Assembly (NCBI GenBank): GCA_038087875.1
Contig: CM075988.1
Span: 22,880,001 to 22,944,000, forward strand
From: Malacoraja senta
Taxonomy: Eukaryota
DNA: 64,000 bases
Direction: 5' to 3'
Position 1 is the first letter of the stretch, and every line of letters begins with the position of its first letter. Below the pieces are notes generated by a model that worked only from the letters and a program-made list of their open reading frames with translations, was not told the DNA's origin and searched no databases. The position numbers were made by a program, and so were the translations under genes. Positions 1-64,000 of this stretch are shown piece after piece.

Positions 1-692
1 AGAAAATAGGTGCGGGAGGAGGCCATTCGCCCCTTCGAGCCAGCACCGCCATTCATTGTGATCATGGCTGATCGTCCCCAATCAATAACCCATTGAAACA
101 TAGATGGTTACCAAGAATTGAAAAAGTCAACGGTCACACTGTTGGTTGTAAGTTACTCAATGAAATATGAGGTGCTATTCCTCCAGTTTGCAAGTAGCCT
201 GCCTCTGGCAATGAAGGAAGCCCAGGACAGAAAGACCAGAATGGGAAGGGAAAATGGTTAGCAACCGGGAGATCCAGCAAACCTTGGTTGACCATAATCT
301 TCTTGATTATTATTATTTCCTATAATTCTAATTCACATTAGACTACTATCGCTGTGGTATTTTCCAGGCTAGTCACTGGCATGAGTCATATTTTATAATT
401 TTGTTTTCATTTCCAGAGCCTTTTCCTTTCAATCGTAAATTACCAGTGCTAAAAGTATAATTTTTAATTTGAACAGACTTTCGAAAGTGTCTCCAAAATA
501 TTAGTTTTAAATTCTCTTGTTTAAAAAAAATATAGATTTGGGGAATCACCAAGATTGAGATTTTTTTCCAAGATAAGATGTAGTTTGGAATTTAAATACC
601 AGTTTAGATCTTATTGTGATGAATGAGATCAAACTGAGAGATTGGGTTATTTCTGCTACTTTCACCATTTATCTGTGTGCGTTCTTTCTCAG

Positions 693-802
693 ACTGATGG
701 CAACATGAATCTAGACAGCGATGAAGGTGAAGAACCGTCACCAGAAGCGTTGGCACGATATCTTTCAATGAGGAGACATACTGTTGGTGTTGCTGATCCC
801 AG
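693..802 (+). CDS. SIK3: SIK3 coding exon (TDGNMNLDSDEGEEPSPEALARYLSMRRHTVGVADPR), contains RRHT PKA/14-3-3 motif
   Basis: AG 691-692 and GT 803-804; translation closely matches recalled vertebrate SIK3 LDSDEGEEPSPEALxRYLSMRRHTVGVADPR; phase 0 to 2. Confidence 0.95.
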
Positions 803-1931
803 GTTGGTACTAGCATTTTAGTAACTTCTCATATGCAACCAATACTAAACAAAAAAACTGTTTTGGATGCCTATACATTTGAATTTAATCCAAACCGAAT
901 GTACTTATCCCTACACATAGGGTTGGTGGCTTTTGTTTATGTGAAATGTGATAAGACTCAAACATATTCAATGATTCAGTGAGACAGGAAAGGTGATTTT
1001 ATTCCTCATTGTTTTTGGATCAGATGTAGCTAATATGAGGAGGTTTAATGCAATCCGCACTGGACTTAAATTTAGTTTTGGATTTGTATGATATTTTAGG
1101 AAATGCATTTTCAACAACAAACTTGTAATTCCCCATGCAGATGTGAAAATCATACAGCAGTCAAGACTGGGAGAGGCAAGAAGAAGAAAGGGAAAATATG
1201 TTGTGTAGGTTGGGAAGTATACTTTACTGGGCATGTAGGCAAACTGGATGTGTCCAAAGAGGAAAAAGCTTCAGTGAATTAGCAGAGCCATGCAGAAGTG
1301 GGATAGGAACAGTGGAAGGAGTTGTTTATCCTTGAAAATTCTTAGGATTTGTGAAGTTTGAACAGAGGAGAAATAACTACTTTTTGAACTGCAATTTTAT
1401 AATTCGACAGCTTAATGTAGTTTTGCTAAAAAACGTACAGCCTTCGTCTTTAAAAAAAAATAGTGTTACAGTGCCCCCTGTGGTCTAGTACAGAAAGCAT
1501 GACTTGGTGTAGCATGGAGTACTTATGCAAGAAGGTTCCAGTTACAGGATCAGATCAATATGCTCTGCCAGCATGATGGAGAGTTTATACCTGGGGTCAG
1601 TGATCTGGTGCTACACAGAAGGAAAAGTGTATATGTTTCCTGTCTTTAATTGCAATTAAGTGATCCTTTCAAGCAAATCTCTACATGAGAGCAATATAGG
1701 AACATGATCAAGCACAGCTATTATTCCATGTACTCCCACCCTCTCCTCAAAAAAGTGGACAGACAAGTTGCAGATACTCACCCTTTGACTCTAGCATCTA
1801 AAATATCAGCTGAAGCTACCACCATTGTGTATGAACAAAATTAAAATACTAAATTCCCTGCTTTGAAGAAAAAGTGGTGAAGCATATAAAGAATAATAAA
1901 ATTAAAGTTCTGATTTTTTTCCCTAATGTAG

Positions 1932-2088
1932 AACTGAAGTTCCAGAAGATCTGCAGAAATGCCACCTGCCTGGTTTTCCACGTACTGTGCCTCAGGCTCC
2001 TTTCCTGCAAGTTGTTCCAAATGTTAATTTAATGCAGAACATGCTTCCCATGCAGAATTTACAGCCAGCCACACAGCTGGAGTACAAG
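1932..2088 (+). CDS. SIK3: SIK3 coding exon (TEVPEDLQKCHLPGFP...MQNLQPATQLEYK)
   Basis: AG/GT flanks, phase 2 to 0 compatible with neighbours; matches SIK3 QAPFLQVxPNVN...LEYK. Confidence 0.95.
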
Positions 2089-2884
2089 GTATGGATGCCT
2101 TTGCTTAAAGTTTATTAATAGATAATGAATAAGATTTAACTGAAACACCCTGTTGTTCCCAAGCTAAATATCAGTAATATCCTGTAATTGAACGTGCAAA
2201 CCAATTGTCACTGTTAGTGTGGACATCTGTAACCAGAATTCTCAGTCAGGAGATTTCCATGTAATTATAAATTTAATTAGTGCAAATCTGTCACGGTGCT
2301 TCTGCACCGATCCATACATCAACATTGCCTTTCCGAGGATTTCAGCCGTACTGCAAAATATAAATAGCGCAATTTAAAATCTCCATTCCTTAAATTATTA
2401 TAAGATGAAAGTAGTTGAATTGTGGAAATTGTATCTAAGCATGTGTACATTAGAGGAATAAACATGACTTGCTCTTTGACACTCTCTTGGGATTGAGGTG
2501 ACTTACTTCCACCTCTGTTTTGTGGGTTCTGAGATAACTAATGAGGCCATAATGGGAACCATAACCTCCTCCTTGGGAGGAGCAGTTGACGGCTGATGGG
2601 TCTTGTGAGGGGATCTGTTTTTTTTTTGTCTGGAGAGGTTCGGCTTTCTTTGCTGTGAGGGGGTTTGTTTTATTTGCCCTGAGAGGTCTGTTTTCATTGC
2701 CTCAACTGTTCCTTCTTCCCTTTGAGTGGTCATGAGCCAGCAATTCCCAGAGTCAATGGTTATGTTGCATTTCTTGAAGGAAGCTTTAAGCACATCCTTG
2801 AATCATTTCCTCTGACCACGTGATAATCTTTACCCACACACTTGCCAACTCAGGCACAGAAACCCTTGTCCATTCCCTCCTCTT

Positions 2885-3390
2885 GCATAGAAAATAGGTG
2901 CAGGAGTATGCCCTTCGAGCCAGCATCCGGCTTTGTCCCCATATCCCTTGATTCCCTTGGCCCTAAGAGCTAAATCTAACTCTCTCTTGAGAAAACATCT
3001 GGTGAATTGGCCTCCACTTTCTTCCGTGGCAGAGAATTCCACAGATTGACAACTCTCTGGGTGAAAACGTTTTTCCTCATCTCAGTCCTAAATGGCTTAC
3101 CCCTTATTCTTAAACTGTGACCCCTGGTTCTGGACTCCCCCAACATCGGGAACATTTTTCCTGCATCTGTCCTGTCCAATCCTCTAAGAATTTTGTATGT
3201 TTCTATAAGACCCCTTCTCATCCTAAATTCCAGCAAATACAAGCCCAGTCGACTCATTCTTTCATCACATGTCAGTCCCGCCATCCCAGGAATTAACCTG
3301 ATGAACCTATGCTGCACTCCCTCAATAATAATAATGTCCTTCCTCAAATTAGGCGACCAAAATTGCACTCAATGCTCCAGGTGCGGTCTC
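2885..3390 (-). mobile_element. CR1-clade LINE 3' fragment (older copy)
   Basis: ORF QFWSPNLRKD...TRGHSLRI...FTQRVVNLWNSLP. Confidence 0.9.
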
Positions 3391-4573
3391 TGCTCCCTTT
3401 CAAGTGCAATTTTTAAACTCTCAAACCCGGCTGGATTTGTGTCCTGTCGATACCTGACTGTTTGCACACTCAACTACATTGTAGAGTCATAGAGCACAGA
3501 AACAGGCCTTTCTGCCCACTATGTCCATGCTGACTATCATGTACTCATCACATTTAACAACATTTCATCTGCTAGCAGTCTGTCTGGGCAATTAATATGC
3601 TCGGCTAGATACTTCTTAAATGTTGAGAGAAAATGCCTGCATAACTTACTCAGGCAGTACATTCCAGATTCCAGCCAGCCTCTGGATGAGAAAAGATCGT
3701 CTTTAGTTAATCTTCTAAATCTTTTAAACCTACTTTAAACCTAATTCCAGGCTCCAGCAGTACACCTAACAATGCTGATCCCACTATCTAATGAGCCTGT
3801 AGTATCTTATGGAGCTTGCCTGCCAAATGTTTCCAGGTAGAATTCCAGCTGGTGCAGCTGATGAGTTTTCAGATATTAAAATAAATGGACAAGATGTTTG
3901 TGGCTTCTGTGTGTAATATTCTGCGTTATTCTTTCAGAAGATGAAGCCACATTGCAGGAATGTGCAATTGGAAAAACCTGGCTTCAATCTTTTTGAATTA
4001 CTGATACCATTTGTCATTTATAAAAAGAGATGTTGGTGTTGGTACAAGGCAACATTCTTTATCCATCTCTAGTGAGATGAAATGAGGCATTTTCTCTGAC
4101 TGCCACAACTGCAATGTTTAAGAAGTAGAGAGGGAGTTCTACAGTTTTGACACAGTGAAGGAATATTATGACTGAATCAGAGAACTAAACAGTGCAGAAG
4201 AAAATCATTTACCTGTTCATGAAAATTGCGAGGGAGTTCTCCAACATTACATTTCTAGCTACTTTTGCAACAGGTTTATTTAGGTTTATTTAGGTGACCT
4301 CAGGCTGTTGATGTGATTTAGTGATAGCAGTGTCAATAACCATCGTGAGGAAACGGTAAGACTTTCTTATTGGACATCCCATTGCTTGACATATTTGTGC
4401 ACAAACCTTACTTGCCATTTACCAGCTCAAGCTAAATGCACTCGATGCCTCGCTGCATGTGAAGAACTTCTGCTTCATTACCTGAGGGGTTGGAAATGGA
4501 TCTGAAGAAAGAATAATCATCAGTAGATATCCCCATTTCTGACCTTATGTTGGAGTGAATGTCATTAATGAAG

Positions 4574-5100
4574 TTACACAAAATGCTGGAGAAACTCAGC
4601 GGGTGCAGCAGCATCTATGGAGCGAAGGAAATAGGCAACGTTTCGGGCCGAAACCCTTCTTCAGACTGATAGGGGGTGGGGAGAAGAAAGGAAAAAAGGT
4701 GGAGGAGGAGCCCGAGGGCTGGGGGATGGGAGGAGACAACCAGAGGGCTGATGAAGGGGAGGGGACAGCAAGGGCTAGCAGAGTTGGGAGAATTCAATGT
4801 TCATGCCCCCAGGATGTAGACTGCCCAAGCGGAATAGAGGTGCATTTCCTCCAATTTACGGTGTTGCTCGCTGTGGCCATGGAGGAGACCCAGGACAGAG
4901 AGGTCAGATACGGAATGGGAGGGGGAGTTGAAGTGCTGAGCCACCGGGAGGTCAGGTAGGTTATTGCGCACCGACCGGAGGTATTCGGCGAAACGATCGG
5001 CAAGCTTCCGCTTGGTCTCACCGATGTAGATCAGCTGACATCTAGAGCAGCGGATGCAATAGATGAGGTTGGAGGAGATGCAGGTGAATCTCTGTCGCAC
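4574..5100 (-). mobile_element. Penelope-like element 3' part: GIY-YIG endonuclease plus 3' terminal repeat
   Basis: FTCISSNLIYCIRCSRCQLIYIGETKRKLADRFAEYLRS...PVAQHFN, followed on the same strand by the repeat seen in all the short fold-back elements. Confidence 0.9.
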
Positions 5101-6310
5101 ATTTATGAAGTAGCTGAACATCGACAAGAACCCATTGGATTGATGTTCTGCAGCATAACAAATGTAATTTCATCAATCGGTCATCGTCCTTTGAGTTAGG
5201 TTTGACTTGTCAGTGCAGAGTTTTCTTTCAGATTACCATTGATTTTAATTTTTGTCAGAGCTCCTTGATGCCACTCGGGCAGGCATTGTTTTGCTGTCAA
5301 GGATACAAGATACAAGATACATTTATTTGTCACATGTGCCAGTTGGCACGGTGAAATGTGTGATCACCATACAGCCATACAATAAAAATGAAGAACACAA
5401 CACACGATTGAGTTCAACATAAAACATCCCCACACAGCAGAATCAAAAGTTTCCCCACTGTGTGCGAAGGCACCAAAGGACAATCATTCTTGCCTTGTCT
5501 CTGCTATAAGGATAGACTGGATCATGAATTTACTGTTTGTGGTGGAATGTAATTTTCCTGCTACGGAGGTCCCTCAGCACATGACCTGATTTGATCTAGG
5601 ATCTATCCCAAACCTAACCCATGTAGCTCACTGGTGCTGTCTTAAGTATGGTATGACTTCAACAAAGAGATTGTGTGTTGGTCACAAATGCCACTGTTGT
5701 TATGAACATGCAATTGTGACAGACATATTGGTGTGAACAAGATCAAGCAGCTTTGCTTACCGTGTTAGTTCCTTCCTTTTGTACAATCTTATTCTACAGC
5801 TGTGCCCTTCAGGATTCGACAGTCTGATCAGTGGCAATGCAACCTTATCACTTGGTAAATTGACATCAAACGTATCAGTGTAGGCGGATGAATCATTTGG
5901 ATCAGCTGGATAATTCTTTTTAGAAACTCATCAAAGTAGGTAGCCTTCTCGAGAGAACCAAACTCTACGCAATTTTTTTTCAGGTTTGCCATGGAAAAAA
6001 CATTTTGTGCTCCATGCATTTTACGTCCATTTTGAACAGGCAAAGTTTCATCCAGGTGTGTTTCCCCTGTCCCCGCTTGATCTGTCCCATTCATCTTGGT
6101 GCTAGAAGTCGGATCTGCTTTCTTGGAAAGCGGCCAGCCTAGATGGGCATGTGCAGGAATCGTGTGCCAATCAACTGGCCACAGTCTTCACTGACATCTT
6201 CAAACTTCAATGGTCATTTATTGCCACCTGCTTCAAGGAAACCTTACAGTTCCCAAGAAAAATAAAGTGGCCGATCTCAATGACTTCTCAGCCAGTAGCT
6301 CTAGCACCAA

Positions 6311-6580
6311 CTTTACTTTAGACTTTAGACACACAGTGCGGAAACATGCCCTTCAGCGTACCAAGGCCATGCCGACCAGCGATCACCCCATACACTAACA
6401 CTGTCCAACACACTAGGAGCAATTGTACAATTTTACCAAAGCCAATTAACTTACAAATCTGTATGGCTCTGGTGTGTGGGAGGAAATTCACAGGGTGAAC
6501 TTGCAAACTTTCTACAGACAGCACCGATAGTCAGGATCGAACCCGAGTCCCTGGAGTTGCAAGGCATCACTGTGCCACCC
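6311..6580 (-). mobile_element. tRNA-derived SINE with LINE-like tail; further copies near 15660-16330, 34855-35157, 36905-37213, 41610-41850, 48561-48860, 51435-51730, 53905-54057, 55745-56015, 56833-57010, 59690-59945, 61420-61550
   Basis: Recurrent head ggcacagtgg...gggttcgatcctgac, core gtgtggagtttgcatgttctccc...ttcctcccaca, and short-repeat tails; boundaries approximate. Confidence 0.8.
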
Positions 6581-6599
6581 TATCAACCATAACAAAGTG

Positions 6600-6826
6600 T
6601 TTAAGAAGGAACTGCAGATGCTGGAAAATCGAAGGTAGACAAAAGTGCTGGAGAAACTCAGCGGGTGCAGCAGCATCTATGGAGCGAAGGAAATAGGCAA
6701 CGTTTCGGCTGAACCCCTTTTTCAGACTGATACATCAGTCTGAAGAAGGGTTTCGGCCCGAAACGTTGCCTATTTCCTTCGCTCCATAGATGCTGCTGCA
6801 CCTGCTGAGTTTCTCCAGCACTTTTG
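6600..6826. mobile_element. Fold-back Penelope terminal-repeat insertion with TSD; related copies at 17311-17451, 22739-22953, 35624-35726, 38492-38751, 42790-42890, 53451-53651, 55481-55727, 57590-57801, 58836-58990, 59205-59332, 63055-63135
   Basis: Inverted arms centred near 6732; flanking direct repeat tcaaccataacaaagtg (6583-6599 and 6827-6843); arms match the Penelope 3' end at 4574-4670. Confidence 0.85.
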
Positions 6827-8233
6827 TCAACCATAACAAAGTGCTTTGAAAGATTGGTAATGGTTCACACCTGTACCAGTCTTCCAGATAATCTTGACCC
6901 CTTGCAATTTATGTACAGGTAAAGTGTGTATTGGTTGATGTCACATGTAATGAGATATAGTGGAAAATCTTTCACTGTAATAAATGTACGGAGGACATCA
7001 TCACTCTTGCACTACATTCAGCTTTGGATCACCTTGACAATAAGAACAAATATGTCAGGATGCTATTCATTGACTATTCATTGCTCAGCCTTCATCACCA
7101 TAATACTGAATAAGTTTAGACCTAAACTTCTGGTCTAAGAGAACCTCAGTGGGTTAAAATTGGTCATAACATTTTCTTCAACTTCTTTAACTTCACTGAA
7201 CATTGTTGTCTGCTGGAACATCAACAATGTGAAGATGGAGTTTAGACTCATACTGTGTGGAAACAGGCCCTTCAGTCCAACTTGCCCACTCCGACCAACA
7301 TGTCCCATCTACACCTGCCTGCGTTTGGCCGTATCCCTGTAAACCTGTCCATGCACTTGCCTGAATGTTTCTTAAACATTGCGATAGTACCTGCCTCAAC
7401 TAACTCCTCTGGCAACTTGTTCCATGTACCCACTACCATGTATGTGGAAAAGGTTGTCTGTCGGGTTCCTATTAATTCTCCCCTCTCACCTTAAACCTAT
7501 ATCCTCTGTTTTTTGATTTCCCTATTCTGGGTAAAAGACTCTGCATTCACCCTATCTATTCCACTCATGATTTTATACACCTCTATAAGATCACCCCTCG
7601 GCCTTCTGCACTCTGAGAAATAAAATCCTAGCCTACTTAACCTCTCCCTAGAGCGCAGGTCCTTGAGTCCTGGCAACATCTTCATGCATTTGTAATAAAA
7701 TGCTGGTATCAGTATTGAATGACAATGATTTACTGTTGTAAAATACATACATTAAGGGCCTTCAGGAAGGAAATCTCCCATCCTAAATATAGCTTTGAAC
7801 CACCTACATGATTGATTCTTATTTGCCGAATATTCTGCCAGGATTGAGGCATCTGTGATATAGTACGAGCAAACCTGCTTGTTTTGTTTCTCCCAGAGAT
7901 GGCACTGTAATTGTTTGCAAATGTTTCGAGCAAGTAACAAAAATTCCCTCTATGTAACCAAGCACAATGATTTTCATGTATTGTATACATTTAATTCTTA
8001 ATACATTTAATTCTTAAGTTCTGTGTTACTTTTTTAACCTTGAGTTTCTTTGTTTCTTTTGCTTCCCACAGTATTTTCCTTTTTGTACCTTCCATTCTGA
8101 TCATAAATTGATTTCCCATTGTACAATTCACTCATTCAGAATTTTTATTTTATTTTCTCAGATCAAATAATGATAAAATAATTTTAGAATGAAAGATAAT
8201 AATTAAGGAAAAGGTGCTATTGTTTATTGACTG

Positions 8234-8326
8234 TCTCTCGTGGTTTGTAGTCGGGTAGTTACCATCTCTCGTGGTTTGTAGTCGGGTAGTTACCATCTCT
8301 CGTGGTTTGTAGTCGGGTAGTTACCA
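8234..8326. repeat. Perfect tandem repeat, 3 x 31 bp (tctctcgtggtttgtagtcgggtagttacca)
   Basis: Three identical units read directly from the sequence. Confidence 0.95.
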
Positions 8327-8393
8327 TCATTCAGTAAACAGAATTTTAATTTTATGTACATATGATCCTGCATCTCTGTTTTTAATTCCTTAG

Positions 8394-8549
8394 GAACAAT
8401 CCTTACTTCAACCTCCAACGCTACAGTTGCTAAATGGTATGGGACCCCTCGGCCGACGTGCTTCGGATGGTGGGGCCAACATACAGCTGCACGCCCAACA
8501 GTTGCTAAAGCGTCCAAGAGGTCCTTCACCTTTGGTCACCATGAATCCG
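8394..8549 (+). CDS. SIK3: SIK3 coding exon, 52 codons (EQSLLQPPTLQLLNGMGPLGRRASDGGANIQLHAQQLLKRPRGPSPLVTMNP)
   Basis: AG/GT flanks, symmetric phase 0; near-identical to the mammalian SIK3 RRASDGGANI exon. Confidence 0.97.
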
Positions 8550-9753
8550 GTAAGTGGTAAACCAATTGCATCCAGTTAGCAAACTGACATCAACAAGAGG
8601 AAATTAAGAATTGGTATTATTATTTAGTATGAAACATTCAATCTTCATAGACAGGAGAGTGGTCGAACTTAAAACATCTTATTATTTTTGCACCTCTGAA
8701 CCATGCAGTACTTGCCAAGGGAGTACTAGCACTGAGCTGGCAATTGGATGAATTAGTAAGCAGGGTGGTGGCACTTTTCATTTGTTTCTAAAAGTTTCAT
8801 TTCGTATATATCACTGATGATGTGTATTTGCCATGATCAATTAGTGCAAGAGAATATAATGTTTTATTACCACCAGTGCAAGGTAAAGTCTTAATTAAAT
8901 ATAGTCCAAGGGTCTACCACATTGCAGTACCCCAGACTATTGTTAATTGGACTTTACTGGACTTCTTCCTGCACTAAACGTTATTCCCTTTATCATGTAT
9001 CTGTACACTGTGGATAGCTCGATTGTAATCATGTATTGTCTATCCACACAAGAAAAGCTTTTCACTGTACCTCGGTACATGCGTCAATAAACCAAACTAA
9101 GAGTTAGGATGCCATATTGCAGTTGTACAAAATACTAGTTAGACTGCATTTGGAATGCTGTTGTCGTCGCACTTCAGGAGAGATGTGGTAGAAATTGTGG
9201 GATTGCCGAAGAGATTCACTAGGTTGTTGCCTGGACTGGAGGATTCAAGTTATAAGGAGAGATTGGATGGGCTAGGTTTAATCTCATTTAGAATGTAGGA
9301 GGCTGAGTGGTGACCGTATAGAGGTTTACAAAATGTGAGAAACATGGGATAAATAATTATAATCTTTTTCTCAGGACAGAGGAGGGCACAGGTTTATGGT
9401 GAGAGGATAAATTTAAAGAAGTTCTGAGTGGTATGTTTTTCACACAAGGTGATGAATATTTGGAACAAGCTGCTAGAGGAAGTGATGGAAGCAGATGTAA
9501 TTACAACATTTAAAAGGCATTTGGACCAGGATAGGAAGGGAGTGGCGGATATGGTCCTAATGTGGGCAAATAGGATTAGTGTGGTTCGGCATCACGGTTG
9601 GCATGGATGTGATGGACCCTAAGGTACTTGCTTCTGTGCTGTACATTTGTATGATTCTGTGAATGTAGTCTAGAATAACTTTATAAAGCTGTAAATTGAT
9701 TTTCCTTGTAGCTCCTCTATGCCTTATACGTCAGTGTGTACTTTTTCTCACAG

Positions 9754-9827
9754 CATGCTGTGCCAGTCGTTACACCAGTGGATGAGGAGGGCTCAGATGG
9801 TGAGCCAGATCAGGAAGCTGTGCAAAG
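9754..9827 (+). CDS. SIK3: SIK3 coding exon (HAVPVVTPVDEEGSDGEPDQEAVQR)
   Basis: cag/gtatgt flanks, phase 0 to 2; matches SIK3 VTPVDEExSDGEPDQEAVQ. Confidence 0.95.
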
Positions 9828-11474
9828 GTATGTAACAGGGGTGGTGAGTTCATTTACTCACTTTCAACTTTCCATCAGAAGGAGATGTGCGTTGGACATT
9901 CTCAGGATTTACTTTGACTTCGCAGTCATGCCGTAGCTTTGTCCCAGTCTGTCATCTGCTAAAAAATATCAAACGTGGCTTCATAATTCCTTGGAAACTA
10001 CTGCAAAAGTTCTCTAGGTTGACCTCAATCTTCCATCAGCTTCAACTCATCCTATGTTCTTTTGCTACATTTCGGTGTACAAAATCCATCTCACCATGTG
10101 TTGTAAATCTCTTCACTGCTTTACACACCTCTGTGTCTCTGACTTTTACCAATTCCTACTCAGTTTACTTGCAGCTGATAGTCTAAACTTTGACTCTGCT
10201 TCACTTTTTAATCCTCAGATTTTCGTCCTTCCTTAAAATCCACCTTTCTAGGTAATCTTTGGTCATACGCTCAAACTCTTCTTTAGCTTGGAATCCTGTT
10301 TATGCCTCTCTAAAGCATCTTGCAATGTCCCTCTATGCTTTTGATGCTTCACAAGTTGCCGTTGATATTTCAGACGCAGCTGCTTGGAAAGGAGCGGAGT
10401 CATTAATCTTGGTGGGTGAATATAGTTAAGTGCTGAAAGGGACCCTCGTTCAAATATTAAAACAACATTAAATGGAATAGGTTAATTAGAGAAAATCCTA
10501 CCTCCAAGGGAGAAGTGCTCATATTTAAATCTGTATATAGCTAAGAGTCTTGCATTTAAAATTAAAATAGTAACCTAATTATGATCTGCTCTAACAGTCT
10601 GTGCTCAGCTAAACGTTTTCAATTGTTGAGATATCTATCGATATGCACAGGTAGAAAGTTATCACCACCAGATGAACCAGCAACCTTTCCACAACAATCA
10701 CCTTGTCAAATATCTTCTATTATTTCCAATCTAGAACCTGCGCTGAGCATATAAAATCAAACGATGTTTTGTGTTCTACAATAATGTATGGCACGTTACA
10801 TACTGAAACATCGCTGTTGAAATGAAACAGCATATCTATTATAGCTTATGACCCTGAGCAATGTCAGAGGAGATCAGATGATGTTAGGTAATAGTACGAA
10901 GAAGAGATCAGTTTTATTGATAGCGTCATTACACTTTGAGGATTGGCGCGGGGCTTTTCTGTTAGGATTCCTGTTGGGTGGCTTTTGGGCACTTATTCTT
11001 CCAATAAATGCATTTTATTTAAATAATCAATTCCACGTTTTGATAACTAAAAGTAGTTTAGTCTTTGCTTGTTCCAGAAATACTGCCTTGCAAATGTGGC
11101 TCTTCAGGGCAAATCAGTCCATAGAGAAACAAAGGTTATTTGATAATATATAATCATAAATCAAGCTAAACCATAGAAATAAATTAAATTGACAGATAAC
11201 AATGATAAAATATATTATTCTTACCATTAACTAACACTTCCCTGGGCATGCTAGATGCTGCCACTTAATGCAAATAAATAAACCATATGAACCTTAATAA
11301 ACACAAAACTCTATTTTAAAGAGTAAATGTCACTTCTAAAAATAAAGTTTAACTAATTGCAGTTAGTGACATTTTAAAAACTAAATTTAGCTATAGCCTA
11401 TCTACTGGACTGTAGTATTACAGTATCTACCTTATGTAGATATTTTTCAACATCAATATACACTTGTGTTGCAG

Positions 11475-11618
11475 GTATCTGGCTAACAGGTCTAAACGTC
11501 ATTCTCTCGCAATGACCAATCCTACAGCTGAGGTTCCCCTAGATTTGCAGAGGCAGCTGGGACAGCAGCAGGCAATCCGTTCACGGGCTTGGGTTCCTCA
11601 CCCTGAGCAGCACAGCCG
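11475..11618 (+). CDS. SIK3: SIK3 coding exon, 144 nt (YLANRSKRHSLAMTNPTAEVPLDLQRQLGQQ...)
   Basis: cag/gtgagt flanks, symmetric phase 2; matches SIK3 YLANRSKRHTLAMTNPTAE. Confidence 0.95.
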
Positions 11619-12341
11619 GTGAGTGGCTTTTGCACAGAAATCTGAGTCTATACCTCAGATATTAATATGGAACTACTGCTGGTTTCAGCATTCCAGACAA
11701 AACAGATTAAGATTATTTGAGAGATCGCATGTGCCCCATTCAAACTTGAAAAAAATATATAATTGTCCACATGCCTATCTTCAGAGAGTAGTCTGAAATA
11801 CTAGAGAGTCGTTTATGAACAATACATGTTTCCAATCCAACTGAATCCTTTGGAGAGGCAGAGGTAGTACATCAATTAGCAAAGGATCCCAGAATATCAT
11901 TGACCATCACCAAGCAATCAGTTATGGAGCAGCAAACATTGAGAATCTCTCAATTGCTTGTCCTTTGTAGCAGAGAATAGTGTAAAAGCTGGGAAAATAT
12001 AGAAGAATACAAATAGCAGATTTAAGAAACTGGTCAATGTATCATTACCAGTTGCATAATTTATGCAGTGAACAATGTGTACATTTATTTATTGTTGTTT
12101 CTTACACATTGTTCAGACTGGTAGCATAAAGGGGAGATCTGAAGAAAACAAAGGGTTTGTAAGATTATGCAATATACATATTTATTATCTTACACAATAT
12201 TTATAATATTACATATAATCTTGAAAGATTATTCAGGTATGGTAGATGATTATGTGCAAACATTTAAGAGAAAATATAAAAAAGAAAATTAAGCGGTCGG
12301 TACAAGAAGAGAACAGAAAATGAATGAGGTAAGATCACTTC

Positions 12342-12446
12342 AGGGCCTGTCCCACTTAGGCGACTTTTCAGCGGACTGCCTGCGACCTTCAAGCTCGCGG
12401 CACTTGCCTGAAAAACCGCGAACTGGAACGGCGACCGTCAGAGCGG

Positions 12447-12493
<47 letters not shown>

Positions 12494-14382
12494 CGCAAAG
12501 GCGGGGGCCAGGGAAAGCGGAGGAGCGCTGTCTGAAATTCACACAGTGCAAAGCCAAGGTGATACAGATGTAACTAGTAGAGTGGATAGGGATGTAACTA
12601 GTAGAGTGGATAGGGGAGAACCAGTGGATGTGTTGTATCTGGACTTTCAGAAGGCTTTCGACAAGGTACCACATAAGAGATTAGGATACAAACTTAAATC
12701 ACACGGTATTGGGGGTTCAGTATTGATGTGGATAGAGAACTGGCTGGCAAACAGGAAGCAAAGAATAGGAGTAAACGGGTCCTTTTCACAATGGCAGGCA
12801 GTGACTAGTGGGGTACCGCAAGGCTCAGTGCTGGGACCCCAGCTATTTACAATTTATATTAATGATCTGGACGAGGGAATTGAAAGCAACATCTCCAAGT
12901 TTGCGGATGACACTAAGCTGGGGGGCAGTGTTAGCTGTGAGGAGGATGCTAGGAGACTGCAAGGTGACTTGGATAGGCTGGGTGAGTGGGCAAATGTTTG
13001 GCAGATGCAGTATAATGTGGATAAATGTGAGGTTATCCACTTTGGTAGCAAAAACGGGAAGGCAGACTATTATCTAAATGGTGGCCGATTAGGAAATGGG
13101 GAGATGCAGCGAGACCTAGGTGTCATGGTACACCAGTCATTGAAAGTAGGCATGCAGGTGCAGCAGGCAGTGAAGAAAGCGAATGGTATGTTGGCCTTCA
13201 TAGCAAGAGGATTTGAGTATAGGAGCAGCGAGGTTCTACTGCAGTTGTACAGGGTCTTGGTGAGACCACACCTGGAGTATTGCGTACAGTTTTGGTCTCC
13301 AAATCTGAGGAAGGACATTATAGCCATAGAGGGAGTGCAGAGAAGGTTCACCAGACTGATTCCTGGGATGTCAGGACTTTCATATGAAGAAAGACTGGAT
13401 AGACTTGGCTTATACTCGCTAGAATTTAGGAGATTGAGAGGGGATCTTATAGAAACGTACAAGATTCTTATGGGGTTGGACAGGCTAGATGCAGGAAGAT
13501 TGTTCCCGATGTTGGGGAAGTCCAGGACAAGGGGTCACAGCTTAAGGATAAGGGGGAAATCCTTTAGGACCGAGATGAGAAAAAACTTTTTCACACAGAG
13601 AGTGGTGAATCTCTGGAACTCTCTGCCACAGAGGGTAGTTGAGGCCAGTTCATTGGCTATATTTAAGAAGGAATTAGATGTGGCCCTTGTGGCTAAAGGG
13701 ATCAGGGGGTATGGAGAGAAGGCAGGTACGGGATACTGAGTTGGATGATCAGCCATGATCGTATTGAATGGCGGTGCAGGCTCGAAGGGCCGAATGGCCT
13801 ACTCCTGCACCTATTTTCTATGTATCTATGTATACACCGCGATGAACAGGAAGGTTAAAGATGGCTAGCACAGTGTACGTTAAGCGGGGGAGGTGGGAGT
13901 GGGAGAAGGGGGGGGGGGGGGGAAGAAGGCGTGGAGACAATTTTAAGAAGCCAGACAACTTTTAATAAGCCAGTGTGAAGTTTAGCGGGCATTTAACATT
14001 ACCGGTCGGTTTTCCTTGGTTCTGAAAACTTGTGCTTATGTTTTTTTCCCCAAATGAGCCAGTGAAAATGCCCGGTCAGCAAAGGAGATTAACTAAACTA
14101 CCTACGGCTACCTCGACTACCTACAACGTCATGGCAAACAAAAGTTTCAATTTTCTCCATGGCGACCAATTGTTGGTCGCAGAAATTTTTTCGACATGTT
14201 GAAAAATTTGCTGCGACCATACTGAGGCCGTGACTAGTTCCCAGAATGCGGGAACTCCTCTCGACCATGAAGGAGAGCCACCAGAGACCACCAGCAAACA
14301 TGTGGTGATCATGAGGCGATCATGAGGCGAGCGCAGAGTTTCCTGCACTCGCCTAAAAAGTCGCCTAAGTGGGACAAGCCCT
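12342..14382. mobile_element. Non-autonomous PIF/Harbinger-like TIR element, interrupted by a CR1
   Basis: TIR agggcctgtcccactt...aagtgggacaagccct; flanks ttc and tta; same TIR as 20014-20224 and 48080-48385. Confidence 0.8.
12567..13833 (+). mobile_element. Young 5'-truncated CR1 LINE (reverse transcriptase C-terminal part, intact frame)
   Basis: YLDFQKAFDKVPH, GVPQGSVLGP, KFADDTKL motifs; 3'UTR and short ctatgt-type tail. Confidence 0.97.
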
Positions 14383-14589
14383 TTAATTGTCGAGAAAGCA
14401 TTGACTTCAAATGGCCTCGTTTTGTGCTGAGATTCTAATGAAAATTACTAAATGAAATGTTGGTGAAAAAAGTCCATCTTGAAGAGCAGGGTGGGGTTGA
14501 AGGTAGACGAAATATTTTCAAAGTTAAATGGCAATTAATTAAATTTGAAAATTCACCAAATGATAATGATAAGGACTACACCTAAGAGC

Positions 14590-15270
14590 GTCATTGGTGT
14601 TAATTTCCACAATCTTCATTGATGATACAACTGCTGATGGTAGTAGCATAATGAATTCCTATCTGCTCAAGTTTAAACAAATGCTCAAAACTCATTGGCC
14701 GGCGGTTCATTCTACAGCAAGACAATGATCCCAAACATACTGCTGAAGCAACAAAGGAATTTTTCAAAGCTAATAAATGGCCAATTCTTGAGTGGCCAAG
14801 TTAATCACCTGATCTGAATCCAATTGAGCATGTCTTTTATATGCTGAAGAGAAAACTGAAGTTGGACTAGCCCCCAAAATAAGCATAAGCTAAAGATGGC
14901 TGCAATCCAGGCCTGGCAGAGCATCACCAGAGAAGACATCCAGTAACTGGTGATGTCCATGAATCGCAGACTTCAAGCAGTCTTTGCATGCAAAGGATAT
15001 GCAACAAAATACTAAACATGACTACTTTCATTTACATGACACTGCTGTGTCACAAACATTATGGTGCCCTGAAATGGGGGGACTATGTATAAACACTGCT
15101 GTAATTTCTACATGGTGAAACCAAAATGTATAAAAATGGCCTTTATTAAAATCTGACAATGTACACTTTAACCACATGTGATTTTTTTCTATTACAAATC
15201 TCAAATGATGGAGTACAGATGCAAATTAATAAATGATGGGTCTTTGTCCCAAACATTATGGTGGGCACTG
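14590..15270 (+). mobile_element. Tc1/mariner remnant (DD34E transposase C-terminus plus right TIR)
   Basis: FILQQDNDPKHT...WPS*SPDLNPIEH; ends ...gggcactg followed by TA. Confidence 0.9.
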
Positions 15271-15797
15271 TATGTTATTCACAATTTCTCTTTGTGCATG
15301 ACAGCACTAATTGATCTTCCTTGTCTTTGCACACAGAGAGCCAGGGCACTTGAATTAGTGTTGAACACTGGCATTGCTGTAGACAGATCTGCGGATGCAG
15401 ACATCAATGCCCAGTTTAGTGGGGGGAAAGGATAGGAGAGAATATTGGGAGGGGGGGTAGGGTAGCAATTTATTTTACCGGTTGTCCACCTCTTTCCCTA
15501 TCCCGTCCCATCAATGATGAGCAATGGATAGTGCTTCCAAAAAGAGTTATAAAGGGAAATGGGGGATAGCAATAAATTATTATTTCCAGTGTAAGTTTTT
15601 AAATTCTTCTCTCTGATATATTTTGTTGCCCAGTTCAGAGAGTTTAGTGACGTGCAGTGTTTAGAGTTCACACCGATCATCAGTCACATATTCACACTAG
15701 TTCCATGTTATCCCACTTTTGAATCCACTCCCTATACATTTGGAACAACTTACAGAGGCCAATTAACTTACAAACCCTCAACTCTTTGGAATGCGAG

Positions 15798-16192
15798 ACT
15801 TTAGTTTAGTTTATTGTCAAGTGTACCATGAAACGTACAGTGAAAAGCTTTTGTTGCATGCTATCCAGTCAGCAGAATGACAATACATGATTACAATCGA
15901 GCCATTTACAGTATATAGATACATGATAAAGGAATAAAGTTAAGTGCAAGGGAAAGCCAGCAAAGTCCGATCAAGGATAGTCCAAGGGTCACCAAAGAGA
16001 TAGATAGTAGTTCAGCACTGCTCACTGGTTATGTCGGGATGATTCAGTTGCCTGATAACAGCTGGGAAGAAACTGTCCCTGAATTTGGAGGTGTGTGTTT
16101 TCACACTTCTATAACCTTTGCCTGATGGGAGAGGGGAGAAGAGGGAGTGGCCAGGGTTCAACTCGTCCTTGATTATGCTGCTGGCCTTGCCG
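15798..16192 (-). mobile_element. Rex1/Babar-like LINE 3' end nested in a SINE; related fragments near 38056-39060
   Basis: ASSIIKDELNPGHSLFSPLPSGKGYRS...FRDSFFPAVIRQLN plus (ctaaa)n tail. Confidence 0.75.
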
Positions 16193-19100
16193 TGGAAACC
16201 GGAGCAACTGGAAAAACCCACGCAGTCACAGGGAGAACATGCAAACTCCACACGGACAGCACCCGAGGTCAGGATTAATCCCGGGTCTCCAGCACTGGGA
16301 GAAAGGCAGCTCTATCACCTGTGCCTCTACCGTTCTGTGTGGGGCTGTTTTGAAACACTTGATAATCGCAGCTGAACATAATATGGTACAAATCATAACC
16401 CTTGCAGCAATAGATGCTATATTTATATACTGACCTTATTTAGTTCTCTTTACTTCCTCCACCTCACACACTGACTTCTCTATCCTTGGCTTTTAGGCTG
16501 ATCCATTAATATTTAATATAAGTGTGAGGCAAAGGACCTCATCTTTTGATTAACGTGTTACAGCTTACCTGAATCAACGCTGTCAAACAGCTGCTTCTAA
16601 TGATTCTGCTACTTCCATGTAATACATCTTTGGATTCATTTTTGTGTTGTTACTTATTCTCTAACCTCCCCTGTTGGTCTTTCACAAGCATCGCTTTTGT
16701 TATTTGTACTTTTCACTCTGTCAGACTTTCGCTTTCATTTCTTAATTTCTCTCCATCTTGCTTCATCGCAAAAAAATTTGAGTTTGCGTTGAAAGTTCAT
16801 TAATGTATTAATTGTTTCCCTTTTAATAGTTGTTGACTGATCCGCTGACTCTTTTCAACACTTAGTTTTTAATTCAGTTTTCCAATATCTTGATATTTTA
16901 ATGTATATAGTTATGAGAATTTGTATCAGAGAATAATCAGTGTTTTCTTAATCTTTTAATCTAATATTGGTTATTATTCATTAATATTCAACAAAAAAAA
17001 TTGCAGTTATTTAGTATTGTTGACATTAAAAGGTCAAGGGGTATTATCAAATTTGACAGCTACAGATATTGCTTAAAATGACATGAACATTGGTCAAAAT
17101 AGTAGGTTTCTAAAGGAGGAGAGACATGCAAAGGTGGAATGATTCAAAGAGAAAACTTCCAGACTTTAAGGGCCTTGGCAGTGAAATGTTTGGCTGTCAG
17201 ACATGGAGCGACCGACGTGACAAATCCACAAGATACCAGAATCGGATACCTGGAATGATCTTGGTTGTTTGTCTATTACAGAAATTGTGCACAAAGATAA
17301 TAATCATTAAAGAAGATAGGCACAAAATGCTGGAGTAACTCAGCGGGTCAGGCAGCAACTCTGGAGAAGAGGAATAAGTGACGTTTCAGGTTGAGACCCT
17401 TCTTCAGACAGATCTTCGGTGTAAACCAGCATCTGCAGTTCCTTCTTACACATAATAATCATTAACATTGATAATGATGTTTTCTACAGGCTAAGTGGTA
17501 CACAGATGTCTAAACCCCATGTTCACAATAAGTCCTATTATTGTACCTTAATCTGAGGAGAATGATATGCAAAAGAGTTTGCATAAATACTTGTACATGT
17601 TTATACAATATCATGCACAGTTTTTAAAATACAAATGTAGCAAACTAAATTCGGCTTGAAATATTTTTAATCTAAATCTTGGAATGTTATTTTGTATTTG
17701 GTGTGAGTCCTCATAACATTAATTTGTTATTCCATCAGATATAATGCAACAGAATAACAGAACTAAAATCTGAAAGCACACATTTCATGTATTTTACAAT
17801 TGGTATTCACAAGAACTGCATGTTTGCTGCTACGTTGGATTTCTCTGTAATGGCGATAATTGATGAGGGTATAGAAGTTGTTATTAGCAGCAAATTGCTA
17901 ACTACTTTGGAATTCAGTGGCTATGCCAAGGCTCGGTGGTTCTTCTTATTGATTTAACCGAAATGTCAGAGCAATCAAGTACTTAACTTTTGAACCATGA
18001 TATTAAAGCTCAGTAATCTTTGTTCATTTGTTAGAAAGCCTTGAACGTAATGTAGATTACATGAGTTTGTTTTTTTAATGCTAGAATTTGTCACTTTTTA
18101 GTTGTTTATTTAAAACCTGTACTATTGTCATGTTTCATTATTCATGATAACATCATAATATTTAATTACCAAGTAGTTTTGTTCAGTTTACCTTCAAATA
18201 ATGCTAAAGACCTTCTGATTTTAGATGTGATTTGAGAGCAATATATCTAAAACGGATGTACAGGAACTAAAACTCATTAAATTATCATTTAATATCGGCG
18301 TTTTTCATAACACATTATCAATTTTTGTTAAATATTCTCCCAACATTAAAAATATTATGATGGAGCACAGAGCATAGAAGAATACTTAATAATCTATTTG
18401 TTTTTTTTTACTATTAAGTCAGAGCTCTGAATCCCTTAATTTCAAAAGTAGTGTCACATCAAGGCAACTCCTATAATAATGAGATATATTTTGCGTCCAT
18501 GTGAGAGACAAGACATTGAATCGTACAGCAAGGGTACAGGTCCTTTTGCCCATGATGTCTGTGTTCAACATGATGCCAAATTAAACTAATCCCTGCTGTC
18601 TGCACTTGCTCCACATCCCTCCGTTCCCTTCATATTCATGTGCCTTTCTAAAAGACTCTTGAATGCCACTATCATATCTGCTTCCAGCACCACTCACAGT
18701 GGTGTGTTCTAGGCACCTGTCAATCTCTGTATAAAAAAAACTTGCCCTGCACATTTTTTTTAAACATCTCCCCTCTAACCTTAAACATATGTCCCCTAGC
18801 ATTTGACATTTCCATCATGGGAAAAAAGATTCTGACTGTCTACCCTATCTGTGCCTCTTGTAATTTTACAAAGTTTTAACCAACTTACCAACATTTTTGT
18901 CCAAGTCCTTTATATATACCACAAATAGCAAAGGTTTAGCACTGATCCCTTCAGAGCACTACTGGTCAAGGACATCCAGACAGACCCTTCCAACACTACA
19001 CTGTCTTCTATGGCGTAAGCCAGTTCGGAATTTAAACCACCAAGTCACAAGGGATTCCATACATCTTAATCTTCTGCATCGACGTACCATGAGGGACCTA

Positions 19101-19795
19101 GTAAAATACCTTAATAAAGTCCATGCACACAACATCGATTGCCCTACCCTCATCAATCACCTTTCTCACTTCTGAAAAATCAAGTGACCTAACCTGTACC
19201 TAACTATAACTGTCCCTAATTAGTCCATTCTCTTCCATAGGAAATCTTGTCCCTCAGAGTCTTTTCTAATAGCTTCCCCTACAATGATGTGAAATTCACC
19301 AGCCTATAATTTATTGGATTATGCCTATTTCCCTTCTTAAAAGTAGAGTGAGAGAATGTTTAGGCTATGGACATTATCTTCATTTGTAGAGTGCTTAAAC
19401 TAGAATTTGCATTATTTGTAATTCTGATTAATCTTTAATGCTGGCGCAAGTATAACATTATGAAATAATTGCTCTTTGAGGTGGTGCCATGCCTAACATC
19501 AAATACTAAGGTGCTGTTGGTACAGGTGCAGCTGGAATTCAATTTTTACTGAAATTGTTCTTTTGGCAAATCTAATGGGGGAATGATGACTAAATTGATA
19601 TTTACATAAAACAACCAATCAAAGCAATTTCTTACGGTAGAAAATGAATAGAACATTTTTAGTGCGTTATGGGTAAATTCCCCAATTTGCTCGCAGTGAG
19701 GCTGGGAAGTAGAAATATTTATTGTAGGACCATAGAGTATGGATTGGCAAATTTACCCACTATGATATATTTTCTATATTTTATCTGTTTTGCAG

Positions 19796-19958
19796 TGTTT
19801 GCTACAAAGACCCCAACACCCTGCACCTTCCAACAGAAAGATTCTCTCCAGTTCGCCGTTTCTCAGATGGCGCTGCTACCATACAGGCATTCAAGGCTCA
19901 TCTGGAGAAAATGGAGAAAAGCACAAATACAAACAGTAGTATAAAGCAGCTGCAGCAG
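19796..19958 (+). CDS. SIK3: SIK3 coding exon (YKDPNTLHLPTERFSPVRRFSDGAATIQAFKAHLEKM...SIKQLQQ), RRFS PKA motif
   Basis: cag/gtaggc flanks, phase 2 to 0; highly conserved SIK3 sequence. Confidence 0.96.
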
Positions 19959-20013
19959 GTAGGCAATTCAACAGCACTGATTAGAAAACATCAAGGAGGC
20001 AAGGGTAGAGTAA

Positions 20014-20224
20014 AGGGCCTGTCCCACTTGGGCGTTATTTGTGCGTCGTGAAGCACGATGCGCGCGTAATGCGCGCATGGCGTGCATTTACGCGCACATG
20101 GTGCGTGGTGAGACGTGGTGGCGTAGGCAGTGATGCGCGGCAGCGCCCCAGGATTTTGGGATTCTCAAAATCCTCGCGTGCCACCTGCGTGACACGCAAA
20201 TGATGGCCAAGTGGGACAGGCCCT
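20014..20224. mobile_element. PIF/Harbinger-like MITE
   Basis: TIR agggcctgtcccacttgg; TSD TAA at 20011-20013 and 20225-20227. Confidence 0.88.
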
Positions 20225-20519
20225 TAAAGCTTACTCAAGGCTGGGAAGCAATTTAGTTGATCTTATTTATTACCAGTGATGGCATGGAATCACAGAGGGT
20301 CATTGAGTCGTGCAGCACAGAAACGGGCCCTTTGGTCCACGCCGTCCTTTTTGCCTTCAACACTAATCTCATTTGCCTGTATTAGGTCTTTCTTTGCCTT
20401 GCTTATTTAAGTGCCTGTCTCAATGCCTCTTAAACATAGAAATTATATCTGATTTAACCAACTCTTCTAGCAACACATTCCTAATATCAACCACAGATTA
20501 AATCAACTTTCCCCGCATA

Positions 20520-23516
20520 TCTATCTATCTATCTATATTATATTAAAACTCTGTGGCTGCCTGACTTGTGTCTGCCATCCGCCTGACTTGTGTCACAAAT
20601 CCCCTTTGATACCGCCCTAGGCCCACACAGCACGCGGAAACGCCGATATTTTTTACCATTTCTAAAGAGATTACATTTATCTTTACGAATAGACACTCCT
20701 GATTAAATTTGGTCGTGTTTGTGTACACTTTTTTAAATAAAATACTTCTCCCCCCCCCCACCCCCAAAATTTCAAATTGTAAAAAAAACCAGCTCTCAGC
20801 CATAGAATGTTAGTGAAGGTTCCGTCGTGTGATGTCACAATGCCCGATCCTCACACATGTCCAATCGGAATGGATCCATTTACATATGCCTTTGCAGCAG
20901 CCCCAGCCCCAGCCCCTCCCCCCCACCCCCGCAGCCTGTGTTGAAGCGCGTCATCACGTGTGTGGGAATAGAGAAAGATGATTGGGGGTGATAGGGAATG
21001 GGGAACAGATGGACTGACCCTACCCCTCCCTCTTCCACTCTCCCTCCACACTATTTCCCCTCTCTCCCCCTCCCTCCACAATTTTCCCTCTCCCTCGCCT
21101 ACACCATCTCCCTCCTCTCCTCCCTCCCCCATCCCTCCCCCCTCCCCCACACCTCTCCCCCCTGTACCATCTCTCTCTACCCTCCCCCACCCCCCTCTTC
21201 TCTCCCTCTCCTCACCCTCTCCCTCTCCTCCCCCTCCTCCCCCTCCTCCCACCCCCATCACTCTCTCCCCCACCCCCCTCCACTCTCCCCCACCCCCCTC
21301 CATTCTCCCCCCTTCCCTCCCCAACCCCCTTCCCTCTCTCCCCACCCCCCTTCCCTCCCCCACCCCCTTCCACCTCCCCACTCTTCCCCCTCCATCCACA
21401 CTCTTCCCCCTCTACCCCCTATCCCATCTCGCCTCCCTCCCCCCTCCCCCACACCTCTCTCCACCTCCCTCCTCCCCCTCTCCTCGCCTCCCCACCCCTC
21501 TCTCCTCCCCCTCTCCATCTCCCTCACCTCACCCCTCTCCCGCTCATCCTCCCTCCCCAATCCCTCTCTCTCCCCCTCCCCTCTCTCCCCCCACCCCTTC
21601 CCCTACCCCGCTGTCCCTCTTCCACCACTCCCCCTACCCATCTCCCCTCCCTCTCTCCCACTTCCACCTCTCCCCAACCCCTCCCCATCTCCCTCCCCCA
21701 CCCCTCTCACCCCCACCCTTCCCTCTCCCTCCCCTCTCTTCCCCCTCTCTCCCCCCTACCCCCCTACCCTTCTCCCCCTCCCTCAACACTCTTCCCCATC
21801 TCCCTCCCCCACCCCTCTCCCCCCTCCCTTCCCTCTCCCTCCACACTCTGCCCCCTCCCTCCCCTACCCCCTCCCCTACCCCGTCCCCTACCCCCACCCC
21901 ATCCCTCTCTCCCCCACCCCCTTCCCTCTCCCCCCACCCCCTACCCCATCTCCCTCCTCTACTCCCTCACACCTCGCTCCCCCTCCCCCATCCCTCTCTC
22001 CTCTCCTCCCCTCCCCCACCCCTCTTCTCCATCTCCCTCTCCCTCTCCTTCTCCTCCCACCCCCATCCTTCTCTCCCCCACCCCTCCCACCCCATCCCTC
22101 TCTCCCCCACCCCCTTCTCCCTCCCCACTCTTCCCCCTCCCTCCACACTCTTCCCCCTCTCTCCCCTACCCCATCTCCCTCCTCCCCTCCCTCCCCCCTC
22201 TTCACCCCCATCTCCCCCCATCCCTTTCCCCTCTCTCTTGCACCACTCCCTGCTACCCCTCTCCCCCTCACTCCCCACTCTTCCCCTCTCCCTCCCCCAC
22301 CTCTATCCCTCCCCCTCCATCTCCCTCTCTCTTCCACCTACTCCTCTCTCCCCTTCCCCTCATCCCCTCTCTCCACCTCTAACATCCCCTCCCCCCCTCT
22401 CCCACCCCCCTACCCATCTCCCCCCTTCCTGCCCTCGCCGCTCTCCTCCCACTCCCCACTCTCCTCCCCCTCCCTCTCCCCACCCTGCTCTCCTCTCCCT
22501 CCCAATCTCTCCCCTTTCCTCCTCCCCCTCTCCCCTCCCTCCCCCTCTCCCCTCCCACCCCTCTTCCCTCCCCACCCCGTCTCCCTCTCCCTTCCACTCT
22601 TCTCTCCCCACCCCGTCTCCCTCTCCCCCCCTCCCCCCGCCTGTGTGTTTGGGGGTGGTTAGTGTGAGTGTGATGCCGCAGCCCCCCCCCTCCCCCAACG
22701 CGCGTTGGGGAAACAGCCCGCCAACAGTCTCTCTGTCTTTAAAAAGGAACTGCAGATGCTGGGAAATCGAAGGTACACAAAATAAGCTGGAGTAACTCAG
22801 CAGGTGCAGCAGCAGCTATGTATCGAAGAAAATAGGAAACGTTTCGGGCATAAACCCGTCTGAAGATGGATTTCGGCACAAAGCGTTGCCTATATCCTTC
22901 GCTCTATAGATGCTGCTGCACCCGCTGAGTTTCTCCAGCTTTTTTTTGTGTACCAGTCTCTCTGTCTCTCCCCTCTCTCTCTCTCTCTGCCCTTCTCTCT
23001 TCACAGCCCGCGGCTCAACTCATGCACGCCCGCTCCAACCCCCCCCTTCACCTCTCTCCCCCATCCTCTCCTTCCTCTCTCCCCCTCCTCTCTCCCCCTC
23101 CTCTCTCCCCCTCCTCTCTCCCCCTCCTCTCTCCCCCTCCTCTCTCCCCCTTCCTCTCCCCTCTTCCTCTCCCCTCTTCCTCTCCCCTCTTCCTCTCCAC
23201 CCTCCTCCTCCCCCTCAATTTTTTTTTTATAACATCAAATTTTCTCTCTCGGCCCCCCACCTTCTAGACGCACCTGAGAGGTGAGGGCTATTCGTCAGTG
23301 GATAGGGTGGAGATGGGATAAAAGAAGCCAATTAATAAAATTAAGATAATATCAAGGGGTGTGATGAGTGTGTGTGTTTGTGGGTGCCAGATTCCCACCC
23401 CGCAACCGTGCTTTGGAAAAACAGACCCAACAGGTGGTTAGTGTGACGCCGCAGCCCCCCCCCCCCCACAAACGCGCGTTGGGGAAACAGACCCAACGGG
23501 TCTGCACTTGGTCTAG
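20520..23516 (+). mobile_element. Non-autonomous Helitron-like element carrying a C-rich tract
   Basis: Starts A|TC (tctatctatctatctatattatattaaaac), ends with hairpin cagaccc-aac-gggtctg (23488-23504) and CTAG|T; splits an older CR1 remnant. Confidence 0.7.
20990..22640. repeat. Polypyrimidine (C/T-rich) low-complexity tract
   Basis: Almost no G on the + strand; internal imperfect duplications, e.g. ~21360-21420 versus ~22108-22166. Confidence 0.95.
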
Positions 23517-23749
23517 TACCCTTTAAAATTCCTTCCTCGCACCTTAAACCTATCCATTTTGTTTTTGAAACCCCTACAATGGGAAAAGGTTTTGAAAACC
23601 TACCCTATTTATTCCTCTCATAATTGTATGTAGTTATATAAGGTCACCCCTCAGCCTCCTTTGCTCTGAGGAAAACAGAGCCAGCCTATCCAATCTTTCC
23701 CTATATCTAAAGTTCTCCAATTCAGGCAGCATCCTGTGGAATCTCGAGA

Positions 23750-24450
23750 TAAAGAGACTGTAGATGCTAGAATCTGGAGCACAAAATAACTGCTGGAGGA
23801 ACTCAGCAGGCCAGGCAGCATCTGTGGAGAAGAAACAGTTGGTGTTTTGGGTCAAGACCCTGGATCAGGACTGAGAATGTAAAGAGGGAGATGGCTAGAA
23901 TGGGAATGTGAGTTGATAGTTGGAACTGGGATGTGGAGGGAGATGTTGATGCCGGGAAGGGGAGGGTGGAAGGTGATGGATGGAGACAAAGCAGCTCACA
24001 GATTCTGGAATCTGATAAGAAAGGAAGTTAATAAATAGAACCAGATAAGGGAGTGATGATGGGCATGGAACCAGTGAGGGAGGGGAAAGAAATTTAATAA
24101 TGGAGGGCTGGGGAGTGGAGTTTGGAAAGAAGAAAACTTGGGTGGGTCGGAAAGAGAAAGAAATCAACATGGATTGTGCGGGTTAGCAAAAATTGAAAAT
24201 TCAATGTTCATTCCATTAAGTTGTAAATTAGCCAGTAGGAAAATGAGCCAGTGTTCTTCTAGTTTGCCGTGGAGAGGTCAGACTGTTGGTGTTAGAATGG
24301 AGAGTTGAAATGGAATGCAGGTGCTCAGCAAGGCAATCATCTAGTCTACGTTTGGTCTCGCTGATTAACTGAAGGACACATTGCACGCACAAACTGTAAA
24401 AGACCAGGTAGGAAGAGGTGCATGTGATTCTCTGCCTCACCTGGAAGAGC
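23750..24450 (-). mobile_element. Degenerate Penelope-like element (GIY-YIG remnant plus 3' repeat)
   Basis: FQVRQRITCTSSYLVFYSLCVQC...ISETKRRLDDCLAEHL. Confidence 0.8.
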
Positions 24451-26130
24451 TGTGGTTGGTTGATGCTCATGGAGGAGGTGTAAGGGTAGGTGTTGCGCCT
24501 CCTGTGGTTGCAGGGGAAAGTGCCAAGCGATGAAGAGGGGTGGGTGCGGAGTGATTGGGGAACAAGGGAATCACAAGGAGAATGATCCCTATGAAAATCA
24601 GAAAGTGATGGTTGACAAGCAGAGTTCCTCCAACAGTTTGATTTTGATTTTTACACCTAATAAATTTTCTCTGCACACAATACTTCAATTGCAGTCTAAC
24701 TGGATTTTTTTTAAATTACAACATTATGTCCTCAGTCTTGTATTCTGTGCCTTGGCCTGTGAATACAAGCATGCCATATGCTTTCTTCACCATTTCACCA
24801 TCCAGCATTGTTGCTACGTTTACAGAACGGTGGACTTGAACCCCAAGGTCCCTTTGTTCATTAAGATTCCTTCCCTACCATTTACTGTATTTGTCCTACC
24901 CCTGTTTGATCTCCCACTGCACCCTGCACTTGTCGGGATTCATTTCCATCTGCCATAATTTCATCTGACTTTCCACCTGATCTATACCTTGCAGTGTAGC
25001 CTCAGATAACCTTGCTCACAATCCACAACACCACCAATATTCATGTCATCTGCAATCCAAAATCCCAAAGAAAGCCCCCAGAGCATTACAATTTTACTCC
25101 AGAATCTTACTCACAAGCCTTATGATGCACATGAATGCCCCAGAGAAGGAACATCCTCAGAGCGGCGCTGACAAGTATTTATGATGAATATTGTCCGCCT
25201 AAACAGATGGGCACCGAACTATTTTATCCACCATGCTATCCAGGCTGAGGAATTTATTACTCTTCTAGATAAACTCAATAAAGGAGAAGAATTTCATCTT
25301 CTAAAAAAACCTCTTTACCAGTTTCACAAAGAAAATACTCAAAATGGGATTAATCTTCTTGGGGTAGCTATGGTGGGAATGATTCCTTAGGTTTAAAGGT
25401 GAAGAATATGCAGTTAGCTTGATTCTTCATTGAATCTTTGTAAGGAAACAGGATTTAACTATCCTGTGGATATGATGGATATCAAGTACACACCTAATCT
25501 ATTGTCTCTTAACAATTTTGAACTGTTATGTGATGAATTAAAAATGGAAAATATGCTATTTAAACCAACAATCGTGGCTAATTTTGTTTTCATAATCCAT
25601 GATCTGGGCATTACTGGTGAGAGCAGCATTTATTGCCCATCATTTATTTCCCTTTGAAAAATTGATGCACAGCTGGCTTCCTGAACCACTACATGACTAT
25701 CCACTAATAGCAAAAATATAAGCAAGACCTAAACTACAATTAGGGAATTAAAAAAACTCTTAATACTGAAGGTCTTTAGTATAGTTTACTCTTGGTCACT
25801 AAACAAAAAATGTGCACATTGGATTGGAAGTAAACATTTGCCATAAATGTTATGTGATGCAGGTGTTAGATGATGAGTGTTGTCTTCCAAAACTGAAAAT
25901 CAGAATGTACAACGTTAACCTGCTCACTGCCAAGTTTGTTTTTCACTATTGGCCATGACCCAAGTATACCTCGGAGGTGGGCACTGAACAGGTTAGCCTT
26001 GTCATACAAATCTAATGATATCTGTATTTTTGATCGATAAGATAAATATTTTAATTGATCTTGATTTGATTACTACAGAGTTCAAAATCTTGCCTCCAAG
26101 TGACCAATACTAAGCTCTTTTCATGTTTAG

Positions 26131-26253
26131 GAATGTGAACATTTGCAAAAGATGTATGGGAATGCAATGGATGAAACATATTTGAGAAGAACAACAACAA
26201 ACATACTTTACCAACAAGAACAGCAACAACAAATCCGACACCAGCAGATTCAG
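26131..26253 (+). CDS. SIK3: SIK3 coding exon (ECEHLQKMYG...LYQQEQQQQIRHQQIQ)
   Basis: tag/gtag flanks, 41 codons; both ends match SIK3, the middle appears locally frame-shifted (see findings). Confidence 0.9.
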
Positions 26254-26468
26254 GTAGATGGTGATTTAAAATGACCTTGTGCTATGAGTACTATTGAACT
26301 GGATGATTTTCAATTCAAAATATCAGGCTTTAAAGAGACTACACCTGTAAACTTTGAACCTTACATCTTGTTGAACATTAAATTGAGACCATTTTAGTCC
26401 CAGGTAGGAATTACTACATTGGACTCCTGTTTAATATTCTATTACTGTTAATTTATTTTCCCCTACAG

Positions 26469-26569
26469 GAATGTATTCGGCCCGCGCAGCCTTCACCTCC
26501 ATTGTCAACAGCATCGTTGGTACAACATGTGGAAAACCAGCCAGCATTAATCACTCACCAGCTCCAAAG
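26469..26569 (+). CDS. SIK3: SIK3 coding exon (ECIRPAQPSPPL...ENQPALITHQLQR)
   Basis: cag/gtgagc flanks, phase 0 to 2. Confidence 0.93.
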
Positions 26570-27497
26570 GTGAGCACTCCAAGCATTTCTTAGTGGTTTG
26601 ATCACATATATAATAGTCCACTTTTTTAAATCTTGTATCTATTGTATGTTAATAATTTTATTAATATTGTGTATTTAATTGACTGGCACCTGTGATTCTT
26701 TTGATTAATTCAAGTCTCATACCAGCTTCTCAGCATGTGGCTGATAGTCGAGATATTAGGCCTCAGTTTGCTCAAGTGAACATTAAAGGTTCAATGTGCA
26801 AAGAAGGTCATGCAGTTCTCCCAGTATCCAGGACATTTCTTTGAAAATAATGTTAACAAATCATTGTTCACAGAGGGATAATGATTTTTTATAATATTAT
26901 GGTGTGTGAATGATTTTAAATGTTTTGATGAAGAATAAACTGCCATGTAAGTTGGAATGGTTGAGCTTACATGTTAAATGACTTACGGAACAATGCATCA
27001 ATAAGGCAGTAGTTTGTTTTTTTACACAAGAAAAAATGGCACTGCTGTTATTAATCATGGAATTAGTTTGAAAGTACCAAATTTAGAATATGCTGTAACA
27101 TTCTAAAACAGATTTTAAAGATGTGCCAAGTTTAATTAATTGTCTTAACAAATATACTTTTTAAGTACATCTCAAACTATTAATTGGAATATAGTCAATG
27201 CTCTCAGAAATATAACATCTGAAGTACTTGTGAAAGTATGTTTATAAACTTACTTCCAACAACACCGAGCACTATCTGACAAAACCAGATCTAAAATCTA
27301 TTATATGAAGCATGAGCCATAAGCTAAACATATTGCATGGGTTCATTAAATCCCGTTTATTTCGGGTGCGATATGTTTTTATTAATTAGGTTAATTGGGC
27401 GTCTCCTCAGTTCAGATAAAGCAGCATTTAAAAATTATGTGAGAAAGGTTGATGAACTGAAACTACCTGTATATATTTTTAAAATTACTCTTGACAG

Positions 27498-27613
27498 GTT
27501 ACGAATTCAGCATGAACAGTCGAGCCCCCCTCCGAACAATCCCAACAACCATCTCTTTAACAAGTCTAATAACAGTCCTCCACCGGGCACCACAGCCATC
27601 ATGCAGTCCAGCA
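27498..27613 (+). CDS. SIK3: SIK3 coding exon (LRIQHEQSSPPPNNPNNHLF...SNNSPPP)
   Basis: cag/gtaagt flanks, phase 2 to 1. Confidence 0.93.
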
Positions 27614-27897
27614 GTAAGTATGAGCCAATGTTAATTTTAGAGACTAGGTTCGCTAGACTAAACATCTTTCTGTACTATATTTTTAATTTGATTGATAGAT
27701 TTTTTGCCCTCAACTATTTCAGTGCAATTGAGGCGATTCCAAGATGAATGATTTTTGGAACTGTTCACTTTTAATAGTATGCTCAGACCTCTATACTTCA
27801 GGACACCAATGATTGACCATCTGCTTGATTGATTAATGGGAGATAAATCTGTCATTGGCGAACCAAGATCATACCCTGGACTAGGTATTGATTAGAC

Positions 27898-29044
27898 CAG
27901 GGGTGGGGAACCTTTTCATGTTGGAATGCCGCATTAAGTTAGCTGTAATCTAATAAGGCCGCATCCAAGAAACTTCAATTAGATATACTTCAAAATGTCA
28001 ATTATTTTGTAAAAATCTAATTACTATGTGCTAACTTCAAGAAAATGAAAACATTTTGTTATTTCTAAAGTTAACTATCCTTTTAATGACTTTGTTGTGA
28101 CTGCTTTTTTTGGGAAAGTATTTGAATATTTAGTTGCAACATGGAGGTACGCAGTTTCAGCTGATCTTCTAGATGGGTATCCGTCATTTGTGACCTTAAG
28201 GGCGTCTTGATTTGGGTTAGGTAGGAGAATGTAGATTCGCAGCAATAAGTGGTTGAAAAGCAAGAAAGCATTTTCCGTGCATGTTGCCGAAGACGTGGAT
28301 ATTCTATTGCATTTTCCATATTTCAATCAGATCTTTCTTAGCGTCAAATAAGGACTTTAAAATGTCATCTTCTGAGAGCTCAATTAATTCCATCTGTAGT
28401 TCTTTAGGAGCCTTGGAGACATCAACTAGGTGAGGTTGAAATGCTAATTTGAGTGTGATGTCATAATTCTCAAAGTCAGTGAACATTTCATTGTATTCTT
28501 TAATTAATAAGTCTATAACAGCTGCGTATACTTCAAATGATTCGCATTAATCCTCCTGCTCATCAATGATCTTCGCTAACTGGGGAAAATGTTCATCCGA
28601 AATTTCATTTTGTAGAAGAATACTGAAGACTGAACGGCCAGTGGACTCTCCCTGACATTTTCCCTCTCGTCAACCAGCCTCAGGCGGTGGTGGCGCCAGT
28701 CAGGCAGGGAGGTTAATGTACATTCTAGTTGCATTAGAACTAAATCATGAGCATAACAGGTGTTAAAATAGACCTCATGACTTACTAATGTTTTAATCGG
28801 GGCCGTCAGTCGGGGAGGATTATTTTGTTGAATCTTGTTTTACTCTTTGGTATTTTAAATACGTTCATTTTAAGATTAAAATAACAATAATAAAAGACGA
28901 ACAAAAACATATTAATAAAAATAAAAGGATTTGTTCTACAAAATTTGGATTCATTCAAAAGGCTGCACTTAATGGCCTAGAAGGCCGCACTTAATGGCCT
29001 AGAAGGCTGCATGCGGCCTTAAGGCCGCAGGTTCCCCACCCCTA
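27898..29044 (-). mobile_element. hAT (Charlie-like) internally deleted DNA transposon
   Basis: TIR caggggtggggaacc; 8-bp TSD gattagac (27890-27897, 29045-29052); transposase C-terminal motif FSTTYCCESTFS...LRS...HLED. Confidence 0.92.
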
Positions 29045-29117
29045 GATTAGACCATCGCTTGTACAGTGTAAGAGTTCACTGTCTGAAATGCTTGTTTTTA
29101 CACTTTCAATTTCTTAG

Positions 29118-29481
29118 GTTGTGCTGCCTCTCCATCCCAGTTTCAAGGCATACCATCCCAACATGCTCTGTATCAACAGCCCAGTAATAGTCCCCCTCCA
29201 CCAAACCTTAATCTTCCTCGAATGAATTTACAGCCTGGATTGCCACAACAGCCGCAAACACAGCCAGTTACAATTCAAGTCCAGGAACCATCTGAAATAC
29301 ACAGTAACAACTTGCTACAAGGCGCTGGGCAGAATATGCACACCACGCATCCCCGCGGAATTATCAGTTCAGGAAATCAGATGCCCCTTCAACAGAGAGG
29401 GATGCACATGCCATCTCTTGGGCTTGGACAACACAGGGCCTTGGCAAAGCAACTGAGTGCGGACAGTGCAGAGGTAAACAG
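29118..29481 (+). CDS. SIK3: SIK3 coding exon (...QPVTIQVQEP...LAKQLSADSAEVN)
   Basis: tag/gtaaga flanks, phase 1 to 2; VTIQVQEP and KQLSADSAE match SIK3. Confidence 0.92.
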
Positions 29482-31212
29482 GTAAGAGTATATTTGAATG
29501 TTTGCCAAGTTTTAATCCTCTAGCTGGTTTGAATTTAAAATTAGTAAGGAATGTATGAACCCTCCATAGTTATACAGGCAGATTCTGCTGGCAGCAGTGT
29601 CCTGTCAGTAGCAGTTAGAACTATCTCTGTATCACAGATTTAATATGATCAGTTTAATATTTTTAATTAACCTTTTATTTTCACTTTTGATTTTATTCTT
29701 AATTCACATTTTAATATGATTAATATTTGTCCTCAAATGGAAATCACCACATGACATGTGAAAGTTGATGTTTAAAAATTGTTTTCATTATTAATTCCCC
29801 ACTGAGATTTACAAATCAAATTATATTTAGCTTGAAATTAAGATAAATAATGGATGGCATAATGCTTCTGGGTATTTGAAAACAAGTGCACAGAAGAAGA
29901 AAAATCTGTCAACAATTTTGTGCCATGTGGTTTAACTTGCTTATGATTTTCATGATTTGTAAATGAGAACAAAATAAACCTTTAGCCTTAAAAAATCAGA
30001 GAAGAAACTGCTTCAAAAGCAACAAATTTATACAACACCAGTAAAATGGTATAACATCCCAAGTGTCTGAACAAGCTTGTACAAGCTTTATATTTCAAGA
30101 CGGGTAATCATAGAGATCGGTTTTAAGAATTACTCAACAGGAGGAAAGTAATGTTGGATTGGGTTATTCCAGCTACTTTGGGCCTTGACAGCTGAAGGAA
30201 TGGACATGAGAGCCAGAGTGATTAATATTAAGAGGCCAGAACTGTAGCGGGGAATTGCACAGATAGTGACAGGTAAGGCCTTGGAAGGTTGGTTTAGTTT
30301 AGTAGGTTGCTAAAATTCTTAAACCCAACCCCAAACTGTTTAAAACTCTCTTCTTTCTGATACAACAGGATATAACACACAACTATTTTATCCCAAGAGG
30401 TGGCATGACCTTTTAATTGTTTTGGTGAAATTGGGAGCCACGCCTTTAATTTCCTTGGCTTCCTAGCAGTTAAAGGGAGGAGCTTTGGAAATAATGTAAT
30501 TTGCTTTACTATACCACTGTGCCTGGAAAAGTTCAGTACTTCCTCATATCCTCCCAAGCTATCTCCTAATATTGGATCAGAATCTGAATTGGCAAACAGA
30601 TTCCCTCCCTCCTACCGTGTTGGTGATGAATTGCTTCCATCGCTGCTTTTACAACTGCTCCCCAAATATACCCTACCACCAACATGCAACTTTTACTGTA
30701 ACAGCTGCCAGTTCCTTTCCTGGAGTGCTGCCCAACAAATTGTTCACCAAGCCTGCTAATCAGATTGACTTCCATAGAAATGATCAAATTCCATAGAAAA
30801 GGTCAAATTTGTCCATGTAAGGTTAAAATTGCATGAAATGCAGGGAAACCCGACCTGAATTTCCCAAGCAAATCAATCTCCTTTCCCCTACTTACCAAAG
30901 CTCTGACGCTATTGGGGTTAACAGGTGTGATCACATCATTAAAGTACGTTATTCGTCTGTCTTTGAGCCTTTTCAAATGTCTGACAAGTATGAAAGTTCA
31001 CTGATTATATTCAGAGCAAGAACACAGCTCATGGTTTCAAATTCCACCTGGCCAGATCTGGAGCTGAACTCTATAAATATGATAACTTTTGTGTCCAGAT
31101 CGTGATTTAAAAACCCAATGCTCAATGTCCTCCCTGGATTGGCTTAAAATGTGACTGTTTATTTGATTCATAATGGTCAACATTTTTAACACTGATTTCT
31201 GTTTGTTTACAG

Positions 31213-32118
31213 TCGACCTATTAGTCGATTTTCTCCTTTGAGCTACGACCAGACGCATTTGCACCCTCACCTTTTCCCGGAGCAGTTCCGATTTTTAACT
31301 AACAACTTCAACCCTGCAACAGCAATGTTTTCCCAAGGCATGAAAATTGCACAGATGGACTCGCTTTCAAACTATAACCAGAACATAGCTGGCAAGGCCG
31401 TCATGCAGCATGAACATCAGCAACAGGATTTCACAGCTTCATCACTACATCAGGCATTGCTTTCTCCAACGCCATCTGACTACACAAGACACCAGCACGT
31501 TTCACAGCAGTATGGCCATATGATTCAGGGACTGCTATCACCCAGGCACTCTTTGACAGGCCAACAGGACCTGCGCTTACCTCCTGCTGAAATGTCACAT
31601 TTTTTAAAACGTCACCAGCGGCAGCAACAACAACAACAGCATGAATATGATTTTCTGAGGCACATGAACCAAGGGGTGGGGGATGCTGGAAATATGACTG
31701 CCAACTTATGTGGGCAGCAGCAGACGTTATCAGAGCAACAAACATTAACTATGCCTTATCAGAATACAGAAACGTTTCATCAGCATTGCTTACCACAGGT
31801 CAGAGGCCAAGATCATATTCCGCAACCCCCATCCCAAGGCCACAGTTTTGTACATCACCCCCCACTGATGCATTCAGAGAGCATGGAGGAGGACTGTGTG
31901 TGTGAGGGGAACAGGGAAGGGTATCAGGACAATACAGACTCAACTGACACGTCCACCAAATGCTGCCAAGAGAATACAGTGCTGCTCAATGCCATTAGGT
32001 GTGGCGCCTGCAGAGACACTACTAGCAAATGTGAATCATGTGCACAAAATGGGTGTTTCACAGCCTTATAGTCATCAGGCAGTCCCTGGCTTTGCCGGAA
32101 ACAAAGAACCAAGCAGAG
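31213..32118 (+). CDS. SIK3: SIK3 large coding exon (RFSPLSYDQTHLHPHLF...LLSPRHSLTG...MHSESMEEDC...NKEPSR) with an apparent +1 frameshift near 31995
   Basis: AG 31211-31212 and GT 32119-32120; SIK3 similarity switches from ORF 31238-32071 to ORF 31896-32129; the 906-nt length is one base too long for the flanking phases. Confidence 0.9.
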
Positions 32119-34045
32119 GTACGCTTTGAGAAGTAACATTTATCACTAGTTGGGGTGACTTTCTACAGAACAATCTTAACACTTGATTTTTACCAAAGGA
32201 AAACTTTCTTGGTTCAGCATCTTAAATGCTGGTCTAGCATAAACAATTGTGGTCCAGAATAACAATCACTCATTTAACTATTTAAAAGTGTAACAATTGG
32301 GTGGCATTTACTAGTTTTGTTATTTATTGACGAAGCCTGACATGATTTTACATTAGTGAAAAAAGGTTTGACTTTTTACTTAAAATTCTAACATCTGCAG
32401 TCCATGAGACTTCGTGATTTTACATTAAGCAAATTATTTTTTATTTCTGAATTCCAAAATCCAATACTGGAATGATTTCATTGGGGAGTGGGACTGGTGC
32501 TTGACACGTTGCACGCTGTTTGTACTGAATATTACATTAACAAGTAACAGTTTTTTGGATATGACAATATATTAAGTTTACAGTTTTATTAAATGGTGGG
32601 GAGAAGTTCGGTGTAAGGTTGCAAAGGATCAGAGAACAGATAAAAAGAGATGTGGAATGATAGCAAATTTGTATTATTAGAAAACATTTAAATTCCATGA
32701 ACATAGACACAAAAAGCTGGAGTAACTCAGTGGACATGCAGCATCTCTGGAGCGAAGGAATGGGTGACATTTCGGAAATCTCTGACTCCAATGCTTGGTT
32801 ATGGCCTGAAAAGCCACGTTAAAGTAGTGGTGTGTGGGGCAACCACACCACTGTTGTGGATATGTGATGCAGACGTCCCCGTGATAAATACTGAGAGGGG
32901 CGGACGGTGGGAGCAAAGGCTTCAAAATTTAAGAAAGCAGAAATAAATAGGGAAGTAAATAGAATATTTTGGCAAGAACTGTATCAGAGTAGAGCTGAAA
33001 TAGATAAACAACTCTTTGCCTAATTTTGTATCCCTGTGCGGTAATTCTTCCATTGCATCTCCTGTTATGTGCTAATAGGCAAATTCTAGTGAGTCCAGGT
33101 TCCTGCTGAGGTAGAAGTTGATATGCGCCATAATCTCTCAAATCATCTCATCACTATGGACGTTCATATCACCGGTTGGCAGGCATCGAAACATGTCACC
33201 TTACACTTTCTTGGACACCGGCATTATCGATGCCATTTTAAAGTAGGTGGGAACCTCGGGAGGTTGAAGATGTGCACAAAAACTCCAGCTTCATATATGG
33301 GCTCCAGGGTTTCTGTAATTTCTCCCCATTGTTCCTTCTGGACCATTACAGCAAAACTTGGACCAAGTCAGCCATTGGATGCTGTTATGTGACAAAAACA
33401 CTGATGGAGAAGAGAAGGTGGATAGAGAAAATGCTATAAAATCCTGAACAGTACCATGATAAATAACAATCATTGCAGCTTGGTTCAAGTCGTCTACAGT
33501 TTACGAACACCCAACTTAAGTGCTTCCTGTACCTACGATCGAGTGTTTGAGAGGATGTATTTTCTGGCTGCTGTGCAACACCAGACATCTATTCTTGATA
33601 CCAACCTCAACTTTGCCACATTGAACTCAGGAGGTATACATTCTAGTTATGCCCTGATGTCCATTTTGCGAATTCTATCTGGAGACTCGCTTTCCGGGCC
33701 AGCCGTAATGTATTTAAAAAACCCAGCATTTAATAGCATTTCAACCTTAGTCTGCAGTAAAATATACAAAAGAACATTATTAGCTTGTTTGTATCAGATT
33801 TAGTATTAAGAATGGCAAAATGAGATTTTAAAATGTTTCTCAATATTATCTATTCCCATGGGATAAACTACCTCGGCAGGCATCTTCTGCTGTGTGGGAA
33901 CACAGTTTGTGCCTGTATTTCCAACTTGGAAACTGTTCAGTTACAAACAGTGCTCAGAAAGGGAACCCTATTGTAACCCGAGGAGAACCTGTAAAGTATA
34001 ACAGATGATGTGCTAGCACTGAAACTAAAAAACTGCTTATTCCAG

Positions 34046-34191
34046 AATCCATGACAGGGGATCGAATGGATGGAAGGGCTCCTATGCAGCCGATGGAAGT
34101 AAATGATCACAATGGAGTTGGTTACACGACAAGACAGTCAACAAGAACCCTCCAAAGGCATCACACCATTCAGACCAGTGAAGATGCTTAT
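34046..34191 (+). CDS. SIK3: SIK3 coding exon (ESMTGDRMDG...DHNGVGY...LQRHHTIQTSEDAY)
   Basis: cag/gtatgt flanks, phase 1 to 0; LQRHHTIQ motif. Confidence 0.93.
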
Positions 34192-34265
34192 GTATGTGTA
34201 AATATTTAATTCTGTTCCAATGTTAACTATTAAATGGACAATTATTCGCCAGATTTATAATGTAA

Positions 34266-34482
34266 CTAGACCAAGTGCAGACCCGTTGGGTCTGTTCCCC
34301 CAACGTGCGGTTGCGGGGGGGGGGGTATGGCATGCGGCGTCACACACACTAACCACCCCCACACACACACTAACTACCCCCTGCACACACGCTAACTACC
34401 CCCTTGATATTATATTAATATTATTAATTGCTCCTTTTACCCCATAACCACCCTATCTAGTGACACATAGCCCCCAACTCGC
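34266..34482 (-). mobile_element. Helitron-like 3' end fragment (same family as 23280-23516)
   Basis: Reverse complement ends cagacccaacgggtctgcacttggtctag. Confidence 0.75.
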
Positions 34483-35244
34483 AATGTACATGCTTCAATA
34501 TTAAATTCTTTAGTTAATGCATTTCACATAAAATAAAATCAGAAACAATGGTACTTTTTTAATTTTGACCCAGTAAGCAACCAGTGACTTATATGACAAG
34601 GAGTCACCAAAGAATTAAATATACTTGAGTTTTTACTGTGGTCCTCAAACATTATCAAAATCTTCCTCTAAAGTTCTTAAACCTGTGCACTCCATTGGGA
34701 TGTTGTTTAAATAATAGTGGTTCAAAACTGCTGGACGTAACTACTTTCATTTGGAACATTGAAGATTTCCAAGCCAGGTAATTCATGTGATGTCACCAAC
34801 ATTCCCAGTTTCTTTTTTAAATGCGAAAATCTTTATAATTTTTAAAGTATAATGGGCAGCAGTGGTACAGCTGATAGGGCTGCTGGATCACCGTGCCAGT
34901 GAGCCGGTTTGATCCGGACCTCGGGTACTGTCTCCCTATGAATGCGTGGGATTTCTCCGGTAGCTTGGGTTCCCCCGCATCCTAATGATTTGCGGGTTAG
35001 TAGGTCAATTGGCCTCTTTAAATTGCTCCTAGTGTGTAAGGGAGTGGATGAGAAAGTGGATAACACAAAGCTATTGTGAGCAGGTGATCGATGGTCAGCA
35101 TGGACTCAGTGGGTCGAAGGGCATGTATCCATGCTGTGTCTCTAACCTAAACTAAATTACTGATTATGCTATTGATTCATAAATTTTACAGTTCCATTCT
35201 ATATCTATTGCCAGAGTTAATTTTGCTTATCATTCATCTTGAAG

Positions 35245-35371
35245 GACCAGGCAGAGCTGTCGGGGATGAGTTTATTAGCTGGAAAGGTGCTTAGCTCTGC
35301 TCGTATGTCAGATGTTCTTAGCCAGTCGTCACTCACGGGGAGTCAACAGTTGCAGAACAGAGAGAGTGAAG
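35245..35371 (+). CDS. SIK3: SIK3 coding exon (DQAELSGMSLLAGKVLSSARMSDVLSQSSLTGSQQLQNRESE)
   Basis: aag/gtgaga flanks, phase 0 to 1; GMSLxAGKxLSSARMSD motif. Confidence 0.94.
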
Positions 35372-35904
35372 GTGAGAACTTCTGCAATGTGCTAAACAGT
35401 GATTTTTAAATACGTTATATTTTAAAATGCACATCTATTAAGCCGGATCAACCTGTCTTTTTGCTTTGAAATTGTATATGTGTGTTAATAATTACCTGAA
35501 ATATTTTTAATTTAATGGAATAAGGAAGATACAGTTCTGTGCACTCTGATTTTACTAAAGACCGATGTTTTTGTTGCGATGGCTTGAGTTGTATACCACG
35601 TAGTGTACAATCTATATTCACTGCGTAGGAAGGAACTGCAGATGCTGGTTTATACTGAAGATAGACACGAAATGCTGGAGTAACTCAGCTGCCTGACCCA
35701 CCGAGTTACCCCATCATTTTGTGTTAATCTATATTCACTGTTCATCAGTGTGCTTGAGAGACTGATTTTGGGTGACAAACTGCATTCTTATGATTAATCC
35801 TTTTCTCCAACTACAAAAAGGATTGGGTGTCAATTCAGTCCCCACAATCAATGTTATTTAACTTATTAGCTGGGTGATTATGATTTATATGAATGAAATT
35901 CATA

Positions 35905-36511
35905 TACCTGGAGTATTGCGTACCTGGAGTATTGCGTACCACACCTGGAGTATTGCGTACAGTTTTGGTCTCCAAATCTGAGGAAGGACATTATTGCCAT
36001 TGAGGGAGTGCAGAGAAGGTTCACCAGACTGATTCCTGGGATGTCAGGACTGTCTTATGAAGAAAGACTGGATAGACTTGGTTTATACTCTCTAGAATTT
36101 AGGAGATTGAGAGGGGATCTTATAGAAACTTACAAAATTCTTAAGGGGTTGGACAGGCTAGATGCAGGAAGATTGCTCCCGATGTTGGGGAAGTCCAGGA
36201 CAAGGGGTCACAGCTTAAGGATAAGGGGGAAATCCTTTAAAACCGAGATGAGAAGAACTTTTTTCACACAGAGAGTGGTGAATCTCTGGAACTCTCTGCC
36301 ACAGAGGGTAGTCGAGGCCAGTTCATTGGCTATATTTAAGAGGGAGTTAGATGTGGCCCTTGTGGCTAAAGGGATCAGAGGGTATGGAGAGAAGGCAGGT
36401 ACGGGATACTGAGTTGGATGATCAGCCATGATCATATTGAATGGCGGTGCAGGCTCGAAGGGCCGAATGGCCTACTCCTGCACCTAATTTCTATGTTTCT
36501 ATGTTTCTATG
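35905..36511 (+). mobile_element. Young 5'-truncated CR1 LINE
   Basis: Near-identical to 13268-13830; (ttctatgt)n tail. Confidence 0.95.
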
Positions 36512-37626
36512 AAATAATTTAGCTTAAAATTGGATATAATCAAAGTGAATTTTCAATTTTATTTTTTTGTGTTTAAAAAAAAAAGCATAATATCCTGAAT
36601 TTAAATCACATTAGTACCATGCTCAGTTCTCAAAGCAGTTGTGTGGGACTTTTATGAGTAGAATATTTCTTCCCCTTCAGTGGTGTTCACATGTGAAGAG
36701 TCCTATGTAGAATGAAGACAAAGTGAGTGCAATGGCCAAGAATTTTAGATTTTGTCTGAAATATTGCGAGGAGATGCCTCTCTGTACGAAAAGAGATATA
36801 ATCAGAAGGCAAGGTGTGGGTGAGCCATACTACTTGCCTTGTGAGAGTTACTTCATCACTGTTATTGGCTGGTGATGGACATTCTCTGCATGATGGCTGT
36901 CAGCAACAGGGGCACAGCGGTACAGTTGCTGCCTCACAGCCCTGGAGACCAGGGTCAGATCCTGACTTCAGGTGCTGTCTGTGTGGAGTTTGCATGTCCG
37001 CCCGTGACCGCATGGGTTTCCATTGGGTATTCCAGTTTCCTCCCACATCCTAAAGACGTGCAGGTTTGTAGGTTAATTGGTCTCTGTAAAATGCAGGGAG
37101 TGGATGAGAAAGTGGGGTAACATAGAACTAGCGTAAACAGCTGATCCATGGTCAGTGTGGACTTGGTGGTCCAAGGGGCCTGTTTCCATGCTGTATCTCT
37201 AAATTAAACTAAACACTGACATGAAACAAAGTAATAAGCCCCCCTTTGTCCCAAAATGGCAGTTGAAAGTCAAAAGAAGTAGGTCATTCCCCTCTCATCT
37301 TAAACCCATGTTATCTAGTTTAGATTCTCCTACCCTGGGGAAGAGACGTCAGCTCTTCTTCACCTTATCTATGCCCTTCATGATTTTATAAACCTTCATA
37401 AGGTCATCCCTCAGCCTCCTATGTTTCAGGGGAAAAGACCCACTCTATCCAACCTTACATTATAACTCAAGACCCAGTAACATCCATGTAAACTTTTTTG
37501 CACTCTTTCCAGTTTAATGTCATCCTTCCTATAGCAGGGCAACCAGCTATGTACTATGAACTTTATACACCCATGAAGATTTGGAGTTAAATAACATTCT
37601 CTTTGATTCTTATTTGCTTTTCGTAG

Positions 37627-37814
37627 AGCACGATGGAAGTTCGCAGAGTTCTGCTGATCTAAATCCAGGGGAGGGCTCACATTCAAACAGTTCTTGCTAC
37701 CCTGCCAAATGCATCACTGACATCCTCAAAGAACTGACTCCACCATTTGACAACAAACTGCGTCCCTACAAACATCCTGATTTGGGCTTTGGAATGGAGC
37801 AAGCAGGAGTGTAG
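37627..37814 (+). CDS. SIK3: SIK3 last coding exon (...NSSCYPAKCITDIL...YKHPDLGFGMEQAGV*)
   Basis: tag acceptor; C-terminus MEQAGV-stop as in SIK3; TAG at 37812-37814. Confidence 0.95.
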
Positions 37815-39348
37815 CGGATAGAGTGGTGAGCTGCAATGTTATTCTGAGGATTTTGTGTGTGTAAGGAGTGTGTGTGGGGGGGGGGGGGGGGCATTGTGTC
37901 ATTAATTTTAAAAAAGCAGAAATGGTAGAAATACTCAGCAAGCCAGGCCTCACCAGAGAAGAGTTAATACTTCAAGACCATTCATCAACATTGTCATATT
38001 TTGAAATTTTACCTTTGTTGAAGTAATAAAAAGTGTTTTTTTTAAATATTGGCACCTTAGTTGCCTGATAACAACTGGGAAGAAACTGTCCCTGAATCTA
38101 GAGGTATGCATTTGCAACTCTTGCCTGATTGGAGTGGGGAGTAGCGCGAGTGGGCGGGGGGTGAGATTGGTCCCTGATTATGCTGGTGGCCTTGCCAAGG
38201 CAGCATGAAGTGTAGATGGAGTCCATGGTTTGCACGATGGTCTGGGCTACATCCGCGACGCTCTGCAATTTCTTGCAGTCTTGGATGCAGCTGTTCCAAG
38301 CCATAAGCACATCAGTAGAAGTTAGTGAGGGTTGTTAGGAACATGTCGAACATCCTAAACCTTTAAGAAAGTTGTGTTCTTTCTTTGCCATTGCTTTGAT
38401 GTGGCTGGTCCTGGGCAAATTGCTGGTGATATATACTCATAAAAACTTGAAGCTTTTGGCCATCTCTACTTTGGTGCCATCAATGGATACTGAGGTGTAG
38501 GAAAGATCTGCAGATGCTGGTTTAAATGGAAGGTAGACACAAAATGCTGGAGTAACTCAGCGGGGCAGGCAGCATCTCTGGAGAGAAGGAATGGGCGACG
38601 TTTCGGGTCGAGACCCTTCTTCAGACTGATGTCAGGGAGTGGGCGGACAAAGATAGAATCTAGTTGGAGGACAGTAGACTGGTGGGAGAACTGGGAAGGG
38701 GAGGGGAGGGGATGGAGAGAAAGGGAAAGCAAGGGCTATTTGAAGTTCGACTGGATACTGGGGAAAGTGTCCTGCTTCACTTTTTGAAGTCAATCGCCTT
38801 CCTCCCCCTTCCTGTCGTGCTGACATTGAGGGAGGTGTTGTTGTTTTGGCACCAAGTTACAATGTTCTCAACCTCCATCCTGTACTCGGTCTCGTCTTTC
38901 TTTGATATCCAGCCCCCTACAGTGGTGTTGTCTGCGAAGTTGTAGATTGAGTTGGATTGGTAATTGGCTGCACAATCATGAGCACTTGGGCACTATAGAA
39001 GGGGGCTGAGACCACATCCTCGTGGAGCACCAGTGTTGAAGATGTATATGTGCAGTGTTTATCTGCATATGTTTGTAGACAATCTTCACAGACAAAGTCA
39101 AGTTTAATCTTGCCATGGCCACTGCTAGGCACTGCTCACTGAAGTCCTTTTCTGATTATTATTTTCCCTAATACTAACTCAGTGCTGCTTAAATTAAGTC
39201 TCTTGACAACTTTACACAGATGGGAATTAAAATTGGTTGTTTGTAGCTGTATTGGATTCAGCTCACAAACTAGTTATAACGTTTTTTAAATGCTTTTTCA
39301 TTCATTCATCACATCAAGCTAATCATATGTATTTTTGTTCTTCTGCAG

Positions 39349-40915
39349 ACGAGTGTGTTCAGCTTTGAGGTGAAAGGTCCATTTTGCCAACAGTATCTAT
39401 CAGCATCACGCCCAAACTTCATTGTATTTCTTTCCAGCACAATATCGTGACTCGTCCGCTGTCAGTTGAGTGGTTGCGCTACTTGCCACACCTGTCAGTA
39501 CCAGTCATGTGGAGAAGAGAAGACTGAAGTTTTCAAGATTACAGAAGTGAAAGTGCAAACAGCCGTGGCTCCCAGGCAGTCTGATATGTCAAGCCCTCTC
39601 CTGACCTTGGCCTGCCGAAATAAAGAAGCCACCAAGCCCTGTGATGTCACTTTAAGCAGGGAGAGTAACTGAGTAGTTCAGTATGCGCCCTGACGCCTAA
39701 CTTACTCTGTGAGCAATAAGACTGCTTGCTGTCCCTCTGGTACTCCTCCATTTTCAATTTTTTTGCCTAACAGTGGTGCAATATGCTTTGTTTTCATGTT
39801 TCTTTACCTGTGTTGATCACTGTGCTTTCTTTCTCTTGTTAATATCTGCGTCATTTACCAAAAAAAAGTGTACGGCCATTTCTTTTAAAGCAAGTTAGAT
39901 TTTATGGTTTTATTTCCCAGTCAAGTAGAACCTGTATGTTACTTTAAGATATGAATTAAATGAACTGTGTTAAAAGGAAATTGTCAAAATAGATGATTTT
40001 GTTATATTTGAATTGTAACTTGCACCTTTGTTAAAGTATTTTACCCTTTTTATGGCATTGTAATTGTGACTTGTTTCCTTGTGCCAGGTGAAACTTGTTA
40101 ATGTTAACCCTTTGAAATATCACAGTGCGTATTATGTTTCTATGTCTTTTTTTATATATAAGACACCTAGAGCCTGCCAAAAAAAAAAGACCAGGTTTTG
40201 GGCCACTTTCTGAACTCTAAAAATTTATCAGAAAAAATAAATTTAGATTGAAAGATTTATCTGCTTCCAAAAGCATAAGAAGCAGGACTTTGAAAGGAAT
40301 TTGCACGAATGGATAGAGAGAGACTACAGCTAACCCAGTCAAGCAGTGTTGAACTGTGATTTTAGTAATCATGGTTGTTTTTTTAACAAAAAATGTAGCT
40401 TAGGACAGAAATTTTTAGACCTAATTGAAAATTAAAATATCAACCATTTATCTGCTTCTAAACTACATATCTGTCCAACTTTTGTCATTTGTAAATTTTT
40501 TTGTTACATTTATTTGATGAAAAAAATGTAAAAAACTTGATATTCAGCTGTTTAACGGAAGGTACCAAGAAAACACTGAAAGCTTTTATTGTATGTATCT
40601 TTTCTTTGTTTACATGACACTGTACTTATGGAGAGTCAACTGCCAATCCAAGGAAAAAAAATAAGAACAGAAATGCAGTGCCGTCTCTCATCTGTAACAC
40701 ATTTTTAATGTTGCTTTGTATTGTAGTAATCAATACGCAGTATATGTGAATGTATATTAATATACTTTGCTATTTCTGTGAAAGTACTTTTTTTTCCTTG
40801 TTTATTGTTGGACAAAAGTTTTTCAGTGATCTAGTACACTGTGTGGGTCACTTGCAACTAGTAATTTAGTTGAAAAGTGGGATCATGACAAATAAAACCT
40901 ATGTAATTTGACTTG
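39349..40915 (+). other. SIK3: Probable non-coding terminal (3'UTR) exon of SIK3
   Basis: Donor gtgagc at 37826, 11 nt after the stop; pyrimidine tract plus ctgcag ending 39348; repeat-free AU-rich tract; AATAAA at 40891-40896. End coordinate approximate. Confidence 0.6.
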
Positions 40916-42078
40916 ACAATTGTTATTATTTCGTTAGATTATCATCAACATTGTTTTTTTGAGTTTATAATCACATTACACATATATCATAATACATTTA
41001 TGTTATTTCTCATACAAGTACACTGGGCCAAAATATGTTACTTGTTCTTGGCCTGTTTAATTGTGTTTTGGCAATGGGATACACATTTGATAGTAAATGA
41101 TAAAAGTCTGTCCACACATTAAAGCATTTGACACTGTGTCTGAGATGTTAGTGGTCCAATTTGCAATATGTTATGTCCATTTATATTAATCCACAATATT
41201 AGATTAAAAATTTGAAACGTATCCAAACCACAAATGCTTGCGATAGCTTGAGCGTTTTGTTGTCATGACATTTTTTAAAATCAGTATGTATTTAAAGTTC
41301 CTGGACCAAGGAAGAGCTTGACGTAGAATACCTTAGAACACTGAAGTCTGAAACACTTACGCAATCTCTTGTAACCTGTTTCCTTTCCCCTCCATTTTAG
41401 CTCCTTCATTATTCTGTGAAGTTTCAAGCTGGTCTAATTTATTATGCCATTGTCAGATTAGACTGTGCAGATTTAAAATACAATGTGTAAGTATCTGCGT
41501 ACAAGGAAGAGTCCAGTAAATGTAACAAATATAGTCATCCATATTCCATTAAATATCCCGAACTCTGTTATGGGTTTCAAGTTATTAACCCTGCTATTTT
41601 ATTCTAGTCTATGTTGGGGTTTCCGTATTCTCTGTGTGATTGCACGGTTTCCTTCAGGTGCTTCGGTTTCCTCCCACACCTCAAGGACGTGTAGATTTGT
41701 GGGTTAATTGGCCACTACAAATCATGGGTGAATTAAGGAGGAAAGTTGATGAGAATGTGGGGAGAAGAACAATTGGAGTAAGTATAAATGGGTTCCTGCT
41801 GGTCAGCAAAGACTTGGTGGCAGAACGGCCTGCTTGCATGCAGTAAGCTTCCAAGACTTAAAAAAAACTTCAACCATGAACCCGAATTTTTGTGTGGATG
41901 TATAATAATGTTGAATTGGATTTAAACAACAGTTATTAGAATGAATGATATCAATTGTGAGACATGCAATTGTTTTCCATGTTTAAGACTTAAATATAAT
42001 TGGTCAAGTTTAACAGTGCCCACTTCCATATTATTAGATTATTTGTCCAGCATTTAGCACTGTACAGACAGAAATGTT

Positions 42079-42428
42079 CTTCTTCTTCTGTCGTGTGTCT
42101 TTTAGACCTGCAGCTCCGTTGAGGCGAGCCAGGCCAACGTGTCATCGTCCAGGTCAATCAGACCTCGTTCGCCATTCGGTGGCCGGTGTTTGGGGCAACT
42201 GGTGACTATGGGGAGACAAAGACAGCCCTTTACGCGGCCTCCTCTACGATTAGCTTACAGGCTCATAAGCCCACAAAGCGAACCAATGTCTTTACCACGT
42301 CTGCAGACCGCTAAAAGCTATGCCTCCCCAGGCCAGGCGGCACCGTTAAATGCTGCCAACTGTCGAGGTTTAGCGCTACTGCAGCTCAATGTTGAAGGCC
42401 TTACCACCGCCAAGCTCAACGTCATCGA
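42079..42428 (-). mobile_element. Ingi/Vingi-type non-LTR insertion with an inverted 5' segment
   Basis: Minus strand 42079-42210: ORF end IVTSCPKHRPPNGERGLIDLDDDTLAWL...* plus (gaa)n tail. Plus strand 42210-42428: 5'UTR and APE start LQLNVEGLT. TSD acagacagaaa(a)tgtt. Confidence 0.8.
42210..42293 (+). ncRNA. HDV-like ribozyme fold at the Vingi 5' end
   Basis: P1 GGGGAG/CUCCUC, P2 AAAGACA/UGUCUUU, P3 GCC/GGC, L3 CUUUACGC, P4 containing GCUUA/UAAGC, J4/2 CCAA. Confidence 0.7.
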
Positions 42429-45400
42429 ACAGACAGAAAATGTTGAGAAGACCAAAACCATTGTTTGAGATCTTTTCAGAAACACTGTTCCCTTACTTTT
42501 ATCTTTAGCCTTAAGCTTCGACCAAAGTGTCAGTCACTGAGATGACCCATGTTGGACTCTGTGAAATCTCTTAGCTACAACATTACCTCAAGTCATCTGC
42601 TGTTGAAACCATCTGCCATGGCACTGTAACCTTGATTATTCTGATGCATTTCTGGCGGCTCATCTCATCTGCCCTATATTTTAAGGTGTATTATCGGGAA
42701 ACAGAAATATAGTCATGGATGAGTCCAGTATTGCATCGAACTTGCTTCATAATGTCCATAAATGCTTTGATCAGAGAAACATTTTTCACATAGTCTGAAG
42801 AAGGGTCTCAACCCAAAACGTCACCTATTCCTTCGCTCCAGAGATGGTGCCTCACCCGCTGAGTAGTGAGTTTCTCACATTTTTGTCTACCTTCACTTAT
42901 AGTACTGCCTTCCAAATTCATCCACCAAATTCCATTGATATCTTTGGTAAAGTTAGCATTGATTTGAATTCTTGAAAAATACTTTGACCAGTGCCATCAA
43001 ATTAAAAATGCATAAAGTATATTTAAATTTAAGAAACATATGGAGGCATTGTATGAAGGCAAATCTTTCTCATTTTTCTTTGTTTTGTGATGCTAAAGGT
43101 AGTAGGAGGAACAAATTATAATTATTTTAATGGCAATAGAAATGAAAGTAGAAAGCATAACAAATAACTGACTACTTTTTAAATTGGGTTTCGAATAATC
43201 TCGGCGAAAACCACATTTATTGACCTTTCTTTACTTGAAAAGTTAAGGTGATATGCTATCCTGAATGAGTGCTAACTATAGTTCCTAAATCACTTAAGAC
43301 ATTGAAAGTTTTAGAATGAGCAAATGACAAAGGCCTGAACAAGTAGTGATTGCATCCCTTCAAGATGCCGGTGAGTTAGTCAGCTTTTAAGTTTCCAGCT
43401 CATAGACATATTGAATCCATTCATAAAATTTGTAAATGGTGAAATTGATCTGCAAAGATGTTTGGGTTGTGAGTTCTATATTAGAGGCATACCCTTGTTA
43501 ATACTTGGCTATAGATCAAATAGTCCTGTGTATTGTCATATCTCGTGCCTTCTGATATTCCCTCCAGCCAACTGCCTTTCTGTTGCAAAACCCAGCTGCA
43601 GAATCTTTGCTCTGGGTTCTACTGGTCTCATTCCCGTGAGATTACTATCCTTGTTTACCCATATAAAAATGGACCTCTCTCTGGTCAATCTTTTACTCGT
43701 TATTAACTTGACTGAGACTGGGGGAACAGGCAGGAAGGAATGGACAAGCAAAGTTTCAGGTGATTGGAGTAGGGAAGAGAATATTGGAACTTCTCTCCCC
43801 TACTTTCTCCCCTCTTTCTCTAGCTTTCTCTCCCTACTCTAGTTAGTCTGCAACAGTGTACTTTGATGAAAATATGACTCTATGAACCCAAGGTTCTAGA
43901 CTTTTGACATGGCCTGTCCATTCCCTCCACGGATGGCTGCCTGACCAGATTAGTTTCCTCCAGCACTTTGTATTTTTTGCTACAAGATTCCAGCATCTGC
44001 CATTTCTTGTGTCTTCTCAACTGAGAACATTCCTGAAATGGAAGTGTGGTCAGATCTATTTGGAAAATGACATTATAGGTATTGCCACTCAACATTGATG
44101 GTTTCCCAAACTAAAACAGAACTGCACTGCAGAGTATTTGTGATCTTGTAACAGATTATGTAAAAATCTTTGTACACAATCTTGAATGTTTTTCATGCAT
44201 TTTGATATGGATTAGATAATTGTGTGTAAGTGATTTTTCATTTTACATGTCAATTGTGCGGGCTTGCATGAATCATGTTCATGATCCTCTATGCAGCCAC
44301 TTGTACTATAGATATATGCTGTGCTTGGTCACGGGTGGTGCGAGTTGTAGTTTTAGGATTTCTTCAAATAGGAAAACTCCTTTGCATGAGGCAAGGCTGT
44401 TAAGGATAGAAAATGCTTGCTCCCCACAAAGTGTGCTGTTAATGAGAGTTTGTGGCTAAATTCGTGAATGTGGAGAAGGTGTTTCCTAACAAAATGCCCA
44501 ATGTCAAGTCATGAGTTTTTGATCTGGTCATAGATATCTGGTGGCTGTATGTCCTAATCCAATTTTCTATGATCACGGGTATTTGAAAATAAAAGCTGGC
44601 TTTCAATAACAAAAATGGTGAATTATTTAAATAAACTGGAACAAAAAGACTGAAGGTGATTTATAGAAAACTGTGTTTCAAATGTTCAAAGATGACCAGA
44701 CTTTATTAGATCCTTTAAAGGTAGTTCTATACAATTGACAAGGTTGAAAATTACTGCGGTATCTAATCTTGTCCTGTACAGATTGATAATTATTCTTAAA
44801 CTGCTGATTCAACATGTTGGTTATTAACTGAGACAAGTAGCAGACTGATTGCAGTGTTATAATAATGCCAAATATAAGTGCCAGTAAAATAAAAGTAGGT
44901 AATACGAACGCAGTGAACTTGGTGCACCGTTCTCTTTCCTCAGCTCAGGAAGCTAATTGCACTCTGCAGCAACTTTCGATACTGATTTTGCAACATAAAA
45001 CCTGATGCTCATGCAGAGTGGATAATAAGGTACAATGAAACATGGTGATGCATAAGGCCAGCAGTAACACAATACACTCTGCTATCACTGTTTCAGAAAC
45101 GGGTGGCTGTATCCGCTACTATAGACTGTATACAGTCCAATGTTAATTTCCGGAGTTTTTTTGCATTTGTTTAAATGTCTATCGTTGGGAATTGCCTTGG
45201 AGTCATTATTTGATCATTAATGGAAGGGTTTTGGAGTTTAAGGATGTGATAATTTGTTTGCCTTTATTTAAGGTTAATGCTTCAGTCCCTGAATTTCCTT
45301 GGGGCTTCTACTGCACATGCCACAAATCAACAGACCAGTCGAAACCTTACTGAATGGACGAGGTCTCCTTGCAGGAGTGTTCTATTTGTCTTGAAATATG

Positions 45401-47898
45401 ATTTTTGTTGCATGGTACTTGGAAGGTAAATAACAACAAGGTGTTGGCGTTAACAGCAGGAATATGGAGTGCAACTGCTTGGAGTCAGAATCAGCAAGTC
45501 CAGTGTGCTAAATGAGTTGTGGTCTATATGACTGAAGGTGGACCTTTAGGATCCATTCCAAGAGTGGCCTTCACTGAACCCTTCAAGCACAAATCTGAGA
45601 GTTTTGGGGGATTGGCACTCATTCTCAGTCAGCAAAGAAAGGAAGATTTGGAGTACACCAGGCATCATTTTTGGCAGTGATGTACTTATAATAACTCGTT
45701 CCTGCCTTTTTCATGCTAATAGGTGACCTTCCCATTGATCTTGCATTCTAGCAGGCTCAGTGCTGTAAGGCACGAGTGGATGAGCTTGGTTTCCTCGTTG
45801 GGTCTCTTTTTCCAGGGTCATTTGTCCTCACGAATTTGAGGTCAATGTACAACCACATTTTATGTGGCGTTGCATTGACTCATTATGGATTAGACAATAT
45901 CTTTCCAAATATGACACAGGCAAATGAATAGATTTTGATGAGATCAACAAGGAAAACAAAATATTCTAATAATAATAATAACAACAATAATAATAATAAT
46001 GGATAAGTTTATTGGCCTCTCTCTGGGTTCCTCTCTCTAATTACTGTTGATAACTATTGGTGAATTTGCTGAAAGATTAACTGTGATGTCTTGCAGGTTA
46101 AATATACCTTTGTATACATGGATTCCAACTGAAGAAGCACGAGGATACACACACTCCATCTTGATGTAATTGTGGGAAGAAATAAACAATGAATAGAAAT
46201 GTTAGCATGGCTGTAACAAGTGAAATAGCTGAGATAATGCAGAGAAATACAGTTAAAAGAACCCAATACTATTCTGATAGGAGGAAAATCATTAACCATC
46301 ATCTCATTGCCCTACTCTGGTGTTTGTTGGAAGTTGGGAACTCTGGCCATTGATCCCTGTACTTCCACATAAGTAAAAGTTTATAGTTCTCTTCTTTATC
46401 AGATGAGATAACTACTGAATGATATATACTGGATTGGAATCTAGGCAACAGAGGAAAAGTACAGCAACAAGCAACTTGAATAGGTGAGAGATAGTTGATT
46501 TCACGAGTCACAATCCTTTGATTTTTTAAATGTCAGATATTGTAAGATAATATGCTTGAGAATAATATTTACAATGTAGTTAAGTGCCCCATTATAGAAA
46601 CATTGTTTATATTTTTAGCTATGTTGTTAAAGTATTTTAATTTGAAAAAATGTCTACTGAAAATCAGATTTCAGCTAGAATTGTTCATGACCTGTACTAT
46701 GAGATGTGAAAATCTTCGTTTTAAAACTATTTTATGATTTGAATTTAGTTAATCTAAAGGACTTTGGGGAGGGAGGTTATTTTTGTCGAATATATTCAGA
46801 TTATGTGGCATTGGATTGATGGCCATGTGTCCTACTGGTCTAATTATTTTGTGAATCTCCTGGGGTTTTTTCACCAATAAGGAGATTGAACTAGTGAACT
46901 CATACAGTACATTTTGCTTGGTTTAAGGATTTTATATTCCACTTGATTCATTTGATGCACTCTTAGAAGGTAAACTTGTAATCCAAACACACCAGTGCTT
47001 TTTCTTGAGGAAATGCTGTAATTTCATTCAGAGGTGTTGGCCTTGAATTATTAAACCAAAAGTCTTGTTGTTCTAGTAGTTGTTAGTATTAGTAGTAGAC
47101 TAGTAATTTGTTATTCTAGCTTGCAGGTACTATCACAATGTTTAAGAAACATTCAGATAGGTACATGGATAGGATAGGCTTAGAGGGATGCAGGACAAAT
47201 TGTACAACTCCCCCCCCATCTGTCATGGGGTAGACTGAGACTGAGTTTCAACCCCCCCCACCCCAATCTTTGCACATCCCCAATCCTTTCCACTCGTCAC
47301 TTTAACCTCATGTTCCATGTATTTTGTGTTTTTATGACTGTTGGCAGATCAATTTCCCTCCTGGGATAAATAAAGTTCTATCGTATTGTATAGGGGCCAA
47401 ATACAGGCAGATGGGACTAGTGTCGAAGGGGCATGTTGGTCAGTGTGGGCAAGTTGGGCTGAAGGGCCTGTTTCCATGCTCTATGACTCGAGTGAGGCAT
47501 ATGGTCTTGTGGCACCTTTAGAATTACCTCAAGCACAAACGGCTTGATCATTCATGTCCATACAGTTTAAGAGAGTTTGCAGTCGTGTTTGCATGTACAG
47601 CATGTTCAAAGTGATTAATTTTACAAAAAACATTTTGAGACATTCCTCCGAGTTTTGATAATACTCCGCCTCAATGTTGAGACTTAGTCTTGCTTTTTAA
47701 AAGGATTTTTTCTTGTGAGTGAGCAGTGCAAGATAAAGTGAAAACTTGTTTCAGGCTAATTATTGAATTAAATTAATTCAGAAAAAAATCCTAGTTATGA
47801 TCATATAATTGTGAGACCCCAAAAGATGTTTAAAAAAAAATCTAACTTCTAGGTGAGGTGAAGTTGTTTTTTCGTGAAACGTATTGAATTAAACACTC

Positions 47899-48034
47899 AT
47901 CTTCTTGCGTATGGCGTGCACAGCCTAAAGTTGTAGGTCAACTTGTTCTATTTGATCTAATTGTCTGTGCACGTCGGGTTGATTGCATTAGTTGAAACAA
48001 GGTGGACCATGTAAAGGTTGCAATCTCCCACCCC
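47899..48034 (-). mobile_element. 136-bp non-autonomous retroposon with a ribozyme head and Vingi-like tail
   Basis: 11-bp TSD attaaacactc (47888-47898, 48035-48045); 3' end ccatacgcaagaag. Confidence 0.85.
47981..48034 (-). ncRNA. Minimal HDV/CPEB3-like ribozyme fold (54 nt)
   Basis: GGGGUGG-GA-GAUUGCA-ACC-UUUACAU-GGU-CCACCUU-GUUUCAA-CUAA-UGCAAUC, with P1, P2 and P3 pairings in HDV order. Confidence 0.8.
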
Positions 48035-48079
48035 ATTAAACACTCTGGAAACTAGCTATTAAAATCCTGACCAAGTTTA

Positions 48080-48385
48080 AGGGCCTGTCCCACCGTACGA
48101 GGTAATTCAAGAGTTCTCCCGAGTTTCCCCTGATTCGAACTCGGAGAATTACGGTAATAGCCGCTCGTAGGTACTCGGGGCTCTCGTGGACATTTTTCAA
48201 CATGTTGAAAAATCTTCACGAGCTTACCGCGTTTCCCCAGTACCTGCCGTTAGCATTACGAGCCGCTAAGAGACGTCCCGAGCTCCGACGTACCCGCCAC
48301 ATACATTCTACATACTTACCATGAGTTTGATTTTTTCTAAACTCGGGAGAGCTCTTGGGTAAACTCGTACAGTGGGACAGGCCCT
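48080..48385. mobile_element. PIF/Harbinger-like MITE
   Basis: TIR agggcctgtcccac; TSD TTA at 48077-48079 and 48386-48388. Confidence 0.88.
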
Positions 48386-49449
48386 TTAAAGTTGTTTTTC
48401 TGTTAATGGTATGATCAAGGTGCAATTTACTATCAATGTAAAATCTAATATTCATTTTATCTTCCTCCGCTTGCCCTCCTTTCTTTGACGTATTAATATT
48501 AACAATCATATCTCATAGAATGTTATCTCAGAGTGGGTGTTTTCTGTTGGAAGGATATTTAGACTTTACTTTAGACTTCATAGATACAGTGTGGAAACAA
48601 GCCATTAAGCCCATTGAGTCTGTGCCGACTAGCGATCACCCCATATACTTGCACTATCCTAACACTGGGGATAATTTACAATTTACAGAAGCCAATTAAC
48701 CTACAAACCTGTACGTCTTTGAAGTGTGGGAGGAAACCGGAGCACCCGGAGAAAACCCACACGGTCACAGAGAGAACATACAAACTCTGTACAGACAGCA
48801 CCCATAACCCGGGTCTCTGGCGCTGTGAGGCAGCGACTCTACCACTACGTCACTGTGCTACAATTTGGCTGCTTTACTTCGGTCAGAATTTCCCTATCCT
48901 AAACCAATACCTACAAAAAGCAGAATTCTGCAGTTGTTGCAAATCTAAAATGTTTAGATAATTGTGCTGGAAATGCACAATCAGTCATGGAAGAATATAT
49001 AGAAAGAACTAATGTTGTAGGTCAGTGACCTCTCATCACAGGTGATAGACGGTCACCTGAAATGTTAGCTCTGTTTCTCTGCAAATACTTCAAGACACGC
49101 TGGGCATATTTCTAGCATTGTCATTTTGAATAAATAGTCACTAGTTAAGATGGGGAGTGACAAATCTCATTTCCCCCCCCCACCCCCCCCCCCCCCCCCA
49201 CAGCCTAGCAAGAGATGCTGAAGGAAATTTGTATTGGACTCACCATATTGACACCTGAAACTTTTCTTGAACACCAGGCAACACATTTGATAACTGAGCT
49301 TGCATGGAGTTAAAGACCAAGTAATTCGATCCTTTTGTCCTTCATAAGCCTGCAGAGACTGTGTGTAATCTTGTTGATATGACAAAAATGTTCCATTCAG
49401 AAATTCTAAATGATTTTTTTTCTCTACAGTGTCTAAGCCAGCAGCCACC

Positions 49450-49492
49450 ATGAAGGCAGTTGTTATGACCTTTTTACTCTTCATAACTACAG
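49450..49492 (+). CDS. APOA1: Apolipoprotein A-I-like gene, signal-peptide exon (MKAVVMTFLLFITT)
   Basis: Acceptor ends 49429, Kozak gccaccATG, 43 coding nt, then phase-1 gtatgt donor, the same layout as APOA1 MKAAVLTLAVLFLTG. Confidence 0.85.
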
Positions 49493-50438
49493 GTATGTGA
49501 CTTAAATGATTAAAATAATGCAGAACTGGGTACAGATTACAGATTTTGATTTAAATTAAACTTTTGATGCTGAAAGGTTTAATGGCTTCATTACATTATA
49601 TTATTTTATTTAATGAGTTTACTGAATAATGACTAACAAGTTAAGCTATATATCATATAATTCAGATATCCATAGCGCTGTGCTTGAGAAATCTATAACA
49701 AATAACATAATTGAAGAAAATTGAAGGATTGTGCAGATATCAGCACTCATGCTTTTGAAATATCTACTCTACCTCTTGCTTGTACAGTATCTGCACAATT
49801 AAAATAACATTCAAGCAATAATGCTCAAACCTCATCTAATATAAAATTATTTGGTGGCCAATGCCAGATTAAGGTAATAGTTCATATTTTTATTGTTTAA
49901 TCCACCTCTTATGTGGGTTTCACTTTGTTATTAAACATATGTTTAAACATTGAGCGATTAATTTGATTCAAAAGTAATTCAATTCAAACGCAGAATCGTG
50001 AAAGCGTGCACCACCAGACTGAGAAACACCTTCTTTCAATTTGGTACCAGGCTTATGAATAATCCTTCCATAAACTAGGGTGCTGTCTGATCCACCTCTA
50101 CCCCAATGTGTATGGTACTGATGTGCTGAGAACAAGGTTCTGCACTCCGTATCTTCCCCTTTGCTCTGTCTAAAGTATTTGAGTTTGATTTGGTCCATGC
50201 CTTACTATGCCTTGATTGTATTTATGTATGGTATATCTGGTCTGATTAGATAGCATGCAACACAAAGCTTTTCACTGTACCTCGGTACACGTGACAATAA
50301 TAAAACTAAACCTAAAATGACCTGTATATGACTTTTGAACTTTTGGACTCTGATTATACTGTAAGTGGATAATTTGTGCTTTTGGGATCTACAGGCACTC
50401 CCTGAGGTTCCCCCGTGGTCTCCATCTTGGACCTACCT

Positions 50439-51270
50439 GAAAGATGGCGGATGTGCAGGAGTGGGCGCCGTTTGTATGGCCGCCTGCCTGCAGTCCGTCC
50501 TCTAACTTTTTTATTGTCTAAAACATTTTTTTTGGAGTCTATTCTTTCTATGTGGGGGGGGGGGGGAACTTTTAACCCCAGTCCTACCTGGTCGGAGATG
50601 TGGTTTTCCTCCAAATCGCATCTCCGATCTCCCCATGCGGCCTTCCATCGGTCTGGAGCGGCGTTTCCTGCCGGGGGTCCACAGCTTCGGCGGCACAGCG
50701 CTGGGACACCAACAAGGAGCGGGCGATGCCTTGCCGGGTCGCCGCTCCGGAGTGCTGTGACCGCCGACCACCAACATCGAGCAGCCGCGGTCTGCAGTCT
50801 GCGGTTTGAGGGCATCCCGCCACTGGCGGGCGGCGCTAGATCGGAAGCACCGCGGAGTCGAAGCTCCAACCGGCACGGCCTGAAGTCCACGGGCGTCGCA
50901 GTCTCCGGGGAAGGAGCGGCCGCTCCAGACACTTCAAAGCTTCTGAGGACTTTTCCACCCGATGCGGGTGGGCCTATAATCATCGGGCTGCCTTTGCGGC
51001 GACTGGCTGCGGTGGCCTCAAACTGGCCCCGACCTCGGGTGGACTAGGAGGAGGAGGACTGGACATTTTAGTGCCTTCCCTCACAGTGGAGAGTGTAGAT
51101 TCTACTGTGGGGGGATGTTCGTGTTGAATTTCTTATAGTGTGTTGTGTCATTTTTTTCTACCTCTTTTTATTATTTGTATGGATAGTCTTCCCTGTAAAG
51201 CACTTTGGCTTTTGATTGAAATCGACTGAAAAGTGCTATATAAATAAACTTACTTTACTTTACTTTACTT
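50439..51270 (+). mobile_element. GC/CpG-rich non-autonomous retroposon with an L2-like 3' tail, in an intron of the apoA-I-like gene
   Basis: Starts gaaagatggcg; ends tgtaaagcactttg...aaagtgctatataaataaa(cttta)n; flanking tacct repeat. Confidence 0.7.
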
Positions 51271-51730
51271 TACCTCCATAGTCCCCCTGAGGTCTCCACC
51301 TCAGAACTCCCCTCGTGGTCTTCACCTGAAATTTTCCCAAAACCCAGGTGAATCTCGTCAGCACCCTCTTCATTTCACTCACGGCAGCACCCTCCTCATT
51401 TCAATCACGACTTTCCCATAGTATGTACAAGATAGGGCAGCACGATGGTGCAGCTGGTGGAACTACCTTACGGTGCCAGAGACCCAGGTTGATCCTGACG
51501 TTGGGTGCTGGCAGTGTGGAGTTTGCGCATTCTCCCTGTGATCGCGTGGGTTTCCTCTGGGTTCTCTGATTTCCTCCCACAGCCCGAAGACATGCAAGTT
51601 TGTACGTTAATTGGCCTTTGTAAATTACCCTTAATGTGTCGGGAGTGGATAAGGAAGTGGGATAACATAGAACTAGGTGAACAGGTGATCAATGGTCGGC
51701 TTGGACTCAGTGGGCCAAAGGGCTTGTTTC

Positions 51731-52763
51731 ATAGATACATAGATACATAGAAAATAGTTGCAGGAGTAGGCCATTCGGCCCTTCGAGCCTGCACCGCCAT
51801 TCAATATGATCATGGCTGATCATCCAACTCAGTATCCCGTACCTGCCTTCTCTCCATACCCCCTGATCCCTTTAGCCACAAGGGCCACATCTAACTCCCT
51901 CTTAAATATAGCCAATGAACTGGCCTCAACTACCCTCTGTGGCAGAGAGTTCCAGAGATTCACCACTCTCTGTGTGAAAACGTTTTTCCTCATCTCGGTC
52001 TTAAAGGATTTCCCCCTTATCCTTAAGCTGTGACCCCTTGTCCTGGACTTCCCCAACATCGGGAACAATCTTCCTGCATCTAGCCTGTCCAACCCCATAA
52101 GAATTTTGTACGTTTCTATAAGATCCCCTCTCAATCTCCTAAATTCTAGCGAGTATAAGCCAAGTCTATCCAGTCTTTCTTCATATGAAAGTCCTGACAT
52201 CCCAGGAATCCGTCTGGTGAACCTTCTCTGCACTCCCTCTATGGCTATAATGTCCTTCCTCAGATTTGGAGACCAAAACTGTACGCAATACTCCAGGTGT
52301 GGTCTCACCAAGACCCTGTACAACTGCAGTAGAACCTTCCTGCTCCTATACTCAAATCCTCTTGCTATGAAGGCCAACATACCATTCGCTTTCTTCACTG
52401 CCTGCTGCACCTGCATGCCTACTTTCAATGACTGGTGTACCATGACACCCAGGTCTCGCTGCATCTCCCCATTTCCTAATCGGCCACCATTTAGATAATA
52501 GTCTGCCTTCCCGTTTTTGCCACCAAAGTGGATAACCTCACATTTATCCACATTATACTGCATCTGCCAAACATTTGCCCACTCACCCAGCCTATCCAAG
52601 TCACCTTGCAGACTCCTAGCATCCTCCTCACAGCTAACACTGCCCCCCAGCTTAGTGTCATCCGCAAACTTGGAGATGTTGCTTTCAATTCCCTCGTCCA
52701 GATCATTAATATAAATTGTAAATAGCTGGGGTCCCAGCACTGAGCCTTGCGGTACCCCACTAG
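51731..52763 (-). mobile_element. Young 5'-truncated CR1 LINE inserted into a SINE tail
   Basis: SGVPQGSVLGP...KAGTGY* intact; the SINE resumes at ~52764 (tttccatgctgtatct). Confidence 0.96.
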
Positions 52764-53217
52764 TTTCCATGCTGTATCTTTCAATCAATTCAATACAAAA
52801 TCCAATTTGAAAATTTATGATGAAAGGGAAGGAAAAGGATCCTATCCTATACAGCATTTACCATTCAATCAACCTCATTGCCCTTGCAGTTTGTGCAATA
52901 TGTAAATCGACTCCCTTGTTCCCAGCATTACAACAGCAGCTACACTTGAAAGCTTCTCTATGATCTGTAAAGCACTCTGGAACACATGGATGTTGCCAAT
53001 CTTTGGATGGTCTTCCAAAAATATTTTATAAATGCTCAAAACATCAGACATCTGGTGAAAATAGGATAAAAGAGTATATTTGAAAAAATAAAAATATTAA
53101 ATCTAAATCTAAATTAGTTATATAAATATACATTAAATATAAATAAAAATAAAATATTACTGTGACCTTGTTTAGTATTTACCAGTGCACCCTTTTATGT
53201 CATTTTCTTTTGTACAG

Positions 53218-53368
53218 AAACTCATAGTGCAGTCTTGAGGATAGATAACCTGCAAACCAATTGGGGTAAAGATGGAGGTTCCCTTCATAACTACCTCAAC
53301 CAAATGAGTGACACAGCTAGAGGTGCCTTTGAACAGATAAATAACTCTAAGATCGGCAAGCAGCTTAA
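53218..53368 (+). CDS. APOA1: Apolipoprotein A-I-like gene, second coding exon (ETHSAVLRIDNLQTNWG...NNSKIGKQLN)
   Basis: tgtacag acceptor, gtaagt donor, phase 1 to 2; ends GKQLN like APOA1 SALGKQLN. Confidence 0.85.
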
Positions 53369-54341
53369 GTAAGTGCTGATATTCCATCAAATCATTTGGT
53401 TATTTTATAAAATAGCAATGAAGATAAAAAAAGTAGAGGTTATTCTACTGAAGATAGACACAAAGTGCTGTTGTAACTCAGCGGGTCAGGCAACATCGCT
53501 GGTGACATTTCAGGTCGGGACCAGAAGAAGAGTCCCAACCCGAAATGTCACCCATCCTTTTTCTCCAGAGGTGCTGCCTGACCCGCTGTTTTACTCCAGC
53601 ACTTTGGGTCTATCTTCGGTATAATCCAACATCTGCAGTTCCTTTCTACACAGAGGTTATTCTACTGTTATGTGAGATCCTACCAGATCAGTGACCTACA
53701 TGTCCTGTCTTTTTCTCAACCTTGGAGATCAAAGATCTAAAATTGATTATTGACTGAGCGATTGCTGTTTTCTATATTACCATTGCCCTCTGTTCATGGA
53801 AATATTTCCCAACTTAATTTGTTCTGTAATTTATAGACTTTGCACTTTGCCCGAGAATCTCCAATCAGCATGTCATCTTGTTGGTTCTCTTTACTCTGAA
53901 ACCTGTTTAGTTTAGTTTAGAGATACAGCGTGGAAATAGGCCCTTCGGCCTACCGAGTCCGTGCCGACCAACGATCCTCGTACACTAACACCATCCTACA
54001 CACCAGTGAGAATTTACTATTTAACCAAGCCAATTAGCCTACAAACCTGTACGTCTTACATGAAGTATTTTTTATTAATGTACAGTATAGTACTGCAATG
54101 GAATTGACTCTTTGGCCCACAATGTCCGTACCAAACATGAGGCCTGGTTAAATTAATTTAATCTGCCTGAACATGATTCATATCCCTCAATATCCATGTG
54201 CCTATCCAAAAGCCTCTTAAAAAGCACTATTGTATCTACTTCTGCCACTATCCGAGGTAGCGCATTCCATGCACCTAGCAATCTCTGTGTAAAAAAAACA
54301 TTCTCCGCATATCTAACTGTTAATCTTTGTTTCCTATGTAG

Positions 54342-54876
54342 CCTCAGGATTTCAGAGAACTTGGAGAACCTCGGTGTCTATGTTGCGGAGCTGCAGAAGA
54401 TGGTAACTCCTCTATCGGAGGATATTCATGAGAGATTCCAGACAGACAGCGCAAAGCTCGAGGAGAATTTTCGGGAGGGCTTGAAAGAGTTCAGAGCCAA
54501 AGTCCTTCAGTACACTGAAGGTCTCCACCACAAAGTCAACCATAACGTTGAAGAGTACTGTATCATGCTAGGTCCTCTAGCTGACGATCTTAAGGAGAAT
54601 GCCAAGGGATTCCAGCAAAAGTTGACCCCGTTAGCTGAAGGGCTCCAGGAGAAGATGAGGACCAACATTGAAGACTTTAACAAGAATGTAAGCCCATATG
54701 CTGAATCAGTTCATGAGATGGTCAACCAGCAACTGGAAACCTTGCAACAGAATACTTCTCCTTACACCAGGAAATTCAAAGAACTGTTCTATGAATGCTT
54801 TCAACATTTGAGAGTGAGATTCACCCATTTAAACCCAGACATGCAGGAGTGTCTCACTCACAAGTTGAAAACTTAG
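54342..54876 (+). CDS. APOA1: Apolipoprotein A-I/A-IV-family last exon with Pro-punctuated amphipathic helical repeats; possibly truncated or decaying
   Basis: tag acceptor in phase 2 (N|LRISEN); repeats such as TPLSEDIHERFQTDSAKL, TPLAEGLQEKMRTNIEDF, SPYAESVHEMVNQQLETL; same strand as and adjacent to SIK3, as for mammalian APOA1; AATAAA at 55311. A-I versus A-IV assignment is not certain. Confidence 0.8.
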
Positions 54877-57839
54877 AAAGCAGTTCAATGTCTTGATGGA
54901 ATGCATTTTGTCAAAAGTTTAGTTGAAGACAGACGAAAAATGCGTGTAACTAAAATGGTTCTTTAGGTCAACTGCTTTTGGTCTTGTGTTGCATCACTTC
55001 CCTTCCAATGTTTACATTAATACAATGATGTCGATTTTATTTATTCACTGAAACAAGACACAAAAGTACTGTCTTAACAAACCTGTCCTTTTAAGATAAA
55101 TGTAACATGGAATGTTCATATTTCTGTGAAAGCTGTTGTCACAAAGAACATTTACATTGGCTATTACAAACTATCTGGGTGTTGGAGGAATGATTTTATA
55201 AATATGCCATGACTTTAAAAAGTCCACAATTGTAAGTTACCATATGATGGCCATCCTGAACACTCTTTGCCATTTGATTTACAGCCACATTAATGTGATT
55301 TAATGCACAAAATAAAGTTGAAAAGGGGTTTCAGTAGCTTTGCTTAACTGCAGACTTCATTGACAATTATCCGCAACATGTCCATGTGGATATCATTTCA
55401 TCTGAACTCAACTGATCAATACTCGGTATCTGCTCATCCCACTTTATCCACTTGCAATCAGAAACAGGAACGTTTTATACTGTGATAGGCACAAAGTGCC
55501 GGAGTAACTCAGCGGGTCAGGCAGCATCTCTGAAGGAAAAGGATGGGTGACGTTTTGGGTCGAGACCATTTCTCCAGATACCTTCCCTAGATTTCGACCC
55601 AAAATGTCACCTATCCTATATCTCCAGAGATGCTGCCTGACACGCTGAGTTACTCCAGCAATTTGTGTCCATGTTGCAGGCCAAAATGTCGGTATAGACC
55701 AGCAAATGCAGTTCCTCCCTATTTAAGTTTATACTATGAACTTGGAGGCACAGCGGTGCAGCTGGTAGAGCTACTGCCTCACAGGGATCCAGGTTCCATC
55801 ATGACCTTGGTTGCTGTCTGTACGGAGTTTGCATGTTCTCCCTGTGACCACATGGGTTTTCTCCAGGTGTTCCAGTTTCCTCCCACGTCCCGAAGACATG
55901 TGGGATTGTTGGTTAATTGGCCTGAAAATGGGATAATATTGAACAAGTGATAGATGGTCGGTGTGGACTCGGTGGGCCGAAGGACCTTTTTCCGTGCAGT
56001 ATCTTTGAACTAACAAAAAAAAATGGCAGAGAAATGATAGAGATAATATTTTGGTTCTGTCTTCATGGAAGGGAACACAAATAACATCCCACAGAAATAC
56101 TACAGAACCAAAAGACTAATGAAAAGGAAGACGGAAAGGGAATTAGTCTGATTGATAAAAAAGTAACGCTGGATAAAACGTTGGTAAATCCTGGGGCCTG
56201 ATGATCTACATCCAGGCTATTTAAAGAGAGAAGCATTGAATAAAGTGGACACATTTGTTATCATCTTTCAAATGTTTATAGATTATGGAATATTTGCTGC
56301 TGATTGGAAGGCGGTAAATATATAACAGGAGGGAGAGAGAAAACCGGGAACTGCAGCCCATTAGCGCGACATAATTAGGAAGGGAAAATAAAATGTTCAG
56401 AGGGTATTAACAGGATTAGACGATGTCAGGGTGGATTTATGAAAGATGAATTACAGTATGTTTGACTAACTAGCGAGGGCTTTGGGTATGTAACAGAAGA
56501 GATGAAGGTGAAGCAGTGGTTATGCTACATGTGGATTTCCAGAAGGCCTTTGCTTGTGTCCCATGTAAGAGATTGGTGTGCAAATGTAAAGCACATGGGA
56601 TTGAGGGGGGGTGGGGGGGGGGGTGGGGGAGAATTAGCACAGTTCCCTTTGGTAGAAATGTTGAGTATGTTTTAATTTTGATAGACTGGGAAATGTTGCG
56701 GTACAAAGAGACCTGGCTGTCCTTGTAGCCCAGTCACTGAAAGCCAACACGCAGGAGGAGAAGGCAAGAAGAGGTCAATGAGTACGTTTGCCATCATTGC
56801 CAAATGTTGTGAGGCGAAGGGCAAGAATGACGAGGGACAATTTGGAGAAGCCAATTAACCGACAAACCTGTACGTCTTTGGAATGTGGGAGGAAACTGGA
56901 GCACCTGGAGAAAACCCACATGGTCACAGGAAGAATGTACAAGCTCCGTGCAGACAGCACCCGTAGTCGGGATCGAACCGGGGTCTCTGGCGCTATACCG
57001 CCCTGCCACCATTTGGTACGCTTTGTTTCTATTCACTGATTTTAAAATGTAGCTAAATAGTTTAAATGAGGTACCTTCATAACCCTAGGTTTATTTTTAC
57101 AAATGAATGTGAATGTGAATTTCAAATATTAACAGAAATCTGTTTTTCTTCGTAGCCCTTTCTCATGAACACAAGGGCATGTTTTTTTTTAATCATTTGC
57201 AAAATAGTTGCCAATATTTATTTTACTGCAGTTGCATTTTATTTTGACCATGATGTAAGCGTTTGTATTGGAACCGTTCCCTCGATCTCGTGGTTGGAAG
57301 GGTTGAGGATCAGGGACACGTGGCTGGAGGCATTTTGGTGGGTGTAAGGTCCAGCAGCGGGGAGAAATCAACTGCAAGGCAGAAACAAGGTGGAGGCCGG
57401 CACACAACGCAAAATCCAGAAACCTCAGAAGCACATGTGTCAGTCTGGAATCACGGAGGAACCAGTGTTTGGCTGAAAATCCTGCCAAACCTCTTTGTCA
57501 GTCACACCCACAGGAGACAAAGATCACAGTGAATAGAAGTTAGCATTTGAGCAGGAAGCAGAGAGAAACGGAGCGGGTTTATGTTATAGGTAGACAAAAA
57601 TGCTGGAGAAACTCAGCGGGTGAGGCAGCATCTATGGAGCGAAGGAAATAGGCAATGTTTCGGATCGAAACCCTTCTTCAGACTTTGACCCGAAATGTTG
57701 CCTATTTCCTTCGCTCCATAGATGCTGCTGCACCCGCTGAGTTTCTCCAGCATTTTTGTCTACCTTTGATTTTCCAGCATCTGCAGTTCCTTCTTAAACA
57801 AGGGTTTATGTTATAGTCCAGTGTTTAGAAACTGGACTA

Positions 57840-59640
57840 TAATTCTTGGTGGGCAGAAAGTTTCTATTGATATTTGCCTTAGCAGCATTCTGCAGCACCT
57901 GGCATCTTCTTTACACTAATAATGGTGATTTTATCAAATGGGACCAACCACTGGTTTCACACGTGTTCCATGAAGATGACTCCTGGGGTGATGTGGAAGA
58001 TGGGAATATATGCCAGTTCAGTTCCACACAAACACTGCATCTTTAATTTAGCTTATTGGTGATGATAGAATTCAATCACAGGCCTTCAGTGAAGCAAGGT
58101 GACGTCTCCTCTGTCACATCCAGTAAATCCAGGACCTTGGTTTGGGGCCAGACTACATTCAGTATCCAATCATCCCCTGAATTGTGCCCCTTTCATTAGT
58201 TGGCCAAACGCAGAACGAAGGCAACAGTGTGATGGAGAGGATCCCACCTTGTCAACTCTTGATGGCTGCCAGTAAGGATAAGTATAGATGGGTCTGGAAA
58301 AAATCAGTAATGGAGGAAGAAACCTTGGTTGGGTTGATTTTGAAGTAATTGAGGAGTGTCGGCTGGCAAATGAGGTTGAGATTCACAAGCGCTGATGTGA
58401 CCCAGTCGGATCCATTGATGGAGAAATCAAATGAGATACCTTCAGTTGTGCTCCAGCACCCACCTTACTAACGCTCATTTCTCAACATGCAGGTGAGACC
58501 TTAGACGCTTTGAGGGTCTTTCAAGGGGAATGTCTCGTCAGTGAGAATGATGGCATTAGTTGTGAACTAGAGTCTGGAGACTGGAGGTGTGGCAACAGTT
58601 GTACTCAAGTCTAGGAATGGATCTTAGGTGTATCTGAGTCCTGGAACGTTCAAGATACAATTGAGACACAGAATGACCATCTCTCTGTTACAAACATGCT
58701 TTGACCTTTTGTATGTGTTCCACAAGCCCAGAGATTAGAACACGACCAGGCATTTTACAAAGTATGGTTTCGTCAAAATTGACTTTTATTCCTTGCTTAT
58801 ATTACTTGGCAAAATCAGGTGGGTGGATTCAACTGTGTAGGAAGGAACTGCAGATGCTGGTTTAAACCAAAGATAGACAAAAAAAGCTGGAGTAAGTCAG
58901 CGGGTCAGACAGCATCTCTGGAGAGAAGGAATGGGTGACGTTTTGGGTCAAGACCTTTCTTCAGACTGAGTTACGCCAACTTTTTGTGTCAATTTCCCGC
59001 AAATGTTTGCTGGACACAAACACTGAAAAATGTTTATCCTTGACTCCAGCCTGACGCACGCTAGGAAAGATGGAATTTGCACTGGTTGGCCATCTCTTAT
59101 CAGATGTGGGAGATAACGTCCAGCTATTAAACAGCTGGGATCTGAGCCCCAGACACAAGACCGGCAGAGAGTCAATAGCAAGCAGGTAAGAGGATTTTTT
59201 TCTACTGAAGAAGGGTTTCGGCCCGAAACGTTGCCTATTTCCTTCGCTCCATAGATGCTGCTGCACCCGCTGAGTTTCTCCAGCACTTTTGTCTACCTTC
59301 GATTTTCCAGCATCTGCATTTCCTTCTTAAACAAAGTTTTGTTTCTGCTTGAGGCTGCACGGGAAGAAGACTGGTAAAGTAGGAACTTTTTGTTCAGTGA
59401 TATTTCTGATATTCAGCACCCCAAATGTCCTGATTACCAGAATATTTCTCAAACTGAGTGTGCTGGGTGTCACCAGCTCACATTGACCGGGACACACTGG
59501 GACCAGTCCCAGACAAGGTTGAGTCAGTTCGTCCAAGTGGGTGCAATGATAAGGACTCTTCTAACATCGTCAACACCTCTGAGAAAGATAGAGAACACAC
59601 AGAGGTTTTCCATTCCTGGCTGTTGTAAAGATCCCGAGGT
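57840..59640 (-). mobile_element. Possible heavily degenerate DIRS-like (tyrosine-recombinase) retrotransposon
   Basis: Broken minus-strand peptides RVLIIAPTW, INPTKVSSSITDFFQ...LAAI, QLMKGA, FLPTK, in the order recalled for DIRS MT and YR domains; many stops. Confidence 0.35.
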
Positions 59641-60063
59641 CTGAATGTGATAAGTTTGCAGATCCTGAAGCTAATGTTGAAGATACTGGGAAGGCACAGT
59701 GGCAAAGCGACTGCCTTACAGTGCCCGACACCCTGGTTCAGGTGACTATGGGTGCTGTCTGTACGGAGTTTGTACGTTCTCCCTGTGACCGTGTGGGTTT
59801 TTTCCGGGTGTTCCGGTTTCCAAAGACGTGCGAGGTTGTATGTTAATTGGCTTCGGTAAATTGTCGCTAGTGTGGAGGATAGAACTAGTGTTTGGGTGAT
59901 TGTTGGTCAGCACGGACTCCGTGGGCCGAAAGGTCTGTTTTGCACATGCCGACTAAGATGTCCCATCTACACTAGTCCCACCTGCCTGCCTTTGTCCCAT
60001 ATCCCTCGAAACCTTTCCTATCCATGTGCCTGTCTAAATGTTGTTAAAGTACCTGCTTCAACT

Positions 60064-60712
60064 TTGGCCTTCATAGCAAGAGGATTTGAGTATAGGAGCA
60101 GGGAGGTTCTACTGCAGTTGTACAGGGTCTTGGTGAGACCACACCTGGAGTATTGCGTACAGTTTTGGTCTCCAAATCTGAGGAAGGACATTATAGCCAT
60201 AGAGGGAGTGCAGAGAAGGTTCACCAGACTGATTCCTGGGATGTCAGGACTTTCATATGAAGAAAGACTGGATAGACTTGGCTTATACTCGCTAGAATTT
60301 AGGAGATTGAGAGGGGATCTTATAGAAACGTACAAAATTCTTATGGGGTTGGACAGGCTAGATGCAGGAAGATTGTTCCCGATGTTGGGGAAGTCCAGGA
60401 CAAGGGGTCACAGCTTAAGGATAAGGGGGAAATCCTTTAAGACCGAGATGAGGAAAAACTTTTTCACACAGAGAGTGGTGAATCTCTGGAACTCTCTGCC
60501 ACAGAGGGTAGTTGAGGCCAGTTCATTGGCTATATTTAAGAGGGAGTTAGATGTGGCACTTGTGGCTAAAGGGATCAGAGGGTATGGAGAGAAGGCAGGT
60601 ACGGGATACTGAGTTGGATGATCAGCCATGATCATATTGAATGGCGGTGCAGGCTCGAAGGGCCAAATGGCCTACTCCTGCACCTATTTTCTATGTTTCT
60701 ATGTTTCTATGT
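60064..60712 (+). mobile_element. Young 5'-truncated CR1 LINE inserted in an older CR1 remnant
   Basis: LAFIARGFEYRS...KAGTGY*; (ttctatgt)n tail; aact on both sides. Confidence 0.95.
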
Positions 60713-61239
60713 TCTAACTACCTCCTCTGGCTGTTCATTCCATAAACCTACCTCCTTTAATGTAAAAAATGACGCCCTTCTGCTTTCTAGTAAATGTTCC
60801 TGTCTCACCTTAAACCTATGTCCTCTGGTTCTTCATTCCCCTAACCTGGATAAAAGGCTTTGCATTTACGCTATCTATTCCCCTCATGATGAAGGACAAA
60901 GGCTGAGTTTTTAAAGACAGGTATTAGGAAGATTGAAGGGAAAGGTTGTCGAAGCTTCAATGTGTTGAGAAATCAATATGGGATAAGTTAAAAGGTGAGT
61001 GGTAAAGAGAACATTAAAAATGATAATTTGAGGAAATGAACCCAAGGAAAGTGGAAAAAATGGTTTATTGTTTGTCCGAGTCTTAGAGCATCGCTAATTA
61101 CTCGCGCTCGACTCCAGAAATAAACTTCAAGATTTAAATACCAACCTTTTTGGTAATGAATTGTGTACTCAATGAACGGTAATGTTTATATCCATTGATT
61201 TCTGCAGCCTTTACAGAGAGTTGAGGACCTGACACCATC

Positions 61240-61282
61240 ATGAAGATATTCACTGTTGCTTTGGTGCTCTTGCTGGTTACAG
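61240..61282 (+). CDS. Second exchangeable-apolipoprotein-like gene, signal-peptide exon (MKIFTVALVLLLVT)
   Basis: Upstream acceptor (61207 or 61216), accatcATG, exactly 43 coding nt, phase-1 GT donor. Confidence 0.8.
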
Positions 61283-61833
61283 GTACAGAAGACAAACTCT
61301 TCAAACTAACCTAAACACAATCATGAAAAAGCACACGGAAAAATGTGAACGCACTAAATCGCCAGTATTGGTTGCCCTCATTGTCTTTCAATTTGTAGCA
61401 TCTATTGATGAAGGGAGCAGTTTAGTTTAGTTTAGAGATACAGCGCGGAAACAGGGCCTTCAGCCCACCTTGTCCGCACCGACTAGCGATCCCCGCACAT
61501 TAATACTATCCTACACACATCAGGGACAATTTTACATTCGTTCCAAGCGAATTAACAATTGGTGGCACATCAAGGTGCGGGGGGGCAGGGAACTGCTCAT
61601 CTGATGGTGAGAGAGAGAGAGAGCTCAAGTATTGCCTGAGCAACAGGAAGAACTGCCTTGTTTTTTTCAGACCCTCCTTGGTCTTCTTCACAACCTCCTT
61701 GTTCTTCTGCAGAACAGGGGCAAGGGACCTTCCGTACCCACCTGAAGACACAAGGTTTTTCTTCTCTTCCAAAAGACTATGGCAACAGCCTGGATTCTCG
61801 TGCCTCTCAGTGTTTTCCAATGTTTCTCCACAG

Positions 61834-61987
61834 GATCGCAGGGTGCAGCCATCCCTGCAGATAAGAGTCCGGGGGAAGATTCAACGGAATGGCTGACACC
61901 TTTTTGGGATTTGCAAAAGATCGGGACTGAAATTTTGGTCGTTTCCTGGGAAAAATTATCCAGTTTCCCTTTGTTCAGAGAATTTTC
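61834..61987 (+). CDS. Second apolipoprotein-like gene, next exon (GSQGAAIPADKSPGEDSTEWLTPFWDLQKIGTEILVVSWEKLSSFPLFREFS); last exon not found in the window
   Basis: ttctccacag acceptor, gtaagt donor, phase 1 to 2, G-SQG signal-cleavage context and an amphipathic pattern: the exon structure of the apoA/C/E family. Confidence 0.75.
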
Positions 61988-63236
61988 GTAAGTATTCAAA
62001 GTGATCTGGAACTTGTTGCTTTAACCGACCTCTGGTCTAATCGACAATAGGCAATTGGTGCAGGAGTAGGCTGTTCGGCCCTTCAAGCCAGCACCGCCAT
62101 TCAATGTGATCCTGGCTGATCATCCATAATCAGTACCCCGTTCCTGCTCCCCATATCCCCTGACTACGCTATCTTCAAGAGCCCTATCTAGATCTCCCTT
62201 GAAAGTTTCCAGAGAACCGACCTCCACCACCCTCTGAGGCAGAGAATTCTACAGACTCACAACTCTCTGTGTGAAAAAGTGTTTCCTCATCTCTGTTCTA
62301 AATGGCTTGCCCCTTATTCTTAAACTGTGGCCCCTGGTTCTGGCCTCTGTCACAATATGACCTGACCAAAAATGTTGTTTAATAGCACTGTTGTATAGTT
62401 TATTGTGTTAAGTTAATAATTTTATTAAATGTTTTTGTGAGGTTGGATGTGGAAAAACTAAGGCCAAGGATGAGAGTTCAAAAATAAGGGGTTGTCCAGA
62501 GAAGCCAGAGAGTGGAATGAAATGGAAGTTTACAAAATCATGAGAGGAATAGATCGGGTAGATGCACAGAGTCTATTGCACAGATTAGGGGAATCGAGGA
62601 CCAGAGGACATAGGTTAAAGATGAAGGGGAAAAGATTTAATAGGAATCCGAAGGATGGTGGGTGTACGGAACAAGCTGTCGGAGGAGGTAGTTGAGGCTG
62701 GGACTATCCCATCGTTTAAAAGACAGTTGGACAGGTACATGGATAGGACAGGTTGGGAGGGATATGGACCAAGCGCAGGTAAGTGGGACTAGTGTAGCTG
62801 GGACATTGTTGGCCGGTGTTTGCAAGTTGGACCGAAGGGCCTGTTTCCACACTGTATCACACTACGACTCTATGACTCCAGGAGGAGCGATATCTTCTCT
62901 CAGTGTCCTGAATCACACTTGCGCAAAGGATGATGGATATTTAAAGTTATTGAGTATTTTTAGGGTAACAATTCCTGCATAAAAGTTGTGAAAAGTTATT
63001 TAGGAGGCTGTGAAGGCTTTGGAGAAGGTGCAGAAGAGGTTTAACAGAAGGCTGACACAAAATGCTGGAGAAACTCAGCGGGTGAGGCAGCATCTATGGA
63101 GAGAAGGAATTGGCGACGTTTCGGGTCAAGGCCCATCCTGGATTAGAGAGTAATCTAATGAGGAGAGCTTGGGCCAACATGGATTGGTTTCTCTGGATCT
63201 ACGGAGGCTGAGGGGAGCTGATAAAATTATATAAAA

Positions 63237-63617
63237 CTAGATCAAGTGGGACCCATTGGGTCCAGTCCCCTCAATGATTGGTTACAGAGGGGGGGGGTGG
63301 GGGGGGGCGGCGTCACACACACGCACACACGCACACACGCACACACGCACACACGCACACACGCACACGCACACACGCACACACGCACACACGCACACAC
63401 GCACACACACACACGCACACACACTAACCACCACGCACACACACTAACCACCCCCACACACACACACACACACACGCACACACGCACACACGCACACACG
63501 CACACACGCACACGCGCACACGCGCACACACACACACTAACCACCCCCCACACACATGCGCACGCGCACACACACACACACACTAACCACCCACCCCCCA
63601 CCACACAAGCACACACA
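63237..63617 (-). mobile_element. Helitron-like 3' end with CA/CG microsatellite, inserted in an old CR1
   Basis: Reverse complement ends ggacccaatgggtcccacttgatctag; shares gcggcgtcacac/actaaccac motifs with 34266-34482. Confidence 0.65.
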
Positions 63618-64000
63618 GGAGGGGCAAAGATTAAAGGGGCAAGGTCTTTACACAGAGTGGTGTGTGTCTGGAATGCACTGCAAGGGTGATTGTGGGAGAT
63701 ATTATTATTATTATAGTTATTATTATTGATATGATATTGATGTATAAGAGGCTTTTAGATAGGCACATGAACGAATGTGCAGGAACCGCAGGGATATGGA
63801 TCACATGTAGGCAGAGGAGATTAGTTGAACTTGGCATCCTGTTCAAAGCACACATTTTGGGCCAAAGGGCCTGTTCCTGCACTGTTGCATTGTTCTATGT
63901 TCCCCTTGAACCATTTCATATGTTACTTTAAATAAATAAATAAATAAATTGGTGGAATGTGATGTTCATAACAAGGCTGACTGGGTAGCACGCAACAAAA

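Follow-up and report, generated by a model that had tools for sequence, protein, structure and literature searches.

The insertion at positions 42064-42444 of the analysed stretch (64,000 nucleotides of Malacoraja senta DNA, here called the window) is a dead Vingi-type LINE copy whose head is flipped; the genome of this species contains dozens of such copies. The flip point recurs across the family, likely because synthesis of the second DNA copy by the element's enzyme begins at a set position close to the RNA head. The reading that we favour, and regard as probable, is twin priming on a full-length RNA, with a constant priming site for the second nick some 185-240 nt inside the RNA 5' end.

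Anatomy of the flipped insertion

A single target-site duplication bounds both pieces of the insertion: the minus strand carries the last 130 nt of the element, the plus strand the first 225 nt. The duplication reads ACAGACAGAAA(A)TGTT, and its two copies (42064-42078 and 42429-42444) match at 15/16 nt, with one A as an indel. Element coordinates are those of a 3158-nt ruler, on which the 3' piece of the window copy runs from nt 3029 onward, 2,803 nt away from the end of the head. The features are listed below; the duplication copies, the tail and the stop codon with its 3' UTR were read directly from the letters.

42064..42078, plus strand: left copy of the target-site duplication, primer end of the first strand; its final TT can pair with the tail
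42079..42089, minus strand: (AGA)n tail of the element, the same as in the full-length copy L091
42090..42104, minus strand: stop codon (42104-42102) and 12-nt 3' UTR
42105..42210, minus strand: 3' piece, holding the final 35 codons of the element's only ORF (42209-42105), 99% identical to the ruler
42210..42293, plus strand: predicted HDV-like ribozyme fold without G1, from descriptor and parsing
42210-42433, plus strand: 5' piece (head), starting at element nt 2
42286..42433, plus strand: ORF start and first AP endonuclease codons (LQLNVEG from 42379), element nt 78-225
42336..42357, plus strand: 7-bp hairpin 5' of the first endonuclease codons, a candidate protein-binding element
42429..42433, plus strand: ACAGA, second-primer microhomology
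42429..42444, plus strand: right copy of the target-site duplication, with one extra A

This arrangement bears out the twin priming proposed in the initial annotation, since the two pieces lie in opposite orientations within one duplication, and the right duplication copy opens with the 5 nt ACAGA that also make up element nt 221-225. The 3' end had rightly been placed on the minus strand; it comprises 35 C-terminal codons and an (AGA)n tail reaching 42079. The overlap of the ATG at 42286 with J4/2 and P2' is likewise seen in the sequence, the translated ORF opening MSLPRL...LQLNVEG. The inversion point had been put exactly at the 5' G, which proved incorrect: the window head begins at nt 2, and 42209, where G1 would fall, carries a T belonging to the 3' piece. 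G42210 is common to both pieces, so that the junction lies at element nt 2-3. The second cDNA, said to have run to the end of the RNA, did come almost to that end, but its junction is not at G1.

Domain architecture supports the putative assignment of the element to the Vingi-type LINEs. Vingi elements are about 3 kb long, with a single ORF in which an AP endonuclease (APE) is followed by a reverse transcriptase (RT); the close relatives are single ORFs of about 1000 aa. The copy L091 (3090 nt) contains APE and RVT_1 pieces interrupted by stops and frameshifts, and the full-length copy matches Pfam PF03372/PF14529. No RNase H family was found in the three ORF pieces of L091 or in 4/4 full-length relatives (E<=0.1), and its absence separates Vingi from Ingi (PMC13708176). 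The Vingi identity proposed in the initial annotation is thereby supported. The first metagenome scan, made with the N-terminal piece, and a scan of viral contigs found no relative; a PDB search matched only the RTs of R2, L1 and group II introns.

The family 5' end and its predicted ribozyme

Judged from sequence comparison, the true 5' end of the family is G1, the first base of a fold in HDV order whose helices covary. Each of the nine direct, duplication-flanked copies that reach the 5' end begins right at the duplication, with no letters in between. Intact copies begin GG(A/G)GGAG, giving a 7-bp P1, and the final base of P1' in copies from this genome is T (19) or C (17), i.e. a partner for G1. 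A family start at this G-run had been anticipated; the 5' end is indeed there, but G1 lies one nt before 42210. The parts of the fold in the window copy, all on the plus strand, are as follows.

42210-42215 with 42239-42245: P1
42218-42224 with 42287-42293: P2
42225-42227 with 42236-42238: P3
42228-42235: L3
42253-42279: P4
42283-42286: J4/2, CCAA, with the predicted catalytic C at 42283 (nt 75 of intact copies)

Three changes are private to the window ribozyme: an extra C at P3/L3, a G-to-T substitution in J1/4 and the loss of an A before J4/2. Pairing in intact copies is complete (7/7 in P1, 7/7 in P2, 3/3 in P3). A strict, custom HDV-order descriptor gave one match on both strands of the 64-kb window, at 42210, as the initial annotation would have it, none in 118 control segments and one in 22 upstream regions of distant loci. 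A relaxed version gave more distant matches, chance matches included; we therefore limited the distant heads to those confirmed by position and parsing.

The head is predicted to form a self-cutting HDV-like ribozyme, with compensatory changes in distant relatives as support. Relative to the intact copy L093, both sides were altered in 6 (L201), 9 (L260) and 7 (L269) of the 17 P1-P3 pairs with none broken, and one pair was broken in each of L252 and L208; these counts come from a register set by our own scoring, without a formal covariation statistic, in the 13/15 heads that could be parsed (all but L272 and L277). The helices covary in L201, L260, L252 and L269 by segment-anchored parsing, which was used for the counts because a MAFFT alignment of 11 heads had shifted P2' out of register. 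The helices are kept in these relatives, with 0-1 broken of 17 pairs. The first base of J4/2 is C in 13/13 parsed heads, and CNAA is found in 12/13. By eye, P1.1 consists of one U-A pair at most (L3 U-Y-U-A-C-G-C, J1/4 starting AC), and nt 2-74 of Vingi-2_Gav (supplement of PMC5786205) may have the same P1-P2-P3-L3 layout. The clade list in that paper names Ingi and omits Vingi; our analysis adds covariation support, at the level of sequence, for a predicted HDV-like ribozyme at Vingi 5' ends. Within 41900-42600 of the window, no HDV-like family was among the 5 Rfam matches at E<=10, and the pseudoknot-free minimum-energy fold of the head was no better than shuffles (z -0.34).

The fold resembles the 5' ribozyme of the Ingi-related L1Tc/Ingi elements, which also carries the Pr77 promoter (PMC3185411), in being an HDV-order fold of about 80 nt from +1 with at most one P1.1 pair. 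It differs in sequence, in having the first ORF ATG built into J4/2-P2', and in being a prediction here. A promoter starting at +1 is discussed for L1Tc (PMC3185411). The 5' end at G1 fits self-cleavage and fits an internal promoter equally well; since the latter gives the same end, G1 does not prove that cleavage took place in vivo. The window junction had been taken for a fossil of such cleavage, which the sequence does not show: full-length copies share this 5' end, and transcription from an internal promoter at +1 would produce it too. One raw RNA run had zero reads on the head, which has no bearing on expression or cleavage.

A recurrent flip point

The initial annotation treated the window copy as a single event and missed a family-wide priming hotspot. 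Among 45 independent inverted insertions in the genome, the head ends at nt 183-242 in 33, at nt 218-242 in 26 and before nt 183 in 2. For the 39 heads ending at or before nt 410, 0/100,000 uniform draws, a crude null, put 33 in a 60-nt window. The 3' pieces, in contrast to this fixed head end, start anywhere over nt 1007-3082, and head end and 3' start show no significant correlation (rho -0.28, p 0.11). The gap between the pieces was 809-2,975 nt in 37/39 events of one set. We found no report of such a hotspot in the papers searched.

A target-site duplication was present in 42/45 inverted events. Microhomology of at least 2 nt at the head end occurred in 25/42, versus about 16% by chance (p 1e-10), and in 38/42 the duplication adjoins the 3' end of the head with primer-like microhomology. 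The latter finding argues against a deletion plus inversion of a full-length copy after insertion, and against a snap-back of the first cDNA, to both of which we give almost no credence. Snap-back products do occur with R2 (PMC11371274), but they would be expected to carry a long non-inverted cDNA, and in the present copies truncation affects the piece that is not inverted; the geometry is common to dozens of independent loci.

An internally deleted template, suggested for the window copy, is refuted. Direct copies of the 225-to-3029 junction numbered zero, and 35 head-type events have 34 distinct 3' starts, which would demand 34 different deleted masters; the inversion point would moreover need to coincide exactly with the deletion junction. 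Vingi families are known to form internally deleted derivatives (PMC5786205), a direct head-to-tail joint was seen in one contig of run X9, and the genome has a direct bipartite copy (L130), though with another junction and alone among 56 de-duplicated loci. We consider ordinary twin priming on the RNA of such a non-autonomous element extremely improbable. The bipartite Vingi/Ingi/RTE elements described in PMC5786205 likewise consist of LINE 5' and 3' ends only; they are replicating families in direct orientation, whereas the ends here are opposed and the junction is unique to each event.

A probe of nt 45-62 recovered 38 chromosome-scale loci, of which 25 were inverted, 8 direct and long, 3 head-only, 1 bipartite and 1 complex. 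The 5' starts of the 25 inverted loci were at nt 1 in 9, at nt 2-3 in 8, at nt 5-10 in 7 and at nt 16 in 1. Flipped-head copies outnumber long direct copies by about 3 to 1 among loci bearing the 5' end, a ratio to be read with the facts that 5'-proximal probes favour heads reaching the 5' end and that 136 loci with the nt 2001 probe lie outside the sample, so that ordinary inversions of the 3' half are undersampled. A 3'-anchored sample had an inverted piece in 3/29 loci (24 fully in view), and all three were heads; the genome has at least 1,256 candidate copies of the 3' end. In L140, the 3' piece is the tail alone. Exact 17-mer counts in contigs C1-C22 were 33 at nt 131, 20 at nt 245 and 34 at nt 1023, with a dip past the hotspot.

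In distant relatives, two inverted copies stop at the codons of the hotspot. In the metagenome relatives L253/L273 (one insertion), the inverted head begins at G1 and extends about 200 nt, as far as the LQLN codons, and that of L277 stops at the LTKAK codons; the inverted head of another distant relative, L234, ends near nt 90, outside the hotspot. A similar hairpin occupies the corresponding position in one group of distant relatives and is not evident in L201 or in the L208/L269 group.

We considered the possibility that the hotspot reflects accessibility or base bias (a purine- or A-rich single strand) together with 5' probe bias rather than a site held by protein. The 13/45 ends at nt 230-242, near an A5 run, would fit this, as would the greater ease with which short heads reach the 5' end. 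Yet the predicted unpaired probability is higher at nt 266-285 (0.75-0.83), where one end falls, than at nt 176-245 (0.25-0.65), the A4 runs at 105, 277, 704, 1416 and 1463 are hardly used, and only the 2 ends noted above precede nt 183. Probe bias is opposed by the 25 loci fetched with nt 245 or nt 1023 probes, among which only 3 independent inversions lacked the 5' end. We hold this explanation to be very unlikely; the accessibility and A-run accounts, when tested, fitted poorly.

A more serious rival, although still an unlikely one, involves two templates: a normal element RNA would be copied from the first nick, and the second nick would prime on a distinct, short RNA that covers the head alone (nt 1 to about 185-242). 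Such a short RNA would, with the same low likelihood, come from early termination or from 3' trimming, its 5' end shielded by the ribozyme fold. Head-only copies with clean duplications of 13-14 nt, L102 (nt 1-233 + A9) and L114 (nt 1-189), end at the hotspot and would suit this reading. A-runs exceeding the A5-A6 of the template at the head ends of L102, L110, L119, L127, L161 and L188 fit short adenylated head RNAs, and fit slippage as well. There is a precedent in chimeras of an inverted U5 lacking its 3' part and an L1 lacking its 5' part, the truncations falling in one loop (PMC4476161). Against two templates stands target microhomology at sites other than A (nt 221-227 for 13 ends and nt 185-190 for 5), which indicates internal annealing rather than a ready-made 3' end. 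Head and tail alleles are also linked, if weakly: head 36C accompanies tail 2795C (6/6) and 3144T (8/9) in inverted copies, as in the full-length L109. The best nominal p was 0.002-0.012 among 208 pairs and the Mantel r 0.13 (reached by 359/5000 permutations), and co-active subfamilies would yield such linkage too. Finally, six long inversions are known, with head or piece ends at 1095-2117 and gaps of 0 to about 1,190 nt; those with gaps of 0, ~10 and 28 nt show that twin priming on one RNA occurs within the family.

Contig depth in X10, X5 and X8 drops several-fold past about nt 240 (more weakly in X9), which is a hint only, since contig depth cannot rank parts. Loose contig ends in sequencing runs lie at nt 201-242 and at nt 2-5.

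Proposed second-strand priming and known systems

In the favoured reading, twin priming at a fixed site of a full-length RNA, the RNA 5' end would be set at G1 by self-cleavage or, alternatively, by a promoter starting at +1. The staggered cut leaves a duplication of 7-14 nt (15/16 nt in the window); one 3' end would then prime on the (AGA)n tail, the window cDNA halting after 130 nt. The other target end has 1-5 nt in common with the RNA at the head end (5 nt in the window) and would prime the second cDNA there. Most heads extend to nt 1-3, presumably by run-off at the RNA end, and the two cDNAs would be end-joined with 0-2 nt lost and with microhomology or short inserts. As the protein-binding motif at the 5' end of R2 would suggest by analogy, an element protein may hold the ribozyme/hairpin region beside the second nick, and the priming site would therefore be fixed regardless of the length of the first cDNA. 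The 7-bp hairpin would be a candidate binding element for it. A broader reading, which we offer tentatively and place slightly on the doubtful side, is that a second initiation site is built into Vingi-type RTs: the protein would grip the ribozyme-capped head, with reverse transcription from the second nick beginning about 200 nt in, flipped and head-only inserts being products of a regular, conserved pathway that yields most copies bearing the 5' end.

The twin-priming model was described for human L1 (PMC2912911, PMC4245944, PMC12016303). As in L1 5' inversions, opposite cDNAs lie within one duplication of the 10-20 nt class, the second primer has microhomology, and the inner junction has short microhomology or inserts. 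In L1, however, the two cDNA ends lie within 20 bp of each other in 46% (132/287) of inversions, compared with gaps below 30 nt in 3/45 events here and of 0.8-3.0 kb in most; and L1 breakpoints are spread over the 3' part, with peaks, whereas the second site here keeps to one place close to the 5' end. Cell assays showed 5' inversion almost exclusively for L1 in human cells (PMC4245944), and it has hitherto been viewed mostly as a trait of that setting; the element here is Vingi-type. The inverted U5/L1 chimeras (PMC4476161) are similar in having an inverted piece with its 5' end kept and a recurring 3' cut, which adjoins a LINE truncated at its 5' side, and in showing complementarity to the primer, but there a foreign snRNA was inverted in few cases and here the element's own head. 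R2Bm, with its 5' and 3' protein-binding motifs, may share the logic of a 5'-RNA-bound protein at the second-strand cut. R2 has a restriction-like endonuclease, is site-specific and is thought to make its second cut after loss of the 5' RNA (PMC6895275).

PMC6895275 also presents LINE 5' junction completion and second-nick priming as poorly understood. A fixed second priming site, seen in dozens of natural events and in distant relatives, would suggest that the 5' RNA of an APE-type element makes a contact with protein that can be tested, and a built-in second initiation site, if real, would show how APE-type LINEs hold the 5' end in second-strand priming. Vingi-1 is under development for RNA-only gene writing, its donors bearing the 5' and 3' UTRs of Vingi, and a review calls for full junction analysis (PMC13708176). 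A flipped head with a truncated tail is a predicted by-product if the donor retains the responsible 5' region. Of note, the hotspot and the 3' tail look alike by eye (CGA(A)CAGA; CTCAA(C/T)G).

The window insertion and its family

The insertion at 42064-42444 is the only copy of this LINE family found in the 64-kb window. It is flanked by two copies of a target-site duplication:

42064-42078 and 42429-42444: duplication copies, ACAGACAGAAA(A)TGTT

They enclose the LINE's last 130 nt, on the minus strand, and first 225 nt, on the plus strand; these opposite-strand 3' and 5' pieces within one duplication agree with the twin-primed layout of the initial annotation. The inversion point had also been placed exactly at the 5' G of a ribozyme (G1 in element coordinates). 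This needs correcting, because the inverted 5' piece, or head, begins at nt 2, with G42210 common to both pieces, and thus lacks G1.

A natural full-length copy of 3090 nt (L091) carries AP-endonuclease and RT pieces and gave no match to RNase H. Its relatives, each a single ORF of about 1000 aa, have both domains as well, in agreement with the Vingi architecture set out in PMC13708176. By its predicted domain architecture, the family appears to be of Vingi type.

Predicted ribozyme and 5' end of the element

Intact copies begin with GG(A/G)GGAG and were parsed as follows.

Parsed fold of intact copies (element coordinates)
nt 1-7 with 30-36: P1
nt 10-16 with 79-85: P2
nt 17-19 with 27-29: P3
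7 nt, followed by P4: L3
nt 75-78: J4/2, CCAA
nt 78-80: first ATG of the ORF

The ATG overlaps J4/2 and P2' (nt 79-85), as initially annotated. A search with a strict HDV descriptor of our own writing also bore out the proposed fold: the single match across both window strands lay at 42210, with none in 118 control segments. Of 22 upstream regions of distant loci, however, only one matched. Segment-anchored parsing succeeded in 13 of 15 heads. The pairings proved to be largely conserved: relative to L093, an intact copy in the same genome, both sides had changed in 6 (L201), 9 (L260) and 7 (L269) of 17 pairs in three distant relatives, none being broken, and two others (L252 and L208) had one broken pair each. 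Among copies in this genome, nt 3 varies between A (23) and G (10), and nt 36 between T (19) and C (17), all variants preserving pairing. A short-P4 subfamily is also present; in L111, P4 is shorter by 11 nt with the GCTT/AAGC stem kept, and L113 and L120 appear to belong to the same subfamily. A relative's protein, P0014, contains AKPMS, which in the Malacoraja senta family is encoded by the J4/2-P2' region. An Rfam scan of the window copy found no HDV-like family; the layout of Vingi-2_Gav (PMC5786205), read by eye, appears to resemble this fold. Taken as a structural model, the head is a predicted HDV-like ribozyme.

The element starts at the G-run, as anticipated. Of nine direct copies with a recognisable duplication (seven long, two head-only), eight start at G1 and one at nt 2-4; four further direct copies showed no convincing duplication. 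Since the duplication directly adjoins the element in all nine, there is neither an upstream leader nor an added G, which a copied cap can leave (PMC2912911). Junction inserts vary between copies, so no common upstream sequence was copied. The sharp G1 end is compatible with self-cleavage and equally with a promoter starting at +1; both exist in L1Tc (PMC3185411). An inverted copy reports independently where the RNA ended, and it does not discriminate between the two.

Inverted copies across the genome and their origin

The 1.94-Gb genome was searched with 5' probes (33 and 75 loci), and 76, then 36 more, loci were mapped. Duplicates (L099, L121, L122, L138, L170, L175, L197, L198) were removed, an amplified group (L012, L014, L021, L145-L151, L153, L156-L160, L162, L190-L196) was counted once, as L142, and an additional inverted event in L136 was excluded. 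A de-duplicated set of 56 loci contained 39 inverted ones; with L188, L189, L166, L174, L180 and L140 these make 45 events.

Ends of inverted heads or pieces (n = 45)
before nt 183: 2
nt 183-242: 33 (26 of them at 218-242)
nt 243-410: 4
beyond nt 1000: 6

The 3' pieces begin anywhere from nt 1007 to 3082, with 34 distinct starts in 35 head-type events and no significant correlation with head end (p 0.11). A 7-14-nt duplication was present in 42/45 events, and microhomology of at least 2 nt at the head end in 25/42 (p 1e-10 vs 16%). Of 38 chromosome-scale loci matching a probe at nt 45-62, 25 were inverted (start at nt 1-3 in 17, nt 1-10 in 24), 8 were long direct copies and 3 were head-only, with one bipartite and one complex locus besides.

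Because 5'-proximal probes enrich copies bearing the 5' end, the pattern was checked with other anchors. Selection by the 3' end gave 29 loci, 24 of them visible in full; three had an inverted piece, and all three were heads. Probes at nt 245 or 1023 (25 loci fetched) yielded three independent long inversions missing the 5' end, one duplicate of L124 and otherwise plain truncations. Exact 17-mer counts were 140 at nt 131 (33 on contigs C1-C22, most of the others probably belonging to the L142 group), 27 at nt 245 (20 on C1-C22), 45 at nt 1023 (34 on C1-C22) and 136 at nt 2001, the last being a count only, as structures were surveyed from the 5', nt 245, nt 1023 and 3' anchors.

The initial annotation had supposed an internally deleted template. 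This fails, because the direct 225-to-3029 junction is absent (one unrelated bipartite copy only) and the 3' start differs in almost every event. The geometry agrees with L1 twin priming as described in PMC2912911 and PMC4245944. In L1, breakpoints spread over the 3' part and the two ends lie at most 20 bp apart in 46% of 287 events (PMC12016303), whereas gaps below 30 nt occurred here in 3/45. We favour, as the probable explanation, twin priming in which both cDNAs are copied from one full-length RNA and the second priming site is fixed. Alternatively, the second nick might prime on a separate short head RNA, for which U5/L1 chimeras offer a precedent (PMC4476161); we regard this main rival as unlikely, and allele linkage between heads and tails leans, weakly, to one source (208 pairs; Mantel 359/5000). 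For twin priming on a single RNA, a protein bound to the 5' region would probably hold nt 185-240 at the second nick and so fix the priming site, by analogy only with the R2 protein, which binds a 5' motif (PMC6895275). Predicted RNA accessibility did not single out this site.

Several loci had features of their own. The L142/L012 group stems from a single inverted insertion, with a head of nt 9-226, a 3' piece starting at nt 2801 and a 13-nt duplication within SINE-like sequence. This insertion is amplified across many unplaced contigs, probably to about 100 copies; its flank also appears in sequencing run X5. Head-only insertions without a 3' part, with 13-14-nt duplications, lie at L102:1580-1817 and L114:3996-4184 (head-oriented coordinates), and L132 and L154 may resemble them, without clear duplications. 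At the complex locus L136, nt 4-227 plus 2790-end make up an additional inverted event, and a separate nt 37-98 piece lies 300 nt off. In L107 the 5' end is doubled at the junction; in L104, L098 and L253 (the last a metagenome locus) the final bases of the head are copied again at its 3' end. Such short repeats suggest repeated priming.

Distant relatives and other features of the window

Eighty metagenome loci were kept from 544, and in four an inverted head adjoins a truncated 3' piece. L253 and L273 are one insertion, whose head extends from G1 as far as the LQLN codons (the first of the AP endonuclease; about 200 nt) with its final stretch repeated; the heads of L277 and L234 stop at the LTKAK codons and near nt 90. 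By codon, the L253/L273 and L277 ends correspond to the two end clusters of the Malacoraja senta genome. A hairpin about 20 nt upstream of the LQLN codons occurs in the Malacoraja senta family and the L235/L252/L260/L274 group; neither L201 nor the L208/L269 group shows an evident one. Contigs of other runs give a weak hint of a drop in depth after nt 240. In many relatives (proteins P0011, P0012, P0017, P0035, P0040 and others) the first endonuclease motif is closely preceded by an S-G-R motif, which corresponds to the DNA word TCAGGGCG in distant heads and may stem from an RNA or promoter element.

Both twin priming and Ingi-type ribozymes have been described before. In a literature search of open-access papers, we found neither a description of inverted Vingi copies nor a paper on a fixed 5'-proximal priming site. 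A second site that is fixed independently of the first cDNA, and that distant relatives share, appears to be a new variation.

The SINEs of the window have a chondrichthyan appearance. Elsewhere in the window we noted:

12360-13739, 51829-52857 and 59860-60612: three young RT 3' fragments, almost identical to one another and by eye of a CR1/L2-type LINE
21000-23200: C-rich low-complexity tract of about 2 kb with strong strand skew
31196-32071 (+): 291-aa open frame rich in glutamine and histidine, probably a host exon
54157-54876 (+): open frame resembling, by eye, an apolipoprotein A-I/A-IV-type exon
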